Notes under the pieces: model-generated
Seen by the model: the letters and a program-made list of their open reading frames with translations, nothing else
What the model was told of the DNA's origin: nothing
Database searches by the model: none
Made by a program: the position numbers and the translations under genes
NCBI GenBank assembly: GCA_029288895.1
Contig: JARIGK010000004.1
Location: forward strand, 175,866 to 239,865
Origin: Candidatus Adlerbacteria bacterium
GTDB taxonomy: Bacteria > Patescibacteriota > Minisyncoccia > Phycocordibacterales > SBAW01
Length of the DNA: 64,000 bases
Direction: 5' to 3'
In this document: piece by piece, positions 1 through 64,000 of the stretch
How positions within the stretch are numbered: the stretch's first letter is position 1
Layout of the letters: the number at the start of each line of letters is the position of its first letter

Positions 1-2
1 CT

Positions 3-185
3 ACAAACTCCGTCACCATCCTCTTTAGACGCCCCAACCCTGATGCGGTATTTGCGACAGATATTCCAAGCGAGCAGTACACAAGCGCGTACGTACAAAT
101 ACGCTCACCTAACGGCACAACGCGCAGCGTGGTCGTTACCTCAGCAGGGCAGATCAGTGTGCAAGCCCCCGGAACATTGCCATGA
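3..185 (+). CDS. 3' end of an upstream ORF (partial, runs off the window start); its stop overlaps the next start (ATGA)
   Basis: Open frame from pos 3 to TGA at 183-185. Overlap suggests translational coupling with the pilin operon; no recognisable domain in the 60 aa seen. Confidence 0.3.
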   Translation, partial: TNSVTILFRRPNPDAVFATDIPSEQYTSAYVQIRSPNGTTRSVVVTSAGQISVQAPGTLP

Positions 186-736
186 GACAGCGAGGCTTTA
201 CCTTAATTGAAATGCTCGTGTCGGTCGCCATCTTTTCGACGGTGATGGTGATTGCGCTTGGTTCGCTCTTGGCATTGTCCGAAGCAAACCGCAAAGCAGA
301 ATTGTTGTCGTCGGTGACGAACAACTTTAACTCGGCGATTGATAGTATGACGCGCGGTATGCGCACTGGCTCGCGTTATCATTGCGGCGGCGGCACATTG
401 ACTACAACCAATGACTGCGCGACGACGGGTTCTGGCCAATTCGCGTTCCTTTCTTCGTCGGGGCAGACGGTTGTCTACCAGCTGCAGACAACGGGGTGTG
501 CAAATAACACGGGGTGTATCATCCGTTCGACTGACGGCGGCGCAACGTATACGAGCATCACGTCGCCCGAAATTGTTGTGACCTCGCTGATGTTTTACGT
601 CTTGGGCTCGTCGAGCAGCGACGCGGTGCAGCCCAAAGTGGTAATGCTCGTGTCGGGCTATGCAACCATCAAGGGCCTTCAGCAAACCACATTCAACCTC
701 CAGACGTCCGTGACGCAACGCTTCTATGATCAATAA
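182..736 (+). CDS. Type IV pilin-like / pseudopilin (prepilin N-terminal cleavage-methylation motif)
   Basis: N-terminus MRQRGFTLIEMLVSVAIF = class III signal peptide with G-FTLIE motif followed by a hydrophobic helix. 11-nt overlap with the next gene. Confidence 0.7.
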   Translation: MRQRGFTLIEMLVSVAIFSTVMVIALGSLLALSEANRKAELLSSVTNNFNSAIDSMTRGMRTGSRYHCGGGTLTTTNDCATTGSGQFAFLSSSGQTVVYQLQTTGCANNTGCIIRSTDGGATYTSITSPEIVVTSLMFYVLGSSSSDAVQPKVVMLVSGYATIKGLQQTTFNLQTSVTQRFYDQ

Positions 737-1304
737 ACTAAAAAAACTCAAACAAGGCTTTACGCTGATCGAGACGCTCTTGGCGATTTTGATTTTGGCG
801 ACGGCGATTGCGGGCCCGATGTCGATTGCAGCAAAAGGGTTGCAGTTGGCGCTCATTTCCAAAGACCAGGTGATTGCGACATTTTTGGCACAAGATGCCA
901 TGGAGTACGTGCGTTTTATCCGCGACACAAACAAGTTGGCAGGTGCAACCGACTGGCTTGCGGGGGTTGATGGTACATCCAATGGCCATACGACAGATGC
1001 AAGCGGCGGGCAGGCGTCGTGTGTTGCGGGTAATGCCTGCATCGTCGACTCACTGGCCGACAAAGTTACCTACTGCGGCGCGTCGGTGGCGGCGTGTGCC
1101 TCAAACTATCTCTACTTCAACTCGAGCACCAACACGTACTCATACACATCGATTGGAAATACGCAGACTATATTCTCGCGCACGGTGCAAATTACTAATA
1201 GCACAACAGACGAGGCGCAAGTGACGGTAACCGTGCAATGGAAAGACGTCGGCGGTATCACGCGCTCTGTGGTGCTCCGCGAAAATATGCTCAACTGGCA
1301 ATAA
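726..1304 (+). CDS. Type IV pilin-like / pseudopilin
   Basis: N-terminus ...KQGFTLIETLLAILILA: prepilin methylation motif with E5. Overlapping start/stop with the previous gene. Confidence 0.7.
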   Translation: MINKLKKLKQGFTLIETLLAILILATAIAGPMSIAAKGLQLALISKDQVIATFLAQDAMEYVRFIRDTNKLAGATDWLAGVDGTSNGHTTDASGGQASCVAGNACIVDSLADKVTYCGASVAACASNYLYFNSSTNTYSYTSIGNTQTIFSRTVQITNSTTDEAQVTVTVQWKDVGGITRSVVLRENMLNWQ

Positions 1305-1306
1305 GT

Positions 1307-1843
1307 ATGAAAAACAAAAACCGCGGCTTTACGATATTTTTTGCAACGCTTGTTGCGTCGTTGGCGCTGGCCATTGGGTTGGCTATCTATGACATAACGG
1401 TGCGCCAGCTCGACTTGTCGACCAATAGTATTCAGTCGCAGTATGCAATTTTTGCCGCGGACTCAGGCGCCGAGTGCGCGCTCTATTGGGATGCAAAGTA
1501 CAGCGGGGCGGGAAGTGCGTTTGCAACATCAAGCAACTCGACCCCGGTAACCTCCGGAGTCACGTGCGGCTCGCTTGATGTGGCGGCGCACGGTACGCCC
1601 CCTGTGCCATATCAAAACACTGTATCGAGCTGGGGTGTGTGGAATGTTGTGTCAGACGCCTCTACCGCAACCACCACCTTTACGATGTCGTTTACCGGGT
1701 TTACCTACTGTGCCGAGGTTGAGGTGGGGAAATATACGGACGCTTCGTCGGTCGTGCACACCACTATCCTTTCGCACGGATATAATACCTGCTACACCAA
1801 CACACAAAACCAGCTCGAGCGCGAGCTGAAGGTGAGCTATTAA
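1307..1843 (+). CDS. Pilin-like protein (minor pilin candidate)
   Basis: First ATG is 2 nt after the previous stop. N-terminus MKNKNRGFTIFFATLVASLALAI resembles a prepilin leader plus hydrophobic helix but lacks E5. Same operon. Confidence 0.5.
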   Translation: MKNKNRGFTIFFATLVASLALAIGLAIYDITVRQLDLSTNSIQSQYAIFAADSGAECALYWDAKYSGAGSAFATSSNSTPVTSGVTCGSLDVAAHGTPPVPYQNTVSSWGVWNVVSDASTATTTFTMSFTGFTYCAEVEVGKYTDASSVVHTTILSHGYNTCYTNTQNQLERELKVSY

Positions 1844-1859
1844 ATACGCCCTCGTGTAG

Positions 1860-3875
<2,016 letters not shown>

Positions 3876-3889
3876 TGTAGTATTGGAGG

Positions 3890-4183
3890 GTGATTTCGAA
3901 AGAAGAAATAGCCAAGCTGGCGGAGCTCTCAAGGATAGAGCTGAGTGATGCGGAAATGGAGTCCTTGCAAAAGGATATTTCTAATATTTTGGACTACGTG
4001 GGCCAAGTGAGCGCTGTTGAAGGCGCAGAAGAAAAAGAAGTAGGTTTGAACCACAACGTTATGCGCGACGATGTGCCGTACGACGAAGGCTCGGCGCTTA
4101 AAGCTGCCCGCGAGGATATTGTGAAAGCATTCCCCAAGAGCGAGCGCGACTATAACGTCGTGCGCAAGATAATTGAGAAGTAA
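3890..4183 (+). CDS. gatC: Asp/Glu-tRNA amidotransferase subunit C
   Basis: 97 aa, MISKEEIAKLAELSRIELSDAEMESL... typical GatC; GTG start; directly upstream of gatA. Confidence 0.8.
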   Translation: MISKEEIAKLAELSRIELSDAEMESLQKDISNILDYVGQVSAVEGAEEKEVGLNHNVMRDDVPYDEGSALKAAREDIVKAFPKSERDYNVVRKIIEK

Positions 4184-4191
4184 GGATTGAT

Positions 4192-5610
4192 ATGAGCAGC
4201 GAACTAGCAAAACTTACTATTGCGGAGGCTTCGAAGAAACTTGCGGCAGGGGAGGTAACCTCTGTCGACTTGGTGCGCGCGTGCCTCGAAGAAGCACAAG
4301 CAAAAAACTCAGAGCTGAATGCATACTTGGAGATTTTTGCAGATGCAGAAGAGCAGGCGAAGATGGCAGACGCGAAGCGTGCAGAGTTGAAGGCTCGAGG
4401 CGAAGAAGCGCACCCATTGCTCGGTATTCCACTTGCAACCAAAGACAATATTTTAATCAAAGGCAAACATGCGTCGGCCTCGAGTAAGATGCTCGAGAAC
4501 TATGTTGCGTCGTACGACGCGACGGTCATTGCAAAATTGAAGGAAGCAGGTGCCGTCTTTGTTGGCCGCACCAACATGGACGAGTTTGCACTTGGGGGTT
4601 CCACAGAAAATTCGGCATTTGGCCCCACAAAAAATCCCTACGATACGTCGCGCGTCGCAGGCGGCACTTCAGGTGGCTCGGCCGCTGCAGTTGCTGCACG
4701 CATGGCGCTTGGGTCGCTTGGCACCGACACCGGTGGCTCGGTCCGCAACCCGGCAAGCTTTTGCGGCGTTGTGGGTTTGAAGCCTACCTACGGCGCAGTC
4801 TCGCGCTTTGGTGTTATTGCGGCAGTGTCGTCGTTTGACCAAGTTGGCCCAATTGCGAAAACAGTCGAAGACGCAGAACTTATCTTCAACACTATTCGCG
4901 GAAAAGATCCGCATGACTCAACTTCAATAGATGAAAGCATCTATACGAATGTTGCGAAGAATAAAAAAATTGGCGTACCGCGTGCATTGCTCAAAGAGGG
5001 TGTCGACAAGGATGTCCTCGCGGCATTTGAAGCGTCGCTTGAGAAATTGAAAGCAGCAGGGTACGAAATTGTTGATATTGAATTACTAAGCCTGCCCTTG
5101 GCGCTTGCCACCTATTACATCACCAACTTTGCCGAAGTATCATCAAACCTTTCGCGTTTTGACGGCGTGCGCTACGGGCTGTCGGTAAAGGGCGACTCGC
5201 TCTTGGGCGACTATGCTACAAGCCGCGCACAAGGCTTTGGCGCAGAGACTCGCCGCCGCATTATGCTTGGCACCTATGTCCTTTCTGCCGGCTACTACGA
5301 CGCCTACTACGGCAAAGCAGGCGCTGCGCGCGCGCAACTCCGCAAAGAATTTGAAGATGCACTAAAAGATGTCGAAGCGATTGCGACACCAACAATGCCA
5401 GGCACTGCATGGCGCGTAGGCGAAAAAGAAGATCCGCTTGCGGCATACTTGGCCGACATCTTTACCGTCACAGCAAACCTCACCGGCAACCCAGCTATCA
5501 GCGTGCCTATGGGCAACGTGAACACTCTGCCTGTTGGTATCCAGTTTACTGCGGCGCATGGCGACGAAGCTACACTCTTCCGCGTGGGGAAGGAGATAAC
5601 CGGCAACTAA
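4192..5610 (+). CDS. gatA: Asp/Glu-tRNA amidotransferase subunit A (amidase)
   Basis: 472 aa with the amidase signature GGSSGGSAAAVAA and Ser-cisSer-Lys context; 8 nt after gatC. Confidence 0.9.
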   Translation: MSSELAKLTIAEASKKLAAGEVTSVDLVRACLEEAQAKNSELNAYLEIFADAEEQAKMADAKRAELKARGEEAHPLLGIPLATKDNILIKGKHASASSKMLENYVASYDATVIAKLKEAGAVFVGRTNMDEFALGGSTENSAFGPTKNPYDTSRVAGGTSGGSAAAVAARMALGSLGTDTGGSVRNPASFCGVVGLKPTYGAVSRFGVIAAVSSFDQVGPIAKTVEDAELIFNTIRGKDPHDSTSIDESIYTNVAKNKKIGVPRALLKEGVDKDVLAAFEASLEKLKAAGYEIVDIELLSLPLALATYYITNFAEVSSNLSRFDGVRYGLSVKGDSLLGDYATSRAQGFGAETRRRIMLGTYVLSAGYYDAYYGKAGAARAQLRKEFEDALKDVEAIATPTMPGTAWRVGEKEDPLAAYLADIFTVTANLTGNPAISVPMGNVNTLPVGIQFTAAHGDEATLFRVGKEITGN

Positions 5611-5641
5611 TTTTCGGCGTACAATAGGGAGGACAGTTTCT

Positions 5642-6223
5642 ATGTTTAGCCCCGACTTTTACGGATTCTTCAAAAATCTCTACGACATCAGCATGGGTAT
5701 CCCGACGGAGGCCCACGGGCTTTACCTTACGCTTTTGACGATTGCGAATGTTGTTACGATTGTGGGGCTCGCGCTTGCACTCATTTTGTTGATACTGATC
5801 GTGTATTTGAGCATCCGGCTTGAACATATGGAACACGCTGGCTTCCATCACTTGGAAATGGCCGAGCATATCCACCACGAAGCGCATGCAGCAGAGCATA
5901 CAGAGGTAAAGAATCCGCGCTGGGAAATGATCTCGACGCTCGCGGCATCAACAAACGAAGGCGATTGGCGCCGCGCAATTATCGATGCCGACATTATGCT
6001 GTCGGATATGCTGCGCGAAAAAGGGTATACAGGTGACACGCTGGGGGATCAGCTCAAGATGGCGAACCCGTTGCAGTTTACGACCATTGATATTGCGTGG
6101 GAGGCGCACCGCATGCGCAATGCACTGGCGCACTTAGGCGAAGCATTCCCGCTCTCTGAGCGTGACGCGCGCGCGACGATAGAACAGTACCGCCGGGTCT
6201 TTGAAGAGTTCGACTATATTTAA
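5642..6223 (+). CDS. Hypothetical membrane protein with a His-rich segment and a C-terminal R-x4-H motif
   Basis: GGGAGG Shine-Dalgarno 8 nt upstream. Hydrophobic stretch (TIVGLALALILLILIVYL), His-rich HMEHAGFHHLEMAEHIHHEAHAAEH, and C-terminal ...EAHRMRNALAHLGE. Confidence 0.5.
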   Translation: MFSPDFYGFFKNLYDISMGIPTEAHGLYLTLLTIANVVTIVGLALALILLILIVYLSIRLEHMEHAGFHHLEMAEHIHHEAHAAEHTEVKNPRWEMISTLAASTNEGDWRRAIIDADIMLSDMLREKGYTGDTLGDQLKMANPLQFTTIDIAWEAHRMRNALAHLGEAFPLSERDARATIEQYRRVFEEFDYI

Positions 6224-6242
6224 TTTTTTGAACGTATCGTGT

Positions 6243-6311
6243 TGCGGGGCCGGGATTTGCACCCGGGTCCCAAGGTTATGAGCCTTGTGAGGTACTACTC
6301 CTCCACCCCGC
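6243..6311 (-). tRNA. tRNA-like element with CAT anticodon; non-canonical, possibly a pseudogene
   Basis: Reverse complement folds as a cloverleaf (acceptor GCGGGGT/CCCCGC, anticodon loop CTCATAA). Only 69 nt, 1-nt 8/9 linker, T-loop TGCAAAT instead of TTCRANY. Confidence 0.35.
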
Positions 6312-6390
6312 TATCTGTTGAAGCGTTGCCACTTCAGTAGTTTCGCTATTCTAGCAAAAAATCCATAAAAATGCTAGTTTGTGTTGTATT

Positions 6391-6467
6391 GTCGGGGTAG
6401 CTCAGATGGTTAGAGCGTAGCATTCATAACGCTAAGGTCGTGGGTTCGACTCCCACCCTCGACACCA
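6391..6467 (+). tRNA. tRNA-Met/Ile2 (CAT), CCA encoded
   Basis: GTCGGGG acceptor, D-arm GCTCAGATGGTTAGAGC, anticodon loop TTCATAA, T-arm GTGGGTTCGACTCCCAC, 3' CCTCGAC-A-CCA. Confidence 0.75.
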
Positions 6468-6516
6468 GTAGAGAAATTGCGCTATATGCGCTAGTATCTA
6501 CGATGTTCCGCAATAT

Positions 6517-6590
6517 GCGGGAGTAGCTCAACTGGTTAGAGCGCTGCCCTGTCACGGCAGAGGTTGCGGGTTCGAGTCCCGTCTCTCGCG
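6517..6590 (+). tRNA. tRNA-Asp (GTC)
   Basis: GCGGGAG acceptor, anticodon stem CTGCC/GGCAG with loop CTGTCAC, T-arm GCGGGTTCGAGTCCCGT; no encoded CCA. Confidence 0.8.
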
Positions 6591-6625
6591 CACTTCATCA
6601 ATACTTCTGGTAAGGCTGGGATACT

Positions 6626-7654
6626 GTGCGGATGAAAATTGCACAGATTGCGCCCATTGTTGAGCGCGTCCCACCGAAGAAATACGGCGGCACCGAACGT
6701 GTAGTCCACGCCCTTGTAGAAGAGCTCGTGCGCCGCGGCCACGAGGTGACGCTGTTTGCCAGCGGCGACTCAGAAACATCCGCGACGCTGCATTCTGTCT
6801 ACCCGCGCGCCTTGCGTGATGCACGTATCGCCGATGTCTATGGTGCCAACTCGTGGACGCTCTTGAACATTGCGATGGCGTACGAGATGCAAGACGAGTT
6901 CGATATCATCCACGACCACACCATACCGTTGTCGCTTCCTACAGCCAACATTGCCACCACGCCTGTTGTTGCCACCATGCACGGGCCCTTTAGCGCCGCG
7001 AACCGCAGACTCTTCCAAACACTACGCGGCCCTGGCATTGTGAGCATTTCTGAATCACAAATATTTTCAGCGCCGGGCATCAACCACGTCGCAACCGTCT
7101 ACAACGGCTTGCCTATGGAACACTACCCGTTTGGCGAAACAGCAGGGGACTATTTGCTCTACGTCGGGCGTTTTTCGATGGAGAAGGGCGTACACTACGC
7201 CATCGAAGTTGCCGAGCAGCTCGACATGCCGCTTATCATTGCGGCAAAGCTCGACCCGGGCGACCAGGCGTATTTTCGAAATTATATCGAGCCTCGACTC
7301 TCGGACCGTGTGCGTTGGGTGGGCGAAGTCGACGAAGAGGAACGCAATAAATTAATGGCGGGTGCTAAATGCTTTTTGCACCCAGTGACGTGGCGTGAGC
7401 CGTTTGGCCTCACGTTGATAGAGGCGATGGCGTGCGGCTGCCCGGTTGTAGCATTTAACCGCGGCTCCATACCAGAAATTGTGCAGACAGGGGTGACGGG
7501 CTTTGTCGTCGAAGATACCGACTCGATGATCGATGCGGTGAGCGCCATCGGCGACATCAGCCGCGCCGCGTGCCGCGAACATGCGCTCTCAAAATTCAAT
7601 GTCAAAAATATGGCCGATGCGTACGAAGCGGTGTACCAAAAGATGGTGCCGTAA
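6626..7654 (+). CDS. Glycosyltransferase, family 4 (GT-B, retaining)
   Basis: 342 aa; N-terminal acceptor domain and a C-terminal EX7E-type motif (EPFGLTLIEAMACGCPVVAF). Confidence 0.8.
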   Translation: MRMKIAQIAPIVERVPPKKYGGTERVVHALVEELVRRGHEVTLFASGDSETSATLHSVYPRALRDARIADVYGANSWTLLNIAMAYEMQDEFDIIHDHTIPLSLPTANIATTPVVATMHGPFSAANRRLFQTLRGPGIVSISESQIFSAPGINHVATVYNGLPMEHYPFGETAGDYLLYVGRFSMEKGVHYAIEVAEQLDMPLIIAAKLDPGDQAYFRNYIEPRLSDRVRWVGEVDEEERNKLMAGAKCFLHPVTWREPFGLTLIEAMACGCPVVAFNRGSIPEIVQTGVTGFVVEDTDSMIDAVSAIGDISRAACREHALSKFNVKNMADAYEAVYQKMVP

Positions 7655-7709
7655 TTACTCCTAGTGCATACAACAGTAGTGAGCAGGTATACGCCATAGC
7701 TGGTAGACT

Positions 7710-8306
7710 ATGTACATGAATTGGCATGTTGCGCTCGCGGCCGTGGCTGCCATCATCAGTCTCTCTTCGCTTATCCCATATGTGCGCGACATTGTGCGCG
7801 GCACTACGCGTCCAAATACAATCACGTGGGGCTTATGGTTTTTTATTCAGGTGATAGCCATCGCTGCCCAGGTCCATGAAGGCGCTTCGTGGTCAATCGT
7901 GTTCGTCATCGTGGACGGAATAACTATTCTTGTGGTGCTTGGTTTCTCTATCGCAGGATATGGATATCGAGAGTGGAATATATTTGATGCATGCTGCGGT
8001 GTGTTGGGAGTTGTCGCAATTGTTGCGTGGCAAACGACAGGGGATGCAATACTCGCACTCATCTTTTCGATACTTGCCGATGGCCTTGCGGCTCTTCCGA
8101 CATTGCGCAAAGCATATACGGATGCGTGGTCAGAACATCCTTGGGGTTGGGCGCTGACTACTCTTGCGGCTACGCTAGGGTTAGCTTCCACCGCTCGCTA
8201 CAATCCAGCAAATATACTTTTCCCAGGCTATCTCATTGCAATTAATTTCCTGACCTTTGTATTCTCATTTCTTGGTAGAAAGGTTCAACCCAAACCGACA
8301 ATGTAA
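7710..8306 (+). CDS. Multi-TM membrane protein, paralog 1 of a 3-member family
   Basis: Shares IPYVRDIVRGTTRP...TW, FD..CGVL..VA...W and LPTLRKAY motifs with 15920..16516 and 16525..17151; two internal half-repeats. Confidence 0.55.
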   Translation: MYMNWHVALAAVAAIISLSSLIPYVRDIVRGTTRPNTITWGLWFFIQVIAIAAQVHEGASWSIVFVIVDGITILVVLGFSIAGYGYREWNIFDACCGVLGVVAIVAWQTTGDAILALIFSILADGLAALPTLRKAYTDAWSEHPWGWALTTLAATLGLASTARYNPANILFPGYLIAINFLTFVFSFLGRKVQPKPTM

Positions 8307-8378
8307 TCCCCACAGTGTGTTTGGGAGGGGAGAAGTCGTGTAATACTTACGAGTGAAGCATTTATTTTTGCACTCACT

Positions 8379-9017
8379 ATGGTAAATCAACAACTTCTCG
8401 ACTATATAAAACAGCAATTGGCCGCCGGTGTTCAGAAGAACGACCTTATGAAAGCGTTGGCCGCGGGCGGATGGAATGCGATTGACGTCGGTGAAGCGTT
8501 TGCGGCGCTTACTCCCGCTCCAGCGACTCCTCCTTCAGCCATGCCTGTGCAACCGGCTTCGACTCCGGCTCCGCAACCTGTCCAACCTGCAGCGCCTGCG
8601 CAACCAATGGCGCCGCACACATCTCCTATCGTGCCGCCAGCAGTCACTATTACGCCAAACCCAGTCTCGACACCGATGACGCCAGCTGCGCCTATGGCGC
8701 CCATGGCACCTACATCGCCGCAAGTGTCTGCTGCTGCGATGGTTGCATCACAACCTGCGGCAAAAAGTTCAAACGCAGGACTCATCGTGTTGATCATCAT
8801 TTTACTTTTGATCTTGGCCGCAGGCGCTGCTGTCATCTTTGTCCCATCCTTAAACAACGCACTGCTCAACATGCTTGTGCCGCCAGTTGCACAGACCAAC
8901 GATACGTCTATGCAGCAGCCGCAACCGGCACCTGCTTCAACAGATACCACTCAAGTAACGGCGACTGCAACGACCACGCCGACTGTTTCTGGTACCGCCT
9001 CCACTACAGTCCACTAG
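8379..9017 (+). CDS. Hypothetical Pro/Ala/Thr-rich membrane-anchored protein
   Basis: Small N-terminal domain, long PAPATPPS low-complexity linker, one TM helix (LIVLIIILLLILAAGAAVIFV) and a Thr-rich tail. Confidence 0.5.
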   Translation: MVNQQLLDYIKQQLAAGVQKNDLMKALAAGGWNAIDVGEAFAALTPAPATPPSAMPVQPASTPAPQPVQPAAPAQPMAPHTSPIVPPAVTITPNPVSTPMTPAAPMAPMAPTSPQVSAAAMVASQPAAKSSNAGLIVLIIILLLILAAGAAVIFVPSLNNALLNMLVPPVAQTNDTSMQQPQPAPASTDTTQVTATATTTPTVSGTASTTVH

Positions 9018-9045
9018 GTGTTTGACTTTTATTTGGATTTGTTAG

Positions 9046-10335
9046 ATGAATAACCCCATGCGTAAAGGGGGATACCTGCCACCGTCAGTCTCGCGCTGGA
9101 AAGACCCGTTTTTGTTGTGCGCCACGATTGTGGGGGCCTATTGGGCATTCTCGCGCTTGGCGATTTCGGACACCGTATTGGCTATGTGCATCGTTATTGT
9201 GTCCATTGCGGTGATGGGTGTGCTTGAAGCGTTCCGAACGCACGTGCCCGCACATACGCACTCGCTCAAACAATCAATGTCGCATGCGCTCGTCACATGG
9301 GCGGGAACACTCGCAGGGCTTGGTTTTGTATTGTTTTTGTGGGGAACACTCACGACGTACTCAAGCTCGTACTACCAACCCTTTTTTCAAGTATTGCCAT
9401 TCTTCCTCGCGGCGTCGATTGTTCTAAGTTTCTTCTACGCTATTGTTGCGTCAAAAGTGCTCGGGCTGTATACGCACGGCGACTATCAACTGGGGCAGTT
9501 GGTGCTTGGGCGCGAAGTTAACTGGAAAGGTGTGCGCGACGCATTACTTGTGTGGGTTATCCGCGGATTTTTCTTGCCGATAAATTTTTGTGAATTGGTT
9601 AACACAATCGATGTCTTCCGCGGCCATGGCCTCTTTTTCTTGCAAGGCCCGTGGATGTCTGTCGAATATTACGTGCTCTTAATTGTCTACGGTTTTATCA
9701 TTGCAGCCGTCACGCCTGGCTATGTGTTTGGTGCGCGCCTCTTTGGCACGCATACACGCGACGTGAGCCACTCGTGGTTTGCGTGGGTTGTGACTCTCAT
9801 CTGCTATGCGCCGCTTGAGCTCGCCGTGTTTAAAGGATGGTTTAACTACAACCCCACGGCAGCGACTCCCGTATGGAACCAGCCGTGGGTAGTACATTTT
9901 GCCAACGCGCCAGTTGTGTTGGAAACCATAGGCGGGCTCCTCGTGTTAGTGTCGCTCGTGCACTTGTGGGGCGAAGCGCAGTTTGGCCTCCGCTCGTCCA
10001 ACATAAGCAACCGCGGCATCATTACGACGGGTGCGTATCGCTACACCAAGCACCCGGTGTACCTCACCAAATGTGTGGGATGGTTTTTAATCTGGCTGCC
10101 GTTTCTTTCAGGCGCTTCGTTTGTCGACAGCATGCGCCTGACATTCCTCTTCTTGTGCATCTGTGCGATATACGCGCTGCGCGCGCTGGCCGAAGAAGAA
10201 CTTTTGAGCGCGGACAAAGACTACGTGGCATATGCGCTGTGGATGGATGAACATGCGTGGACGAAAAAAATAGGGGAGATATTCCCCATCTTCCGCTACT
10301 CGTGGCGTCTGGTGCAGTGGGAAAAAGTGAGGTAA
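9046..10335 (+). CDS. Polytopic membrane protein with a C-terminal ICMT/phospholipid-methyltransferase-family domain
   Basis: C-terminal TTGAYRYTKHPVYLTKCVGWFLIW fits the G-x-Y-x3-RHP-x-Y motif of the ICMT/PEMT family; large N-terminal multi-TM extension. Confidence 0.6.
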   Translation: MNNPMRKGGYLPPSVSRWKDPFLLCATIVGAYWAFSRLAISDTVLAMCIVIVSIAVMGVLEAFRTHVPAHTHSLKQSMSHALVTWAGTLAGLGFVLFLWGTLTTYSSSYYQPFFQVLPFFLAASIVLSFFYAIVASKVLGLYTHGDYQLGQLVLGREVNWKGVRDALLVWVIRGFFLPINFCELVNTIDVFRGHGLFFLQGPWMSVEYYVLLIVYGFIIAAVTPGYVFGARLFGTHTRDVSHSWFAWVVTLICYAPLELAVFKGWFNYNPTAATPVWNQPWVVHFANAPVVLETIGGLLVLVSLVHLWGEAQFGLRSSNISNRGIITTGAYRYTKHPVYLTKCVGWFLIWLPFLSGASFVDSMRLTFLFLCICAIYALRALAEEELLSADKDYVAYALWMDEHAWTKKIGEIFPIFRYSWRLVQWEKVR

Positions 10336-10348
10336 GTTGTAGGGTATC

Positions 10349-10424
10349 GCCGTTGTAGCTCAGTTGGTAGAGCAACGCCATGGTAAGGCGTAGGTCGGCA
10401 GTTCGATCCTGCCCAACGGCTCCA
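10349..10424 (+). tRNA. tRNA-Thr (GGT), CCA encoded
   Basis: GCCGTTG/CAACGGC acceptor, anticodon loop ATGGTAA, T-arm GGCAGTTCGATCCTGCC, T-CCA end. Confidence 0.85.
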
Positions 10425-10447
10425 GCTTCCAGAGATGGGAAGTGTAC

Positions 10448-10523
10448 GCCAGCGTAGCTCAGTTGGTAGAGCAGCGGTATCGTAAACCGCAGGTCGTCGG
10501 TTCAATCCCGACCGCTGGCTCCA
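10448..10523 (+). tRNA. tRNA-Thr (CGT), CCA encoded
   Basis: GCCAGCG/CGCTGGC acceptor, anticodon loop ATCGTAA, T-arm GTCGGTTCAATCCCGAC. Confidence 0.85.
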
Positions 10524-10530
10524 AAAAATA

Positions 10531-10556
10531 AAAAACCGCCTTATTCAGGCGGTGTA
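10531..10556. terminator. Rho-independent terminator for the minus-strand nudix gene; hairpin also follows the plus-strand tRNA-Thr pair (no T-run on that side)
   Basis: ACCGCC-ttattca-GGCGGT hairpin with A-run upstream (T-run on the minus strand); the stop codon of the minus-strand nudix gene lies in the loop. Confidence 0.6.
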
Positions 10557-11003
10557 TCCCAAAAACTCTCTATACAATTTGCGGTGGAGGCCGAAGAAAT
10601 CTGGCATTGCATCGACAAGGTCGATAGGGAATTCCTGAGTTTCAAAAAACTCATCTTCATCTTTACCTGGAAATTTTTTTCCAGATAGGTCCCGAAGACG
10701 GCAATACGGAAGACGTGTTTTGTAGAAATACTGAAGATGAGGATTCGCTCCGTATACGGTATACGGTTTACGGACCTCTTCGATGCATACTTCGGGGTCG
10801 CCTCGGTTGGCGAGCCAAAAGCCACCTTCTTCCCACAGTGCGCGAATCACGGCGTCGATTTCGGACTCGCCTTCGTGCATCCCTTCGCCGATAAATTTCC
10901 ACGCATTCTCCGACTTCTTCAGATCTTTGATGAGCAACAGCGTGTCGGGCTGGCGGCTATAGATGGCGAGCATCATAACCGGGAGCCCAAAGTTTGTGTG
11001 CAT
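10545..11003 (-). CDS. NUDIX hydrolase
   Basis: Nudix box GEGMHEGESEIDAVIRALWEEGG (G-x5-E-x7-R[AE]-x2-EE-x-G), 152 aa. Confidence 0.7.
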   Translation of the reverse strand: MHTNFGLPVMMLAIYSRQPDTLLLIKDLKKSENAWKFIGEGMHEGESEIDAVIRALWEEGGFWLANRGDPEVCIEEVRKPYTVYGANPHLQYFYKTRLPYCRLRDLSGKKFPGKDEDEFFETQEFPIDLVDAMPDFFGLHRKLYREFLGYTA

Positions 11004-11076
11004 GTTTCACCTCTGTGCGCAAAATAGCAGAGAAGCATAGAAAGTCAATACTGTGATACAGTAGTGGCACGAATCT

Positions 11077-11958
11077 ATGGCAGAGAAAGAAGAAATACAA
11101 AAACGGATTGCAGAAATAGAGGCAGCAATGAATGCTGCTGATTTTTGGGCCGTGCCTGCTAAAGCACAGGCGATGATTAAAGAGTTGCAGGATTTGAAAG
11201 CCGAAGCAGAAGGCGGCGGCAAGTACGACCGCGGCAACGCAATCATGATGATCGTCGCAGGTGCCGGCGGAGATGACGCAGAAGACTTTGCGCAGATGCT
11301 ACTCGAGATGTATCGCAAATTTAGCGAGAAAAAGGGCTGGGGTATGCGCGTGTTGCACAGCCACCCCAACGACCACGGCGGCTATCGCAACATTACTGTG
11401 GAAGTCGAAGGTAAGAGCGCCTACGGCACGCTCAAAAACGAGTACGGGGTGCATCGCTTGGTGCGTATCTCGCCATTTAATGCCTCGCAAAAACGGCAAA
11501 CATCATTTGTCTTGGTAGAAGTGCTGCCGGTTGTAGAAAAGGTCGGCGATTTTGAAGTGCCCGAACAAGAATTAGAAATTACCTTTGCCCGCTCGGGCGG
11601 CCCCGGCGGCCAAAACGTCAACAAACGCGAGACAGCAGTGCGCGTAGTGCATACACCGACGGGCATTTCGGCGCACGCCGATGGCGAGCGTTCGCAAAAT
11701 GCCAACCGCGAGAAAGCGCTTGCGATCGTGAAGGCAAAACTATTTCATCGACTGGAGACAGAGCGTAAAGAAACTATTGCAGAACTTTCAACCAATGCAC
11801 AAAAGATAGAATGGGGAAGCCAGATCCGCTCATATGTGCTGCATCCGTACAAACTTGTAAAAGATCACCGCACGGGTGTTGAGGTAGGGAACGCCGAAGG
11901 TGTGCTCGACGGCAACCTGGAACCCTTCATTGCCGCGTTTGACACAACCCAGAAATAG
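11077..11958 (+). CDS. prfB: Peptide chain release factor 2 (N-terminally short form)
   Basis: SPF tripeptide (RISPFNAS), GGQ motif ([11 protein letters not shown]) and conserved C-terminus. Only 293 aa, with just 73 bp upstream to the next gene, so domain 1 is genuinely shortened; no in-frame TGA frameshift site. Confidence 0.85.
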
Positions 11959-12018
11959 TCCTATTGTTTTATTTACGCACGACCCCTCGTGCAATAACCA
12001 CACTTCCGGGAGGAAGTA

Positions 12019-12336
12019 ATGAAGATCTTTTCACTCGTCGCCGCAGTTGCGGCAATTTCTGTACCAGCATTCGCCCAAAGCCATCGTTTTGATCCTGGTG
12101 GCAAAGTGGTCGACGCCCGGGCGGCAATGCGTTGTGGAGTGCCGCCGGATTTTGGCGAAGAACTCCACGGCAGCTTCTTCAGCTGTGGAGGAAGGCTTAT
12201 TTTTGTCCGCAATGCGTATTTGCTGGGCATCATAAAAGCCGATGATATTTTCCTCTGCGAAGTCGGCATTAATGCTGCTGGCGGGGAAGTCGCTGAGAAC
12301 TGCAGGCGGGAACGTACCGTCGCCACAAAAAAGTGA
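12019..12336 (+). CDS. Hypothetical small secreted protein
   Basis: Strong Shine-Dalgarno GGGAGGAAGTAATG, signal-peptide-like N-terminus MKIFSLVAAVAAISVPAFAQ, terminator hairpin right after the stop. Competes with an antisense ORF 11973..12359. Confidence 0.4.
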   Translation: MKIFSLVAAVAAISVPAFAQSHRFDPGGKVVDARAAMRCGVPPDFGEELHGSFFSCGGRLIFVRNAYLLGIIKADDIFLCEVGINAAGGEVAENCRRERTVATKK

Positions 12337-12345
12337 CCAATGAGA

Positions 12346-12377
12346 GGCCGCCCCAGCATAGGGCGGTCTTTTTCTTT
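12346..12377 (+). terminator. Rho-independent terminator
   Basis: GGCCGCCC-cagcata-GGGCGGTC followed by TTTTTCTTT. Confidence 0.5.
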
Positions 12378-12443
12378 ATGCAGGTATTAGATGAAGAACC
12401 CAGTTGCCGGGAGGGCAGAGAAAGGTACAATAGGAAAGTTGTT

Positions 12444-13124
12444 ATGATCTATTTCGACAGAGTCAGCAAGGTCTACGCTGACAACTCAATCGCATTGGAA
12501 GATGTTAGCTTCTCCGTTGAACCGGGCGAATTCATCTCCATCGTCGGCCACTCGGGTGCCGGCAAAACCACCCTCGTCAAAATGCTCTTAGCAGAAGAGA
12601 AGCCAACAGACGGCTCCGTCTTTTTTGAATCTATTAATGTGCACGAGGTGCCTTTGTCGCGCATCAACCACCTGCGCCGCAAGATAGGCACCGTCTTCCA
12701 AGACTTCCGCCTTCTTCCGCAAAAGACCGCGTACGAAAATATTGCATTCGCGATGGAGGCAGCAGGCCGCCACGAAGAGGAGATCCATTCCGATGTGCCG
12801 CACGTGCTCGACCTGGTTGACCTCACAGATAAAGCAAATAATTTTCCTGACGAACTTTCAGGCGGCGAACAGCAGCGTGTGGCTATCGCGCGCGCTATTG
12901 TCAATCAGCCTGACGTCATTATTGCCGACGAGCCCACAGGTAACTTGGACCCGGTCAACACCTTTGAAGTGGTGCAGATCCTCAAGAAAATCAATGACCT
13001 AGGCACTACTATTATCCTCACCACGCACAACAAAGGCGTTATCGACAGCTTAAAGAAGCGCGTTATTACTATGGACCGCGGCCGCATCGTCCGCGACGAC
13101 CGAGAAGGGAAATATATATTGTAA
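12444..13124 (+). CDS. ftsE: Cell division ATP-binding protein FtsE
   Basis: Walker A GHSGAGKTT, ABC signature LSGGEQQRVAIARA, Walker B IIADEPTGNLD; ~226 aa from the first ATG. Confidence 0.9.
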   Translation: MIYFDRVSKVYADNSIALEDVSFSVEPGEFISIVGHSGAGKTTLVKMLLAEEKPTDGSVFFESINVHEVPLSRINHLRRKIGTVFQDFRLLPQKTAYENIAFAMEAAGRHEEEIHSDVPHVLDLVDLTDKANNFPDELSGGEQQRVAIARAIVNQPDVIIADEPTGNLDPVNTFEVVQILKKINDLGTTIILTTHNKGVIDSLKKRVITMDRGRIVRDDREGKYIL

Positions 13125-13133
13125 AATTTGCCT

Positions 13134-14066
13134 ATGAACTGGACTACCGTTAAACGAATATTCCGCTCCGGCCTCCTCGATTTTTGGAGAAACGGGTTCG
13201 TCTCACTCGCATCAATTTTGGTGATGACGGTAACGCTGTTTGTCGTAGGTATGACGCTCTTTGCGGGCGTTATTTTGCAAACGGCATTGAATGATTTGCG
13301 CGATAAAGCGGACGTGAGCGTGTACTTCACGACCAATGCACCCGAAGACAAAATATTGGAATTGCAGAAGTCGGTAAATGCGCTGCCGCAAGTTGAAAGT
13401 ACGCAGTATGTGTCGGCCGACGACGCGCTCGCGAACTTCCGCGAACGCCACCAGAACGACCAGCTTACCCTGCAAGCACTCCAAGAACTTGGCGCAAACC
13501 CGCTCGGCGCTGTGCTTAACATCAAAGCAAAAGATATTTCGCAGTACGACGCTATCGCGCAGTTTTTGGAACAGCAGCAGGCACTGTCCACGGGCAACGC
13601 AAGTATCATCGACAAGATTAACTACTTCGACGCGCAGCACCGCCAGGCGCTTGAGCGTCTGCAGAGCATCACCGACTCGGCAGGGACGCTTGGCCTCGTG
13701 ATTATCCTTATCTTGGTTGCGGTCACGATTGCTATTTCATTTAACACGCTGCGTTTGGCAATTTACACCTCGCGCGAAGAGATCCAGGTGATGCGCTTGG
13801 TGGGGGCGGGCTCGTTCTATATCCGTGCACCGTTTATGGTGGAGGGCGTGCTGTACGGCCTCATTTCGGGGCTCGTGACATTGATCCTCTTCTACCCGCT
13901 GACATACTGGTTGGGGAGCGCAACGGCCGACTTCTTTGGCGGCATCAACGTCTTCTCGTACTACGTATCGCACTTCCTTCAATTCTTCGCTATTATAGTC
14001 GGGACGGGCGTTGTGCTTGGGGCGGCAGCCAGCTACCTGGCGGTGCGCCGATATTTGAAGATTTAA
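13134..14066 (+). CDS. ftsX: Cell division permease-like protein FtsX
   Basis: Follows ftsE by 9 nt; 4-TM FtsX topology with a large extracytoplasmic loop; first ATG at 13134 (the ORF track starts at TTG 13128). Confidence 0.85.
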   Translation: MNWTTVKRIFRSGLLDFWRNGFVSLASILVMTVTLFVVGMTLFAGVILQTALNDLRDKADVSVYFTTNAPEDKILELQKSVNALPQVESTQYVSADDALANFRERHQNDQLTLQALQELGANPLGAVLNIKAKDISQYDAIAQFLEQQQALSTGNASIIDKINYFDAQHRQALERLQSITDSAGTLGLVIILILVAVTIAISFNTLRLAIYTSREEIQVMRLVGAGSFYIRAPFMVEGVLYGLISGLVTLILFYPLTYWLGSATADFFGGINVFSYYVSHFLQFFAIIVGTGVVLGAAASYLAVRRYLKI

Positions 14067-14074
14067 ATTGCTAG

Positions 14075-15739
14075 ATGAAATTTCCTTTTTCTAAATCCGA
14101 AAGCTCGAGCGAGAATCCAAAATATATTTTCGTCGTCGGCGGTGTGATGTCGGGCGTTGGCAAAGGCGTCGCGTCATCATCCATCGGCAAAATTTTGAAA
14201 GCAAAGGGGTTTAAGGTCACCGCGATTAAAATCGACCCCTACATCAACGTGGACGCTGGCACCATGAACCCGACAGAACACGGCGAAGTGTTCGTGTTGG
14301 ACGATGGCTACGAGACCGACCAGGATATGGGTAACTACGAGCGCTTTTTGGATGAGTCGCTGCCGCAGATTAACTACATGACCACCGGCCGCGTGTACCA
14401 GGAAATAATCCGCCGCGAGCGCAATTTGGAGTATGGTGGCAAAAACGTGGAAGTGGTACCGGACGTGCCACTCGAAGTAATTCGCCGCATCAAGCGCGCG
14501 CAAGAAGAAGCGAAGGCAGACATTACGCTTGTGGAAGTGGGCGGCACGATAGGCGAGTACCAGAACATCATCTTCCTCGAAGCGGCGCGTATGCTCAAAC
14601 AAAAGCATCCAAAAGATGTGGCCGTCGTGATGGTGTCGTATGTACCCATTCCGGGCAACATCGGCGAGATGAAGACCAAGCCGACGCAGTATGCGGCGCG
14701 CTCGCTGAACTCTGTCGGCCTCCAGGCGGATGTGATTTTGGCACGCGCACAAGTAGCGCTCGACGAAAAGCGCAAAGAAAAAATCGCTATCTTCTGCAAC
14801 ATCCCGACCGAGCATGTGATTTCGGCACCCGATGTCCAGAGTATTTATGATGTGCCAGGTAATTACGAAGAAGACGGCCTAGGCGACATTTTGACGGACG
14901 TCCTTTCCTTGCCAAAGAAAAAGACAGACCTTTCGGAGTGGAATACGTTTGTACAAAAATCAAAGAAGGCAACACAAGAAGTTGAGATAGCAGTTGTGGG
15001 CAAATACTTCTCATCGGGAGAGTTCGTGCTTTCGGACGTATATATTTCGGTGCTCGAGGCAATCAAGACTGCGGCGTACCACCTCGACCTCAAACCAAAA
15101 ATTACGTACCTGTCGTCGCAGGATTTTGAATCAGGAAAAATGGAATTGTCCGAGCTCGATCGCTTTGGCGGCATCTTGGTGCCGGGCGGCTTTGGCTCAA
15201 CAGGCGTCGAGGGCAAAATAAAAGTGATCCAGTACGCACGTGAGAAGAAGATCCCATATTTTGGCATTTGCTATGGCATGCAGTTGGCGGTGATTGAGTA
15301 TGCGCGCCATGTTGCAGGTATGAAAGATGCACACACACGGGAAATTTCCAAAGACACCGCGCACCCAGTGATCGACATTATGGAATCGCAGAAAGATATT
15401 GTTGAGCAGGGGAACTTTGGCGGCACGATGCGGTTGGGTACGTACCCATGCGTCATCAGAGAGGGGACCGTGGCACACACAGTCTTTGGCACAACAGAAA
15501 TTTCCGAGCGCCACCGCCACCGCTACGAAGTAAACACCGACTATATCGAAGAGATAGAAAAAGCGGGCATGGTCTTTTCGGGCAAGTCACCAAACGGCGT
15601 ACTCATGGAAATCGTTGAGCTTCCGAAAGATGTGCACCCGTTCTTTATGGGTATCCAGTCGCACCCCGAATTCCTCTCGCGCCCACTTACTCCGCACCCG
15701 ATCTTCTCGGCGTTTATAAAGGCCGCAAGCAAAAAATAA
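14075..15739 (+). CDS. pyrG: CTP synthase
   Basis: 554 aa; N-terminal synthetase domain (KYIFVVGGVMSGVGKG) and C-terminal GATase with catalytic Cys (GICYGMQ). Confidence 0.95.
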   Translation: MKFPFSKSESSSENPKYIFVVGGVMSGVGKGVASSSIGKILKAKGFKVTAIKIDPYINVDAGTMNPTEHGEVFVLDDGYETDQDMGNYERFLDESLPQINYMTTGRVYQEIIRRERNLEYGGKNVEVVPDVPLEVIRRIKRAQEEAKADITLVEVGGTIGEYQNIIFLEAARMLKQKHPKDVAVVMVSYVPIPGNIGEMKTKPTQYAARSLNSVGLQADVILARAQVALDEKRKEKIAIFCNIPTEHVISAPDVQSIYDVPGNYEEDGLGDILTDVLSLPKKKTDLSEWNTFVQKSKKATQEVEIAVVGKYFSSGEFVLSDVYISVLEAIKTAAYHLDLKPKITYLSSQDFESGKMELSELDRFGGILVPGGFGSTGVEGKIKVIQYAREKKIPYFGICYGMQLAVIEYARHVAGMKDAHTREISKDTAHPVIDIMESQKDIVEQGNFGGTMRLGTYPCVIREGTVAHTVFGTTEISERHRHRYEVNTDYIEEIEKAGMVFSGKSPNGVLMEIVELPKDVHPFFMGIQSHPEFLSRPLTPHPIFSAFIKAASKK

Positions 15740-15782
15740 AACATTGAGCTTCGGGCATTTTTGGTGTACTTTGGAGCAGTAT

Positions 15783-15853
15783 TGCCAGATCGTCTAATGG
15801 TAGGACAACGGACTCTGAATCCGTTTATCTTGGTTCGAATCCAAGTCTGGCAG
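15783..15853 (+). tRNA. tRNA-Gln (CTG)
   Basis: U1-A72 acceptor TGCCAGA/TCTGGCA, anticodon stem ACGGA/TCCGT with loop CTCTGAA, T-arm CTTGGTTCGAATCCAAG. Confidence 0.8.
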
Positions 15854-15919
15854 CAGCTTAGTTTAGTATCGGACGACCAAGAGGGGTCAGGAGCTAACAA
15901 CTAATGTACTATTCCTAGT

Positions 15920-16516
15920 ATGGAATATAAATTTGTACTTGGCACTCTTGCGGCGCTTTTTGCCATAGGTAGCGCATATCTCTATATTCGGGATATATTC
16001 CGCGGTAATACAAAACCTCATACCTACACATGGATTATATGGTCCATTGTTACCGCCATTGGGTTTCTTGGACAATGGTATACCGGTGGAGGAGCAGGCT
16101 CATGGGCCACAGGGGTGACAGCTTGTTACTGTTTCATCATTCTGTTTCTTTGCTTCAAATATGGAACAAGCGATATTACGAAGTTTGATCTACTGTGTTT
16201 GGTTCTGGCAATTACCTCTATTGTCCCGTGGCTCTTCTCCCACAATATTTTGTGGTCTGTAATTTTAGCAACAATAACTGATCTACTTGGCTTTCTTCCT
16301 ACAATACGAAAAACATGGCGCGCTCCGCGTAGTGAATCACTCGGGTCACTCTGGTTCGACGTTTTTAAACACGGGCTTTCTGTTGCGTCACTTCAAACGT
16401 ATTCACTTACTACATGGTTGTATCCAGCCGCTATTATCATTGCAAAGATGATGCAGGTGGTCGAAATATCGTATTTACGGTTTCTACGAAAGGAACATAA
16501 GGCGGCTCAAGTATAA
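15920..16516 (+). CDS. Multi-TM membrane protein, paralog 2
   Basis: YLYIRDIFRGNTKPHTYTW..., FDLLCLVLAITSIVPW, LPTIRKTWRAP motifs shared with 7710..8306; AT-richer than its neighbours. Confidence 0.55.
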   Translation: MEYKFVLGTLAALFAIGSAYLYIRDIFRGNTKPHTYTWIIWSIVTAIGFLGQWYTGGGAGSWATGVTACYCFIILFLCFKYGTSDITKFDLLCLVLAITSIVPWLFSHNILWSVILATITDLLGFLPTIRKTWRAPRSESLGSLWFDVFKHGLSVASLQTYSLTTWLYPAAIIIAKMMQVVEISYLRFLRKEHKAAQV

Positions 16517-16524
16517 TTATCTAT

Positions 16525-17151
16525 ATGAGCGAAGTATTTTTGGGTTTACCGATTGCACACTGGCTCGTCCTTCTTTCCATCGGCATCAGTTCAACAGGAG
16601 GCATAACCTACCTCCTCAACATGTTTCGAGGAAAATCCAAACCCAACTTGGTTTCGTGGGGTCTGTGGGGCTTGGCCCCACTTATTGCAACAGGAGCGGC
16701 TATTTCGGCTCATGCCGATTTGTGGGGCACTGCACGTGTTTTTATTTCTGGTTTTGTACCGTTCGTTATTTTTATGTTCGGTCTGTTTTTGAAGCAAAGT
16801 TACTGGAAACTCACTCGCTTCGACTTCTTCTGTGGAGTACTTTCCGTAATTGCTCTAATTGCATGGCTTATTGCTCATGCTCCCGTTGCGGCAATTTTGT
16901 TCGCGATAGCTGCAGACTTGTTTGCCTCAGTGCCGACTCTAGTAAAAGGATGGCAAAGCCCTCATACCGAAACGGCAACCGTTTTTCTTACAAGCCTCAT
17001 ATCATCTCTCATCACAATCCCTGCTATCCCAGTTTGGAATCTTGAAAACACCGCATTTCAAGCGTATCTGATTATTGTAAATCTGGCTTTGTTTGGAGTC
17101 ATAACTTTAGGTAAACTCCTAAAGCCAACACAAAGTGTTTCGACTCAATAG
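16525..17151 (+). CDS. Multi-TM membrane protein, paralog 3 (tandem with paralog 2)
   Basis: LNMFRGKSKPNLVSWGLW, FDFFCGVLSVIALIAW, VPTLVKGWQSPHTE motifs. Confidence 0.55.
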   Translation: MSEVFLGLPIAHWLVLLSIGISSTGGITYLLNMFRGKSKPNLVSWGLWGLAPLIATGAAISAHADLWGTARVFISGFVPFVIFMFGLFLKQSYWKLTRFDFFCGVLSVIALIAWLIAHAPVAAILFAIAADLFASVPTLVKGWQSPHTETATVFLTSLISSLITIPAIPVWNLENTAFQAYLIIVNLALFGVITLGKLLKPTQSVSTQ

Positions 17152-17239
17152 TTCCGAACCCATCTAACCATTGCAGCCAGTAAAATTTTTGCAGTGAAAT
17201 AAGGATATTTTGGATAGGATGATTGGATGATCAGAACTG
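17150..17239 (+). repeat. Intergenic repeat element A, copy 1 (supplies the start codon of the downstream gene)
   Basis: AGTTCCGAACCCATCTAACCATTGCAGCCAGTAAAATTTTTGCAGTGAAATAAGGATATTTTGGATAGGATGATTGGATGATCAGAACTG; near-identical copies at 18314, 19177 and a partial copy at 17738. Confidence 0.75.
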
Positions 17240-17685
17240 CTATACTTCCTGTAATGGAAAAGAGAATACCGGCACTTACGCCAGAGTTAAAAATCACTGA
17301 CTTTAAGAAGAGTCTAAAATTTTATACTACACTCGCTGGTTTTGATATTGAGTACGAACGTCCTGAAGACGAATTCGCAATGCTCAGCAAAGGAGATGCA
17401 TGGATTATGATTGAATCCATTAGCGATAAAAGTCGCATAATGAAAGCAGGGGCTCTCGAGTATCCTTTTGGGCGCGGCATGCATTTTCAGATACAGGTTG
17501 AAGATGTGCAGTCGCTCTACGATACTTTTAAAAGCAATTCTCATCCTATCTTCTCCGAAATGGAAGATAAGTGGTATCGAACAGGCGAGACCGAGGGAGG
17601 GAATAGGCAATTTTGGGTACAAGACCCTGACGGCTACATGCTGCGCTTCTATCAGGACTTAGGTTCTAGGCCTTTTCAGAAGTAG
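17227..17685 (+). CDS. VOC-family protein (glyoxalase / bleomycin-resistance-like)
   Basis: 152 aa with beta-alpha-beta-beta-beta-like modules (KITDFKKSLKFYTTLAGFDI..., WVQDPDGYMLRF); start codon lies inside repeat A copy 1. Confidence 0.6.
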   Translation: MIRTAILPVMEKRIPALTPELKITDFKKSLKFYTTLAGFDIEYERPEDEFAMLSKGDAWIMIESISDKSRIMKAGALEYPFGRGMHFQIQVEDVQSLYDTFKSNSHPIFSEMEDKWYRTGETEGGNRQFWVQDPDGYMLRFYQDLGSRPFQK

Positions 17686-17691
17686 CAGTCC

Positions 17692-17765
17692 AGTTCCGAA
17701 CGACACTAAAATAATCAGTATGGATTTGTATCAAATTGATTCCGAACCCATCTAACCATTGCAGC
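17692..17765 (+). repeat. Repeat element A, truncated copy 2: an isolated AGTTCCGAAC half, then ...TTCCGAACCCATCTAACCATTGCAGC fused to the next gene start
   Basis: AGTTCCGAAC at 17692-17701 directly after the VOC stop; the first 26 bp of element A at 17740-17765 are followed immediately by ATG 17767. Confidence 0.6.
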
Positions 17766-17766
17766 A

Positions 17767-18288
17767 ATGAAAAAGATTTATATAACGGGAGTTTCAGGGA
17801 CAGGAAAAACTACCATTGCACATGAATTAGAAAAGAGGGGCTACCTTGTTGTGAGTATTGATGAGGTGTCAGGGCTGTGCTCATGGACGCATCAAGAGAC
17901 AGGAGAAAAACATGGCGGCAAAGATACGCCCCTCACTAAAGAATTTGTTGATGCCCATGATTGGATTGTAGATATCGAACACTTGAATAAACTTCTCGAT
18001 AAAGATGTCGAAGTGGCGTTTGTACTAGGTATGGCTGGTAATCAGAATGAGTTCTTGCCATCATTCGATAAAATCTTATTGCTAGAATGTAACCCCGAAA
18101 CCTTCAGTGCGAGAATTGACGCACGAACAGACAATGATTTTGGTAAAGACCCACAAATCAAAGCTCAAATTCTCAACCGCTATAAAACTTACGGGGAAGA
18201 GATGCGTTCGCGAGGTGCTATTGTTGTAAATACCGATAGGCCTATTGATGCGGTGGTCAAAGATGTTATTGCTCAAGCCAATGCATAA
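17767..18288 (+). CDS. P-loop NTPase, small kinase-like (adenylate/shikimate-kinase fold)
   Basis: Walker A ITGVSGTGKTTIAHEL at the extreme N-terminus; 173 aa. Confidence 0.6.
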   Translation: MKKIYITGVSGTGKTTIAHELEKRGYLVVSIDEVSGLCSWTHQETGEKHGGKDTPLTKEFVDAHDWIVDIEHLNKLLDKDVEVAFVLGMAGNQNEFLPSFDKILLLECNPETFSARIDARTDNDFGKDPQIKAQILNRYKTYGEEMRSRGAIVVNTDRPIDAVVKDVIAQANA

Positions 18289-18313
18289 AAACCTTTGCTT
18301 CTTGCCAGTACGG

Positions 18314-18403
18314 AGTTCTGAACTTATCTAACTCGGGCAGCCAGTAAAATTTTTGCAGTGAAATAAGGATATTTTGGATAGGATGATTGGATTATCAGAA
18401 CTG
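18314..18403 (+). repeat. Repeat element A, copy 3 (internal ATG mutated to ATT)
   Basis: AGTTCTGAACTTATCTAACTCGGGCAGCCAGTAAAATTTTTGCAGTGAAATAAGGATATTTTGGATAGGATGATTGGATTATCAGAACTG. Confidence 0.75.
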
Positions 18404-18474
18404 ATTGATATTAGTTAGTCAGTCTTGTATAACTCCCTACAGCCATAAGTTCCATTTTTTCGAGAGGATGACAG

Positions 18475-19086
18475 ATGAACGATCTTGTTAAAGGTCTCGT
18501 TCGCAAGGAAAATATGTTGCAAGAGCTTCTTTCGTTGCCTCGCGACCAACTGGGCAAGGCGATCCAGAGAATCCAGGCCGAGGCTGAAGCGCAGAGTGCC
18601 TTCAAGTTGGGACAGCTCGTTCGAACTTGCAATTCTCCGGGCATCTCACTCGTGGGTGGCCTCAGCGAACTTCCGCACGACCACAATGACCCAAAGCAGC
18701 ATTCCAATACGCGTGTCGTGGGCTGGAATTCTTTTGGTGAAATTGAAGTCGCCACTTCTTACGGGAGTAACCCACATTGTTGCAAGTGGACGCATAGTGA
18801 AAGCAAGATGATTCCTTGCGAGGACGCCGACTGGGCTACTCAAAGTCTTCGCAAACGCGACGAAAAAGTCTCCTACGTATGGGAGCTTCGCGGATTTTGG
18901 GAGGCTGACAATCATGTCGGTGAAGTGGTGCCGGCGATTCTTGTTGTTCCTCACATTAAGGAAGGAGATTGGATCGTACGCTATGCCAAGCCGCATAAGC
19001 GACACGACTGGATCATCCGCGTCATCAACGAGAAACAGATGCTCCCGTCTCTCCCCGACAACGAGTACCCCGCCTCCGACGAATAG
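18475..19086 (+). CDS. Hypothetical protein
   Basis: 203-aa ORF downstream of repeat A copy 3; no recognisable motif. Confidence 0.5.
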   Translation: MNDLVKGLVRKENMLQELLSLPRDQLGKAIQRIQAEAEAQSAFKLGQLVRTCNSPGISLVGGLSELPHDHNDPKQHSNTRVVGWNSFGEIEVATSYGSNPHCCKWTHSESKMIPCEDADWATQSLRKRDEKVSYVWELRGFWEADNHVGEVVPAILVVPHIKEGDWIVRYAKPHKRHDWIIRVINEKQMLPSLPDNEYPASDE

Positions 19087-19093
19087 TCGTGGG

Positions 19094-19137
19094 CGTTTTT
19101 CTTTTCCTTTGTTCTGAAGCACCTATGTTAAAATTTC
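19094..19137 (+). repeat. Repeat element B, copy 1 (T-rich tract + TTGTTCTGAAGCACCTATGTTAAAATTTC)
   Basis: Shares a ~30-bp identical core with 20012..20054; contains an extended -10-like TGTTAAAAT. Confidence 0.6.
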
Positions 19138-19176
19138 GGTATTGGAAGCTCAGTTGTTGTTTTGAGCCACGAAACT

Positions 19177-19265
19177 GTTCCGAACCCATCTCACCATTGC
19201 AGCCAGTAAAATTTTTGTTAAGAAATAAGGGTATTTTGGATAGGTAAATTGGATGATTAGAACTT
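19177..19265 (+). repeat. Repeat element A, copy 4 (its internal ATG opens a 19-codon mini-ORF, MIRTLERFNLLNAEILFVW)
   Basis: TGTTCCGAACCCATCTCACCATTGCAGCCAGTAAAATTTTTGTTAAGAAATAAGGGTATTTTGGATAGGTAAATTGGATGATTAGAACTT. Confidence 0.7.
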
Positions 19266-19401
19266 TAGAACGATTTAATCTATTAAATGCAGAAATTCTT
19301 TTTGTTTGGTAGCCTGTCAGAGGAGTAATCTTGCTCCAGCTCCGAGCCCTATAGCGGAATGCTGGGCTCATATTGCAGTGGAATACTGCAAGGAGAGAAC
19401 A

Positions 19402-19980
19402 ATGAAAGTCTCAACCGAAGCGCAGATTGCGCAGTTCATTCAAGAGTATCCCATCCTCGAGAAGCCAATTGAGATATTGCGCAGGAGAGCGAGCGGCGGG
19501 AATAATGTCGCCTTGCGTATTCACATCGCGGTCAAACGCATGGATACGCTGATGCCTTACTTTGTGGGGAACCCGACCAAACCACGTGCGTGGATTCCAG
19601 GTGAGGGTATCAACAAGGGTCTCGACGGCACTGAAGAAGCGCGAGCATATGTCTATTGGCCAATGGCGCACGAGCCGCTCCACTTTCTTTTTGAGTGGTC
19701 TCCAGGAGATGCCCATAAACTCGGGAACCTGCTGCTCGGTATCAAACCCGAAGAAATCGGGCACGTGGTCATCGAGACCTGCTATGTCTGGCATGAGCGC
19801 AGGAAGGATATCACATGGGAAAGTATTGTTGGGCGCACTCCCATGCGGGCGATAGAGGCTACGTTCGTAGTCTTGTTACCGCCTAAGAGCGGGACGGTGG
19901 CGGAGCTGTTCGAAAAAGCTAAACGGGAACATCCTGAACTGAAAACACCCAAGGAGCACGTTGAGTTTCTGAATCGTTAG
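19402..19980 (+). CDS. Hypothetical protein
   Basis: Shine-Dalgarno AAGGAGAG 6 nt before ATG 19402; 192 aa; strong terminator follows. Confidence 0.55.
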   Translation: MKVSTEAQIAQFIQEYPILEKPIEILRRRASGGNNVALRIHIAVKRMDTLMPYFVGNPTKPRAWIPGEGINKGLDGTEEARAYVYWPMAHEPLHFLFEWSPGDAHKLGNLLLGIKPEEIGHVVIETCYVWHERRKDITWESIVGRTPMRAIEATFVVLLPPKSGTVAELFEKAKREHPELKTPKEHVEFLNR

Positions 19981-19988
19981 GACATCGC

Positions 19989-20012
19989 GGGCCGCCCTTC
20001 TTTTGGGCGGCC
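19989..20012 (+). terminator. Rho-independent terminator
   Basis: GGGCCGCCC-ttctttt-GGGCGGCC followed by TTTTCTTTTT (the T-run continues into element B). Confidence 0.65.
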
Positions 20013-20054
20013 TTTTCTTTTTAATTTGTTCTGAAGCACCTATGTTAAAATTTC
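20012..20054 (+). repeat. Repeat element B, copy 2
   Basis: CTTTTCTTTTTAATTTGTTCTGAAGCACCTATGTTAAAATTTC, 17 bp before ATG 20072. Confidence 0.6.
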
Positions 20055-20071
20055 AGTTAAGAGCTTAAAGT

Positions 20072-20587
20072 ATGAGAGCCAAAACTGTACGTGTGAATGA
20101 CAGAATGCAGAAAGGGTACAGCTACACCCTGAGCGAGCCCGTGGGCAAAAATTTTGACCCGCGTTTCCAGCCCGACCTTACGCCAAAACAAATGCTCGCA
20201 CTTGGTGTGTTTGGCGGCGTCTACATGCGCGACTGCAGAAAAGAATTTCCAAAGGATTGGTTTGCGAAAGCCAAGTTTCAAACGAAAGGAGTGTATGAAC
20301 AAGATCCAACAATTAATTTTTTTAAGGTGAAGGCGAGTCAGTCGCTTAGCGAATGGAAGAGAAAAGGGTGGATATATAAAGACGACCCGCGCGGATGGTT
20401 CCAATGGTACTGCCGCTACTATATGGGGCGCCGCGGGGAGGATGACGAGCGGCAGATCAAACGCTGGGTTGCTATCCGTCGCCACATTGCGCAAATAGTA
20501 AAGAACTGCCGCAAGGGAGATTTTTCATGCCACTCAAAACAGCGGCAAGCTGTTCTTCACTGGGCGTACGACAGCAGGACGTTATAA
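20072..20587 (+). CDS. Hypothetical protein (Trp/Arg-rich)
   Basis: 171-aa ORF after element B copy 2; no recognisable motif. Confidence 0.5.
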   Translation: MRAKTVRVNDRMQKGYSYTLSEPVGKNFDPRFQPDLTPKQMLALGVFGGVYMRDCRKEFPKDWFAKAKFQTKGVYEQDPTINFFKVKASQSLSEWKRKGWIYKDDPRGWFQWYCRYYMGRRGEDDERQIKRWVAIRRHIAQIVKNCRKGDFSCHSKQRQAVLHWAYDSRTL

Positions 20588-20594
20588 TTGAGGT

Positions 20595-20996
20595 ATGAAA
20601 ACAGCGACGCAATATTTCCATTACAAAAAACCAACATGGGCGCCGCCGTCGTGGCTCTTTGGTCCCGTATGGACCGTGCTCTACATTCTTATCGCGATTT
20701 CGTTTGGATACGTTGGCTACTTGTGGTTTACGAATGCAATCACACCCCAAATACTTCTCCCGTTTGTACTCAACCTCATATTCAATTTTCTGTTTACTCC
20801 AATCCAATTTCGGTTGCGCAATTTTACGCTCGCTGCCGTCGATATCATACTGGTTTGGACAACCCTTGTATGGGCGCTGGTAACTATTTTGCCTATTGCA
20901 TCGTGGGTCGCGTACATTAACTTGCCATACCTTGCGTGGGTGAGCTTCGCCACCGTCTTGCAGTTCACGATTACTGCGATGAATAGAAAGGCGTAG
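20595..20996 (+). CDS. TspO/MBR family (tryptophan-rich sensory protein)
   Basis: KPTWAPPSWLFGPVWTVLYILIAISFGYV matches the TspO signature; 133 aa, 5 TM. Confidence 0.75.
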   Translation: MKTATQYFHYKKPTWAPPSWLFGPVWTVLYILIAISFGYVGYLWFTNAITPQILLPFVLNLIFNFLFTPIQFRLRNFTLAAVDIILVWTTLVWALVTILPIASWVAYINLPYLAWVSFATVLQFTITAMNRKA

Positions 20997-21063
20997 GTAC
21001 TTCACTCGTTCCCCAGAACGGGCAGGTACAATAGAGGGGTTATTTATTTTGTAAGAAAAAACT

Positions 21064-21411
21064 ATGAACAAATATTTCGTTACATTCTCGATGCCGGCTG
21101 CGACTATCCAAAACTGGATGGCGACTGTCGACGAAGAGACTCGCAAAACTCAGACAGAAGACATGATGCAAAAGTGGGAGCAGTGGATGGCCGAGCATGC
21201 AGCGCAGGTTGTCGATAAAGGCATGCCGCTTGGCCGAACAAAGCGCATCACAAGCCAGGGCATTACTGATGTTAAGAACGAACTCAACTTTTACATCATT
21301 GTCGAGGCCGAAAGCCACGACGCTGCGGCAGAGCTACTTCGCACGCATCCGCAGTTAGCTATCATCCCCGACACCTATATCGAGGTGATGACTACAACGG
21401 GCCCGCAGTGA
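21064..21411 (+). CDS. Hypothetical small protein (possibly YciI-like alpha/beta fold)
   Basis: 115 aa; weak resemblance (YIIVEAESHDAAAELLRTHP); not recognised confidently. Confidence 0.45.
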   Translation: MNKYFVTFSMPAATIQNWMATVDEETRKTQTEDMMQKWEQWMAEHAAQVVDKGMPLGRTKRITSQGITDVKNELNFYIIVEAESHDAAAELLRTHPQLAIIPDTYIEVMTTTGPQ

Positions 21412-21436
21412 AGCCCTAATGGTATAGTTGGAGTAT

Positions 21437-23056
21437 ATGAGTATGTTGAGCAGGGTATTTGGCCGTGTCCGCGCGTGGGCATGGTACTCCAAAGTTGCTG
21501 CGGCAGTAGCGGTTGTTGCTGTTGTGGGCGTGGGCGTGCATGCACTGACGCGCACCAATGACGCTACTACTACAACGCCACAAGTGTCGCACGTGCGCGA
21601 AGCATCCGTTGCGAGCCTTTCGTCGCAGAGCGTGGGGCCATTGCCTGTCGTGGGCAACGTGACATCGCTCGATCATGCAACACTGCTTGCGCAAACGTCT
21701 GGTCCTGTGACGAGCCTTTCGAAATCGCTTGGTTCGTACGTCGCCGCGGGCGGCGTGATAGGCGAGCTTGAAAACAGCGCCCAGCGCGCAGCCGTACTCC
21801 AAGCACAAGGTGCGTACGAAGCAGCGCAAGCGTCATTTGCAAACACCAGCGGGACGTCGGCGCAAAACTCTGGCATCGGTGCAAATCAGGCAGTGCAAAA
21901 TGTGGCAAACACACAAGCAAGTGCAAACACTGCGATGCAAAGCCTCTACTCGGCGCTCGACGACGCGGTGCATACCAAAGCCGACCTTTTGTTTACTAAC
22001 CCGCGCACTAATGCAACGCTTTTGCTGACGACAACCGACAGCCAGCTTGCTATTACCTTGCAGAACGAACGTGTCGCACTTGAGCACACGCTTTCGAATG
22101 CAAACAGCAAAGCAAATGCATCAACGCGCGCGGACACTGACGCTGACATCACAACGATGGCCGCGTATGGGCAGGCGACGGTAACCTTCCTTAACCATTT
22201 GGTCGAGGCGGTAAACAAAGCGCTGCCTACAGAAACTGTCACAGCGGCGCAAATTTCCGGGTACCAAACATCCATTGCTGCGGCACGCACCGAAGTAGTG
22301 AGTGCGCTCTCGAGCCTTTCGTCGGCAAAAACAGCGTATGATGCCGCGGTGGCAAGCGCTGCAACGGCAAGCAACACTGCGGGCACTGGCACAGCAAACA
22401 GCATTAGCGCAGCCGGGGCGCAGGTGACGCAGGCACAAGGCGCACTTGATGCTGCACGCTCGGCGCTTGAAAAAACAATCATCCGCTCGCCGATTTCCGG
22501 CACCATTGTAAGTTTGCCCATTACGCGCGGCGGCTTTGTCACTGCGGGCTCGCAAGTGGCAGTCGTCTCAAACCCAGGCGCTTTGGAGGTTGATGCGTAT
22601 GTAACGCCAAGCGATGCGAAGACCATTGTCGTCGGTGGCGTGGCAACCATAGGGCAGGGCACCCGCGGCGTTATCGTTTCTATTGCACCAGCGCTCGACC
22701 CAACCATCGGCAAAATTTTGGTAAAGATTGGTATTCCGGGCAGCCAAGCAGCGCTCACCGATGGTGACACCGTCTCTGTCACACTCGCACGCTCGACGCC
22801 GGCACAGGTCAAACAACAAACAAAGACGCCAGAAGGTACGGTGCTTATTCCGATAGTTGCAGCAAAAATTACGCCTCAAGGCCCCGTCGTCTTCCAAGTG
22901 ACTGCGTCATCGACTTTGCACAGCATCCCTGTGACGCTCGGCACTATTTTGGGCGAACAAGTTACCATCACAAGCGGTCTTACCCCTGACATGAGTATCG
23001 TTACCGATGCGCGCGGGCTCTCCGATGGCGACACGGTCGTCGTCGACACTCAATAA
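21437..23056 (+). CDS. Efflux periplasmic adaptor (HlyD/membrane fusion protein family), long form
   Basis: N-terminal TM helix, very long Ala/Thr/Gln-rich helical region, C-terminal beta-barrel motifs (IRSPISGTIVSL, VVSNPGALEVDAYV); 3 nt upstream of the RND gene. Confidence 0.8.
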   Translation: MSMLSRVFGRVRAWAWYSKVAAAVAVVAVVGVGVHALTRTNDATTTTPQVSHVREASVASLSSQSVGPLPVVGNVTSLDHATLLAQTSGPVTSLSKSLGSYVAAGGVIGELENSAQRAAVLQAQGAYEAAQASFANTSGTSAQNSGIGANQAVQNVANTQASANTAMQSLYSALDDAVHTKADLLFTNPRTNATLLLTTTDSQLAITLQNERVALEHTLSNANSKANASTRADTDADITTMAAYGQATVTFLNHLVEAVNKALPTETVTAAQISGYQTSIAAARTEVVSALSSLSSAKTAYDAAVASAATASNTAGTGTANSISAAGAQVTQAQGALDAARSALEKTIIRSPISGTIVSLPITRGGFVTAGSQVAVVSNPGALEVDAYVTPSDAKTIVVGGVATIGQGTRGVIVSIAPALDPTIGKILVKIGIPGSQAALTDGDTVSVTLARSTPAQVKQQTKTPEGTVLIPIVAAKITPQGPVVFQVTASSTLHSIPVTLGTILGEQVTITSGLTPDMSIVTDARGLSDGDTVVVDTQ

Positions 23057-23059
23057 CCT

Positions 23060-26000
23060 ATGTTGTGGCTGTGGAATTTCTTCCTGGAGCGCAAACAATT
23101 TAGCTACGTCCTTATTGCGACGCTTGTTATTGCAGGGTTCTATGCGCTTTTGCAGATCCCAAAAGAAAATGCGCCGTCTATTGTCATCCCCAACGGCATC
23201 GTTACGGTTGCCTTGCCGGGCGCCTCGGCCGAAGATATCGAGCGCCTCGTCACGAACAAACTCGAAGATCAAATTTCTGGTCTCTCGAACCTCGACACCA
23301 TTTCATCAAACTCAAGCGATGGCGTTTCCGTACTAAACGTACAATTCAGCGCAAACGCCGACGTCAACCAATCGATCCAAGACCTGCGCGACGCAGTAGC
23401 CAAAGCGGTGCCTAACTTGCCGCAAGATGCCACGGCGCCGCAAGTCAGCAAGATCGATATCACCAATCAACCTATTCTTGTTGTTTCGATTTCGGGCGAC
23501 CTGCCATTGCCAGCATTTTCTGCCTTGGGCACATCAGTGTCGGATGACTTGAAGAGCATCCCTGGAGTTTCGGAAGTGGATGTTACTGGCGTGCCAGATA
23601 GAGAGGTGGATGTCATCGTCAGCAAAGAACAGCTCGAGCGATATGGCTTGCGCTTGGTTGATGTGATTGGCGCTATCTCGTCTGCAAACGCTGCGGCACC
23701 TGCAGGCAGCATTTCGATAAACGGCGTTAACTACACCGTGAACTTTAAAGGCGGCATCGACGACCCGTCCGAAATACAAAACATTGCGGTTGGCTCCAAA
23801 AATGGCGTGCCGATTTATGTGCGCGACATAGCAGTCGTCTCCGACGGCCTGGCACCTGCAAAAACATATTCGCGCCTCTCGCTTGGCGGCAAACCAAGCA
23901 ATCAAGCCATGACGCTTATGGTCTACAAGCAGTCGGGCGCGAGTGTGCAAGGTGTTGCCAACGCTGCAAAGAAAAAAGTCGAAGCGTTGAAAGGCACATC
24001 GCTCAAAGGCCTCGATGTGTTTATCTCGCCGTCGACAGACCAGGGCGTGCAGGTTTCAAAGCAGTTGGGCGACTTGGCCGAAACAGGGCTCGAAACTGTC
24101 GCACTCGTGCTCATTGTGCTCTTTATCACTATCGGTTGGCGCGAGTCTGTTGTGGCAGGGCTCGCTATCCCGATGTCCTTCCTTATCGCGTTTATCGGGC
24201 TCTACCTTACCGGCAATACGCTTAACTTTATTTCGCTCTTTGCACTTATTTTAGCCGTCGGCATTTTGGTCGACTCTGGCATCGTCGTGACGGAAGCCAT
24301 CCATGCACGCCGTCCATTATTTAAAGACTCGATGGATGCTGCACGCGCGGCACTCCACGACTACGCGTGGCCGCTTATCGCGGGCACCATGGCGACAGTG
24401 GCCGTGTTCGCACCGCTCTTCTTTATCTCGGGCATCGTTGGCAAATTTATCGCTGGTATTCCGTACACGCTTATCTTTGTGCTCATCGCATCGATCTTCG
24501 TGGCGCTTGGTATTGTGCCGCTCATTGCCGTGCTTTTTTCGTCGAGCCAAACGCAGAGCCGTTTGGAGGAGCTCCAAGAAATGTATACCGAAAAGACAAC
24601 GCATTGGTATAAAGAAAAATTGCGCATCATGCTCGAGAGTAAACGCGCACAGCGCCTCTTCTTGCGCGGGCTTGCGGCGCTCTTTGTGTTGTCGCTCGCG
24701 CTGCCATTTACGGGTTTGGTGCAAACAACATTCTTCCCGCAAGACGACCAAGATTTTGTCTACATAAACATCCAAAAACCAGAAGGCACGACGCTTGCAC
24801 AAACAGATTTGACTGTGCGCGAGGTGGAAGAGATCTTGTACAAAAACAGCGATATCTCGTCGTTTGAAACAACCGTTGGCCAAAGTTCTGGGCTTACGGG
24901 CTCGGGCTCGTCCGGCAGCAACCAAGCAAACATCACAGTAAACTTGCCGCTTGGCCACAAAAAGACAAGCACCAGCATTTCAAACGAATTAACACAGCAG
25001 CTTGGCGTTATCACCGATGCAGATATTCAAGTGCTCCAGGCAAACAATGGGCCATCGTCGGGCGCGCCGATTCAAATACAGTTTAAAGGCGAGAATTTAA
25101 ATGACTTGATCACCGCAGCACAAGCAGGGAAGCGATTGCTTGCAAGTATGCCGGATGTCAAAAATATCACTGACACGACGCAAAACAATGGCACTGCGTT
25201 TGACTTGAGCATTGACCGTGGGAAAGCAACGGCGCTTGGCCTCTCGACACAAATGGTGGCGCAAACATTGCGCGCCGCGATCCAGGGCGCCAAGGCCACA
25301 AGCATCACAGAGCCGCAAAAAGATATCGACGTTATCGTAAAGCTCAACCTAAACACCAACTACATCGACCCGTCCGACACGACGCGCACCACGATTGATG
25401 CAATTAAAAATCTTTCGATCCAAGGCAGCACGGGCCCTGTGCTCTTGGGCTCGGTGCTCACAGACAGCCTGGGGCAGAGCAACGCAGCAATTGCCCACAA
25501 AGACAAAGTACGTATTGAAACAGTATCGGCATACCCGAGCGACAACACAACGGCCAATGCCGTAGTCGGCGCGTTCCAAAAACGCCAAAGCGAACTGATT
25601 TTGCCCGAAGGCGTGACGGCTTCGTATGGCGGCGAAACACAAGACGTAAATAAATCATTTACAGAAATGTTTCTCGCGCTTATCGCGGGGCTCGTGCTTA
25701 TGTTTATGATCCTCATCATTTCATTTAACTCGATCCGCCACACGCTCCAACTGTTGCTTATCGTGCCGCTCTCGCTCATCGGCGTCTTGGATGGTTTGGC
25801 GCTCACGGGGCAGCCGGTGTCGTTTACCTCGCTCCTTGGCATCATTGCGCTCGGCGGCGTCATCATTAACCACGCCATTATATTGATGGACTCAATGATC
25901 CATCAGCTGCATGCGCACCCGGACAAGTCGCTCGTTGATATTGTCGTCGACTCATCTGCAACGCGCTTGCGCCCGATTGTGCTGACAACTATTACTACTG

Positions 26001-26161
26001 TTGTGGGTATGATCCCGCTCGCGCTGTCGAATGCTACATGGGGTCCGCTGGCGTACGCTGTGATGTTTGGCTTGACCTTCGCTATCTGTCTCACGCTTGT
26101 GCTCGTGCCAGTGCTCTTCTTCCGCTATCACACGCGCATGCGCGCAAAAGCAACGCACTAG
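23060..26161 (+). CDS. RND-family efflux transporter permease (AcrB-like)
   Basis: 1033 aa, 12-TM architecture with two large extracytoplasmic loops; AcrB-type motifs (SLFALILAVGILVDSGIVV...). Confidence 0.9.
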   Translation: MLWLWNFFLERKQFSYVLIATLVIAGFYALLQIPKENAPSIVIPNGIVTVALPGASAEDIERLVTNKLEDQISGLSNLDTISSNSSDGVSVLNVQFSANADVNQSIQDLRDAVAKAVPNLPQDATAPQVSKIDITNQPILVVSISGDLPLPAFSALGTSVSDDLKSIPGVSEVDVTGVPDREVDVIVSKEQLERYGLRLVDVIGAISSANAAAPAGSISINGVNYTVNFKGGIDDPSEIQNIAVGSKNGVPIYVRDIAVVSDGLAPAKTYSRLSLGGKPSNQAMTLMVYKQSGASVQGVANAAKKKVEALKGTSLKGLDVFISPSTDQGVQVSKQLGDLAETGLETVALVLIVLFITIGWRESVVAGLAIPMSFLIAFIGLYLTGNTLNFISLFALILAVGILVDSGIVVTEAIHARRPLFKDSMDAARAALHDYAWPLIAGTMATVAVFAPLFFISGIVGKFIAGIPYTLIFVLIASIFVALGIVPLIAVLFSSSQTQSRLEELQEMYTEKTTHWYKEKLRIMLESKRAQRLFLRGLAALFVLSLALPFTGLVQTTFFPQDDQDFVYINIQKPEGTTLAQTDLTVREVEEILYKNSDISSFETTVGQSSGLTGSGSSGSNQANITVNLPLGHKKTSTSISNELTQQLGVITDADIQVLQANNGPSSGAPIQIQFKGENLNDLITAAQAGKRLLASMPDVKNITDTTQNNGTAFDLSIDRGKATALGLSTQMVAQTLRAAIQGAKATSITEPQKDIDVIVKLNLNTNYIDPSDTTRTTIDAIKNLSIQGSTGPVLLGSVLTDSLGQSNAAIAHKDKVRIETVSAYPSDNTTANAVVGAFQKRQSELILPEGVTASYGGETQDVNKSFTEMFLALIAGLVLMFMILIISFNSIRHTLQLLLIVPLSLIGVLDGLALTGQPVSFTSLLGIIALGGVIINHAIILMDSMIHQLHAHPDKSLVDIVVDSSATRLRPIVLTTITTVVGMIPLALSNATWGPLAYAVMFGLTFAICLTLVLVPVLFFRYHTRMRAKATH

Positions 26162-26224
26162 TGCGTGTCGACTTCATCGTTTTACATGACATCAGCGTGA
26201 AGCGTCCTTATACTGGAAGCGCTG

Positions 26225-26824
26225 ATGTACAAAATTCTCATAGGCGGATTGATTATTGTTGTTGCGTTCTGTACGCACCTGCAGTCCGCAAGCCCAAGCG
26301 ATGCTATCCCGCAGATTCCTGATGCGGGCACTGTAGTTTCTACGTCGAGCGCGCCGACATCGCACGAAGACGTCCATGTAACCCCGACCGTAGCGCATGT
26401 ACCTGTGCGTGTGCGCATACCCGCACTCAATCTAAATGATGCGGTGGTGCCAGTTGGGCTTACACAGGACGGCGCTATGGATGTGCCGCCGGGCAACACA
26501 AAGAATGTTGGCTGGTACGAGTACGGCACCGTGCCAGGCGACATAGGAAGTGCGGTGTTTGATGCACATGTGTTTGCTGCATTTTCGAAGCTCTACAAAT
26601 TAAAAGCAGGGGACGACATCTACGTCACGCTCATGGATGGACGCGAAGAGCATTTTACTGTTGAAGAGACAAACGTATACGCACTCGGTGATGTTCCTGC
26701 GGAAGCACTCTTTGCGCGTGCGGATACACAGAGGCTCAACTTGATTACATGCGAAGGCAAACTCACGCGCGACCGCTCGACCTACGACCATAGGCGCATT
26801 ATCTCTGCGACGCTCGTGCAATAA
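26225..26824 (+). CDS. Sortase-family transpeptidase
   Basis: N-terminal anchor, catalytic His context (AVFDAHVF), TLxTC active site (RLNLITCEG) and conserved Arg downstream. Confidence 0.7.
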   Translation: MYKILIGGLIIVVAFCTHLQSASPSDAIPQIPDAGTVVSTSSAPTSHEDVHVTPTVAHVPVRVRIPALNLNDAVVPVGLTQDGAMDVPPGNTKNVGWYEYGTVPGDIGSAVFDAHVFAAFSKLYKLKAGDDIYVTLMDGREEHFTVEETNVYALGDVPAEALFARADTQRLNLITCEGKLTRDRSTYDHRRIISATLVQ

Positions 26825-26828
26825 ACAA

Positions 26829-26856
26829 AGCCCCATAGAAGGGGCTCTGTTGTGTT
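26829..26856. terminator. Terminator hairpin between convergent genes
   Basis: AGCCCC-atagaa-GGGGCT followed by CTGTTGTGTT. Confidence 0.45.
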
Positions 26857-26879
26857 ACGAGAGTTTGGATCGGTTCCGT

Positions 26880-27227
26880 CTATGAGCGAAGTGCGATCTT
26901 GCGCTGGCGTGCTAGATATACTGCAGCGCCGCCCGCGATAAGTGCACTGCCGCCAAGTGTTGCCCATGCGCCAAGTGCATCGCCGCCCAACCCTGTGTTT
27001 GGCGTGCCTGGCGTTGTGCTCATGGTGCCACTCGTGCCTGAGGTGCCAGTAGTTCCGGTTGTGTTAGTAGTGCCCGTTGTTCCCGTTGTGTTTGTGGAAC
27101 CGGTTGTACCAGTCGTACCCGTTGTGCTGCTGCCAGTAGTCTGTGCAAACGCGACGCCGCTGCCCAAGAGCAACGTTAGTGCGACTGCGGCACTTCCTGC
27201 TTTAATCCCAAGTGTGCGTAGAGTCAT
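26880..27227 (-). CDS. Small secreted Thr/Gly-rich repetitive protein with a C-terminal PNTG sorting signal (sortase substrate)
   Basis: Signal peptide MTLRTLGIKAGSAAVALTLLLGSGVAFAQT; TTGTTG-type tandem repeats; C-terminus TPNTG + hydrophobic stretch + RQRK. Confidence 0.6.
   Translation of the reverse strand: MTLRTLGIKAGSAAVALTLLLGSGVAFAQTTGSSTTGTTGTTGSTNTTGTTGTTNTTGTTGTSGTSGTMSTTPGTPNTGLGGDALGAWATLGGSALIAGGAAVYLARQRKIALRS
27040..27160. repeat. Short in-frame tandem repeat tract (9-12-bp GT/AC-rich units) inside the 26880..27227 gene
   Basis: Visible reiteration ...ccagtagttccggttgtgttagtagtgcccgttgttcccgttgtgtttgtggaaccggttgtaccagtcgtacccgttgtg... Confidence 0.6.
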
Positions 27228-27380
27228 AGAAGATGTAGTGTTAGCGAGTTAGTAATTCGTAATTCGCACATGAGAGTCCAGTATAGGTTGCATGTACTGA
27301 ACGCGAGGTGAACGAACGCATGATTTGCTCACTCAAAAACTCGTGGTTGAGCTTGATTCATCAAATCTACAGAATGTAAG

Positions 27381-27962
27381 ATGGAGGTAATGCAAAAAAC
27401 TACATCACGTTCGATTGCTTCAAATATAATTTTTACTCCCATCTTGCCATCGCGCACTCGTACTGTTCGTTACATTGGCGGCGTGACGCGCATGCAGAAC
27501 GAACGAATCCTGTCGCATATAGAAAAACTGTTGCACAAAAACGAAGAGGAAATTGGTTTGTTTGTGACATCACCGGGCGGGGCTACAGGTGCCGCGATGA
27601 GCTTTTATGACACCGTGCGCCATATTTTAAAACCTGCGCTTGTGACGATTGGCTCAGGCGACGTCGACTCATCCGGCATTGTTATCTTTTTGTCGGGCAC
27701 ACGCCGTTATGTGAGCCGCCGTACAACATTTTTGTTGCACCCAGCAGGCCGCGTCTTTGGTAACCAGCGCTATACGACAGCCGAAATGGCCGCGATGCTC
27801 GCCGAAGACAAACTCAAAGACGAACAGTACGCGAGTGTTGTTGCAGATAATTCTCGCGGGAATCTTTCTGTGCAGGATGTGCTCCTCATGATGGAGAAAC
27901 ATACCGTTTGTTCTGCGGATGATTTTCTACGAATGGGTCTCGTCGACGGCGTGCTTGAATAG
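27381..27962 (+). CDS. ClpP/crotonase-fold serine protease-like protein (divergent ClpP)
   Basis: VTSPGGATGAAMSFYDTVRHI resembles the ClpP INSPGG...IYDTM motif; candidate Ser (GSGDVDSSG) and His (LLHPAG). Confidence 0.5.
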   Translation: MEVMQKTTSRSIASNIIFTPILPSRTRTVRYIGGVTRMQNERILSHIEKLLHKNEEEIGLFVTSPGGATGAAMSFYDTVRHILKPALVTIGSGDVDSSGIVIFLSGTRRYVSRRTTFLLHPAGRVFGNQRYTTAEMAAMLAEDKLKDEQYASVVADNSRGNLSVQDVLLMMEKHTVCSADDFLRMGLVDGVLE

Positions 27963-28046
27963 CTGCCTTAACCTGCGCTTAATGTTGCCTCAGCTAGAGT
28001 GACTACAGGTCGATGTTATTGGCTAGCAGCTAAAATTGAAAAAGCA

Positions 28047-28293
28047 TATGGCAAACAACAATAGCGGTAACAACGGTAACGGTCGTGATGGTCGTGGCTT
28101 TGCTGGAATGGATCCAGAAAAGCAGCGCGAGATAGCAAGCAAAGGCGGCAAGGCCGCTCATGAGAAAGGGACTGCGCACGAGTTCGACTCGCAGGAAGCG
28201 CAGGAAGCGGGCCGCAAAGGCGGTAAAGCCGCTCACTCAAATTCGAGGGAAGACAACAGTAGCGATGACGAACGATCATCAGACGACGACTGA
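28047..28293 (+). CDS. KGG-repeat general stress protein
   Basis: GGKAAHEKG ... GRKGGKAAH repeats, acidic Ser/Asp tail; 82 aa from ATG 28047. Confidence 0.6.
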
Positions 28294-28316
28294 CCGGAGC
28301 CTCCCGTTCTTCCCCC

Positions 28317-28342
28317 AAACATCCCGCATTCGCGGGATGTTT
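28317..28342 (+). terminator. Stem-loop (possible terminator or attenuator) between the KGG gene and the next gene
   Basis: Perfect 11-bp stem AAACATCCCGC-attc-GCGGGATGTTT, followed by palindromic GCATATATGC. Confidence 0.4.
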
Positions 28343-28416
28343 GCATATATGCATGAAGACGCCCCATATGTGGATTTCTTTCAGTGGGCTGCCTGGTATA
28401 GTGAAATCAGGTTTTT

Positions 28417-29565
28417 ATGGCGGCGAAGAAGAAAACATTTTTAAAGACACACGATGCTCTACTGTACGCCGCAGCTATTCTCTTTGGATGTGCTCTGTGC
28501 TGCGGGCTCGCGTACGCGGCAAGTTACGTGAGCCCCTTTGCCGTGAAGTATGTGGGCGGCGCGGCCGCCGCGGACGCTGCTACAACCACCGCGGGGAGTG
28601 CTACGCAGCCATCATCACAGCCTCCGCTCGACATCAATGCATATAACACCAAGCTTCTTTTCTTGGCGCACGTTGCAACATCAAGTTCGTGGTACCAATA
28701 CTTTTTGACAGGCACCACAACTGGCACCACGACGCCAAAAAAACAATTGTGGCCGGTGAAGACTACGTACCCGAACCCTGGCGCATTACTGCCGAACAAT
28801 CGCATCGTCGCGTATTACGGCAACTTCTACTCCAAAGGTATGGGTGTGCTCGGCGAGTATCCAGAAGATGTCATGATCCAAAAACTGAAGGATGCGGTAG
28901 CGGGGTGGCAAGCGGCCGACCCGTCAACGCCTGTTATCCCCGCAATTGATTACATCGATGTCACGGCACAGGGGAGCCCGGGCAAAGACGGCAAGTATCG
29001 CTTGCGCATGCCCGACAGCCAAATCGATAAAGCGATTGAGATCGCAAACAAAGTACACGGCATTGTGATTTTGGATGTGCAGGTTGGGTTGAGCAATTTG
29101 CAAAGCGAACTGCCGTTGCTTTCGACATACTTGGCGATGCCGAATGTGCACCTCGCAATTGACCCTGAGTTTGCGATGCACGGCGGCACCCCGCCTGGCC
29201 GTGTTATTGGGACGATGAGCTCGGCCGATGTAAACTACGCTGCCAATTTCTTGGCCGACCTGGTGAAGAAAAATAATCTGCCGCCAAAAATTTTGATTGT
29301 GCACCGATTTACAGAAGAGATGGTGACGGGATACGGGAATATCAAACCATTGCCTGAGGTGCAGATCGTGATGGACATGGACGGCTGGGGCTTTCCGGCA
29401 AAAAAGATTAATACGTACAATTCGGTTATCTATTCTGAGCCCGTACAGTTCACTGGCTTTAAACTCTTCTACAAAAACGACATCAAACCGCCAAGCAAGG
29501 CGATGATGACTCCTGCCGAAGTACTCAAGCTCACACCTGCGCCGTTATTTATTCAGTATCAATAA
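28417..29565 (+). CDS. Hypothetical membrane-anchored extracellular protein
   Basis: N-terminal TM (LLYAAAILFGCALCCGLAYAA), Thr-rich linker, ~280-aa globular domain (possibly TIM-barrel hydrolase-like; not recognised confidently). Confidence 0.5.
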   Translation: MAAKKKTFLKTHDALLYAAAILFGCALCCGLAYAASYVSPFAVKYVGGAAAADAATTTAGSATQPSSQPPLDINAYNTKLLFLAHVATSSSWYQYFLTGTTTGTTTPKKQLWPVKTTYPNPGALLPNNRIVAYYGNFYSKGMGVLGEYPEDVMIQKLKDAVAGWQAADPSTPVIPAIDYIDVTAQGSPGKDGKYRLRMPDSQIDKAIEIANKVHGIVILDVQVGLSNLQSELPLLSTYLAMPNVHLAIDPEFAMHGGTPPGRVIGTMSSADVNYAANFLADLVKKNNLPPKILIVHRFTEEMVTGYGNIKPLPEVQIVMDMDGWGFPAKKINTYNSVIYSEPVQFTGFKLFYKNDIKPPSKAMMTPAEVLKLTPAPLFIQYQ

Positions 29566-29569
29566 AAAA

Positions 29570-29590
29570 CACAGCCCAGAAAGGGCTGTG
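29570..29590. terminator. Rho-independent terminator for the minus-strand 29605..29997 gene; hairpin also follows the plus-strand 28417..29565 gene (no T-run on that side)
   Basis: CACAGCCC-agaaa-GGGCTGTG with an A-run upstream, which is a T-run for the minus-strand gene. Confidence 0.6.
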
Positions 29591-29604
29591 AGGGTGCCGA
29601 AGAA

Positions 29605-29997
29605 TTATTTCTGTGGTGCGGTGGCGCGCCAGTAATGGCCATGTTCCGACAAGTGCACTATTTTTAGTGTTTGTGCGGCGGGGCCAATGAAGATCTCGAC
29701 CGTATGCTCTGGGTTGATATAGACCTGCGCTCCTTCCTCTGATGTTCGGATCCGTGACACGAGTTTGCACCCGATCTCGTCGTCCGAATAGAGTGCCATA
29801 GCCATGTCCACGTCGATATATGTCGCATTCACAGGGTCCTGCGCGACGCCTCCATTTTTTATCGTAAGGGCAGCGCGATGCGTATCGCGCCCTTGGAGAG
29901 AGTCGCACTGGAATTTTCCTGATTCAGGAATTCCCCAGTACATGAGTGCAAGAACCGAGCCGCTAACGCCAGCTATCTGCGCAAGTGTGCCAAACAT
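29605..29997 (-). CDS. Hypothetical protein
   Basis: ORF on the minus strand; start chosen at the ATG with a GGGGG Shine-Dalgarno (MFGTLAQIAG...). The longer ORF-track version to 30138 would overlap the helicase gene. Confidence 0.4.
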   Translation of the reverse strand: MFGTLAQIAGVSGSVLALMYWGIPESGKFQCDSLQGRDTHRAALTIKNGGVAQDPVNATYIDVDMAMALYSDDEIGCKLVSRIRTSEEGAQVYINPEHTVEIFIGPAAQTLKIVHLSEHGHYWRATAPQK

Positions 29998-30116
29998 ACA
30001 TAACCCCCGATTGGAAAGAACAACTCTACAATTCTGCACTCGTGCTCCCAAAGGTGGCATGAAGAGAATATGGCCACATTTGACAAAATCATTGCAATAT
30101 ATTATTATTGTTGGCA

Positions 30117-31418
30117 ATGCCAGAACGCAGTCATACAAAGCCGTTTAGCGGCCGCCGTTTCGGAAAGAAGCCTGGAAACAGGGCTTTTTCGACATCGCGT
30201 CCGTCGTACGGTGGAAGCCGCCCTTCATTTGGCGGTGGTCGCCCGCAGTTTAAGAAGCGCCCATTTTCAGGTGGCGCTAAGGGTGGCTCTCGCGGCGGTT
30301 TCAAAGGAGGTTCCTTCTTTGACCTTTCGCAATTCGTAAACAAAGCGGTCATCACCGAAGAAGTTGAGAAGTTTATCCCCGAACACAAGTTTACCGATTT
30401 CCACATCGAACCGCGTTTGAAAGACGCAATTGTGTCGAAGGGCTATATCGCGCCGACCCCAATTCAGGATCGCGCTATTCCGCATGTGTTGATGGGCCAG
30501 GATGTCGTGGGTATTGCAAACACGGGTACCGGCAAGACAGCAACATTCCTCATCCCGCTCATCAATAAAATTTTGAAAAATAAAAACGAGCGTGTGCTCG
30601 TGATGGTGCCGACGCGCGAACTTGCGGTGCAAATAGGCGACGAACTTCGCGGCTTTACGCCAGGCCTCGGTATCTACTCGGCCATTTGCGTGGGTGGTGC
30701 AAGCATCGGCCCGCAGATTTCGCAGCTCCGCCGCCGCCCCAACTTTGTTATTGGTACTCCTGGCCGCCTCAAAGATTTGCTCGAGCGCCGTGCACTCAAC
30801 CTTTCTGACTTTGGCACCGCAGTCTTGGACGAAGCAGACCGCATGCTCGACATGGGCTTCATTAATGATATGAAGACTATTCTCGCACTTTTGCCGAGCC
30901 CTCGCCATACGCTCTTCTTCTCGGCGACGTTGTCGAAAGAAATCGAAAATCTCATTGGCCAGTTCTTGAAAGAACCGGTCCGTATCTCCGTCAAAACACG
31001 AGAGACCTCGGCCTCAATCGACCAGGACGTTGTCCGCGTACCGAAGGGTGGCGATAAGCTCACTGTGCTCCACGACCTGCTTCTTAAGCCTGGGTTTGAA
31101 AAGGTGCTTATCTTCGGCCGCACCAAACACGGCGTCGAGAAGCTTTCCAAGATGCTTGTACAGCGCGGATTTAAATCAGAATCGATCCACGGCAATAAAA
31201 CCCAAAATGCACGCCAGCGCGCACTTGATGGGTTCAAAAAAGGCCACACTAACATTTTGGTTGCGACAGACGTTGCAGCCCGTGGGTTGGATATCTCGGG
31301 TGTTTCTCACGTCATCAACTACGACTTGCCAGCGTCGCGCGAAGACTACGTCCACCGCATCGGCCGCACGGGTCGTGCAGGCAAGCGCGGTATGGCGCTC
31401 ACCTTTATCGAGGCGTAA
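30117..31418 (+). CDS. DEAD-box ATP-dependent RNA helicase with an N-terminal Arg/Gly-rich extension
   Basis: Q-motif, Walker A (ANTGTGKT), DEAD (VLDEADRML), SAT, HRIGRTGR. ~75-aa N-terminal low-complexity RGG/FGG region (SRPSYGGSRPSFGGGRPQFKK...GGSRGGFKGG). Confidence 0.85.
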   Translation: MPERSHTKPFSGRRFGKKPGNRAFSTSRPSYGGSRPSFGGGRPQFKKRPFSGGAKGGSRGGFKGGSFFDLSQFVNKAVITEEVEKFIPEHKFTDFHIEPRLKDAIVSKGYIAPTPIQDRAIPHVLMGQDVVGIANTGTGKTATFLIPLINKILKNKNERVLVMVPTRELAVQIGDELRGFTPGLGIYSAICVGGASIGPQISQLRRRPNFVIGTPGRLKDLLERRALNLSDFGTAVLDEADRMLDMGFINDMKTILALLPSPRHTLFFSATLSKEIENLIGQFLKEPVRISVKTRETSASIDQDVVRVPKGGDKLTVLHDLLLKPGFEKVLIFGRTKHGVEKLSKMLVQRGFKSESIHGNKTQNARQRALDGFKKGHTNILVATDVAARGLDISGVSHVINYDLPASREDYVHRIGRTGRAGKRGMALTFIEA

Positions 31419-31448
31419 CGTCCTGGCTTTCAGCGAACAACAAACCGT

Positions 31449-31739
31449 ATGAAAAACACGAAAGTAAAACCTAAAATTGTAAAAGCTACGAAAGTAGTAA
31501 AGAAGGGGAGCATTGTTAAAAAAGCTCTCATGGCTAAGCCGTTGGCAGGTGAGCCGATGCGCCCCAACGCGCAGCTCCAGGGCCCGCACAAAACTTTCCA
31601 GCAAGACGGCCACTGGATCGAAAAGCCAAACAAGACGCAGATCCTTATCTGCACCTGCGGCAACCGCTACTTGAAGACCCGCCCTCGCCAAGAAAAGTGC
31701 CTCCGCTGCGTCTCCGCAACCCTCACCATCCGCCGCTAA
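31449..31739 (+). CDS. Small Lys-rich protein with a C4 zinc-ribbon
   Basis: KVKPKIVKATKVVKKGSIVKK N-terminus and CTCGN...CLRC; 30 nt downstream of the helicase; terminator follows. Confidence 0.5.
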   Translation: MKNTKVKPKIVKATKVVKKGSIVKKALMAKPLAGEPMRPNAQLQGPHKTFQQDGHWIEKPNKTQILICTCGNRYLKTRPRQEKCLRCVSATLTIRR

Positions 31740-31740
31740 A

Positions 31741-31770
31741 ACTCCCCTTCTCGGGGAGTTTTTGTTTTGT
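31741..31770 (+). terminator. Rho-independent terminator
   Basis: ACTCCCC-ttctc-GGGGAGT + TTTTTGTTTTG. Confidence 0.7.
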
Positions 31771-31851
31771 CGAGGACGGTCCTCGACATTCGCAATTTTT
31801 GAAGTGTCTGGTATTGTCTCAAACAGATTTCTTTTAGATAGGGAGACAGCA

Positions 31852-32679
31852 ATGGGTAGAGTCTTTTCGTGGCCTGATATTGAAGCGGGCCAGATTCCAA
31901 AAATTACTGATTTTCCGGTGGTTGTTCGACATATACGGAAGGTCATTGAAGCCGAAGATTCAATCGCAGGAGCCCTTCTTTGTGGTTCCGTACTGCGCGG
32001 TGATCACAATTGCCGAAGCGACATCGACTGTGTCGTGATCTATAACACTAAGTCTGAGCGCAGGGCTATGGAAGTGCTGCAGGGCATAACCGAGTTTGCA
32101 TCAAAGCGGTACGTGCCTGTTGGGTTTGTCCCGTGTGACTCGTCTACGGTGCTGACGAGGTTCCACCATTTGGGCCCTGCATTCTGTATCCATTTGCAGA
32201 CAGCGATACAGAATGGCGGTGTCATTAGCGCGAACCCTCTTGATCTTTTAGGTGAAGAAGGCGGCGATATGATTTCAGAGGTTGAGTGGTACCTTCGAAC
32301 TAAGCTTTATCGTCTCCAAGAGGGCCTCGCAAAATATCCTTCCATGTCGATGGAACGGAAGTGCGGGTTCTTGCAAAAATCGCTTGAAGCTCCGTCACAT
32401 GTAGCCCGTAAAATGCTTCACTTGTTCGACAAGGACAAGAATGATTCAAAGAAGGCCATCGTCGACAGATACTGTGCCGTTATGCCGCATGAACTTGGTC
32501 AACGTCTTGTGTTTCTAACCTCGACTGATGCGGACTATACAAGACGGCTGCGTGAGCAACTCAAGCATCCTGATAGGGAACAGTATCAAGATGCATGGGA
32601 GATCATCGAACAAACCCCTTACTGGGCGCTTAACTTCCTTCGGGAAAGTATTGTTCAAGTAAACAAGCTTCGCGCGTAA
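31852..32679 (+). CDS. Nucleotidyltransferase (Pol-beta superfamily) domain protein with a helical C-terminal domain
   Basis: GS-x10-DIDxV motif (LLCGSVLRGDHNCRSDIDCVVIY); ~276 aa from ATG 31852; visibly lower GC than its flanks. Confidence 0.55.
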   Translation: MGRVFSWPDIEAGQIPKITDFPVVVRHIRKVIEAEDSIAGALLCGSVLRGDHNCRSDIDCVVIYNTKSERRAMEVLQGITEFASKRYVPVGFVPCDSSTVLTRFHHLGPAFCIHLQTAIQNGGVISANPLDLLGEEGGDMISEVEWYLRTKLYRLQEGLAKYPSMSMERKCGFLQKSLEAPSHVARKMLHLFDKDKNDSKKAIVDRYCAVMPHELGQRLVFLTSTDADYTRRLREQLKHPDREQYQDAWEIIEQTPYWALNFLRESIVQVNKLRA

Positions 32680-32761
32680 TGTGCGGGGCTTTTTCTTTTC
32701 CACAGTCCCGCTTGCATTATTTTACCTAGTACCTTAGTATAAAAAGGTACTGAATTTAGAT

Positions 32762-33100
32762 ATGGCAGAAGACACCGACAAAGATGTATTTAGCCCGCTT
32801 CGCAAAGGCTTGCTTGAGCTCGTTGTACTCAAGGTAATTTCTGCGCGCCGCGCATACGCTGCTGATATTTTGGCGCGCTTGGCAGAGACCGAATTTGCGA
32901 CACAAGAAGGGACGCTGTATCCGCTGCTGTCGAAGCTGCGCCGCGACGGGGCCGTCGACTATGAATGGGTCGAATCGGAACAAGGCCCGCCGCGCAAATA
33001 TTATTCTCTGACGGCAAAAGGCAAAGAGAGGGCAGACGAATTGGACACCTATTGGAAGACATTACACGAAACAATTATCAAACTTAGTAAAAAAGCATGA
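32762..33100 (+). CDS. PadR-family transcriptional regulator
   Basis: Winged HTH with conserved GTLYPLLSKLRRDGAV...KYYSLT; 112 aa. Confidence 0.8.
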   Translation: MAEDTDKDVFSPLRKGLLELVVLKVISARRAYAADILARLAETEFATQEGTLYPLLSKLRRDGAVDYEWVESEQGPPRKYYSLTAKGKERADELDTYWKTLHETIIKLSKKA

Positions 33101-34014
33101 ACAAGGTTGTAACAGTTAACTTAAATGGGCGCTCGTACGAGTTCGAGGAAGGCGCATACGATGCATTGCGCCGCTACTTGGATGCTGCCGAACATAAGCT
33201 CGCCGATAACCCCGACAAGCAGGAAATCCTGTCCGACTTGGAGCAGGCTATTGCTGAAAAGTGCGACCTCTACCGAACTCCGCACAAAAACGTAATCATT
33301 GGGGCTGATATGGACGCAGTGCTCAAACAGATGGGCGATGTTGATGGCGAGCAGGGTGAGCATGCGTCGCACGAAGGCGCGCATACTGGTACGCACACGC
33401 CGCGCCGCTTGTACCGCCTGCACGAGGGCCGTGTCTTCCTTGGCGTTTGTTCTGGGTTGGCTGCGTATTTTAATGTCGACGTCACACTCATCCGCGTGTT
33501 GTTTGTGATCTTGGCATTTATCACGCACGGCGGGTTTGCGTTTGGGTATGTGCTCATCGGTATCTTTATCCCTGAAGCCGACACGCCCGAGCAAAAAGCG
33601 CAGGCCTATGGCGCAGCATCAGTCACCGCAAACGACCTCATCAACCGCGCACACAAAACATACGAAGATTTTAAAAACAGCCGCGATTGGCATAAAGCGA
33701 CTCATGACGCTCATGAAATTCGCAAACAAGCCGCTGAGCACGCAAAAGAATGGAAGCAGATGTGGAAGGCAGAGCGCCGCAAACAGCGCCGCCAACACCG
33801 CGCCTATTCGTACAACTATCAATACCGCATGTCGCCCATGTGGGAGGCAGTGCACTCAATAATCGGGATGGCGTGGTTCCTCCTTATTGTGTATGTGGGC
33901 TGGCTGCTCTATACCCATGTGCCTGCAGCACACCATGATATCGACGTCATAGCAGCATGGCTCCACGGTTTGTTGCTCCATATAGGGTCGTGGGTCGCCG
34001 CGCGTATCCACTAG
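33097..34014 (+). CDS. PspC-domain membrane protein
   Basis: RLYRLHEGRVFLGVCSGLAAYFNVDVTLIRVLFVI = PspC domain; 4-nt overlap with padR. Confidence 0.7.
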   Translation: MNKVVTVNLNGRSYEFEEGAYDALRRYLDAAEHKLADNPDKQEILSDLEQAIAEKCDLYRTPHKNVIIGADMDAVLKQMGDVDGEQGEHASHEGAHTGTHTPRRLYRLHEGRVFLGVCSGLAAYFNVDVTLIRVLFVILAFITHGGFAFGYVLIGIFIPEADTPEQKAQAYGAASVTANDLINRAHKTYEDFKNSRDWHKATHDAHEIRKQAAEHAKEWKQMWKAERRKQRRQHRAYSYNYQYRMSPMWEAVHSIIGMAWFLLIVYVGWLLYTHVPAAHHDIDVIAAWLHGLLLHIGSWVAARIH

Positions 34015-34054
34015 CCGTTTGGGGCAGGGGTAAAAACGGGGGTACTATTGGGGT

Positions 34055-34534
34055 ATGTCACCTGACCAAATCCCGCCCTTGGCTGGCCGCTCGACCATTA
34101 CCACCGTTGTCGTTGTTGTTATCTTGATAGCGCTTTGTCTCGTTGCATGGGCATACCGCAATACACCGCCGTTCTCAAACTTCTTGGGTTCGAGTGTGTC
34201 GAATGTTATGCCTGCCGAAACTGCAAAACCAATAAACACCGTCTCGTACTCGTGCGACCAAAACAAAGTTCTTATCGCACAGTACTATGAGGGTCCGTCG
34301 ACTGTTGCAGCAAACGGTATGCCAATCCCTGGCGGCCATGTGGTGCTCACACTCGCGAACGGTTCGATGATGAGCGTGCCGCAAACCGTTTCTGCAGATG
34401 GTGCACGCTATGCAAATGCAGATGAGTCGTTTGTCTTTTGGAGCAAAGGCAATGGTGCGTTTGTAACCGAAGGTGCAAACCAAACACAGACGTACACCAA
34501 CTGCGTTGTAAAAAGCCAAACCGCTGGGCAGTAG
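34055..34534 (+). CDS. MliC-like (membrane-bound lysozyme inhibitor of C-type lysozyme) family protein
   Basis: N-terminal anchor, then YSCDQNKVLIAQYY...SADGARYANADESFVFWSKGNGAFVTEG...C resembles the MliC S-x-SGA-x-Y / W-x-KG core. Confidence 0.55.
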   Translation: MSPDQIPPLAGRSTITTVVVVVILIALCLVAWAYRNTPPFSNFLGSSVSNVMPAETAKPINTVSYSCDQNKVLIAQYYEGPSTVAANGMPIPGGHVVLTLANGSMMSVPQTVSADGARYANADESFVFWSKGNGAFVTEGANQTQTYTNCVVKSQTAGQ

Positions 34535-34597
34535 CATCCATCGCGAAACGCTGTATAGTGATGCCAGTCTGGTCCTAAAGAAAAGAAAGGAGAAAGA

Positions 34598-34954
34598 ATG
34601 GCCTATAGAGGTCAGAAGAATAACCGCCAGAAGCGTTTTGATGATCAGCGATTCCCAGGCAAGGGAAAGCAACGCAAGACGGTGCGGACAGGTGAGCAGG
34701 CTGCGCGCATCAAAGATGCGCAAAGAGCCGCTGTGGCAAAGACAACGGATGTCGACGCTCCAGAGAAGTCCTACAAAAAGGGCGAAACGGTCAGCGTGGA
34801 TGGTTTCCCTTTGGCGTGGTACGTCGGGAAAGCAAAAGAAAAAGGCTATCTGCAGATTCTGGTCTCCGGGCATGAAGATGAAGGGCCTATCCTTGTTGCT
34901 GAAGAGCGCGTTGACGTGTCCGATATCCAAGTGCCATTCCCTCAGAAGATATAA
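34598..34954 (+). CDS. Hypothetical basic protein
   Basis: Strong Shine-Dalgarno AAAGGAGAAAGAATG; terminator follows. Confidence 0.55.
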   Translation: MAYRGQKNNRQKRFDDQRFPGKGKQRKTVRTGEQAARIKDAQRAAVAKTTDVDAPEKSYKKGETVSVDGFPLAWYVGKAKEKGYLQILVSGHEDEGPILVAEERVDVSDIQVPFPQKI

Positions 34955-34961
34955 CTCATAT

Positions 34962-34990
34962 GCTCCGCCACGTGCGGAGCGTTTTTTTGT
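34962..34990 (+). terminator. Rho-independent terminator
   Basis: GCTCCGC-cacgt-GCGGAGC + GTTTTTTTG. Confidence 0.7.
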
Positions 34991-35061
34991 TGGATATTGA
35001 TAGCCGCGTTGCGAGGTATATACTTATATATATGTATATGCATCACTGGGGCGTGGGGGAT

Positions 35062-35337
35062 ATGTGGTTTATTAATATGCCATTTGGGCTTGCTGCATTG
35101 TTTGGCGGCTTGGTATTAGTTGCAGTGCTCTGGTCGATTATTTGGAAGGGCTTGGCGCTCTGGCACAGTGCACGCCGCGGCCAGCCGTGGTGGTTTGTCA
35201 TTATGCTTGTGGTTAACAGCCTCGGCATTTTGGAGATCATCTACCTCTTTGGCGTAGCAAAACTAAAATTTGACCAACTCTTCTCGAAAGACTCGCACCG
35301 CCACAACGACCACACCCACACGCATCACCACAACTAA
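35062..35337 (+). CDS. Small 2-TM membrane protein with a His-rich C-terminus
   Basis: MWFINMPFGLAALFGGLVLVAVLW...WWFVIMLVVNSLGILEIIYLFGV, tail HRHNDHTHTHHHN; alternative in-frame starts at 35032/35038. Confidence 0.45.
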   Translation: MWFINMPFGLAALFGGLVLVAVLWSIIWKGLALWHSARRGQPWWFVIMLVVNSLGILEIIYLFGVAKLKFDQLFSKDSHRHNDHTHTHHHN

Positions 35338-35349
35338 ATAAAGAAAAAA

Positions 35350-35375
35350 CCGCCGGGTACAAGCCCGGCGGTTTG
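35350..35375. terminator. Bidirectional terminator
   Basis: CCGCCGGG-tacaag-CCCGGCGG flanked by an A-run and a T-run. Confidence 0.6.
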
Positions 35376-35774
35376 CTATCCGCCCGAATAGAGATGCATG
35401 TTGAGGTGCTCGAGCGCCAGAAGAATGGTCCCAGTCTCGATCCGACCCTCCCTGCCGCGCAAGGGTTCGATATCGCTTTCCTCCCAATGGAAGAAATTGA
35501 TGATGTCGCCGATGCTTTCGACCGCGATACCGTTCTTGGTGAGGACACGTTGGAAGTCGGCCCAAAACGTCGTGCCCATCGGGAACCTCTTCAGCTCCTC
35601 GAACGTCAGGTGCGTATTGTGGCGGTGAGGCGTGGGCCAGAGCGCATCATCGAGGTCGGCGTGTACCATCCCCAGATAGTGCGTGATGAGCAGATTCAAT
35701 ACCCGCTTTTGCTCGCTCGCCTGGTCGAGAACCTGGCCAGGCTGCGGAGGCGAGATAGGGTACACATTGGTCAT
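35376..35774 (-). CDS. Hypothetical protein
   Basis: 132-aa ORF downstream of and co-directional with alkB. Confidence 0.5.
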   Translation of the reverse strand: MTNVYPISPPQPGQVLDQASEQKRVLNLLITHYLGMVHADLDDALWPTPHRHNTHLTFEELKRFPMGTTFWADFQRVLTKNGIAVESIGDIINFFHWEESDIEPLRGREGRIETGTILLALEHLNMHLYSGG

Positions 35775-35822
35775 GAGAATCCCCTTGTGTGTTTCGTCTG
35801 CGGCAACTGTAGCAACAGAAGT

Positions 35823-36428
35823 TTATTTCGACAACTGAGGAGGTAATGTTCGAAACGTGATTGAATAGCGCAGGTCGGGGACAGGCATGACACTATGCTG
35901 CCATTCCCATCGCACCTGGCCTTGCATAATGTAGGCCGAGCGCGGCTCAAGTTCGAGGGTGATGATGTCGTTTTTATTTCTACTGCGAAGCGGGCGGAAG
36001 CGGATGCGCGACCAGCTACCAAGCGAAATGCCAACGATTGTCTCAAACGACTCATTGTCGACGTGCCAGCCTAATTGTGTCCCTTTTGAGTATTCGGTAA
36101 TCAAGGCTTCTGCGACGCGGCGCTTTTCAATCCCCAGCCACTTAGCGATTTTGTACTGCACAGGTTTTAAAAACGTTGGCAGTTCGGGCCCTGGGACGAG
36201 TCGATTCTTCCGGAAGTCGAACGACCACCCAAAGTTCATAATGCGGCGGTTGGCTGTGTACTCGCGGTACGGCGCATGGAAGAGGGGTAGGTTGCCGATG
36301 TAGGCCAACAAAATCTCTTCTTCATCCCGCGTCAGAAAATCCGGCTTGTATACAAGGCCGTTTGGCAGTGAGCGGGGTGTATCAAAGAGGATGAGTTGGT
36401 TGTTGGTGCGGTTCACGGTGTTATCCAC
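35823..36428 (-). CDS. alkB: AlkB-like 2OG-Fe(II) dioxygenase (alkylated DNA/RNA repair)
   Basis: HVDNE (HxD) ...IVGISLG...LELEPRSAYIMQG..R..WQHSV...RYSITFR matches the AlkB core. Confidence 0.75.
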   Translation of the reverse strand: MDNTVNRTNNQLILFDTPRSLPNGLVYKPDFLTRDEEEILLAYIGNLPLFHAPYREYTANRRIMNFGWSFDFRKNRLVPGPELPTFLKPVQYKIAKWLGIEKRRVAEALITEYSKGTQLGWHVDNESFETIVGISLGSWSRIRFRPLRSRNKNDIITLELEPRSAYIMQGQVRWEWQHSVMPVPDLRYSITFRTLPPQLSK

Positions 36429-36444
36429 AGATTAGTGTACCTTG

Positions 36445-36457
36445 TGTATAGTATACA
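36445..36457. promoter_or_regulatory. Perfect 13-bp palindrome TGTATAgTATACA in the alkB<>lexA divergent intergenic region; candidate LexA operator
   Basis: Only 53 bp separate the two start codons; the palindrome sits 25 bp upstream of the lexA ATG. Confidence 0.35.
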
Positions 36458-36481
36458 TACATCGCGTGGTAGGATATACAC

Positions 36482-37150
36482 ATGAACATCCAACATCTAC
36501 TAACCTTCAAGCAGCAGCGAGTGCTTGATGCGGTGCGTGAATATATTAATGAGGAAGATAGGTCGCCTACGCTCGAGCAATTGCGTGCAACGCTCGGCTT
36601 TTCGTCACTGCGCACCGTAACCCAGTATTTGGACATCTTGGAGCGGAAGGGCTACATCGTCCGCCGCAAAAATGCTGCGCGTAATATCGAACTGCGCAAC
36701 GTCGATGGTGCGTGGGGGACAGTCTCTATCCCTGTTATTGCCAACGTAGGCTGCGACGACCTTTCTGTTTTTGCACAAAATTCAAACTCGGCTGACGAGT
36801 TTTTGGAAGTCGACAAGCGCATTGTCGATGAAGAGGAAGGCGATATTGTGGCGGTGCGCGCCATCGGCGACAGTATGAATGACGCCGGCATTAACACTGG
36901 CGACTACGTGCTTATTCGCTTTACCAACGACGTGCGTGATGGCGACCGTGTGGCTGCAATCGTCAACGACATGGTGACGGTCAAACGTTTGGAGCGCCGC
37001 GACGGCATGACCATCCTGTGGCCGCAGTCTAAAGACCCGAAATTCAAACCCATCATTTTGAAGGATGATTTTAAAATCGCCGGCAAAGTGCTCTGCGTGA
37101 TCCCAAGCAACCAGATGGAAATGACAGAGGTTGTACCGCTTGAGGATTAA
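36482..37150 (+). CDS. lexA: LexA repressor (S24 peptidase)
   Basis: N-terminal wHTH, Ala-Gly cleavage region, catalytic Ser in GDSM and Lys in the C-terminal domain. Confidence 0.85.
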   Translation: MNIQHLLTFKQQRVLDAVREYINEEDRSPTLEQLRATLGFSSLRTVTQYLDILERKGYIVRRKNAARNIELRNVDGAWGTVSIPVIANVGCDDLSVFAQNSNSADEFLEVDKRIVDEEEGDIVAVRAIGDSMNDAGINTGDYVLIRFTNDVRDGDRVAAIVNDMVTVKRLERRDGMTILWPQSKDPKFKPIILKDDFKIAGKVLCVIPSNQMEMTEVVPLED

Positions 37151-37173
37151 ACACCCCGAACTATACTGGACGT

Positions 37174-37857
37174 ATGCGGAACCTCTTCCGATGGGCGATA
37201 CTCGGCGTCTTATGCGGCATCCTTATAGGTATTGCTGCGGTCGCATATGTCGATGTTTCAACTGCCCACTCTATCTACGAGCCATCCCAGGCACCCAAAG
37301 CGCAAGTTGCGATGGTGCTTGGTGCGTCTGTCGCATCAAGCGGCAAACTCTCGCCAGTTCTTAAAGAACGTGCCGACGTGGCTGCCTGGCTCTACGAGCA
37401 CCATGTTGTTTCAAAGATATTAGTCACAGGCGACAACTCGACCCTTCAATATGACGAGGTGTATCCGGTGGGCAAATATTTGCTGGCGCTTGGTATCCCG
37501 CAAAAGGATATCTTCCTCGACTATGCAGGGTTTGATACCTATAGCAGTATGTACCGTGCGCGCGACGTCTTCCGCGTAACGTCACTCCTTATTATTTCGC
37601 AGCGCTTCCATTTGCCGCGCGCTATATTTATCGCGCGCTCGCTTGGGCTCGATGCGCGGGGTATTGACGCTGCTGCCCCAGGCGAGAAGTATTTTGTGTA
37701 CTCGCTTCGCGAGATCCCTGCGTCTTTCAAAGCCACGCTCGATGTTTTGTTTGCGCGTACGCCAAAATACCTAGGCGCCCAGTTCCCGGTCTCGGGGAGT
37801 AGTGATGCAACGTGGGTCGGCGGAAGTGCGCAGATGGTATACTTTAAATCTCAATAG
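37174..37857 (+). CDS. DUF218 / SanA-ElyC-like membrane-anchored protein
   Basis: N-terminal TM, then conserved ILVTGDNS...YDEV...LLIISQRFHLPRA typical of the YdcF/SanA (DUF218) fold. Confidence 0.6.
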   Translation: MRNLFRWAILGVLCGILIGIAAVAYVDVSTAHSIYEPSQAPKAQVAMVLGASVASSGKLSPVLKERADVAAWLYEHHVVSKILVTGDNSTLQYDEVYPVGKYLLALGIPQKDIFLDYAGFDTYSSMYRARDVFRVTSLLIISQRFHLPRAIFIARSLGLDARGIDAAAPGEKYFVYSLREIPASFKATLDVLFARTPKYLGAQFPVSGSSDATWVGGSAQMVYFKSQ

Positions 37858-37859
37858 GT

Positions 37860-38486
37860 ATGGATAAAGGGCGTCTTGAAGCATTTAGTGACAGCGTATT
37901 TTCAATTGTCATTACGCTTTTCATTTTTAATATCCACGTACCGGAACTCCCGCCGCCTGTGACTGACGCGGCGCTCTGGTCGGCGCTCGGGGCAATGTTC
38001 CCTGTGTTTGCAATCTTCATTACTACCTTTGCCGTACTGTCTGTGTTTTGGATCAACCACCATTTTCTGTTCCACAGCATGGTAAAGACCGTCGATCGCA
38101 GGCTGAACTTGCTTAACCTCGTGTACCTTATGTTTGTGACATTCTTGCCCTTTAGCGCAAGCTTGTTGGGTACCTACCATGCGACGCGCCAACCGGCAGC
38201 TATCATCTACGGGCTCAATGTGCTCGCTATCGTACTTCTTTCGTCAATAATGCTTTCGTACGTGCGGCATCGCCCTGCCATCATGATGGATGATGTGTCG
38301 TCGCGTACGCTCACGCAGGCACGAGTGCGCGGAGGAGTATCGCTGTGCTTGTATGCGCTTGGGCTCGTGTGCACCTTCTTTTCTGCACCGCTAAGCGTCT
38401 TCTTCTACACTGTGCCGGTCGTATTCAACATTATTCCAGGTACGCTCAACCTCGTGGAGCGCATATTTGGATTTACTCTCGTATAA
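37860..38486 (+). CDS. DUF1211 / TMEM175-like putative K+ channel
   Basis: [19 protein letters not shown] signature in TM1, 6 TM; 3 nt after the previous gene. Confidence 0.65.
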
Positions 38487-38508
38487 CCTGGTTTGCTATA
38501 CTGACCAT

Positions 38509-38886
38509 ATGGATGAAAAAGAATTTAAAGACAAACTAACGCCCGAGCAGTACGAAGTCCTCCGCCAAAAGGGGACCGAGGCGCCGTTTAGCGGCAAGCT
38601 TTTGCACGAGAAACGCGACGGCATGTATGCGTGTGCCGCGTGCGGCAACCAGCTCTTTTCGTCAGATACTAAATTTGATTCTGGCACGGGTTGGCCATCG
38701 TTCGACCAGGCTATTCCAGGGTCCACCAAAATTATCGAAGACACCTCGCATGGTATGCACCGGGAAGAGGTGGTGTGCGCGCGTTGTGGCTCGCACTTGG
38801 GCCATGTCTTTAACGACGGCCCTACGGAAACAGGTAAGCGCTACTGCATCAATTCGGTCTGTTTGGACCTAGAGGCAAAGGAGTAG
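38509..38886 (+). CDS. msrB: Peptide-methionine (R)-S-oxide reductase
   Basis: CxxC...CxxC zinc site (CAACGNQLF...[16 protein letters not shown]) and the catalytic region. Confidence 0.85.
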
Positions 38887-38946
38887 CCAAGCCCGAGGAG
38901 GGCGGTATACTAAAGAGGTACTCACTAACTTTGTAGTTTTTTACCT

Positions 38947-39249
38947 ATGACTCTTGCAATACGTTGGATTATCGCGATTATTGTTTTGGCAGCCTTGGGC
39001 TGGCTTGTATGGTGGAGCGGTTGGCTCACGCCTAAAACGCCAGGCACGCCCATGGGCCAGGCTACAACTGCGTCTACGACTCCTACCACTCAACAGGACG
39101 CGCCTATTAATGGCATGAGCGCATCAAACGATGCCTCTGATGCTGCTGTGGCACAGGACACTGCAGCAATCGATGCGCAGATGAATGCATACACAACAGA
39201 TACCTCGGGCGTTGACTCGAGCATGAACGATAAAGCTATCAGCCAGTAA
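38947..39249 (+). CDS. Small membrane-anchored protein (shares a DTAAIDAQ motif with 39261 and 58796)
   Basis: TM helix plus Thr/Ala-rich tail. Confidence 0.45.
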   Translation: MTLAIRWIIAIIVLAALGWLVWWSGWLTPKTPGTPMGQATTASTTPTTQQDAPINGMSASNDASDAAVAQDTAAIDAQMNAYTTDTSGVDSSMNDKAISQ

Positions 39250-39260
39250 TCACATCCTGT

Positions 39261-40076
39261 ATGACTATCAAAAAGATTTCCTACATTCTCGCAGTGCTTG
39301 GGTTTGGAATGACATTGGCGCCGGCATTTGCAATGGCACAGACGGCAGGCGTTGGTGTCTCGGCTAACGCAACTGTTACAACGCCTGCAGCAAAGGTAGA
39401 AATGAGCGCAACTGCCATGACAAATGCGAAGGCGCGTGGCGATAAAGAACTCGACCGCCGCGTACAAGCACTCACCGATGCAAACATCCGCGTTCAGGCG
39501 ATGCAGAAGGTAACGCCAACCTTTAAAGACAACTTGGCAACGGCGCTCCAGACACAGATCACTGCATTTAATGCACTCAAGGCAAAGATCGATGCAGATA
39601 CTGATGCTGCAACATTGAAGGCAGATATACAGTCGATCACTCAGTCATACCGCGTATACGCGCTCGTGCTCCCGCAGGTACACATTGCAGCTGCGGCAGA
39701 CCGCGCAGTCGCTATCTCTTCGATGATGCAGACGCTTGGCACTAAGTTGGCAGCACGCATCCAGGCAGCAGGGCAGGCAGGTGCGGATGTCACTGCGCTC
39801 AATGCAACCTTGTCTGACTTGGGCACCAAGATCTCGGATGCAAATACGCAGGCACAGGCTGCTGTTACCGTAAGCGCAGCACTTGCCCCAGACAATGGCG
39901 ACAAAGACAAAATGGCATCAAATAATGCAGCACTTAAAACGGCACGCACTGATTTGACCACTGCAGGTGCTGACTTGAAGGCAGCTCGCAAAGACATCGA
40001 CACGCTCGTCAAAGGGCTGAAGAAGGTAGAAGCAAGTGCCTCGGCTACGAGCACTGCGTCGACTACCACGCACTAA
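39261..40076 (+). CDS. Secreted Ala-rich coiled-coil protein
   Basis: Signal peptide MTIKKISYILAVLGFGMTLAPAFAMA, heptad-like Ala/Thr/Gln/Asp/Lys-rich sequence. Confidence 0.5.
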   Translation: MTIKKISYILAVLGFGMTLAPAFAMAQTAGVGVSANATVTTPAAKVEMSATAMTNAKARGDKELDRRVQALTDANIRVQAMQKVTPTFKDNLATALQTQITAFNALKAKIDADTDAATLKADIQSITQSYRVYALVLPQVHIAAAADRAVAISSMMQTLGTKLAARIQAAGQAGADVTALNATLSDLGTKISDANTQAQAAVTVSAALAPDNGDKDKMASNNAALKTARTDLTTAGADLKAARKDIDTLVKGLKKVEASASATSTASTTTH

Positions 40077-40083
40077 CTACTCC

Positions 40084-40803
40084 ATGCCGCTTGTTATTGG
40101 CATCGCTGCAGCTCTCTCAACGCTTGTTGGGGGAGCTGTTGCGTTACGATTGCGCGACCGCTTGCACTTGATATTGGGGTTTAGCGCGGGGGCAGTTATT
40201 GCTGTTGCATTCTTTGACCTATTGCCTGAAGCGCTCACGTTGGGCGGCAGAGCGCACGAGCTTTCGACTGTCACGTCATTCGTGGCGCTTGGCTTCTTAC
40301 TCTACTTGTTGCTCGACCGGTTGCTTGTATTGCACAGCCACGGCCATGCGGACGATGCCGAGCATGATCATTCGCGCGGCCACGTGCGTGCAGGCTCACT
40401 TTCGCTCCACAGTTTTCTCGACGGTGTAGGTATTGGTTTGGCATTCCATGTGTCGCCCACGGTTGGCTTCCTTGTTGCGGCAGCGGTCTTGGCGCACGAT
40501 TTCTCGGACGGCATCAATACAGTTAATGTCTTGGTACGCCACGGCGGCACAAAAGCACAGGCAATGCGATGGCTTGTTGTCGACGCACTCGCGCCCATTG
40601 CGGGCATCATACTGACGATGTTTATAAATGTGGGCGAAGGTACGCTTGGCCTGCTTCTTGCGCTCTTCTCTGGCTTCTTCCTCTACATTGGCGCGTCGGA
40701 CTTGATTCCCGAAAGCCATCACGTACACCCAACCTTCTGGACTACCTTTATGACCCTCTTGGGCGCACTCGTTCTCTTTGTCGCAATCTCAATCGCAGGC
40801 TAA
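40084..40803 (+). CDS. ZIP-family metal transporter (ZupT-like)
   Basis: His-rich loop HSHGHADDAEHDHSRGH, HSFLDGVGIG and LAHDFSDG metal-binding TM motifs. Confidence 0.75.
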   Translation: MPLVIGIAAALSTLVGGAVALRLRDRLHLILGFSAGAVIAVAFFDLLPEALTLGGRAHELSTVTSFVALGFLLYLLLDRLLVLHSHGHADDAEHDHSRGHVRAGSLSLHSFLDGVGIGLAFHVSPTVGFLVAAAVLAHDFSDGINTVNVLVRHGGTKAQAMRWLVVDALAPIAGIILTMFINVGEGTLGLLLALFSGFFLYIGASDLIPESHHVHPTFWTTFMTLLGALVLFVAISIAG

Positions 40804-42290
40804 GCCTCGACCATAATAGGTTCGTCCAATTTCTTTTCGGGGACGCGGAGGAAGAGTGCTGCAAAGGCGCCTACGGCAAGAAGGGAAGCGGCGGTGATAA
40901 ATATCACGGCGTACGCGTCTATCTGCGCTTTTAATTCGATAAGTGTAATAAACTGTTGCGTCGCAGCTTTGGTGTGTACGTTGAGCAGGCTGTTTTGAGC
41001 GATCTTGAGCACGTTGTTGTTTGTGGTGCTCTGGAGCAATGTGCCAAAGAGCGCGATGCCGAATGCGCCCGCGATATTTCTGCCAAGCGCCAAGATAGAT
41101 GATGCGACGCCGATTTCTTCCTGCGGCACAATCGCAGCAATCGCGTTTGTGCGCTGCGCCATACCAAAGCCCAACCCAAAGGCCATTACGAACATGGGGA
41201 TCATAATGTCGATGGCCGTGGAACGTACATCAATAAATGAGAAAAGGTAGAGGCCAAACGCCGCAACAATCGTTGATGCAAAAATCACATAGCGCGGCTG
41301 CACGCGGCCTGTGAGTGCGCCGCCGATGGGCGCCGCAAACATCATTGCAAATGCCATCGGCATAAAAAGGTAGCCCGACTCCGTGGCATCGTATGCAAGG
41401 AATGTTTGTGCAAATACGGGGATAAGGAAGATGCTGCCCATAAGGCCCATAAAGACGAGGAAGTTGTTGCCAAGCGTGTTGATGAAGGTCCAGTTTTTAA
41501 AGAACTTCAAATCCACGATTGGCTCCGGATGTCGTTGTTCGATATATACAAAGATGGTTGTGGCAACAACAACGGTGATATAGCAGAGGATGCTGTTAAG
41601 CGAGAGCCAGCCCCAGTCGGTACCTTGGTCGAGCACAAAGACGAGGCTCGATAGCGCAATGCCCAATACCGACGCGCCCCACCAGTCGAAGCCTTTTGGC
41701 TTCTTTTCGTTTTTTGATTCCTCGATATAGATGATTGCCAAAATCATGCCGATGACGCCCACCGGGATGTTGATGAGGAAGACCGAGCGCCAGCCAAAGC
41801 TGTCGATAAGCGGGCCGCCTACAAGCGGGCCAAACACTGCTGCAGCGGCAAACGACGACGACCAAATGCCGAGTGCCTGCGCGCGCTCTTTACCCTCGCG
41901 GAAGGTAAACGCGATGATTGCCATGGCGGTGGGGTAGTCGGCGGAACCTGCAATTGCTTGGATGACGCGGAAGACAATCATGGAACCCAAGTTCCACGAA
42001 AGGCCTGCGAGCGCCGAGCCCACGATAAACATCGCAAAGCCTGTGAGATAGACGCGTTTGCGCCCTATGGTGTCGCCGAGCTTGCCCCAAATCGGCACAA
42101 AGACTGCGTTAGCCAAGATATAGGCAGTTGCGATCCAGCCTGCGGCCGAGACCGTGATCGAAAAGTCATTGATAATTTTGGGCAGCGCCAAGTTAACGAT
42201 GGTCTGGTCGAGCCGACCAAGAAACGTACCCATTATCACCGTCAGCAATATCATCCAACGGTACGGATTTTGCGTCGTACCTTCTGGCAT
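40800..42290 (-). CDS. MFS transporter, DHA2 (EmrB/QacA) family, 14 TM
   Basis: 496 aa; motif A-like GRLDQTIVNLALPKI, G-x-LGDTIGRKR. Confidence 0.85.
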   Translation of the reverse strand: MPEGTTQNPYRWMILLTVIMGTFLGRLDQTIVNLALPKIINDFSITVSAAGWIATAYILANAVFVPIWGKLGDTIGRKRVYLTGFAMFIVGSALAGLSWNLGSMIVFRVIQAIAGSADYPTAMAIIAFTFREGKERAQALGIWSSSFAAAAVFGPLVGGPLIDSFGWRSVFLINIPVGVIGMILAIIYIEESKNEKKPKGFDWWGASVLGIALSSLVFVLDQGTDWGWLSLNSILCYITVVVATTIFVYIEQRHPEPIVDLKFFKNWTFINTLGNNFLVFMGLMGSIFLIPVFAQTFLAYDATESGYLFMPMAFAMMFAAPIGGALTGRVQPRYVIFASTIVAAFGLYLFSFIDVRSTAIDIMIPMFVMAFGLGFGMAQRTNAIAAIVPQEEIGVASSILALGRNIAGAFGIALFGTLLQSTTNNNVLKIAQNSLLNVHTKAATQQFITLIELKAQIDAYAVIFITAASLLAVGAFAALFLRVPEKKLDEPIMVEA

Positions 42291-42293
42291 AGA

Positions 42294-42941
42294 TTAGTTT
42301 TTGTAGACCCAGATCTTTGCGGACATACCGTTTTTGAGTTCGGGATGTGCCGCGGTGTCGAAGCGAACTTTGACGTCGAAGTCTTGTTCTTGGCGTTTGT
42401 CGGAGATGTTAAAGACAACATCGCCCGACTCTGCGCTTGGGGCGACCTCGTCAACAATGCCGGTATATTTTTGCCCGCCGAATGCATCGACAGTAAACTC
42501 TGCGCGTTGGCCAGCATGGATATCGACGAGGCCTTTGTCTTCTGCAATTTGGCCTACGACGCGCAACTGTGTCGGGTCGATTACTGCGACGACTGTTTCG
42601 TTTTGGCCAATTGATTTGCCGATGTTGTTATTGGTGGTGATCACAAGCCCGCCGTTTTGCGATTTGATAAGTTCGGTGCCGACCTGTGCTACTACAGTGT
42701 TTGGCGCAATAGTGTCGCCTTCGTGCACATAGACTGCTTTTAATATGCCGCTTGCGCCAGGGCCCAAGTCGACAACAGGCGCTTCGATCTGCGATTTGTC
42801 GATGTAGACAGTCTTCGATGCCGCGGCAAGGTATGCAGCGCCTGCGATGCCGCCGCCTATGACGATGACAAGGAACGCGGCAAGGACAAGCACGCGGCGA
42901 TCAAGACCTTTCTTTTCTTCTGTTGGTTGTGTAGGTGCCAT
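42294..42941 (-). CDS. HlyD/EmrA-like membrane fusion protein, short form
   Basis: N-terminal TM, biotinyl-lipoyl-like hairpin (ILKAVYVHEGDTIAPNTVVAQV) and beta-barrel C-terminus; 215 aa; 3 nt upstream of the MFS gene. Confidence 0.7.
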   Translation of the reverse strand: MAPTQPTEEKKGLDRRVLVLAAFLVIVIGGGIAGAAYLAAASKTVYIDKSQIEAPVVDLGPGASGILKAVYVHEGDTIAPNTVVAQVGTELIKSQNGGLVITTNNNIGKSIGQNETVVAVIDPTQLRVVGQIAEDKGLVDIHAGQRAEFTVDAFGGQKYTGIVDEVAPSAESGDVVFNISDKRQEQDFDVKVRFDTAAHPELKNGMSAKIWVYKN

Positions 42942-42946
42942 AAAAA

Positions 42947-44521
42947 TTATTTTGAATTCACGAGATACTGGTCGCCCGCAGAAAGACCCGAGGTAACTTC
43001 AATGTTGGTATCGTCAGCGATGCCTGTTTGGATTTGTTTCTCGATTGGGGTTTTGCCGCCCGGCACGAGCACGAATGTGTTTGCGCCATTTTGCAATACT
43101 GCGCTTTTCTGTATCACCACAACGTTCTGTTTCTGTGCAGCTAAGATCGTCGCATTCGCACCCATGCCTGTTGAGATGCTTTCGTCATTGTTTGTAAACT
43201 GGAGTACGACTTTGTACCCAGACATGCCGCTCTCTGTCGTAGGGGAGCGGTCGATAGACGCAACCGTTGCGGGGAAGATCTTGCCGCTGCCGTAGGCATC
43301 GAGCGTCACCTGCGCGCTGTCTCCCGTCTGTAACTTTGCAACATCAACTTCGCTCACGTAGAGCTTCACCTGCAAGGCGCTTTGTGGTGTAAGCGACACG
43401 GCAACGGTATTTGGTGCGACTGTTTGGCCCGCCTTTACATTGACGCTGGCGACAGTGCCGGAAAACGGCGCGACGATAATATTATTTGCAATTTGTGCTT
43501 CTATACTTGCGACCTGCGCCTTTGCTGCATCAACTTGCGCTGTCTGTGCTGCGATGTCTTGGCTCGTTGCGCCAGCTTGGATCTTGTTGAGTGCATCTTG
43601 TGCCGACTGCACTGCCAATTTGCCCGATGCAATTTGCTGCTGCGCGCCTTGCAGAGAAAGTATGAGTGAACTTGCGGTGCTGTTGAGTGTGCTGACTGAC
43701 GTTTGTGCTGTTGCAATCTGTGCGGCAGTGAAATTGCTTGACGGTACGGCATTTGCAAGTGCTTGGAGAAGCGTGCTCGTGTATGTGCGCACGTTTGTCA
43801 GTTGTACGATAGAGGCAGAGAGCGCTGCATCAATTGTGTGGGCGTCAGATGCGGTGTTGAGCGAATCTATCGTCGAACTCCAGGATGGAAGCTGCACATT
43901 CAAGGTGGTGCGAGCATTCGAAGCATCCACCGCAGCCTGGCTGTTTGATGTTTGGAAGGTAACGGTAGGCTGCGGCATCGTTGGTTGGTTAAAGAGTGCG
44001 TCTGTATTTTGGCGCACGCCATTGTAGGTTTTGTTGTATGCGTCTGTCAGCGTTGCGGGGATGTTGGCGTATACATTGGCAAGCGACTGCTGTGCTTGTG
44101 CGACTGCAGTTTGGCCTGATTGGACATCGGTGGCGCGGGCGCCTGCGTTTAAGGAGTCGAGCTTTGCCTGTGCTGCTTCGACATTAGCCTCTGCCATTGC
44201 TTCTTGCGCATGCAAACTTGCGGTGTCGAGTGCTGCGAGTACCTGGCCTTGGTACACCTGTGCACCAACGGATGCATGGACTGAAACGACACGGCCGCCG
44301 CCTACAAATGCGAGATTAGGGTTTTGTGAAGGTTCGACAGTGCCTGAGCCCGTGACAGTTTCGTTAATTGAACCCATCTCAACCGTAGCAACAGACGACT
44401 GGGGTGAGCGAGTTGAGACGAAGTAATACACACCGCTACCCAAGGCGATGACAACAACCGCTCCAAGCGCACTCATAACAAGCGGGTGGGCGAGAACTTC
44501 TTTTTCAAAAAATGATTTCAT
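42947..44521 (-). CDS. HlyD-family periplasmic adaptor, long coiled-coil form
   Basis: 524 aa; N-terminal TM, lipoyl-like (GTVEPSQNPNLAFVGGGRVVSVHASVGAQVYQGQVLAAL), ~300-aa Ala/Gln-rich coiled coil, C-terminal barrel. Confidence 0.7.
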   Translation of the reverse strand: MKSFFEKEVLAHPLVMSALGAVVVIALGSGVYYFVSTRSPQSSVATVEMGSINETVTGSGTVEPSQNPNLAFVGGGRVVSVHASVGAQVYQGQVLAALDTASLHAQEAMAEANVEAAQAKLDSLNAGARATDVQSGQTAVAQAQQSLANVYANIPATLTDAYNKTYNGVRQNTDALFNQPTMPQPTVTFQTSNSQAAVDASNARTTLNVQLPSWSSTIDSLNTASDAHTIDAALSASIVQLTNVRTYTSTLLQALANAVPSSNFTAAQIATAQTSVSTLNSTASSLILSLQGAQQQIASGKLAVQSAQDALNKIQAGATSQDIAAQTAQVDAAKAQVASIEAQIANNIIVAPFSGTVASVNVKAGQTVAPNTVAVSLTPQSALQVKLYVSEVDVAKLQTGDSAQVTLDAYGSGKIFPATVASIDRSPTTESGMSGYKVVLQFTNNDESISTGMGANATILAAQKQNVVVIQKSAVLQNGANTFVLVPGGKTPIEKQIQTGIADDTNIEVTSGLSAGDQYLVNSK

Positions 44522-44543
44522 ACGTTGTTTGTAAAATATTGCG

Positions 44544-44957
44544 CTAATTGGTTTCTAATATCTTTTTCAATATTCGCTGCATATCGCTATGGTCTTTATC
44601 CGAGAGGCTCTGTAGCATACCGTGGAGGATTTTCTTGCGCTTATTCATAATTGTTGCAAGCTCCGTCGTCGCCTTCTTCGTTACTTTGATATGTACTTGC
44701 CTGCGGTCGTCCTTATTTGTCTCACGCACAAGATAGCCTCCGTCTACAAGTTGGTTTACCAGCGCCGTGGCCGATGGCGCGCGGATGTGGAGGTGTATGG
44801 CTACAGCGCTCATAAGAGGGGAGCCTTGTTCTTGGACAAAGCGCAGCACTTCAGCCTGGGTAAATGACACGCCATCTTCGACGGCGACCAGTTTCTTTTT
44901 CATTTTTCGTCCAGCGTCCAGAAACAGCTCGACGGTTGTTTCGCTTTTGTTCGACAT
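44544..44957 (-). CDS. MarR-family transcriptional regulator
   Basis: wHTH QAEVLRFVQEQGSPLMSAVAIHLHIRAPSATALVNQLVDGGYLVRETNKDDRR. Confidence 0.8.
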   Translation of the reverse strand: MSNKSETTVELFLDAGRKMKKKLVAVEDGVSFTQAEVLRFVQEQGSPLMSAVAIHLHIRAPSATALVNQLVDGGYLVRETNKDDRRQVHIKVTKKATTELATIMNKRKKILHGMLQSLSDKDHSDMQRILKKILETN

Positions 44958-44970
44958 GCAAATAGTTAGA

Positions 44971-44985
44971 TATACTAAGTATATA
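44971..44985. promoter_or_regulatory. Palindrome ATATACTaAGTATAT immediately upstream of the marR start; candidate MarR operator
   Basis: Perfect 7-bp arms 13 bp upstream of the marR start codon. Confidence 0.3.
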
Positions 44986-45159
44986 GGGATAGAGATGGAG
45001 TGTCAATGAAGCCTTCGTATACTGGTCTCGTGCCAGGGCCTTGTAATTTCTAAATAAAGTGGTAGTCTGGCTGCCAGATTCGCCCGCCTGTGTGGCGGGT
45101 TCATCGGGAACTCATCCCATTCAAGCCAGTATTAGTATCTAATTAACCCTTTATTTAAT

Positions 45160-46074
45160 ATGACATTCCGCCCACTCGTAGTTTCATTGATTGCCGCTGC
45201 TGCGGTAGCTATGCCGTTTGTTGCGTCAGCACAGACTGCGCCGTATTCGCAACTTATGATTACAACCCACGTGGCGCCTGGCACGCCAGCTCCCCAGGTG
45301 GCGCCGATTGTCACCATCCAGGCGACTATCCCGCAAATTTCGAATGTTGCGAATACAAGCTCGTCGCAGGCAAGCTATCCTGCAAACTTTAACGGCGAAG
45401 TGCGCACGGTAAACTTTGTTCCGGGCAGCTACGCTGTGTGGGCCTCTGGCGCTCCGGGGTACTACTTTACGTACTCGCAGGATTGCTCGGGCTTTACTCC
45501 TGCAAATGGCGGCAATGGTATCCGCGGCTGCACTATTACACTTTCCAACACGCCGCCTCCGCCTGCGTACAATTGCATTACCTGGTTTGGTAGCAATTCG
45601 TGCATGGCGCCCGTTGTCCCGTACTCGGGGCCTCTTGGCCAATCGCAGCTTACCTGCGCACCGACCTACCAGACTATTTCTGCAGGCCGCCCGGCAACCT
45701 TTACTGCTGAGGGTGGTAACCAGGGTGGGTACAACTGGACCACGACCGACCGCACCTCGCTTAACGTCGGCACGTCGTTTACAACCGTGCTCCAGACCAC
45801 GGGCGTACAAACTGTCATCGTTTCCAATGGCGTACAAAATGCGACCTGCACCGTAAACGTTGTCGCGGGTGCAGCAGGCACAGCTATTACTTACGCTGGC
45901 TCGCAGACTGGCGCACCATCTGTTACCTCAAACTACATCCCAGCATACTTGCCGAACACAGGCTTTGGCCCGCTTGATAGCGCATCGCTCGCATTTGCGC
46001 TCGTCCTCCTCTTGGCTGTTGGTTTCGTCACTGCCCCATATGTCAGAAAAGCCCTTACTGCTGCCCTCGGCTAA
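45160..46074 (+). CDS. Cell-surface protein with a C-terminal LPNTG sorting signal
   Basis: Signal peptide, Thr/Pro-rich region, C-terminus YLPNTGFGPL + hydrophobic stretch + RK tail; sortase gene starts 2 nt downstream. Confidence 0.65.
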   Translation: MTFRPLVVSLIAAAAVAMPFVASAQTAPYSQLMITTHVAPGTPAPQVAPIVTIQATIPQISNVANTSSSQASYPANFNGEVRTVNFVPGSYAVWASGAPGYYFTYSQDCSGFTPANGGNGIRGCTITLSNTPPPPAYNCITWFGSNSCMAPVVPYSGPLGQSQLTCAPTYQTISAGRPATFTAEGGNQGGYNWTTTDRTSLNVGTSFTTVLQTTGVQTVIVSNGVQNATCTVNVVAGAAGTAITYAGSQTGAPSVTSNYIPAYLPNTGFGPLDSASLAFALVLLLAVGFVTAPYVRKALTAALG

Positions 46075-46075
46075 G

Positions 46076-46747
46076 ATGGCAACGCTTGTTCGTGAGTCGG
46101 AAGTCCGCGCATGGGCACGGATGGTTCTTATCGCTGTCGGGTTTGCTGTCATTGCGCTTGGTGTGTTTGCCGCACTGAACAAACTCTCGTCGTATGTCAG
46201 CGTTGATGCAACGCAAACAGCATTTGCGCCGCTTGGTACGCTCACGACAAAAAATATAAATATCGCGGCACTGCCCGCATATGTCTCGACGACGACGCCC
46301 ATTACGCCGGTGCGTTTGAAGATCCCGTCGATTGGCGTGGATGCGCACGTAGAGCGTGTTGGCAAAAAAGCCGATGGCTCGATGGCAACTCCAACGTCCT
46401 TTGAAGATGCTGGCTGGTACGAATTGGGTGCGCACCCAGGGCAGGCGGGCAACGCAGTCATTGCGGGCCACGTCAACAATGCGCTCACCAAGGCAGGAGT
46501 ATTTGAACATTTGAACGCCGTAAAAGTAGGCGACTATGTGACTGTTACAGACGCTTCGGGAAAGACGCTTGTGTACGTTGTTTCAGAAACGCATCAGTAC
46601 GCAACAAACGAAGCACCTACAGCATCTATCTTTGCGGTTACGGGCCCATCACAGCTCGTGCTCATCACTTGCGACGGGGCCTGGGATGACGCATCGCACT
46701 CCTACGACAAGCGCCTTGTCGTCTTTGCCCGCCTCACGTCTAAATAA
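46076..46747 (+). CDS. Sortase-family transpeptidase
   Basis: N-terminal TM, catalytic His (NAVIAGH), TLxTC (LVLITCDG), conserved Arg (FARL). Confidence 0.75.
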   Translation: MATLVRESEVRAWARMVLIAVGFAVIALGVFAALNKLSSYVSVDATQTAFAPLGTLTTKNINIAALPAYVSTTTPITPVRLKIPSIGVDAHVERVGKKADGSMATPTSFEDAGWYELGAHPGQAGNAVIAGHVNNALTKAGVFEHLNAVKVGDYVTVTDASGKTLVYVVSETHQYATNEAPTASIFAVTGPSQLVLITCDGAWDDASHSYDKRLVVFARLTSK

Positions 46748-46891
46748 GTTCTCTACCTCATCTTTATTGCAATTTCATCTAAGGTATGGTCTACTAGAGG
46801 CGTTCGAGTAAGTTTCTCCATGTGCCAAGTTTAGGCGTCAGGAGGGTCGCCTTACGAAGGACAGTATTAATCCAATTGTTTTTCGCACACT

Positions 46892-47140
46892 ATGGCACGC
46901 AAATTGTTCATCGGTGGCCTTCCTTACCGCACTACGGGGGATGAGCTCCGTGACGCGTTCGCACAGGCAGGTGAAGTCGTTTCGGCTTCTATCGTCACCG
47001 ATCGCGAAACCGGCCGCTCACGCGGTTTCGGCTTCGTCGAAATGGCAGATGATGCTGCAGACAACGCTATCGCTATGTGGAACGGCAAGGACTTCGGTGG
47101 TCGTATGCTCACCGTTTCCGATGCACGTCCTAAGGCGTAA
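46892..47140 (+). CDS. RRM-domain RNA-binding protein
   Basis: RNP-2 KLFIGGL and RNP-1 RGFGFVEM; 82 aa; long AT-rich 5' leader. Confidence 0.8.
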   Translation: MARKLFIGGLPYRTTGDELRDAFAQAGEVVSASIVTDRETGRSRGFGFVEMADDAADNAIAMWNGKDFGGRMLTVSDARPKA

Positions 47141-47164
47141 GCTTCTCTAAGCTAGTCTTCAAAA

Positions 47165-47200
47165 CGCCTCGAGGCTTCGGCCCCGGGGTGTTTTGTTTTT
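47165..47200 (+). terminator. GC-rich palindromic region + T-run (terminator)
   Basis: GCCTCGAGGC...CCCCGGGG followed by TGTTTTGTTTTT. Confidence 0.45.
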
Positions 47201-47203
47201 GGT

Positions 47204-47935
47204 ATGATTGCAGCGATGCTACGAGAGCTTAAACGCTTCTACAAAAAAGAGGGTAGATCACATCTTCCTTGGAGGAAGACCAAAGACCCGTACAAAATTT
47301 TGGTGTCAGAGTTGATGCTGCAGCAGACGCAAGTCGCTCGTGTCATACCGAAATACGAGCGTTTCATACAGGTGTTCCCGAGTTTCGCAGCACTCGCCAA
47401 AGCACCGCTTTCAAACGTACTGCTCGAGTGGCAAGGGTTGGGCTACAACCGCCGCGCAAAATTTTTGCATGAGACAGCAAAGATAATCACAAAAGAGTTT
47501 AAAGGTAAATTCCCAAACACAGCAGAAGAGATAGAAGAACTTCCCGGGATTGGGCATTACACGGCGGGCGCTATTTCTGCCTTCGCCTTTAACAAACCAG
47601 AAGTATTTATCGAAACCAATATCCGTACCGTCTTTACCCATCACTATTTTGAGCAAGGTCCGACCTTGCTCACTAAGAAAATAGACGATAAAGAGTTACT
47701 GCCATTGATAGAGCGGGATTTGAAGAAATCGAAGATGGAGCCAAGGGATTTCTATGCAGCATTGATGGACTACGGCTCATACCTCAAAGCCTCCGGCATC
47801 CGCATCAATAACAAAAGCAAACACTACACCAAGCAGTCCAAGTTCGAAGGCTCTACACGCCAAAAGCGCGCAGCAGCACTGCGTGATGCTCTTAAGAAAG
47901 GCGTGTCTGAGAAAGACTTACTGAAATTCTTATAG
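47204..47935 (+). CDS. HhH-GPD base-excision DNA glycosylase (MutY/EndoIII-like, no Fe-S cluster motif seen)
   Basis: HhH motif ELPGIGHYTAGAISAF and the catalytic Asp region; the C-x6-C-x2-C-x5-C cluster is absent. Confidence 0.65.
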   Translation: MIAAMLRELKRFYKKEGRSHLPWRKTKDPYKILVSELMLQQTQVARVIPKYERFIQVFPSFAALAKAPLSNVLLEWQGLGYNRRAKFLHETAKIITKEFKGKFPNTAEEIEELPGIGHYTAGAISAFAFNKPEVFIETNIRTVFTHHYFEQGPTLLTKKIDDKELLPLIERDLKKSKMEPRDFYAALMDYGSYLKASGIRINNKSKHYTKQSKFEGSTRQKRAAALRDALKKGVSEKDLLKFL

Positions 47936-47986
47936 TAAAAAGAAAATGGCCGCCGACCCGGAGAGGGAGGGCGGCCACTGGTCGTT

Positions 47987-48442
47987 TTAGGCTTCGTCAA
48001 GATAGAAGCCGTGCTCCTGCTGAATCCTAAGATTCAGGCACAGGAGCGTGAGCGCCGCTGTGATGCTCCACTGGACTGCATCCGTGAGAATACCTTCGTA
48101 CGCCAGGCCGATGTAGTAGTACCTGGGCACCGGGCCGAACAGGCTCGTCATGTCCGTTGGCACAAGCAGCCATGACCGGCCGGCAAGTGACACAATGCAG
48201 ATCAGGATGACAGCCTCCAAGGTCGGCGGCCTCATGCCGTACTTCCGCCAGATCGCGATGGCGAGGAGCAGAAACGGCATGACGATCAGGAACTGAATCC
48301 TGTACCCGTCCAGGCCGTCGTCGTTGGCATATGGCAGCAGCGCCCGCCAATACATGATTCCCCAGAAGTAGAACGGGTAGAACCACATCTTGGGGTAGTC
48401 GGCGAAGAGAGGGCGGAATGCCCTCCAATAGTCTCTGAACAT
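47987..48442 (-). CDS. Hypothetical Trp/Tyr-rich membrane protein
   Basis: Shine-Dalgarno GGAGGAGGG upstream; 3-4 TM helices. Confidence 0.5.
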   Translation of the reverse strand: MFRDYWRAFRPLFADYPKMWFYPFYFWGIMYWRALLPYANDDGLDGYRIQFLIVMPFLLLAIAIWRKYGMRPPTLEAVILICIVSLAGRSWLLVPTDMTSLFGPVPRYYYIGLAYEGILTDAVQWSITAALTLLCLNLRIQQEHGFYLDEA

Positions 48443-48512
48443 CCAACCCTCCTCCGGGGAATCCGGTAAGTTGAAGTGAGGATATCATACATTATTTTAC
48501 ATTTTTGTCAAA

Positions 48513-48538
48513 TAAAATAAGCCCTTAAAAGGGCCTAT
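48513..48538 (-). terminator. Weak terminator hairpin downstream of rnj
   Basis: GCCC-ttaaaa-GGGC with T-rich flank on the minus strand. Confidence 0.35.
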
Positions 48539-48562
48539 TTTAGAACATTATTTTTCAGGAAA

Positions 48563-50428
48563 TTAGACGCCTAGCACTACCGGAATCACGATAGGGCGCT
48601 TGTTGGTTTTTTCGAAGAGGAAGCGGGCGACAGCGTCGGTGACGTTGTTTTTGACGTAGTCGAAGTTGACTGGGTTCATGCCGCGAGTCGTATCCTCGAT
48701 GGTCTTCTTGATAAGAAGACGAGTCTGCTGAAGTAGGTCTTGGTTTTCGCGGAGGTAGACGAAGCCACGCGAGATAATGTCTGGCGATTTGCGCAGGCGG
48801 CCGTTCTTTGGGTTGACGGTCGCGATAATGACGAACATACCTTCTTGTGCGAGTACCGAGCGGTCGCGGATAACCACCTCCTGTATGTCGCCAATAGAGA
48901 AGCCGTCAACGAGGCGAAGTGAGTTCGGCGCATGCTCTTTCAAGCGCACGACAGACTGGCCTTCGTCGCGGATTTCGATAACCGTACCATTGTCGGGGAT
49001 GATGACTTCGTCCTCGCGGCGGCCGCAGGCCTTGGCAATTTCGCCATGGGTGCGGAGCATGTAGTGGTAGCCGTGCATCGGCATAAAGAAGCGCGGGTTT
49101 ACGTGCATGTGGATCCAGACGAGTTCGTCGCGGTTTGCGTGGCCCGAGGCATGGATGTCCATCGTCTTGCGGTGGATAATCTTGGCACCCTGGCGCGAGA
49201 TGTTGTCTTTCAATTTTTGCACTGCGCGTTCGTTGCCTGGGATAACAGATGACGAAAGGAGGACAATGTCTGTTGGCTTCAATTTGATGTATTTGTGCGT
49301 CTTCATCGCGACACGCATAAGCGCTGCAAATTCGTCGCCCTGCGCACCCGTGGCCAAGATAAGGATCTTGTTGTCAGGCAAGTGCTCCAACTCTTGTGCG
49401 CTGATGAACGTCTTTTCAGGGACCTTCAACATGCCAAGCTGTTTGACGATATCGATGTTGACCTTCATCGAACGGCCTTCGACAAGCACATGCTTGCCTG
49501 CATTTGCAGCCGTTTCAACAATGTGGATGATGCGCTCGAGCTGCGACGAGAAGGTGCCGATGATAAGGCGGCCTTTGGTCGAGGTAATAACCTCTTCCAT
49601 GTTTTTGCGCACCGTGCGCTCTGGAAGCGAGAAGCCAGGCTCTTCGCAGTTGGTCGAGTCTGCCATGAGCATAAGCACGTTCATGTCTTTAAAGATGGAC
49701 CACTCTTTTTCTTCCTGCTCTGTTGGGACGCCGTTGATGTGGTCGAGCTTCAAGTCGCCGGTTGCAACGATATTGCCGTGCGGCGTTTCGATGATGATGC
49801 CCATCGAGTCGGGGATAGTGTGGGTCACAGAGAAGAAACGAATCTTCAATTTGCCCGCGCGGACGCTCTCGTTCTTTTCTACTTCGTGGATAGTAAGAGG
49901 CTTCAAGTTCGGGAATTCTTCCTGGCGCTTCTTAACCATGATTGAGGTAAGAAGGCGGGTGTAGACAGGCGGGTAACCGATGCGGTCGATAACGTACGGG
50001 ATGCCGCCGATGTGGTCGAGGTGGCCGTGCGTAATAAAGAGGCCACGGATTTTATCGCGGCGCTCTTCCAAGTAGCGCGTGTTCGGCAAGATGTAGTCGA
50101 TGCCTGGCGTATCATCTTCGCGGAATTGGAAACCGCAGTCGATGATAACAATGTCATCGCCGTACTCGACGGCCGTCATGTTGCGACCGATTTCTTCCAC
50201 GCCGCCAAGCGGGATGATGCGGATGTTACCTGGCTCGAGCGGTGGAACTGGCTTTTCGTCCGGGTTGGCAGTGTTTTGCCCCGGTTCGAATTCTTTTATC
50301 TCGCGCACTGGGTGCGGCTGATGAGGCTTAGGACCTTCGCGGCGGAAATCATTCCGGCGCCCACGCCCACCGCGGCCTCCGCGGCCGCGACCTGCGCCAC
50401 CTCTGGGAGCTTTCTTCTTCTCTTCCAT
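48563..50428 (-). CDS. rnj: Ribonuclease J with an N-terminal Arg/Gly-rich extension
   Basis: Metallo-beta-lactamase HxHxDH (ITHGHLDHIGG), beta-CASP and C-terminal domains; first ~45 aa are RGGAGRGRGGRGGRGRRNDFRREG. Confidence 0.9.
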   Translation of the reverse strand: MEEKKKAPRGGAGRGRGGRGGRGRRNDFRREGPKPHQPHPVREIKEFEPGQNTANPDEKPVPPLEPGNIRIIPLGGVEEIGRNMTAVEYGDDIVIIDCGFQFREDDTPGIDYILPNTRYLEERRDKIRGLFITHGHLDHIGGIPYVIDRIGYPPVYTRLLTSIMVKKRQEEFPNLKPLTIHEVEKNESVRAGKLKIRFFSVTHTIPDSMGIIIETPHGNIVATGDLKLDHINGVPTEQEEKEWSIFKDMNVLMLMADSTNCEEPGFSLPERTVRKNMEEVITSTKGRLIIGTFSSQLERIIHIVETAANAGKHVLVEGRSMKVNIDIVKQLGMLKVPEKTFISAQELEHLPDNKILILATGAQGDEFAALMRVAMKTHKYIKLKPTDIVLLSSSVIPGNERAVQKLKDNISRQGAKIIHRKTMDIHASGHANRDELVWIHMHVNPRFFMPMHGYHYMLRTHGEIAKACGRREDEVIIPDNGTVIEIRDEGQSVVRLKEHAPNSLRLVDGFSIGDIQEVVIRDRSVLAQEGMFVIIATVNPKNGRLRKSPDIISRGFVYLRENQDLLQQTRLLIKKTIEDTTRGMNPVNFDYVKNNVTDAVARFLFEKTNKRPIVIPVVLGV

Positions 50429-50484
50429 ATCTGCTGATTAACTAACGTTACTACTTATACGATTAATAATTTGAAAGACTCTTT

Positions 50485-52239
50485 TTAGTGCGCAAACGGG
50501 GGCCATACCTGGTCTGTCTCTTTGTGCCAGCCCCTGATGCTCAAAAATCGGTCGCTTGGAGTTTCGATAAACCCGAGATCTACCCCAGCGAGGTCGTTAG
50601 GTACAATATACACGAAATCGGGCGCATAGAGAAATACGGCAGGGTTGTCTTTGGAAAGCTCGCCAGCAAATTGCTGGTAGAGCGAGAGGCGCTTCTGTTC
50701 GTCGCTGGTCTGGCGCAATGCCTCGAGTGTTTTGTCTGCTGTGGCATTTGCGTACATAGCGATGTTGAGCCCCGGGTCATTGCGCTGGCTCGAATCCCAG
50801 AAGGCAAAGAGGTCGAGCTCGCGGCCGACAACTTCGCCAAACAACAGTGCGTCGTACTTACGCGGGCGGATAACATTTTGTGAGAGGTCGCCTTGGTCGT
50901 AAATTTGAATGTCTACTTTGATACCAACTTTGGCCCAGGTAGTTTTGACATATTCTGCTGCTGCGCGAAGTTCGGGCACATTGCCTGTGGCCAAGCTAAA
51001 TTCAAGCGTTGTAGTTTTTGCGCTCTTGCCCGAGCCGCTCACTTTTTGCATAAAACCATCCGGGCCCATCTTCCACCCGGCGCGCGTAAGCTCGTTTTGC
51101 GCTTTTGCGATTGCTTGGTCTTGTGAGCTTGTTGCCGCACCGATTGTTGTGCCCGAGATAATGCTTGGCGGGACAGGGCCCGACAGTGCAGTGCCGTAGC
51201 CGCCCAACACTTGTGCCACAAGCGCCTGGCGGTCGAGCGAATCGTTGAGTGCTTGGCGCACGGCCCCGTCGCGAAGCACAACGGATTGGTTTTGATTAAA
51301 GAAGACGCCGAAGACACGGTTTAAGGGTGCCTGTTCGACGCGGAAGCCGTTCAAGGTCGACAGTGCCGCAGGTGAGATGCTGCTTGCCGATTCAATCGAG
51401 CCGCCTTTGAGTGCCGTCACTAAATCATCCTCATTTTGGTAAAAGCGGAGCGTGACATGTTCGAGGTAGGGCGCGCCCAATGTGTATTTTGAGAAGCCAT
51501 CAAGCTCGTACGATGAGGGGATGCCAGATGACGTGCGCGAAATCGACGCAATCTTAAATGGCCCTGAACCTACAGGCGAGGTGTTTAAGTCGCTGAAGGG
51601 GAATTCGTCATCGCTGATGTTTTGCCACAAACTCTTCGGGATAATGCCAAGTGTGAGGTTTGCAATAAAGGGTGCGTACGGGGCTTTCAATGTAAATTGC
51701 ACGGTTTCTGGGTCGACTTCTGTGACGACAACGCCGTCCCAGTTTGCGCGCACAGGGCTCTTCAATTGCGGGTCCTGTGTTTTTTGGATGGTAAAGACGA
51801 CGTCGTCGGCAGTCACGTGCGTGCCGTTATGGAAGGTCGCGTCAGGGCGCAGGTGGAAGGTGTACGTGCGGCCGTCGGGAGAGATATCGTAGGATGCCGC
51901 CAAGTCGTCGGTGTAGTCGCCGTCTGGCGTTGCGCGTAAGAGGCCAGAGTACACAAGTGACGAAAGGTCGCGGTCGGCATCAGACACGGCCAACACGGGG
52001 TTTATAAAGCGAGGCGCGCCGACGATACCTTCTGCAAGTGAGCCGCCGTGCGCTGGCACTCGTACGAGCAATGCTGCGTTCAATATATAGACGAGGCCGA
52101 CAACGCTTACGACCAAGAGCCCTGCAAAGAATAAAAAGAGGGCACGACCGCTGGCCGAAAAGGTGTGGTACGTATCTTGCGCGCGGGCAAGTAGAGGGAA
52201 GCGAGGAGTGTTAGTTTGATTGCGCCAAAACGAACGCAT
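50485..52239 (-). CDS. ABC transporter substrate-binding protein, family 5 (oligopeptide/dipeptide-binding-like)
   Basis: ~585 aa from the internal ATG 52239 (MRSFWRNQ...); N-terminal TM anchor then an SBP_bac_5-type fold. The upstream part of the ORF-track reading frame overlaps secG and is rejected. Confidence 0.75.
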   Translation of the reverse strand: MRSFWRNQTNTPRFPLLARAQDTYHTFSASGRALFLFFAGLLVVSVVGLVYILNAALLVRVPAHGGSLAEGIVGAPRFINPVLAVSDADRDLSSLVYSGLLRATPDGDYTDDLAASYDISPDGRTYTFHLRPDATFHNGTHVTADDVVFTIQKTQDPQLKSPVRANWDGVVVTEVDPETVQFTLKAPYAPFIANLTLGIIPKSLWQNISDDEFPFSDLNTSPVGSGPFKIASISRTSSGIPSSYELDGFSKYTLGAPYLEHVTLRFYQNEDDLVTALKGGSIESASSISPAALSTLNGFRVEQAPLNRVFGVFFNQNQSVVLRDGAVRQALNDSLDRQALVAQVLGGYGTALSGPVPPSIISGTTIGAATSSQDQAIAKAQNELTRAGWKMGPDGFMQKVSGSGKSAKTTTLEFSLATGNVPELRAAAEYVKTTWAKVGIKVDIQIYDQGDLSQNVIRPRKYDALLFGEVVGRELDLFAFWDSSQRNDPGLNIAMYANATADKTLEALRQTSDEQKRLSLYQQFAGELSKDNPAVFLYAPDFVYIVPNDLAGVDLGFIETPSDRFLSIRGWHKETDQVWPPFAH

Positions 52240-52273
52240 AAATATAAGTGGCCCATACGGGCCATTGAGTTGC

Positions 52274-52504
52274 TTAGTGGATGACGAGAGCGACGAACGC
52301 TGAGGCAGCGAACAAGATACCCACAATGATGGTTGTACGGAAGAGGTACTTTTCGAGACCGCGGCGTGTGTGGTACGCAGCGCTGAAGTTGTCGGCGCCG
52401 AATGCGCCGCCCAAGGATGCGCCTGTTTGCTGCAACAAGATGCAGACAATAAGCACGACCGAAAGCACTATTTGTATATAGGGCAATGCGCCCGCTATCG
52501 TCAT
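52274..52504 (-). CDS. secG: Preprotein translocase subunit SecG
   Basis: 76 aa, MTIAGALPYIQIVLSVVLIVCILLQQTGASLGGAFG...: 2 TM with a Gly-rich loop typical of SecG. Confidence 0.65.
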   Translation of the reverse strand: MTIAGALPYIQIVLSVVLIVCILLQQTGASLGGAFGADNFSAAYHTRRGLEKYLFRTTIIVGILFAASAFVALVIH

Positions 52505-52545
52505 TAGAAATAGCCTAACACAGCCATATGAGCCCCGCAACCCAT

Positions 52546-52569
52546 GTTTCTTGACCGTTCTTGATCCTT
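52546..52569. promoter_or_regulatory. Inverted repeat TTGATC-N10-GATCAA upstream of groES (no CIRCE present)
   Basis: cTTGATCcttgtttcccGATCAAg, 30 bp upstream of the groES ATG in the secG<>groES divergent region. Confidence 0.3.
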
Positions 52570-52598
52570 GTTTCCCGATCAAGTAAACTTTCTTCACT

Positions 52599-52970
52599 AT
52601 GAAGAAGGCTAAAAAAAGTGTGAAAAAAGCAGTAAAGCCTGCTGCGAAGAAAAAGGCTGTTTTGAAGACTGGTTCTACGAAGAGTGCTCTTGGCCGCCCG
52701 TACGGCGACCGTGTGTTGGTAAAGCCCACACCGATGGAACAGACGACATCGTTTGGCCTTATCATCCCAGACTCGACTAAAGAGAAGCCAGAAACAGGTG
52801 TTGTTGTGGCGGTGGGCGATGGCCGCATTTCGGCAGACGGCAAAGTAATGCCGATGCGCGTGCAGGTTGGCGACACGATTATGTTTTCTAAGTACGGCTA
52901 CGACGAGGTCAAAGTACAGGGCACAGACTATTACTTGATCCGCGAAGAGAGCATCACATACATCTTCTAG
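52599..52970 (+). CDS. groES: Co-chaperonin GroES with a ~30-aa Lys-rich N-terminal extension
   Basis: GDRVLVKP...GLIIPDSTKEKP..GVVVAVGDG...VGDTIMFSKYGYDEVKV...YYLIREESI; preceded by MKKAKKSVKKAVKPAAKKKAVLK. Confidence 0.85.
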   Translation: MKKAKKSVKKAVKPAAKKKAVLKTGSTKSALGRPYGDRVLVKPTPMEQTTSFGLIIPDSTKEKPETGVVVAVGDGRISADGKVMPMRVQVGDTIMFSKYGYDEVKVQGTDYYLIREESITYIF

Positions 52971-52980
52971 TTATTTCTAA

Positions 52981-54642
<1,662 letters not shown>

Positions 54643-54664
54643 CCTATCTTAAAAGGAAGGCAGA

Positions 54665-54692
54665 AATGGGGCTGTACAAAGCCCCATTTTTT
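54665..54692 (+). terminator. Rho-independent terminator
   Basis: AATGGGGCT-gtacaa-AGCCCCATT + TTTT. Confidence 0.75.
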
Positions 54693-54785
54693 ATACCTGC
54701 GCAATATTGACATATAGCTATATAATGTTATTATGTATAACGGAACTCGTGTTTGGGTTCGTAACAGAAAATAGGAGAAGTGAGA

Positions 54786-55241
54786 ATGGCTCGTAGCCAT
54801 CCTGTTGACGTCCATGTCGGCGCTCGTATGCGCCAGCGGCGCTCGCTGCTCGGAATGAGCCAGACCCACCTCGGTAACGCGGTTGGGCTGACATTCCAGC
54901 AGATCCAGAAGTACGAACGCGGCTCCAACCGCATCGGCTCGTCGCGGCTCTTCGAGTTCGCGAAGGTGCTCGATGTGCAGGTCTCGTACTTCTTCGACGA
55001 AATGCCGTCGAACGCGCTTGCCGGCCGGCCCATGTCGGGCCGTGGCCGCAAGCACGGCGAAGAGGCGACTCCGTTCGAACAGGAGAAGGATCCGCTGGTC
55101 AAGCGCGAAACCCTCGAGCTGGTTCGCGCCTACTACAAGATCCGCGAAGGCCGCGTCCGCAAGCGCATCTTCGAAATGGTGAAGGCGGTCGGTGCCGCCA
55201 GCCATGCCGAGGTGCTGGGCGGTCGCAAAGGTCGTCGCTAA
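54786..55241 (+). CDS. XRE-family helix-turn-helix transcriptional regulator
   Basis: HTH_3-like LLGMSQTHLGNAVGLTFQQIQKYERGSNR; Shine-Dalgarno AGGAGAAG before ATG 54786. Confidence 0.6.
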   Translation: MARSHPVDVHVGARMRQRRSLLGMSQTHLGNAVGLTFQQIQKYERGSNRIGSSRLFEFAKVLDVQVSYFFDEMPSNALAGRPMSGRGRKHGEEATPFEQEKDPLVKRETLELVRAYYKIREGRVRKRIFEMVKAVGAASHAEVLGGRKGRR

Positions 55242-55251
55242 ACCAACAATG

Positions 55252-55297
55252 TCCGCGTCGTTCCAACTAGGGGATGACGCGGACTTTCTTTTTTTCA
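55252..55297 (+). terminator. Rho-independent terminator
   Basis: GTCCGCGTC-(16 nt)-GACGCGGAC + TTTCTTTTTTTC. Confidence 0.65.
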
Positions 55298-55350
55298 TGG
55301 AAACTTCTACCTCATCTGCTACGTATATATAGTAGAGGGAGATATGTTCT

Positions 55351-55530
55351 ATGGAAAACAACGATAGTCTTCTGATTATCGAGGCGCGGCGACCGCGAAG
55401 AGTTTCGACAGACGGGACTCTCAAAGTTTCGCCAGATCTCGAGGATAGGCTCGCTAGGCTTCGCGATAGACGAATTGCGCAATGGCGAGGAAAAAATTCT
55501 GAGACCACACCAAGGGCAGCTTCTGAATAG
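55351..55530 (+). CDS. Possible small protein (59 aa, Arg-rich); absent from the ORF track because it is <60 aa
   Basis: Shine-Dalgarno GAGGGAGA upstream; uninterrupted frame; stop codon sits in the loop of a strong terminator (GGCAGC...GCTGCC + T-run, 55515..55549). Confidence 0.25.
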   Translation: MENNDSLLIIEARRPRRVSTDGTLKVSPDLEDRLARLRDRRIAQWRGKNSETTPRAASE

Positions 55531-55570
55531 AGGCTGCCTTTTTCTTTTTGTGCTATATTCTGCATGCATT

Positions 55571-55660
55571 GGAGGCGTCGCATAGTGGTCTAGTGCACCG
55601 CCTTGGAAAGGCGGCATCGGGGAAACCTGATCGAGAGTTCGAATCTCTCCGCCTCCGCCA
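55571..55660 (+). tRNA. tRNA-Ser (GGA), long variable arm, CCA encoded
   Basis: GGAGGCG/CGCCTCC acceptor, anticodon stem CCGCC/GGCGG with loop TTGGAAA, variable arm ~18 nt, T-arm GAGAGTTCGAATCTCTC. Confidence 0.8.
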
Positions 55661-55687
55661 CGATGTGCTGTTTAACCAATTGAACAG

Positions 55688-56143
55688 ATGGGGCGTACTA
55701 CAATAGTATTTATGGCCACTATCAACGTACATATCAACTTTAATGGAAATGCAGAAGAAGCATTCAATTTTTATAAGTCAGTATTTGGCGGAGAATTTTC
55801 AAAAATTAGCCGTTTCAAGGATTTAGCAAGTGCTGACTTTACACCGGCACCGGAGGAAGGGAATAAAATAATGGTTATCGAGTTGCCTATTGGTAACAAT
55901 ATATTGAGCGCAAACGATGTCCCACAGCATTTGGGGCGTACAAACGAACACGAAAACAGAAGCAAGATTGCAGTTGCTGCAGAGAGCCGCGAAGAAGCAG
56001 AAACGCTATTCAACGGGCTTTCAGTTGGGGGAGAAGTAGAAATGCCGCTTGGCGATAGCCCTTGGGGGACCTACTTCGCAATGTTCCGAGATAGGTACGG
56101 CATCGAATGGATGATTGAGTTTGATTCAAAAAATATAGATTAA
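55688..56143 (+). CDS. VOC-family protein (PhnB / glyoxalase-like)
   Basis: INVHINFNGNAEEAFNFYKSVFGG...PWGTYFAMFRDRYGIEWMI typical of PhnB-like VOC proteins; strongly AT-rich. Confidence 0.6.
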   Translation: MGRTTIVFMATINVHINFNGNAEEAFNFYKSVFGGEFSKISRFKDLASADFTPAPEEGNKIMVIELPIGNNILSANDVPQHLGRTNEHENRSKIAVAAESREEAETLFNGLSVGGEVEMPLGDSPWGTYFAMFRDRYGIEWMIEFDSKNID

Positions 56144-56201
56144 GGATAGAGCGTGCGTGTGTGCGAGGCGAGGTACAATACCTTGAATAAGGACGAGAGG
56201 T

Positions 56202-57089
56202 ATGAAGAAGCACGCTCGCGCAAAGAAAAAAATACTAAGCACTTCGCGTGTGTGGATGATTTTTGCTGCCGTGGCCACCCTTGCCACCCTTTCGCTCTAT
56301 GTGGTTGTGCAGGGAGCCCGCAGCAAAGAAGTCGTCTCGGATATACCGCCCGAAATTGAATCGGCAACACTAATGGAGGCGCTCTTTCAAATGCGGCCTG
56401 AAGAATTGCCAACGAAAGACTCAGTTAAAATCCCGATTTTTATTTACCACAGCATCCGCCCCATCGACCCAAACGATTCGAGCGCGGTAAAAACGTACGA
56501 AATCAGCCCCGAACTTTTTGAAGAGCAATTGAAATACCTCCGCGATAATGGCTACACCACAGTTTCGCTCGACGACGTTGTAGACGATATCAAGATCCAT
56601 TCAACAGGAAGTGTCAAAAAACCCGTTGTGCTCACATTCGACGACGGATGGGAAAATCAATACAAATACGCCTTTCCGCTGCTTAAGAAATATCACATGA
56701 CGGGAACGTTCTACGTGTATACAAACCCAATTAGCAAAGTCGATCACTGGCTTACCTGGGATCAGCTCAAAGAAATGCAAGCCGCAGGTATGACGATTGA
56801 AGACCATACACTTTCGCACCCGCTTTTTAAACACACGTCAACCGACCAGATCAAAACCGAAGTCACCCAAAGTAAAAAAATATTGGAACAACATCTGGGA
56901 ACCCACGTCGACCATTTTGCATCTCCGTACGGATACTGGACAGAAAGTATTGCGGATATTGTGCGCGGGGCAGGGTATGCAACCTACCGCACGACATATA
57001 AAGGTGTGTACCAAGACAACCCGATGCGCTTGCGCGGCATACTTGTCACAAACGACCTTAATTATTTTATTGAAATGCTCAATCGCTAG
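56202..57089 (+). CDS. Polysaccharide deacetylase (CE4, NodB homology domain)
   Basis: N-terminal TM, TFDDGWENQY (motif 1), HTLSHP (His motif); 295 aa. Confidence 0.8.
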   Translation: MKKHARAKKKILSTSRVWMIFAAVATLATLSLYVVVQGARSKEVVSDIPPEIESATLMEALFQMRPEELPTKDSVKIPIFIYHSIRPIDPNDSSAVKTYEISPELFEEQLKYLRDNGYTTVSLDDVVDDIKIHSTGSVKKPVVLTFDDGWENQYKYAFPLLKKYHMTGTFYVYTNPISKVDHWLTWDQLKEMQAAGMTIEDHTLSHPLFKHTSTDQIKTEVTQSKKILEQHLGTHVDHFASPYGYWTESIADIVRGAGYATYRTTYKGVYQDNPMRLRGILVTNDLNYFIEMLNR

Positions 57090-57124
57090 CTACCCTAGGT
57101 GGTAGTATCAGGGTACAGACTCAC

Positions 57125-58762
57125 ATGCTGTATTTTTTAAAGACTCTTTGTGCGGTATCTTTGTGTGCTGCAGCGGCTGCGGTAAACCATTTGCCCGCTG
57201 TGTTTACGCCACCGCCCATGCCGCCCACGGCCTCGTTTGAGCAATCTTCTGTTTTGTCACTGCAGGCAAACCCGACACTTGTTGGTACTGCCGCTAATAT
57301 AAAAGCCCCGCTTATTCTTTCGATTGCGGCGCAAACGCCCCTTGATGCGTCCATCAGTACAACAACATCGCTTGCTGTAGCAGGGGGAAAGTGGGGCGCA
57401 GTGCTTCCGCCTCTCGTAAATGGGCGCTACCTCCTTTCTCTTCGCTCGGGCACAACAACATTGGCAACCAGCACGCTTGCAGTGGGTCTCAAGTCTTTGC
57501 CGGCGCTGCTTGCCGTACCATTGCCTGTCTATGATGTGGCGGATGGGCGATTGTCGCGTTTTAGCATTACCGCTGGTGCGGGCGGCCCCGTCACCATTGG
57601 GCGCATCGGGTTTTTTGTCGCAAGCAACAATGCAGATGTATCGGAGCTTGCGTTGTATGGGTTTAGCGACTCGTCCTACACCACCTCGCTTCTTGGATCG
57701 TCGACGCCGCTTAACAGCGCGCCTGTCGACCTCGACGGGCAGGTTGCATCAATCTCGCCCGACGAGCCATTGTCTATACCAACGGGGCAGACCTACTATT
57801 TTGAACTTGATGGCACAGTCACCCCAGGCGACACATCGTATACGGTTATAACAACGTTGCTTGCAGACCATACACAGCTTTCGCCCACGACGCTTGCGTC
57901 ATCGACAGGAAATTTTATCTGGACACCAAATACATTTGGTACCTCGACAGAACTCGCAGCAGACTGGCTCAATGGTTCGATGTTGTCGATTCCGCAAAAC
58001 GGTATTGTTGAAGGGCGCTCTGGTGCGCCAGTGCCTACGCCGCCCACCTGTACGCTAAACGCGAGCACCAATGTGGTGAGCAGCCAGCCCGTGGTTGTCT
58101 CATGGACAAGCTCGGACGCCGACTATGCAGTATGGAATAACAGTACGCGCGTTGGAGTCAGCGGCACGCAAACCTTTGCCAGCATCCCTGCGCCCACAAC
58201 CTACGTGCTGACGTTCTATGGAAAATACGGCACGGTAAGTTGTACAGCCGCGTTTTCGTCGACTGCGTCACAAGTGGCAAGTGGTGTTGCAACAACAAGT
58301 GCGACAACAACTCAAACAGGGGGCGGTGGTGGCACGCAGGCAAGTAGCACTTCGCCTATTGTGGATTCTTTGTTGGCGTCGACAACGTCCGGAGTCGCAC
58401 CGCTGTCGGTCAAATTTACAACCACCGTCAACACTGCAAAGTCGTGTGCTGCACTTACCTATAGTCTGGGCTACGGCGACAATTCGACAAGCACTATTTC
58501 GGTAAGCAAAAATACCTGTAAACAAGTAGTGTCGACATTTACGCACACATACCTGCGGGCCGGCACGTACACGGCGGCGCTCTATAGGGCAGGTGGAACA
58601 AGCACAAACGAACTGATCCAAAAAATCACTATTACGTCAAAAGTATCTTTTATTGATAGGGCCGGGGCGATGCTTGCAGGTGCCTCTGCTGCTATCCCCA
58701 TGGCTCTTCATGCCGTTTTCATGAAGACGGTATACTTGCTCTACGGGGCGATTAGTAAGTAG
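57125..58762 (+). CDS. Large secreted Thr/Ser-rich protein with a PKD-like domain and a C-terminal TM anchor
   Basis: Signal peptide; LSVKFTTTVNTAKSCAALTYSLGYGDNST...HTYLRAGTYTAALY resembles a PKD domain; C-terminal hydrophobic segment. Confidence 0.55.
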   Translation: MLYFLKTLCAVSLCAAAAAVNHLPAVFTPPPMPPTASFEQSSVLSLQANPTLVGTAANIKAPLILSIAAQTPLDASISTTTSLAVAGGKWGAVLPPLVNGRYLLSLRSGTTTLATSTLAVGLKSLPALLAVPLPVYDVADGRLSRFSITAGAGGPVTIGRIGFFVASNNADVSELALYGFSDSSYTTSLLGSSTPLNSAPVDLDGQVASISPDEPLSIPTGQTYYFELDGTVTPGDTSYTVITTLLADHTQLSPTTLASSTGNFIWTPNTFGTSTELAADWLNGSMLSIPQNGIVEGRSGAPVPTPPTCTLNASTNVVSSQPVVVSWTSSDADYAVWNNSTRVGVSGTQTFASIPAPTTYVLTFYGKYGTVSCTAAFSSTASQVASGVATTSATTTQTGGGGGTQASSTSPIVDSLLASTTSGVAPLSVKFTTTVNTAKSCAALTYSLGYGDNSTSTISVSKNTCKQVVSTFTHTYLRAGTYTAALYRAGGTSTNELIQKITITSKVSFIDRAGAMLAGASAAIPMALHAVFMKTVYLLYGAISK

Positions 58763-58795
58763 GTATTATAAGGTATTCGTACCAATACGATTTTT

Positions 58796-59359
58796 ATGTC
58801 AAAGAAGTGGGTATGGGCGGTAATTGTGATCGTGGTCGTCGCAGTAGGTGCGTGGTATTACATGTCGCACAAGGAAATAGGCATGACTGATGCAAAAGAA
58901 ACTGCAGCAGTAGGGAATGCTATGCCGTCGTCAACGTCAGTATTGCCAACGGACACAGCAGCAATTGATGCACAGGTTACTGCGATGTCGGCAGCAGTAA
59001 GCGCACTTAGCAAAACATCATCACCTAAAGATGTTGCTGCAGCGGCAGCGATGATTGATTCGACAACGGTACTGATGAGCAAGGTCGCTCCTAAACTCCA
59101 GGCGATGATCTCGACTGCGCAAAATGCAAAGAAGGACGTTGCTGCCCTCCAGGCTGCTATGAAGGACTTGGGAACCCAGGTTGCGTCTGCAGGCTCTATT
59201 TCAAAGAGCGTTTCGAACAACGCAAACAATGCTAAGAAGCCGATGGATGCGGCTGGTGTTGCTGCTGCGGAAGCACAGCTTTCTACAGCGGTGAGCTATA
59301 TCGTTAAAGCACAGAACGATATCCACACAGTTGCAGCTGGCTTGAGCGCACTCAAGTAA
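58796..59359 (+). CDS. Membrane-anchored Ala-rich coiled-coil protein (paralog of 39261)
   Basis: N-terminal TM WVWAVIVIVVVAVGAWYY, then Ala-rich helical sequence; shares TDTAAIDAQ with 38947/39261. Confidence 0.5.
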   Translation: MSKKWVWAVIVIVVVAVGAWYYMSHKEIGMTDAKETAAVGNAMPSSTSVLPTDTAAIDAQVTAMSAAVSALSKTSSPKDVAAAAAMIDSTTVLMSKVAPKLQAMISTAQNAKKDVAALQAAMKDLGTQVASAGSISKSVSNNANNAKKPMDAAGVAAAEAQLSTAVSYIVKAQNDIHTVAAGLSALK

Positions 59360-59380
59360 GCCTCCTCGTTTTTGGTCTCC

Positions 59381-59410
59381 AAAACCCCGCCCATGTGGCG
59401 GGGTTTTGCT
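59381..59410 (+). terminator. Rho-independent terminator
   Basis: AAAACCCCGCC-catgt-GGCGGGGTTTT. Confidence 0.75.
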
Positions 59411-59483
59411 TGTAACATAGCTCTGCTTCTGGTGTTATAGACTCCGGAAGACCTTCACACATTCATCACGAAAGGAAACACAC

Positions 59484-61313
59484 ATGTGCGGAATCATTGG
59501 CTATGCCGGCAGCCGGAACGCAGCGCCTCTGCTGCTCCAAGGCCTTCGTCGGCTCGAGTACCGCGGGTACGATAGCGCAGGGGTTGCAACACTTACATGC
59601 GAAGGTATTGCTCATCGTCGTGCGGTGGGTAAGCTCGTTAATCTCGAAGCATTGCTCGAAAAGGAGCCCCTCCTTGGCACTGTTGGCATCGGCCACAACC
59701 GGTGGGCAACCCACGGCAAGCCGACTGTTGAAAACGCCCACCCGCACACCTCGTGCAACGGGCGGGTCGCGGTGGTGCACAACGGCACCATCGAGAACTA
59801 TATCGAACTCCGCAAGGAACTTGAGGCAGAAGGGTGTACCTTCAGCTCAGAGACGGATACGGAAGTTGTCGCGCACCTTGTTGAACGGGCGCTGCGTACG
59901 GGAGTTCCGTCACTTGAAGATGCGGTGGCTGCATCGCTCACGCATCTGCGTGGTGCGTATGCACTGGCTATTATCTCTGCTGAGCATCCAGGGGAGATTG
60001 TGGCTGCACGTTTGAGCAGCGCGTTGTTCATTGGGTTCGGGGCCGAAGGCGTGATGCTTTCGTCCGACGAAGTCGGGTTCAACGGGTCAGCGTCCGAGGT
60101 GTTGGCATTAGAGGATGGCGAAGTTGCCACTCTTTGTGCCGACGGCTCGCGTCGTCTGCGCGGAGTTTCCGCCGAGGATATGCAGGCACGTATCACCCCT
60201 CCGAGCGTGTCACTGGACGACATCGACAAGGGCGGCTACCCGCACTTGATGCTCAAGGAGATCGATGAGCAACCCGACGCCATTCGCAATGTGCTGCGCG
60301 GAAGGCTTGGGACAAATAGCATCAAACTCGGAGGTGTCGAGGCTATCAAAGGACGTCTTGCTGATTCGCGACGCATATATATGGTCGCGTGCGGCACGTC
60401 CTATCACGCTGCGTTGTTCGGCAAGCGCCTCATTGAAGGGCTTGTGCGCATACCAGTCGAAGTTGCGCTTGCGTCCGAGTTCTTCCACGAAGATGTGCTT
60501 GTCGACAAAAGAGACTCCGTCATTGGTGTCTCACAGTCGGGGTCGACCTTCGATACGCTGCGTGCTATCGAGCTCGCCAAAAAGCGCAAGGCGTTGACGT
60601 TCGGCATCACCAACCGTGTCGGGTCTGAACTCGCCCAGCTCACTGGTGCGGGAATCTACCTGCATGTGGGGCCCGAATGCGCAGTCGCATCGACGAAGGC
60701 TTTCACTGGTCAGGCGACAGCGTTTGCACTTTTGGCATTGCGGTTGGCATACGAACGTGGGTACATGCAAGACATCCAGCCGCTCATCCGAGGGTTGGCG
60801 ATGTTGCCGAAGTGGGTTGAACAAGCCCTTCGAACCCGTGCGCAGATACAGTCGATCGTTGCGTCCATTTCCAAGGCGCAGCGAGCGATCTTTATCGGCC
60901 GAGGGTATGGCGTGCCGCTTGCACTTGAGGGCGCGCTGAAGCTCAAAGAAGTTGCCTATATCGATGCACACGGCTATGCCGCGGGCGAACTCAAACACGG
61001 GCCGCTGGCCTTGGTTGAAGAGGGTACGCCCGTTGTTGCCGTCGCACTTCGTTCAAAAGTGCATACAGCAATGCTTGCCAACATGGAAGAAGCAAAGGCG
61101 CGAGGGGCGCATGTCATTGCTCTTGCAACACAAGGTGACTATGAGGTGCCGTGTGTTGCAGACGAGTGCATTGAGCTTCCGGACATCCCGGAAGAACTCA
61201 TGGCCATCGTCGGTGCCATCCCTTTGCAACTGCTTGCCTATGAGTGGGGAGTAGCGAAAGGTTTGGACGTCGATCAGCCGCGTAACTTGGCTAAATCAGT
61301 TACCGTTGGGTAA
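59484..61313 (+). CDS. glmS: Glutamine--fructose-6-phosphate aminotransferase
   Basis: MCGIIGY N-terminal nucleophile, two SIS domains, C-terminal ...KSVTVG; 609 aa. Confidence 0.95.
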   Translation: MCGIIGYAGSRNAAPLLLQGLRRLEYRGYDSAGVATLTCEGIAHRRAVGKLVNLEALLEKEPLLGTVGIGHNRWATHGKPTVENAHPHTSCNGRVAVVHNGTIENYIELRKELEAEGCTFSSETDTEVVAHLVERALRTGVPSLEDAVAASLTHLRGAYALAIISAEHPGEIVAARLSSALFIGFGAEGVMLSSDEVGFNGSASEVLALEDGEVATLCADGSRRLRGVSAEDMQARITPPSVSLDDIDKGGYPHLMLKEIDEQPDAIRNVLRGRLGTNSIKLGGVEAIKGRLADSRRIYMVACGTSYHAALFGKRLIEGLVRIPVEVALASEFFHEDVLVDKRDSVIGVSQSGSTFDTLRAIELAKKRKALTFGITNRVGSELAQLTGAGIYLHVGPECAVASTKAFTGQATAFALLALRLAYERGYMQDIQPLIRGLAMLPKWVEQALRTRAQIQSIVASISKAQRAIFIGRGYGVPLALEGALKLKEVAYIDAHGYAAGELKHGPLALVEEGTPVVAVALRSKVHTAMLANMEEAKARGAHVIALATQGDYEVPCVADECIELPDIPEELMAIVGAIPLQLLAYEWGVAKGLDVDQPRNLAKSVTVG

Positions 61314-61317
61314 CACC

Positions 61318-61360
61318 ATCGCCGACTCTCTCACGAGAGCCGGCGATTTTTCTTTTTTCG
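61318..61360 (+). terminator. Rho-independent terminator
   Basis: ATCGCCGACTCTC-tcac-GAGAGCCGGCGAT + TTTTCTTTTTTC. Confidence 0.8.
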
Positions 61361-61457
61361 TAACACTTGACGAAGTTTTTACGGAAGAACAAGAAATAAA
61401 TAATAGCTGCCACAAAAGAAAAACCGTCGCCTCAGGGAGAGGCAACGGCTCTAATAT

Positions 61458-61802
61458 CTAACCGCCCAGATCGATGTGGTGATATATCTTCACGTCTGTT
61501 GTGATTTTATTTTCACGGAAGATCTGGCAAACTTTCTCACACATATCGAGTGCGCTCTTTGTGAGGGTGGGGTCGTATTCGCCGGGGCCTTTGCTTGCAG
61601 GGAGCCAATCAAGCTCAAGAACTTTGACGCCGCTACCGACAAGGTCTCCGTGCATATAGATACGCTCAAACCTGAGGCCGTCGTAATTAACCGCTTCGGC
61701 GTCATAGAACAGCCTCGTTATAAACGGGTTGTCCTTGTCGACCTCTTCGAGGCGGTCATTCCTGACACCTACCCAGATGAAGTAGCAGGCATACGTCGTC
61801 AT
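61458..61802 (-). CDS. Hypothetical protein
   Basis: Shine-Dalgarno AAAGGAG 7 nt before the ATG; 114 aa. Confidence 0.5.
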   Translation of the reverse strand: MTTYACYFIWVGVRNDRLEEVDKDNPFITRLFYDAEAVNYDGLRFERIYMHGDLVGSGVKVLELDWLPASKGPGEYDPTLTKSALDMCEKVCQIFRENKITTDVKIYHHIDLGG

Positions 61803-61967
61803 CGTGTTGCTCCTTTAGGATTGAGTATCGGACCGGAGGCGGTCCTCATATACAAGAGGTACCGTTGTGTAAGCGCCTCCTGAGCACCATATTCTTTTAT
61901 TTTTGTATAATAAAACTATTGAATAGTCAATTATCCCTATTGTTCGTTATAAAGATTGGAAAAATAT

Positions 61968-62693
61968 ATGAGAACAAAAACTCAAGAACAGATCGAAATG
62001 ATACGCCAGGTCCAGAAGGCGACCGAGGCTGCGATGGCAGCAGTTATTGAGTACGTAAAGACAGCAGATGAGCCGACATCAGAAAATGCACACAAAATTA
62101 TTGACCAAGTACTCGAGGCGCATGACTGCGAATCGCCCGAAGGAAACATTGTCGCAAGCGGCGAACAGGGTGTTGAGCCACACGACATAGGGAGCGGAAT
62201 AATACAAAAAGGCACAGTCGTTGTTATTGATATTTACCCGCGCTCAAAGACGAATGCGTATTTTGCTGATATGACACGTACGGTGTGTGTCGGCGAAGCG
62301 CCCCCGGCACTCAAAGATATGTATAGGGTAGTACTTGAAGCGCAAACGCTCGGCATATCTCTGCTGCGGCCTGGTGCGTCGTGCGGTGAGATCCATGCTG
62401 CGGTTGCAAAAGTCTTTACTGACGCGGGTTATGTAACGTCAGGAAAAGGGAAAGAATTTCCATTTGCAGAAGGGTTCGTGCACGGCGTTGGACATGGCGT
62501 TGGTTTAGAGATCCACGAAGCGCCAAGTATTTCAAGAAATAGTACCGACATCCTCCAAGAAGGGGATGTTGTCACGGTAGAGCCCGGGCTCTATTACAAA
62601 GGTGTTGGTGGCATCCGTTTGGAAGACATGCTTTTGATAACTCCCAATGGGGCAGAAAATCTTACTGATTTTCCAAAAGTATTTGAGATATAA
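61968..62693 (+). CDS. M24-family metallopeptidase (Xaa-Pro aminopeptidase / prolidase-like, catalytic domain only)
   Basis: Pita-bread metal ligands: D (VIDIYPR..YFADMTRT), HGVGHGVGLEIHE, VEPGLY, GGIRLED. Confidence 0.75.
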   Translation: MRTKTQEQIEMIRQVQKATEAAMAAVIEYVKTADEPTSENAHKIIDQVLEAHDCESPEGNIVASGEQGVEPHDIGSGIIQKGTVVVIDIYPRSKTNAYFADMTRTVCVGEAPPALKDMYRVVLEAQTLGISLLRPGASCGEIHAAVAKVFTDAGYVTSGKGKEFPFAEGFVHGVGHGVGLEIHEAPSISRNSTDILQEGDVVTVEPGLYYKGVGGIRLEDMLLITPNGAENLTDFPKVFEI

Positions 62694-62821
62694 AATGTTA
62701 CGAAAGGTTCAAAAGAAAGTATTGAAGACTCCCTCCATACATGGAGGGTTTTTCTTTTTCACCTCGCGTTCAGTGACACTCATGCATACTTTGGATGTTT
62801 ATGAGAAGGGGAATGTCATTG

Positions 62822-63682
62822 ATGACTTTTTTTGTTGCGCTCCTGATGATGGCCATACTGCCGGCATCTGTCATTGCGCAAGGTACATCTGCCACGACAG
62901 GGCAGACGCCTGATTTCGTTCCTGCAGAAGACGCTGGCACGTCTGCAAACTGGGCGGGCTATGCCGCGCAAAAAGATGGAAACGTGTACACCGGAGTGTC
63001 TGCGAGCTGGACTATACCGACTGTTGTGGCAACGGGCACGGCACCGGTGCAAGCTGATGCAACATGGGTTGGCGTTGGTGGAGTTGTGTCGCGCGATTTG
63101 ATTCAAGCAGGTACGCAAGCAGTGGTGCAGAATGGACGCGTGCAATACGAAGCGTGGTACGAATTGTTGCCCGACTATCAAACGCATATTTCTTTGCCTG
63201 TGCATGCAGATGATTCTATAAGTGTTTCGATTTCAGAAGTTGCAGAAAATAATTGGAGTATAGTGTTCGTCAATAACACAACAGGGAAGACATACCAAAA
63301 AACACTCGAGTACGAATCATCAAAATCTTCGGCCGAATGGATACAAGAGATGCCTGTCGGTGGCGTGGGAAGAGTGCTCTCGTACTTACCGCTCGATGAC
63401 TTCGGGCAGGTCGCATTTGCTAACGCAAACGCAACGGTGGATGGCCAGGTAGAGTCTGCACGGGAGGCCGACGCACAAGCGCTCACCATGGTCCAAGGCC
63501 GGGGGCACCTCCTTGCCCGACCTTCGACGTTTGGGTCTGATGGTGCGGGGTTTAGTGTCGCGCGTGCATCTGGAGGTGCGCGTATGGCAGAAAATTCGAT
63601 GCTCGGCTTGCCGAGAAATGTTGCAAACAAATCATTTTTTATCTTGTTTGGTGGCGGCCAGTTTATTTTGGTCTTCCGGTAG
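62822..63682 (+). CDS. Peptidase G1 (scytalidoglutamic/aspergilloglutamic peptidase)-like secreted protein with a C-terminal hydrophobic tail
   Basis: SANWAGYAA...VSASWTIP...ATWVGVGG...LIQAG...YEAWYELLP resembles the G1 beta-sandwich motifs; Shine-Dalgarno GAGAAGGGGA; alternative start 62795. Confidence 0.5.
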   Translation: MTFFVALLMMAILPASVIAQGTSATTGQTPDFVPAEDAGTSANWAGYAAQKDGNVYTGVSASWTIPTVVATGTAPVQADATWVGVGGVVSRDLIQAGTQAVVQNGRVQYEAWYELLPDYQTHISLPVHADDSISVSISEVAENNWSIVFVNNTTGKTYQKTLEYESSKSSAEWIQEMPVGGVGRVLSYLPLDDFGQVAFANANATVDGQVESAREADAQALTMVQGRGHLLARPSTFGSDGAGFSVARASGGARMAENSMLGLPRNVANKSFFILFGGGQFILVFR

Positions 63683-64000
63683 GTTGATGCTGGTAACGCT
63701 GTCTCTGCTGATACGTGCAGCATCTTTGTGCTTCTCCTGTATCGATGAGATGCAGGAGCCGTTCTATGTATTAGCTACTGATATCCACACCAACAAAGAA
63801 AAAGCGTTATATCACAACGCGTAATTCTTTAGTATGATTATCTGCATACAGGGCAATCGCACGTCGCGGTATGCCTTTTCTTTTTTCTCATAAAAAACTA
63901 GCAGCTCAATTCTCGAATACCTTTGCTCAGAGGTATTTTTTGCTACAAAAAACAGTCACGTGTGTGACGGTGCTTTCGCTCGTCTTTAGCACCTACGCTG

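What the first reader, a model, noticed from the sequence alone, without database searches (positions are those of the whole stretch)
40800..44985. MarR-controlled MFS (DHA2) efflux operon with two different membrane-fusion proteins; similarly long adaptor on the RND pump
On the minus strand: marR, a 524-aa HlyD-type adaptor with a ~300-aa Ala/Gln coiled coil, a 215-aa EmrA-like short adaptor and a 14-TM EmrB-like MFS pump. The hlyD-RND pair at 21437-26161 also has an unusually long (542-aa) Ala/Thr-rich adaptor. No TolC-like outer-membrane factor is present in the window. In a sortase-bearing (monoderm-like) cell, very long coiled-coil adaptors could span a thick wall instead of docking an outer-membrane channel. 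A perfect palindrome ATATACTaAGTATAT sits 13 bp upstream of marR as a candidate operator.
Basis: partly seen in the sequence, partly recalled or inferred. Interest (0 to 1): 0.5.

Follow-up and report, generated by a model that had tools for sequence, protein, structure and literature searches.

The report
MarR-regulated efflux pump with two adaptors
This is a real, conserved four-gene drug-efflux operon (repressor, a long and a short membrane-anchored adaptor, and a proton-driven pump) in a tiny single-membrane "candidate phyla radiation" bacterium. It is a lineage-specific variant of a module also found in ordinary Gram-positive-type bacteria rather than a new kind of system.

Summary
On the minus strand lie marR (44957..44544), a 524-aa adaptor (PAP), a 215-aa PAP and a DHA2 MFS pump, separated by 22, 5 and 3 nt.

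The source is a Paceibacteria/Adlerbacteria-type CPR genome. All 18 related loci with a long-PAP homologue keep the long PAP–short PAP–MFS order, and 16 also have marR in front.

- **Long PAP.** AlphaFold (pLDDT 93) shows a 246-residue helical domain. It is a long hairpin plus an inserted short hairpin and a β tip, not a plain coiled coil. It has no RLS motif for docking an outer-membrane channel.
- **Short PAP.** It has no hairpin. Its closest structural matches are EmrA and BesA.
- **Length.** The helical domain is invariant within the clade, so it is typical there. It is about twice as long as in most non-CPR counterparts.
- **Wider distribution.** The same module (MarR or TetR, hairpin PAP, short PAP hit by Pfam BSH_YhbJ, MFS) occurs outside CPR, including in a sporulating Firmicute.
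- **No TolC.** No TolC/OEP gene is in the window or beside three related PAP–RND pairs.
- **Palindrome.** The conserved candidate operator is TTAG-N5-CTAACTATTAG at 44959..44978, next to the −10 box. It is absent in the one locus that lost marR.

Verdict: a new variant of a known kind, of modest interest.

The parts
44978..45006 (-). Sigma-70-type promoter: TTGACA (45006..45001), 17-nt spacer, TATACT (44983..44978)
   Evidence: 11 of 12 matches to consensus. Both hexamers keep a fixed register with the downstream motif in the 16 aligned upstream regions (consensus TtGAc ... TaTATA).
44959..44982 (-). Conserved candidate MarR operator. It comprises an imperfect 8-5-8 inverted repeat ATAcTTAG-N5-CTAACTAT (44962..44982) and the near-invariant CTAACTATT(t)G (44959..44969). 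It overlaps the -10 box and the expected transcription start.
   Evidence: The exact pattern TTAG-N5-CTAACTAT is unique in the window (44962..44978). In 14 of 18 loci it occurs at a single site, always just upstream of marR; in 4 of these the site is palindromic and matches on both strands. L003 carries a variant. The motif is absent in L006, which lacks marR.
44970..44984 (.).
   Evidence: Read directly from the sequence. Its left arm is the -10 box plus the left half-site. Its right arm falls mostly in the 5-nt spacer, which differs in every other locus. There are 6 such palindromes in the window.
44544..44957 (-). marR: a 137-aa MarR-family winged-helix repressor and first gene of the operon
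   Evidence: Pfam MarR_2 E=1e-10 and MarR E=8.6e-9. Weak NCBIfam similarity to MprA/EmrR and SlyA, below the cut-offs. Present upstream of the long PAP in 16 of 18 loci.
42947..44521 (-). Long periplasmic adaptor (PAP/MFP), 524 aa. Domains: N-terminal TM helix, lipoyl domain split by a 246-aa helical domain, β-barrel, and membrane-proximal domain.
42294..42941 (-). Short hairpin-less adaptor, 215 aa. Domains: TM helix, uninterrupted lipoyl domain, and a β-barrel with a conserved disordered loop (about residues 168-186).
40800..42290 (-). DHA2-family MFS drug/H+ antiporter, 496 aa
   Evidence: TIGR00711 310 bits against a cut-off of 230. Best solved relatives are EfpA, EmrB and QacA, E=1e-44 to 1e-49.
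21428..23056 (+). Paralogous long adaptor of the RND pump. 542 aa from TTG; 537 aa in the identical public protein, implying a start at about 21443.
   Evidence: TIGR01730 112.9 bits. 28% identical to the 524-aa PAP across the helical domain, including the tip motif. Homologues are mostly 513-561 aa.
23060..26161 (+). AcrB-type RND permease, 1033 aa
   Evidence: Pfam ACR_tran E=2.2e-179 over the full length. The PAP-RND pair stands alone, without an OEP gene, in L026-L028.

Best explanation
This is an autoregulated efflux operon of emrRAB type that works without an outer-membrane channel.

**Regulation (inferred).** MarR binds the conserved TTAG-N5-CTAACTATTAG site, which abuts and overlaps the -10 box. 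It represses its own promoter and the three tightly coupled downstream genes until a ligand releases it.

**Pump (shown by homology).** The pump is a DHA2 proton antiporter.

**Two adaptors (inferred).** Two membrane-anchored adaptors assemble on it.
- The short, hairpin-less adaptor resembles EmrA and BesA in fold, and Pfam BSH_YhbJ hits its relatives. It supplies the membrane-proximal lipoyl/β-barrel ring that contacts the pump's extracytoplasmic loops, as the EmrA barrel does on EmrB.
- The long adaptor, which this lineage also uses with its RND pump, supplies a helical stalk or duct. The stalk would be roughly 115-120 Å long if straight, with a thickened four-helix distal end. It would carry substrates away from the membrane, into or through the wall and surface layer, rather than docking TolC.

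**Shown:** gene identities, operon conservation, domain architectures, absence of the RLS motif, absence of a linked OMF gene, and conservation of the DNA motif.

**Inferred:** MarR binding, hetero-assembly of the two adaptors, the duct function, and the substrates.
For: **Gene identities:**

**Operon coupling:** gaps of 22, 5 and 3 nt. The long PAP-short PAP-MFS order is kept in 18 of 18 Paceibacteria loci, at protein identities down to 40%, and marR precedes it in 16.

**Same module outside CPR:**
- L024: MarR-PAP395-short221-MFS556, next to SpoIIID, SpoIID and SpoIIT.
- L022: MarR-short219-PAP407-MFS524.
- L023: PAP472-short244-MFS542.
- L019: TetR-PAP337-short222-MFS505.

**Short PAP:** its closest folds are EmrA and BesA. 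It lacks a hairpin and carries a conserved barrel loop aligned to the EmrA barrel region. The EmrA barrel loop is what grips EmrB (PMC13139468).

**Long PAP:**
- Confident model with a 246-aa helical domain.
- No RLS tip motif, and helical length invariant in 116 homologues.
- The membrane-proximal domain is missing in about 60% of orthologues. This fits an MFS partner with no large periplasmic domain, since EmrA also lacks this domain (PMC13139468).
- The RND adaptor is a paralogue with the same helical domain.

**No OMF:** none in the window or next to three related PAP-RND pairs. CPR cells lack an outer membrane by cryo-TEM (PMC7906910).

**Operator:** one site per locus (palindromic in four, so matched on both strands), at a fixed distance from the -10 box but a variable distance from the ATG. 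It is lost together with marR in L006.
Against: - No complex was modelled or observed, so co-assembly of the two adaptors rests on gene linkage only.
The stalk length is therefore an estimate from helix lengths (76-81 residues at 1.5 Å each), and breaks at residues 127-129 and 316-319 could be kinks.
- A four-helix distal end may be incompatible with a closed six-hairpin tube.
- The rest of the genome could not be searched for TolC.
- MarR binding is untested.
- The B. subtilis relative YhcA is annotated as a c-di-AMP exporter (PMC10855248), so 'drug efflux' may not be the physiological role.
Confidence: 0.55

Rival explanations
1. This is a classical tripartite pump. The long adaptor docks an outer-membrane factor encoded elsewhere in the genome, and the organism is effectively diderm.
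For: The long PAP has the full four-domain architecture of Gram-negative PAPs, and its best structural hits are MacA, MexC and AcrA. The RND pump is a full-length AcrB type. Only 64 kb of a contig of at least 298 kb was available.
Against: - No OEP hit in any large ORF of the window or beside three related PAP-RND pairs.
- No RLS tip motif.
- The tip is a β element plus a four-helix bundle, not a helix-turn-helix.
- There are two sortases and LPNTG-type substrates.
- CPR cells show no outer membrane (PMC7906910, PMC12102498).
- The same module occurs in a sporulating Firmicute.
Confidence: 0.05
2. The adaptors do not form an exit duct. In a single-membrane cell they act as pump activators or assembly chaperones, or as a local cage that prevents back-diffusion. 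The long helical domain would be a spacer or wall-contact element. The two adaptors may form separate complexes rather than one heteromer.
For: - The role of PAPs with large hairpins in Gram-positives is an acknowledged open question (PMC4446572).
- The distal four-helix bundle and conserved β tip (D174, L176, F177, P185, F189) look like a binding module.
- L020/L021 have only the short PAP, and L025 has two short PAPs without an adjacent MFS gene, so the components are separable.
Against: - The long and short PAPs are strictly co-linked with the MFS gene in 18 of 18 loci, with gaps of 3-5 nt in the window.
- Gram-positive PAPs YknX and Spr0693 do form MacA-like hexameric tubes (PMC8277102).
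Confidence: 0.25
3. The reader's perfect palindrome ATATACTTAGTATAT (44970..44984) is itself the MarR operator.
For: It is perfect, overlaps the -10 box, and shares its left arm (TACTTAG) with the conserved site.
Against: - Its right arm lies mostly in the 5-nt spacer, which differs in all 15 other loci.
- The invariant CTAACTATTAG lies mostly outside it.
- Perfect 7-1-7 palindromes occur 6 times in the window, about the number I estimate by chance.
Confidence: 0.1
4. The conserved CTAACTATTAG acts at the RNA level, as a 5'-terminal hairpin of a very short leader affecting stability or translation, rather than as a protein-binding DNA site.
For: It lies downstream of the -10 box, so it is probably transcribed. 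CTAA-CTA-TTAG is self-complementary. In 4 loci it is extended by 3-4 further complementary bases that differ between loci (TCT/AGA, TAGG/CCTA, TTAC/GTAA, AAC/GTT).
Against: - The sequence itself, loop included, is invariant, which a hairpin does not require.
- Most loci have no stem extension, and the window copy breaks the stem (TTTG).
- The motif keeps a fixed distance to the -10 box and a variable distance to the ATG.
- It is lost together with marR in L006.
Confidence: 0.1

Closest known systems
E. coli emrRAB (MprA/EmrR repressor, EmrA adaptor, EmrB DHA2 pump) working with TolC
   Same: - A MarR-family repressor is the first gene of the operon, followed by adaptor(s) and a DHA2 pump (EmrB E=3e-47).
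- The short PAP's barrel is structurally closest to EmrA.
- EmrA lacks a membrane-proximal domain, as do the short PAP and about 60% of the long-PAP orthologues.
   Different: - Two adaptors instead of one.
- The EmrA-like one has no hairpin.
- There is no TolC and no RLS tip.
- Neither PAP reaches the EmrA family cut-off (TIGR00998: 65 and 25 bits against 390.8).
B. subtilis yhbI (MarR)-yhbJ (putative efflux component)-yhcA (MFS) operon
   Same: - MarR, then a small adaptor-like protein, then a DHA2-type MFS pump, in a monoderm (PMC2788229, PMC10855248).
- Pfam's BSH_YhbJ family hits relatives of the short PAP.
   Different: No long hairpin adaptor is reported in that operon. YhcA is annotated as a c-di-AMP exporter.
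P. aeruginosa TriABC-OpmH (two different adaptors on one pump)
   Same: Two distinct PAP genes next to one transporter gene (PMC8277102).
   Different: In TriABC the transporter is an RND pump and an OMF (OpmH) is required (PMC8277102). Here the transporter is an MFS pump, one PAP lacks the hairpin, and there is no OMF.
Borrelia BesA (hairpin-less PAP, PDB 4KKS)
   Different: BesA works with an RND pump and the OMF BesC in a diderm, and it has a membrane-proximal domain. From memory it is a lipoprotein. The short PAP is TM-anchored, lacks that domain and pairs with an MFS pump.
Gram-positive MacA-like adaptors YknX (Bacillus) and Spr0693 (S. pneumoniae)
   Same: These are PAPs that function without an outer membrane and form hexameric tubes (PMC8277102). 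Spr0693 is matched by both PAP profiles.
   Different: Their partners are MacB-type ABC transporters, with a single adaptor and an ordinary hairpin. The CPR long PAP has roughly twice the helical residues and an inserted second hairpin.

Membership tests
Periplasmic adaptor / membrane fusion protein (TC 8.A.1): long PAP | Family HMM above the curated cut-off (TIGR01730 RND_mfp) | tested here: met
   148.1 bits against 94.9. The 542-aa paralogue scores 112.9 bits.
Periplasmic adaptor / membrane fusion protein: long PAP | Membrane anchor, lipoyl domain split by an α-helical hairpin, and β-barrel (with or without a membrane-proximal domain) | tested here: met
Periplasmic adaptor / membrane fusion protein: long PAP | RLS (R-x3-L-x3-S) motif at a helix-turn-helix hairpin tip, for docking an OMF | tested here: not met
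   No R...[LIVM]...[ST] match in the window protein. The tip is a conserved β element followed by a second hairpin.
Tripartite efflux assembly | A TolC/OEP-family outer-membrane factor | tested here: inconclusive
   None among all ORFs of at least 380 aa in the window or near three related PAP-RND pairs.
EmrA/EmrK family (TIGR00998) | Score above the curated cut-off of 390.8 bits | tested here: not met
   Long PAP 65.1 bits, short PAP 25.2 bits.
Hairpin-less PAPs (BesA-like / YhbJ-like): short PAP | Lipoyl domain not interrupted by an α-hairpin, followed by a β-barrel | tested here: met
YhbJ-like (Pfam PF25997 BSH_YhbJ): short PAP | Match to the BSH_YhbJ model | tested here: inconclusive
   Precomputed hits exist on a close homologue (P0128) and on distant homologues. 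My own Pfam scan of the window protein listed only HlyD_D23 and HlyD_3. The identical public protein carries PF25990 only.
DHA2 (14-TMS) MFS drug/H+ antiporters | TIGR00711 above the cut-off, and full-length similarity to EmrB, QacA and EfpA | tested here: met
   310 bits against 230.2. PDB hits at E=1e-44 to 1e-49 over residues ~10-423. A crude hydropathy scan gave 13 peaks, two pairs of them overlapping, so it is not decisive.
MarR family repressor with palindromic operator at its own promoter | Winged-helix MarR domain | tested here: met
   MarR_2 42 bits against 27, and MarR 35.6 bits against 24.6.
MarR family repressor with palindromic operator at its own promoter | Binding to a (pseudo)palindrome overlapping the promoter | not testable with these tools
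   A conserved inverted repeat overlapping the -10 box is present and co-occurs with marR. Binding itself needs EMSA or footprinting.
TriABC-type two-adaptor pumps | Two hairpin-bearing PAPs on an RND transporter, with an OMF | tested here: not met
   The transporter is an MFS pump, one PAP lacks the hairpin, and no OMF was found.

The most novel reading that the evidence does not exclude
In outer-membrane-less CPR bacteria, the enlarged and length-invariant helical domain of the long adaptor may form a self-sufficient exit duct or wall-spanning stalk. Its conserved β-tip and four-helix end would engage the peptidoglycan or surface layer instead of TolC. On MFS pumps it would need the hairpin-less short adaptor as a base ring. 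That would make a heteromeric two-adaptor, OMF-independent, trans-envelope efflux machine, also shared in simpler form by Firmicutes.
Probability: 0.2. Interest if true: 0.65.

Novelty: new variant of a known kind. Interest (0 to 1): 0.35.

Why it matters
What periplasmic adaptors with large helical domains do in bacteria that have no outer membrane is an acknowledged open question (PMC4446572). This locus contributes three things.

1. It shows a widely conserved, compact module (repressor, hairpin adaptor, hairpin-less adaptor, DHA2 pump) present in both CPR bacteria and Firmicutes. I found no paper describing it.
2. Its CPR form has a helical domain about twice as long as in most non-CPR counterparts, and strictly invariant in length.
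3. It provides a clear candidate operator.

The module offers a defined system for asking how adaptors work without TolC. It does not reveal a new class of machinery.

Tried and rejected
- **Exact-protein lookup** of the 524-aa PAP to fetch the rest of the source contig: nothing on record. The genome could not be scanned for TolC.
- **afdb50 fold search:** library not available.
- **Cluster-member lookup** to obtain taxon names for distant short-PAP relatives: no names or accessions were returned. Gene context was used instead.
- **Helical domain alone** against the PDB and Pfam: no significant hit (best E=0.28 and 0.015). It has no recognisable relative by sequence.
- **RLS motif search:** none found.
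- **Functional link between the operon and the neighbouring sortase plus LPNTG protein:** rejected as unproven. Other neighbours (ZIP, HhH-GPD, a 271-aa secreted protein) are equally syntenic in close relatives. The pair is absent next to the operon in the more distant loci L012, L013, L015 and L016.
- **Literature searches** for Patescibacteria with TolC or efflux: only generic annotations.
- **Internal promoter-like hit** at 44050..44021: the number of hits in the region is at the chance level (3 found, 3.5 expected).
- **Crude hydropathy TM count** for the MFS pump: uninformative.


Full report
**1. What is there**

Four ORFs lie head to tail on the minus strand:
- marR, 44957..44544, 137 aa
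- a 524-aa adaptor, 44521..42947
- a 215-aa adaptor, 42941..42294
- a 496-aa MFS protein, 42290..40800

The gaps between them are 22, 5 and 3 nt. The family assignments are solid:
- MarR_2 and MarR score above the Pfam cut-offs.
- The 524-aa protein passes TIGR01730 'efflux RND transporter periplasmic adaptor' (148 bits against 94.9).
- The pump passes TIGR00711 'DHA2 family efflux MFS transporter' (310 bits against 230). Its best solved relatives are EfpA, EmrB and QacA.
- The 215-aa protein matches HlyD_D23 and HlyD_3.

The second pair at 21428..26161 is a 542-aa adaptor (537 aa in the identical public protein) and a full-length AcrB-type RND permease.

**2. Whose genome it is**

Homologues of both adaptors come from Patescibacteria, Paceibacterota, Minisyncoccia and Candidatus Adlerbacteria or Kaiserbacteria MAGs. 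The window carries two sortases and proteins with LPNTG-type sorting signals. Cryo-TEM of groundwater CPR cells shows a surface layer and no outer membrane (PMC7906910). [quoted passage not shown]

**3. Conservation of the operon**

A scan of one genome per species returned 18 loci. In all 18 the long adaptor, short adaptor and MFS pump keep the same order and strand. Protein identities to the window are 40-57%, 54-72% and 48-76% respectively. marR precedes them in 16 loci. It is absent in L006, partly cut off in L011, and beyond the contig end in L014.

The divergent LPNTG protein plus sortase pair and other neighbours are syntenic only among the closer relatives. The functional unit is therefore the four genes.

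**4. The long adaptor**

AlphaFold2, run with 116 homologues, gives mean pLDDT 93.2. The domain layout is:
- TM helix: 13-36
- β strands (N-terminal barrel strands and lipoyl half): 42-98
- helices: 101-126 and 130-176
- a small β element: 177-193
- helices: 194-219 and 227-256
- helices: 266-315 and 320-346
- second lipoyl half and β-barrel: 348-458
- membrane-proximal domain: 459-522

The helical domain is thus 246 residues, not about 300, and is not a plain coiled coil. It is a long hairpin with arms of 76 and 81 residues. An inserted short hairpin should pack on the distal half to give a four-helix bundle capped by the β element.

At 1.5 Å per residue the arms would reach about 115-120 Å if straight. 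I could not obtain the coordinates, so this is an estimate.

By sequence, the helical domain matches nothing in the PDB or Pfam. It has no RLS-type docking motif. Across 116 homologues it is essentially gap-free (mean gap fraction 0.01), with a conserved tip (D174, L176, F177, P185, F189, R204, W214). By contrast, the membrane-proximal domain is absent from about 60% of orthologues, which fall into two length classes (446-473 and 503-537 aa).

The RND pump's adaptor is a paralogue with the same helical domain and tip (28% identity). Its homologues are mostly 513-561 aa.

The adaptors are therefore typical for the clade. Compared with non-CPR counterparts from the same kind of operon, however, the helical domain is about double in length. 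It has 247 and 234 residues, against 114, 128 and 135, with one counterpart at 198.

**5. The short adaptor**

AlphaFold (pLDDT 81.7) shows a TM helix (15-43), an uninterrupted lipoyl domain, and a β-barrel with a disordered but sequence-conserved loop at about 168-186.

Profile comparison shows that its barrel is homologous to the long adaptor's barrel but carries an extra loop of about 11 residues. In EmrAB-TolC, a conserved loop of the EmrA barrel grips the periplasmic helix bundle of EmrB, and EmrA lacks a membrane-proximal domain (PMC13139468). The pump here has an extracytoplasmic segment of about 40 residues before its last TM helix, beyond the region alignable to solved DHA2 pumps.

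This is the basis for proposing that the short adaptor is the pump-proximal ring. That step is inference.

**6. The module is not specific to CPR**

A profile search of 1.8 billion representative proteins found 6,628 relatives of the short adaptor (307 at E≤1e-10). The gene contexts of distant members are as follows.

| Locus | Gene order | Context or note |
|---|---|---|
| L024 | MarR – PAP 395 aa – short PAP 221 aa – MFS 556 aa | next to SpoIIID, SpoIID and SpoIIT, so a sporulating Firmicute |
| L022 | MarR – short 219 – PAP 407 – MFS 524 | |
| L023 | PAP 472 – short 244 – MFS 542 | |
| L019 | TetR – PAP 337 – short 222 – MFS 505 | |
| L020/L021 | MarR – MFS – short PAP only | one adaptor |
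| L025 | two short PAPs (255 and 229 aa) | no adjacent MFS gene |

The precomputed Pfam hits on these short proteins include a family named BSH_YhbJ. This links them to the B. subtilis yhbI (MarR)-yhbJ-yhcA operon, which is induced by benzoate, acid and diterpenes. Its MFS pump is annotated as a c-di-AMP exporter (PMC2788229, PMC10855248).

The long PAPs of these non-CPR loci have lipoprotein signal peptides, whereas the CPR ones have an uncleaved TM helix.

**7. No outer-membrane factor**

None of the window's ORFs of at least 380 aa hits OEP. In three other Paceibacteria genomes the PAP-RND pair is a two-gene unit with unrelated neighbours and no OEP gene. I could not scan the rest of this genome.

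**8. Promoter and operator**

A near-consensus promoter, TTGACA-17-TATACT, lies at 45006..44978. However, perfect 7-1-7 palindromes occur six times in the window.

Aligning the upstream regions of 16 operons gives the consensus TtGAc-N17-TaTATA-n-TTAG-N5-CTAACTATTAG. The 5-nt spacer is variable. The exact pattern TTAG-N5-CTAACTAT is unique in the window (44962..44978). In 14 of 18 loci it occurs at a single site, always just upstream of marR; in 4 of these the site is palindromic and matches on both strands.

The conserved inverted repeat is ATAsTTAG-N5-CTAACTAT, which matches 7 of 8 in the window.

The motif keeps a fixed distance from the -10 box but a variable distance from the start codon. 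It is missing in L006, the one complete locus without marR. Both facts fit a repressor operator that occludes the -10 box and transcription start, as in autoregulated MarR operons such as emrRAB. Binding itself is untested.

A minority alternative is a 5'-leader hairpin. It is suggested by complementary flanks of 3-4 bases that differ between loci, seen in four loci.

**9. Comparison and verdict**

In organisation the locus works like emrRAB, but neither adaptor meets the EmrA family cut-off. It also has an extra, hairpin-less adaptor and no TolC partner.

It shares the 'two adaptors, one pump' idea with TriABC, but with a different transporter class and envelope. Its short adaptor resembles BesA and EmrA in fold, and its relatives are hit by Pfam BSH_YhbJ.

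That adaptors with very large hairpins exist in Gram-positives, and are hard to rationalise as OMF bridges, is already stated in the literature (PMC4446572).

What I did not find described, in six full-text searches none of which targeted it directly, is:
- the conserved two-adaptor DHA2 module across CPR and Firmicutes;
- the CPR-specific, length-invariant, doubled helical domain with a four-helix/β tip;
- the conserved operator.

I rate it a new variant of a known kind, with interest 0.35.

Noticed in passing
window 45160..46747 (+): A 304-aa secreted protein with a C-terminal sorting signal (YLPNTGFGP, a hydrophobic stretch and an RK tail) has no Pfam hit. A sortase follows it directly (ORF 45860..46747; the real start is probably near 46076). 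The pair is divergent from marR. It is conserved next to the operon in 11-12 of 18 loci but not in the most distant ones.
   Followed up: partly
window 26225..27227: A second sortase (26225..26824) lies directly downstream of the RND gene; the same is seen in L026. Convergent with it is a 115-aa Thr/Gly-rich protein (26880..27227, minus strand) ending in TPNTGLGG, a TM segment and RQRK. It is a probable sortase substrate.
   Followed up: partly
window 39261..40076 (+): A 271-aa secreted, Ala-rich protein that looks helical from its sequence has no Pfam family. It is conserved (50-65% identity) in 9 related loci downstream of the operon region.
   Followed up: partly
L006 3183..3321: This locus has lost marR. 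Its upstream region keeps a promoter-like sequence but lacks the TTAG-N5-CTAACTAT motif, so regulator and site were lost together.
   Followed up: yes
L012, L013, L016, L018 upstream of marR: The invariant CTAACTATTAG is flanked by 3-4 further complementary bases that differ between loci (TCT/AGA, TAGG/CCTA, TTAC/GTAA, AAC/GTT). This is a covariation-like pattern. It could indicate an RNA leader hairpin or an extended second palindrome.
   Followed up: partly
L019, L022, L023, L024 (long PAP genes): The non-CPR counterparts of the long adaptor start with lipoprotein signal peptides (Cys lipobox). Both CPR adaptors use an uncleaved N-terminal TM helix instead.
   Followed up: partly
one search hits P0331, P0333, P0340, P0345, P0348, P0375, P0379: Proteins of 450-705 aa match the short-adaptor profile in 2-3 separate stretches. 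They may be tandem or fused hairpin-less adaptor modules.
   Followed up: no
window 40800..40803: The MFS gene (minus strand) and a ZIP-family metal transporter gene (40036..40803, plus strand) converge and overlap by 4 nt. This leaves no room for an intergenic terminator.
   Followed up: no

What the first reader, a model, noticed from the sequence alone, without database searches (positions are those of the whole stretch)
48563..50428. RNA-decay enzymes carry Arg/Gly-rich N-terminal extensions; GroES carries a Lys-rich N-terminal extension
RNase J begins with ~45 aa of RGGAGRGRGGRGGRGRR before the beta-lactamase domain. The DEAD-box helicase (30117..31418) has a ~75-aa N-terminal GGSRPSFGGGRPQFKK...GGSRGGFKGG tract before the Q-motif. 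RGG/FGG low-complexity regions are classic RNA-binding, condensate-forming elements, usually C-terminal in bacterial helicases and RNase E. Finding them N-terminal on both the helicase and RNase J suggests an RNase J-based degradosome-like assembly mediated by these tails. GroES (52599..52970) has a 30-aa histone-H1-like Lys-rich N-terminal extension (MKKAKKSVKKAVKPAAKKK...) before the canonical fold, which is unusual for GroES.
Basis: seen in the sequence. Interest (0 to 1): 0.6.

Follow-up and report, generated by a model that had tools for sequence, protein, structure and literature searches.

The report
Basic disordered N-tails on RNase J, helicase, GroES
In this ultra-small (Patescibacteria) bacterium, the main RNA-degrading enzyme, an RNA helicase and the GroES co-chaperonin each carry a real, translated, positively charged floppy tail at the N-terminus; the tails are conserved across the lineage, which extends a feature so far described for RNase J only in Helicobacter, but what they do is untested.

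Summary
RNase J (48563..50428, -) has about 66 residues ahead of the catalytic core, including a tri-RGG tract. The DEAD-box helicase (30117..31418, +) has about 72-88 G/S/R/K/F/P-rich residues and no C-terminal tail. GroES (52599..52970, +) has about 32 lysine-rich residues (net +12).

These are not start-codon errors. There is no internal ATG, and substitutions against close relatives are biased to the third codon position, clearly for RNase J and the helicase and only weakly for GroES. A conserved near-consensus promoter ends 8 nt before the helicase ATG. Nearly all of the 120 closest homologues listed for each protein carry the tail.

The window is from Paceibacteria (Adlerbacteria-like). 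In 66 species-representative Patescibacteria genomes the RNase J tail holds about 20% R+K whatever the GC content, and R versus K tracks GC. So "RGG" is the high-GC version of a generic polycationic tail. AlphaFold2 predicts the RNase J and helicase tails as disordered. The RNase J tail also contains a near-invariant short motif (R29-G32-P33-x-P35-H36-Q37-x-x-P40-x-R42), and other subclades have different motifs.

Most likely these are RNA or polyanion tethers plus a docking motif, analogous to the RNase E and RhlE C-terminal tails and the H. pylori RNase J N-tail. A tail-mediated RNase J-helicase degradosome remains unproven. I rate it a new variant of a known kind, of moderate interest.

The parts
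48563..50428 (-). RNase J gene (621 aa)
   Evidence: ORF. Pfam hits: RNase_J_b_CASP 6.8e-41, RNase_J_C 1.8e-23, Lactamase_B 6e-15. PDB 3zq4 RNase J1, E=2.9e-136. An identical 621-aa protein is in NCBI.
50231..50428 (-). RNase J N-terminal extension, residues 1-66 (predicted disordered to about residue 58)
   Evidence: AF2 gives pLDDT <50 for residues 1-58. It is absent from solved RNase J chains except the non-homologous H. pylori tail. It is present in 120/120 homologues. Codon-position substitutions are 7/7/36, with 27 synonymous and 14 non-synonymous changes.
50354..50404 (-). Tri-RGG / RG-rich tract, residues 9-25 (RGGAGRGRGGRGGRGRR)
   Evidence: Sequence. It has 3 RGG and 10 RG/GR dipeptides. 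The mRNA here is 75-77% GC and strongly folded.
50300..50344 (-). Conserved short linear motif, residues 29-43 (RREGPKPHQPHPVRE)
   Evidence: P35, Q37 and R42 are invariant. R29, G32, P33, H36 and P40 are at least 90% conserved in 101 sequences. GP[KR]PHQ..P occurs in 114/120 close homologues and nowhere else in the window. It is predicted disordered in the monomer.
30117..31418 (+). DEAD-box RNA helicase gene (433 aa), with no C-terminal tail
   Evidence: Pfam DEAD 9.3e-48 and Helicase_C 2.2e-34. PDB CshA, E=1.2e-83, aligning residues 94-431. An identical protein is in NCBI (P0121).
30117..30332 (+). Helicase N-terminal G/S/R/K/F/P-rich tail, residues 1-72
   Evidence: Composition. Mean pLDDT is 44-56 over residues 1-80, with segments below 50 covering most of residues 1-66. 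A compositionally similar tail of at least 40 aa is present in about 112 of 120 homologues listed. Codon-position substitutions are 17/16/32, with an in-frame 7-codon indel.
30333..30386 (+). Conserved linker FVNKAVITEEVEKFIPEH, residues 73-90, between the tail and the Q-motif region
   Evidence: F73, N75, K76, A77, E81, F86 and E89 are at least 90% conserved, and P88 and H90 are invariant. AF2 confidence is only moderate, 52-67.
30080..30108 (+). Sigma-70-like promoter TTGACA-17-TATTAT, ending 8 nt before the helicase ATG
   Evidence: It matches 11/12 consensus positions. The hexamers and the spacing to the ATG are conserved in L084 and L085, while sequence further upstream diverges. This implies a leaderless or near-leaderless mRNA starting at 30117.
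31449..31739 (+). Small ORF (96 aa) with a lysine-rich N-tail, co-transcribed with the helicase
   Evidence: Residues 1-30 hold K11, net +11. It is conserved directly downstream of the helicase in L084 and L085. Its core shows codon-position substitutions of 7/3/22. A terminator-like hairpin lies at 31738..31762. It has no Pfam or PDB match.
52599..52970 (+). GroES gene (123 aa)
   Evidence: Pfam Cpn10 1.4e-26, residues 33-120. GroEL follows at 52999..54642. An identical protein is in NCBI (P0241).
52599..52694 (+). GroES lysine-rich N-terminal tail, residues 1-32
   Evidence: K12, no D/E, entropy 2.69. 118/120 homologues carry a K-rich tail of 20-71 aa, median position of the core motif 32. 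Solved GroES chains start at query residue about 33.

Best explanation
The three extensions are genuine, translated, fast-evolving N-terminal tails that are characteristic of Paceibacteria (Patescibacteria/CPR). They are strongly positively charged and are predicted or inferred to be intrinsically disordered.

Shown:
- They are coding and conserved across the lineage.
- They are absent from canonical homologues.
- The RNase J and helicase tails are predicted disordered.
- Charge density is conserved while sequence and the R/K choice drift with genome GC.

Inferred for RNase J and the helicase: the tails act as auxiliary, sequence-nonspecific RNA-binding tethers. They would be the functional counterpart of the basic C-terminal disordered regions of RNase E, RhlE, CshA and DeaD, moved to the N-terminus. 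They would raise the local RNA concentration at the catalytic cores and favour co-residence of both enzymes on the same RNAs or ribosomes.

The RNase J tail is also a small scaffold. It carries a near-invariant short linear motif, R-x-x-G-P-[KR]-P-H-Q-x-x-P-x-R, and other subclades carry their own motifs. This resembles the conserved 'microdomains' in the RNase E disordered region and implies a specific docking partner, still unknown, which might or might not be the helicase.

Inferred for GroES: the tail is a separate, lysine-only tail, giving about +84 charges per presumed heptamer. It most plausibly tethers the co-chaperonin to polyanions such as ribosomes/RNA, nucleoid, polyphosphate or anionic membrane. 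There is no evidence that it belongs to the RNA-decay story.
For: Real and translated:
- Searches show third-position substitution bias and in-frame indels. The bias is strong for RNase J, moderate for the helicase and weak for GroES.
- Searches show a conserved promoter 8 nt before the helicase ATG.
- Searches show the same starts in NCBI records.

Lineage-wide:
- Searches find tails in 120/120, about 112/120 (at least 40 aa) and 118/120 homologues listed.
- One search covers 66 species-representative Patescibacteria genomes with at least 20 aa ahead of the core. Median RNase J extension is about 96 aa (an upper estimate, taken from the first ATG). R+K is about 20% and independent of GC (rho -0.06). 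R/(R+K) tracks GC (rho 0.72, p=1e-11).
- One search finds at least 75 of the 150 best 50%-identity representatives with 25 aa or more ahead of the core, mostly basic.

Disorder: searches give low AF2 pLDDT for RNase J residues 1-58 (<50) and the helicase tail (10-residue block means 44-56 over residues 1-80).

Non-canonical position: searches show solved RNase J, GroES and DEAD-box cores aligning only after the tails, and the helicase core ending at 431/433.

Docking motifs: one search gives the invariant and near-invariant positions. One search finds the motif in 114/120 close homologues and finds different motifs in four other subclades, each in 5-8 of the genome loci.

Selectivity: searches show that housekeeping enzymes in the window (LigA, GatA-like amidase, PyrG, ClpP, LexA, GroEL) lack such tails.

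Precedent: H. pylori RNase J has a 132-aa N-terminal disordered region important for activity. It forms a degradosome with the DEAD-box helicase RhpA, associated with ribosomes and forming foci (PMC10700544, PMC7492731, PMC3592473).
Against: - No binding, localisation or interaction data exist for any of these proteins.
- RNA binding by the tails is inferred from composition only.
- AF2 low confidence is only a proxy for disorder, and it was computed on monomers, so a motif that docks in trans or on the RNase J dimer or tetramer would be missed.
- The RNase J tail is not uniformly basic. Residues 43-66 are acidic/proline-rich, and the net charge of the whole tail is only +6.
- GroES has no known RNA role.
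- The K-only composition of the GroES tail in a 52% GC genome, whose RNase J tail is R-rich, shows the tails are not one uniform phenomenon.
Confidence: 0.6

Rival explanations
1. The RG/FG-rich tails of RNase J and the helicase bind each other, directly or through RNA, and build an RNase J-based degradosome or condensate equivalent to BR-bodies or the H. pylori RNase J-RhpA complex.
For: Both enzymes carry predicted disordered basic N-tails that are conserved together in the same clade and on the same contigs. The RNase J tail meets the tri-RGG spacing pattern. The conserved short motif in RNase J and the conserved acidic linker FINKAVITEEVE in the helicase could form a docking pair. H. pylori offers a precedent for an RNase J/DEAD-box degradosome with an N-terminal disordered region on RNase J (PMC3592473, PMC7492731).
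Against: Nothing here tests an interaction. The two genes lie 18 kb apart and are not co-transcribed. Two like-charged polycationic tails would repel unless bridged by RNA. In H. pylori the role of the tail in complex formation is itself unknown (PMC10700544). In low-GC relatives the RNase J tail lacks RGG altogether.
Confidence: 0.25
2. Start-codon mis-annotation. The true proteins start at the canonical cores and the upstream 'tails' are untranslated leader sequence that happens to be open.
For: No Shine-Dalgarno site lies upstream of any of the three ATGs. One older GenBank record (OGC88376.1, 553 aa) annotates a close RNase J homologue from 'MRIIPLGG'. An in-frame TTG occurs at codon 22 of GroES.
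Against: Shine-Dalgarno sites are absent from most genes in this window, GroEL included. No ATG exists between M1 and the core. The shorter annotation needs a non-ATG/GTG/TTG start, because the window has ATC there. The frames stay open in 120/120 and 118/120 homologues. Third-position substitution bias, an excess of synonymous changes in RNase J, and in-frame indels all indicate coding. Motifs in the tail are invariant at the protein level. A conserved promoter places the transcription start at the helicase ATG.
Confidence: 0.03
3. Non-adaptive low-complexity expansion. The tails are tolerated products of replication slippage or compositional drift at unconstrained N-termini of a fast-evolving, small-population lineage, with no specific function.
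For: Tail sequences evolve fast and vary widely in length, 37-117 aa among close homologues and up to about 350 aa among representatives. The R/K choice simply follows GC. Non-synonymous changes are proportionally more frequent than in the cores.
Against: Charge density is held at about 20% R+K across the GC range. The tails are retained in essentially every homologue sampled. Near-invariant motifs are embedded in the tails. Only a few proteins in the window have tails. In reduced genomes, useless sequence tends to be lost (established knowledge).
Confidence: 0.08
4. For GroES only, the lysine run acts mainly at the mRNA level. An A-rich, weakly structured 5' coding region would boost initiation in a genome without Shine-Dalgarno sites, and the protein tail would be a by-product.
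For: The first 60-nt windows of the GroES mRNA are 32-42% GC and fold at -9 to -12 kcal/mol, against a gene mean of -13. The genome lacks SD sites. The tail uses K, not R, although RNase J in the same genome uses R.
Against: The difference in folding energy is under 1 SD. Initiation effects normally reach about 10 codons, not 30-40 (established knowledge). GroEL reaches an equally open start without a K-run. AAA and AAG are used about equally. Roughly 84 extra positive charges per presumed heptamer would hardly be neutral.
Confidence: 0.07

Closest known systems
Helicobacter pylori RNase J (N-terminal 132-aa disordered extension) with the DEAD-box helicase RhpA: the minimal RNase J degradosome
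   Same: RNase J carries an N-terminal, non-catalytic, predicted disordered extension ahead of an otherwise canonical beta-lactamase/beta-CASP/C-terminal architecture. A DEAD-box helicase is encoded in the same genome. The organism has a small genome; whether it lacks RNase E could not be checked from this window.
   Different: The tails share no sequence homology: full-length H. pylori RNase J (8cgl) aligns only from its residue 143 to query residue 67. The tail here is shorter (about 66 aa) and RG-rich, with its own conserved motif. The published papers call the N-terminal segment specific to Helicobacter (PMC10700544, PMC7492731). RhpA's predicted disordered region is C-terminal, whereas this helicase's tail is N-terminal. 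No interaction data exist for the proteins here.
RNase E C-terminal disordered scaffold with conserved microdomains (AR1/AR2 RNA-binding segments, helicase/enolase/PNPase sites); BR-bodies
   Same: A basic, Arg-rich disordered region is attached to the main decay nuclease, with short conserved islands inside rapidly diverging sequence. Different clades carry different islands.
   Different: The nuclease family is different (beta-CASP, not RNase E/G). The region is N-terminal, not C-terminal, and about ten times shorter. No partner has been mapped and phase separation is untested.
Basic C-terminal extensions of bacterial DEAD-box helicases (RhlE, DeaD/CsdA, CshA, Hera; PMC11260450)
   Same: A minimal two-RecA core is combined with a Gly/Arg/Lys-rich disordered auxiliary region, which in those proteins supplies RNA binding, specificity and phase separation.
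   Different: Here the region is at the N-terminus and the C-terminus ends 2 residues after the core. It is rich in F, S and P as well as R, K and G.
Eukaryotic DDX3/LAF-1/Vasa(DDX4)-type helicases with N-terminal RGG/FG disordered regions
   Same: A G/R/F/S-rich disordered region sits N-terminal to a DEAD-box core. Vasa and DDX3X cores are among the best PDB matches after CshA.
   Different: This is a bacterial protein and the tail is about 80 aa, against 130-250 aa. It has only one strict RGG. The resemblance of the tails is compositional, with no evidence of common descent.
Histone-H1-like lysine/alanine-rich tails of bacterial nucleic-acid-binding proteins (e.g. mycobacterial HupB/MDP1, Chlamydia Hc1, actinobacterial TopA)
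   Same: The GroES tail has KKA/AKK-type composition with no acidic residues.
   Different: The tail is attached to a co-chaperonin, not a DNA-binding protein. Nucleic-acid binding is untested. The comparison rests on my own knowledge of those proteins, not on a search made here.

Membership tests
RNase J (beta-CASP metallo-beta-lactamase ribonuclease) | Metallo-beta-lactamase domain with the HxHxDH metal motif | tested here: met
   THGHLDHIG at residues 133-141 is invariant in 101 sequences. Pfam Lactamase_B 6e-15.
RNase J (beta-CASP metallo-beta-lactamase ribonuclease) | Beta-CASP insertion and RNase J C-terminal domain, with full-length similarity to solved RNase J | tested here: met
   PF22505 6.8e-41 and PF17770 1.8e-23. 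3zq4 RNase J1, E=2.9e-136, over residues 70-620.
DEAD-box RNA helicase | Q motif, motif I (GTGKT), motif II (DEAD), motif III (SAT), motif VI (HRIGRTGR) | tested here: met
   PTPIQ 113-117, ANTGTGKT 134-141, LDEADRM 237-243, SAT 269-271 and HRIGRTGR 413-420, all invariant or at least 90% conserved. Pfam DEAD 9.3e-48 and Helicase_C 2.2e-34.
GroES / Cpn10 | Cpn10 fold over its full length, adjacent to groEL | tested here: met
   PF00166 1.4e-26 covers profile positions 3-90 of 93. GroEL starts 29 nt downstream. The order is syntenic in L081-L083.
RGG/RG-motif region (tri-RGG: three RGG separated by 0-4 residues; definition recalled from Thandapani et al. 2013) | At least three closely spaced RGG repeats | tested here: met
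   In RNase J, R9GG, R16GG and R19GG have spacers of 4 and 0 residues.
RGG/RG-motif region (tri-RGG: three RGG separated by 0-4 residues; definition recalled from Thandapani et al. 2013) | The same criterion applied to the helicase tail | tested here: not met
   There is only one RGG (SRGGF) and 3 RG/GR dipeptides. The tail is G/S/F/P/R/K-rich instead.
RGG/RG-motif region (tri-RGG: three RGG separated by 0-4 residues; definition recalled from Thandapani et al. 2013) | RGG character conserved in orthologues | tested here: not met
   Low-GC Patescibacteria RNase J tails are K-rich and have few or no RGG. Only the positive charge is conserved.
H. pylori-type RNase J degradosome | N-terminal intrinsically disordered extension on RNase J | tested here: met
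   AF2 pLDDT <50 for residues 1-58, and the composition is low-complexity. This is prediction only.
H. pylori-type RNase J degradosome | Tail homologous to the Helicobacter tail | tested here: not met
   The phmmer alignment to full-length H. pylori RNase J (8cgl) starts at query residue 67 / chain residue 143. The tails do not align.
H. pylori-type RNase J degradosome | Physical RNase J-DEAD-box helicase complex, ribosome association, foci | not testable with these tools
   This needs pull-down, two-hybrid or microscopy experiments, or at least multimer structure prediction, which the tool does not allow.
Phase-separating RNA-decay scaffold (BR-body type) | RNA-dependent condensate formation driven by the disordered region | not testable with these tools
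   Only composition and predicted disorder are available.
Signal or targeting peptide (considered for the GroES and RNase J tails) | Basic n-region followed by a hydrophobic h-region | tested here: not met
   No hydrophobic stretch follows the basic runs (sequences). Judged by inspection only; no predictor was run.

The most novel reading that the evidence does not exclude
Patescibacteria have rebuilt an RNase E-like degradosome scaffold on the N-terminus of RNase J. On this reading the polycationic disordered tail and its clade-specific short motifs (here GPKPHQxHPxR) recruit the N-tailed DEAD-box helicase, perhaps through its conserved acidic FINKAVITEEVE linker, and possibly ribosomes. A parallel lysine-rich tail would bring GroES, and the small K-tailed protein co-transcribed with the helicase, to the same RNA- or ribosome-rich compartment. 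That would be a charge-driven organising principle for the cytoplasm of ultra-small cells.
Probability: 0.12. Interest if true: 0.8.

Novelty: new variant of a known kind. Interest (0 to 1): 0.5.

Why it matters
Basic disordered tails on RNA-decay enzymes are what organise degradosomes and RNA-decay bodies in model bacteria. For RNase J, however, an N-terminal disordered tail has been described only in Helicobacter and has been called specific to that genus.

The result here is that a very large, uncultivated radiation carries such tails systematically on RNase J and on its DEAD-box helicase. The tails have conserved charge density and clade-specific docking motifs. This gives a natural comparative data set for asking what these tails do, and it identifies a concrete motif to mutate.

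The lysine tail on GroES is, as far as the searches made here show, undescribed. It is a simple, testable oddity in one of the best-studied protein machines.

There is also a practical point for annotation. These genomes are almost free of Shine-Dalgarno sites and at least one of these genes looks leaderless, so long N-terminal low-complexity extensions should not be trimmed as artefacts.

Tried and rejected
- Start mis-annotation was tested by the SD survey, alternative-start inspection, codon-position substitution counts and promoter conservation. It was rejected.
- The exact-protein context look-up for P0121 returned nothing. Close relatives P0001, P0005, P0122 and P0123 were used instead.
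- Promoter scans gave no convincing promoter for RNase J or GroES. Only the helicase has one.
- Literature searches for CPR/Patescibacteria combined with RNase J or disordered tails, and for GroES with lysine-rich N-terminal extensions, found nothing relevant. This covers only the open-access library searched, so it is not proof that the features are undescribed.
- A proteome-wide basic-tail trend was considered and rejected for this window. Only 4 of about 71 ORFs have such tails.
- A signal-peptide or Tat-like reading of the tails was rejected by inspection, because no hydrophobic core follows the basic run.
- The RNase J motif GP[KR]PHQ was searched for in the helicase and GroES homologue sets and in all six frames of the window. 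It occurs only in RNase J, so there is no shared motif linking the proteins.
- The small ORF 31449..31739 gave no Pfam or PDB match.
- A multimer prediction of RNase J with the helicase could not be run, because the tool takes single window proteins only.
Full report
**What is there.** The window is a roughly 52% GC stretch of housekeeping genes. These include LigA, an amidase, CTP synthase, FtsE/X, AcrB, ClpP, LexA, GlmS and GroES/EL. The best homologues of its proteins are named Candidatus Adlerbacteria, Kaiserbacteria, Paceibacterota or Patescibacteria. It therefore comes from a Paceibacteria (CPR) genome. Identical RNase J, helicase and GroES proteins, with the same starts, sit on a 298-kb NCBI contig.

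**Checking the observation.**

- RNase J (48563..50428, minus strand, 621 aa) begins MEEKKKAPRGGAGRGRGGRGGRGRRNDFRREGPKPHQPHPVREIKEFEPGQNTANPDEKPVPPLEPGN, followed by IRIIPLGG. Pfam places the beta-lactamase domain from residue 82. Solved RNase J structures align only from query residue about 58-70 to their own residues 4-25. The extension is therefore about 66 aa. The tri-RGG tract is residues 9-25.
- The DEAD-box helicase (ATG at 30117, 433 aa) has 72 residues made up of G16, S11, R9, F9, K7 and P7, net +14. A conserved linker follows. The solved CshA and Hera cores align from residue about 91-94 to 431 of 433, so there is no C-terminal tail at all.
- GroES (52599..52970, 123 aa) has 32 residues with 12 Lys and no acidic residue ahead of a complete Cpn10 domain. 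Solved bacterial GroES chains (94-100 aa) align their residues 3-8 to query residue 32-33, and mitochondrial Hsp10 chains their residues 9-14.
- Among 71 non-overlapping ORFs in the window, only RNase J, GroES and one small ORF have an N-terminal 25-aa window with at least 40% K+R. The helicase reaches 32%.

- There is no in-frame ATG between M1 and the cores.
- The genome almost never uses Shine-Dalgarno sequences; 24 of 30 clear genes, groEL included, have none within 15 nt of the start. Lack of an SD is therefore not informative.
- Codon alignments against close relatives fetched with their DNA show substitutions in the extensions at codon positions 1/2/3 of 7/7/36 for RNase J (27 synonymous, 14 non-synonymous), 17/16/32 for the helicase (with a 21-nt in-frame indel) and 9/7/14 for GroES.
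- These patterns indicate coding sequence under relaxed purifying selection for RNase J and the helicase. For GroES the bias is weak (8 synonymous, 14 non-synonymous; 14/15/17 against L082). There, the argument rests mainly on the frame staying open in 118/120 homologues.
- A near-consensus promoter, TTGACA-17-TATTAT, ends 8 nt before the helicase ATG. The two hexamers and that spacing are conserved in two relatives while sequence further upstream has diverged. This implies a leaderless or nearly leaderless mRNA beginning at the annotated start.
- One 2016 GenBank record annotates a close RNase J homologue from 'MRIIPLGG' (553 aa). That would need a non-standard start codon and is contradicted by all of the above.

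**Distribution.**

- RNase J: all 120 closest homologues (71-94% identity) carry 37-117 residues ahead of the core.
- Helicase: about 112 of the 120 homologues listed carry a compositionally similar tail of at least 40 residues ahead of the conserved linker; the others are shorter, and some look truncated.
- GroES: 118 of 120 homologues carry a 20-71-residue K-rich tail.
- In 66 species-representative Patescibacteria genomes with at least 20 residues ahead of the core, the median RNase J extension is about 96 aa, counted from the first in-frame ATG and so possibly overestimated. R+K content is about 20% irrespective of GC (rho -0.06). The Arg fraction of the basic residues follows GC (rho 0.72, p about 1e-11).
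- In an exhaustive search of 1.84 billion representatives, at least 75 of the best 150 RNase J clusters have 25 residues or more ahead of the core, up to about 350 aa and mostly basic. Their taxonomy is not known.
- 'RGG' is thus the high-GC version of a generic polycationic tail. What is conserved is charge and disorder.

**Structure and motifs.** AlphaFold2 with 101-sequence alignments predicts RNase J residues 1-58 at pLDDT <50. The helicase tail has 10-residue block means of 44-56 over residues 1-80, with segments below 50 covering most of residues 1-66. Both have confident canonical cores.

Inside the RNase J tail there is an island that is nearly invariant. P35, Q37 and R42 are invariant, and R29, G32, P33, H36 and P40 are at least 90% conserved. 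The pattern GP[KR]PHQ..P occurs in 114 of 120 close homologues and nowhere else in the window or in the helicase and GroES sets.

Other subclades have different islands at the equivalent place: HR.VLGKGA.KHP...HIAGARM, STYQYSK, and R[RQ]I[QR]R[IT]LRRP. This pattern of conserved short motifs in a rapidly diverging basic disordered region is what is known for the RNase E C-terminal scaffold. It argues for specific docking on top of generic electrostatics. The helicase has a conserved, partly acidic linker (F.NKA...E....F.PEH, residues 73-90) of only moderate predicted confidence.

**Mechanism.**

- Shown: the tails are real, selected, lineage-wide and non-canonical in position, and two of them are predicted disordered.
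- Inferred: the RNase J and helicase tails act as auxiliary RNA tethers. This rests on established knowledge of RhlE, CshA and DeaD C-terminal extensions and RNase E AR segments (PMC11260450), and on H. pylori RNase J, whose 132-aa N-terminal disordered region is important for activity (PMC10700544, PMC7492731, PMC3592473).
- Inferred: the RNase J short motif recruits an unknown partner.
I put it at about 0.25. The two genes are 18 kb apart, like-charged tails need an RNA bridge, and no shared motif exists.
- The GroES tail is a different case. It is lysine-only, in the same genome whose RNase J tail is Arg-rich. The likeliest role is tethering to polyanions such as ribosomes/RNA, nucleoid, polyphosphate or membrane.
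- An mRNA-level role for the A-rich GroES start region gets only weak support.
- GroEL in this clade has an acidic C-terminal tail without GGM repeats. I note this but cannot connect it to the GroES tail.

**Comparison with known systems.** The closest precedent is the H. pylori RNase J/RhpA minimal degradosome. The tails are not homologous, because full-length 8cgl aligns only from its residue 143. The literature calls the N-terminal segment specific to Helicobacter, so the Patescibacteria case is an independent and much more widespread instance. The helicase architecture, an N-terminal G/R/F/S tail on a bare core, resembles eukaryotic DDX3/LAF-1/Vasa rather than bacterial helicases. No paper in the searchable library mentions these tails in CPR, or a Lys-rich N-terminal GroES extension. 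That library is open-access only, so this is not proof of novelty.

**Verdict.** I rate it a new variant of a known kind and of moderate interest (0.5). The finding is a solid, lineage-wide comparative result with a concrete motif to test, but no function has been demonstrated.

Noticed in passing
window 31449..31739 (+); L084 5319..5609; L085 5307..5585: A 96-aa ORF lies 30 nt downstream of the helicase. It has a lysine-rich N-tail (11 K in 30 aa) and a Cys-containing C-terminal half (CTCG...CLRC, possibly a zinc ribbon). It is conserved in the same position in relatives, and its core is under purifying selection (7/3/22). It has no Pfam or PDB match. A terminator-like hairpin at 31738..31762 suggests a two-gene operon with the helicase.
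   Followed up: partly
window 30080..30116 (+); L084 and L085 upstream of position 4001: A near-consensus promoter, TTGACA-17-TATTAT, ends 8 nt before the helicase ATG and is conserved in relatives. This implies a leaderless or near-leaderless mRNA.
   Followed up: yes
whole window (30 gene starts surveyed): Shine-Dalgarno-like motifs are missing upstream of most genes, including groEL, ligA and pyrG. The genome appears largely SD-independent.
   Followed up: partly
window 46892..47140 (+): An 82-aa stand-alone RRM_1 RNA-binding protein (Pfam 2.8e-20) lies two genes from RNase J. The order GroEL-GroES / SecG / SBP_bac_5 / RNase J / HhH-GPD glycosylase / RRM is syntenic in relatives L081-L083.
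   Followed up: partly
window ~50320..50404 (-), RNase J mRNA nt +25..+110: The RGG-coding tract is 75-77% GC. It folds at -25 to -33 kcal/mol per 60 nt, against a gene mean of -13 +/- 4.7, directly after an unstructured start region. It may simply reflect GGN/CGN codons, or it may influence translation or stability of the RNase J mRNA.
   Followed up: partly
window 54550..54642 (+), GroEL C-terminus; L081, L082: GroEL ends in an acidic/proline tail ([20 protein letters not shown]) instead of the canonical GGM repeats. Two relatives have similar tails.
   Followed up: partly
window 16001..18000: A lower-GC stretch (0.43 against about 0.52) contains ORFs with no Pfam match (16525..17151, 18475..19086, 19306..19980). 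It may be acquired or lineage-specific DNA.
   Followed up: no
window 11077..11958 (+): The peptide-chain release factor gene is only 293 aa. The PCRF domain matches only from profile position 95, so the N-terminal domain is shortened. No prfB-type frameshift site was found immediately upstream: the single CTTTGA at 10925 lies in a region whose three forward frames all contain stops.
   Followed up: partly
window 50485..52449 (-) and ~52250..52480 (-): The longest ORF for the SBP_bac_5 solute-binding protein (654 aa, TTG start) is probably over-extended, because relatives have 577-583 aa. In relatives a SecG gene lies between it and GroES.
   Followed up: no
window 6241..6591, 10349..10523, 15783..15854, 55571..55660: There are seven tRNA genes: Met x2, Asp, Thr x2, Gln and Ser.
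   Followed up: no
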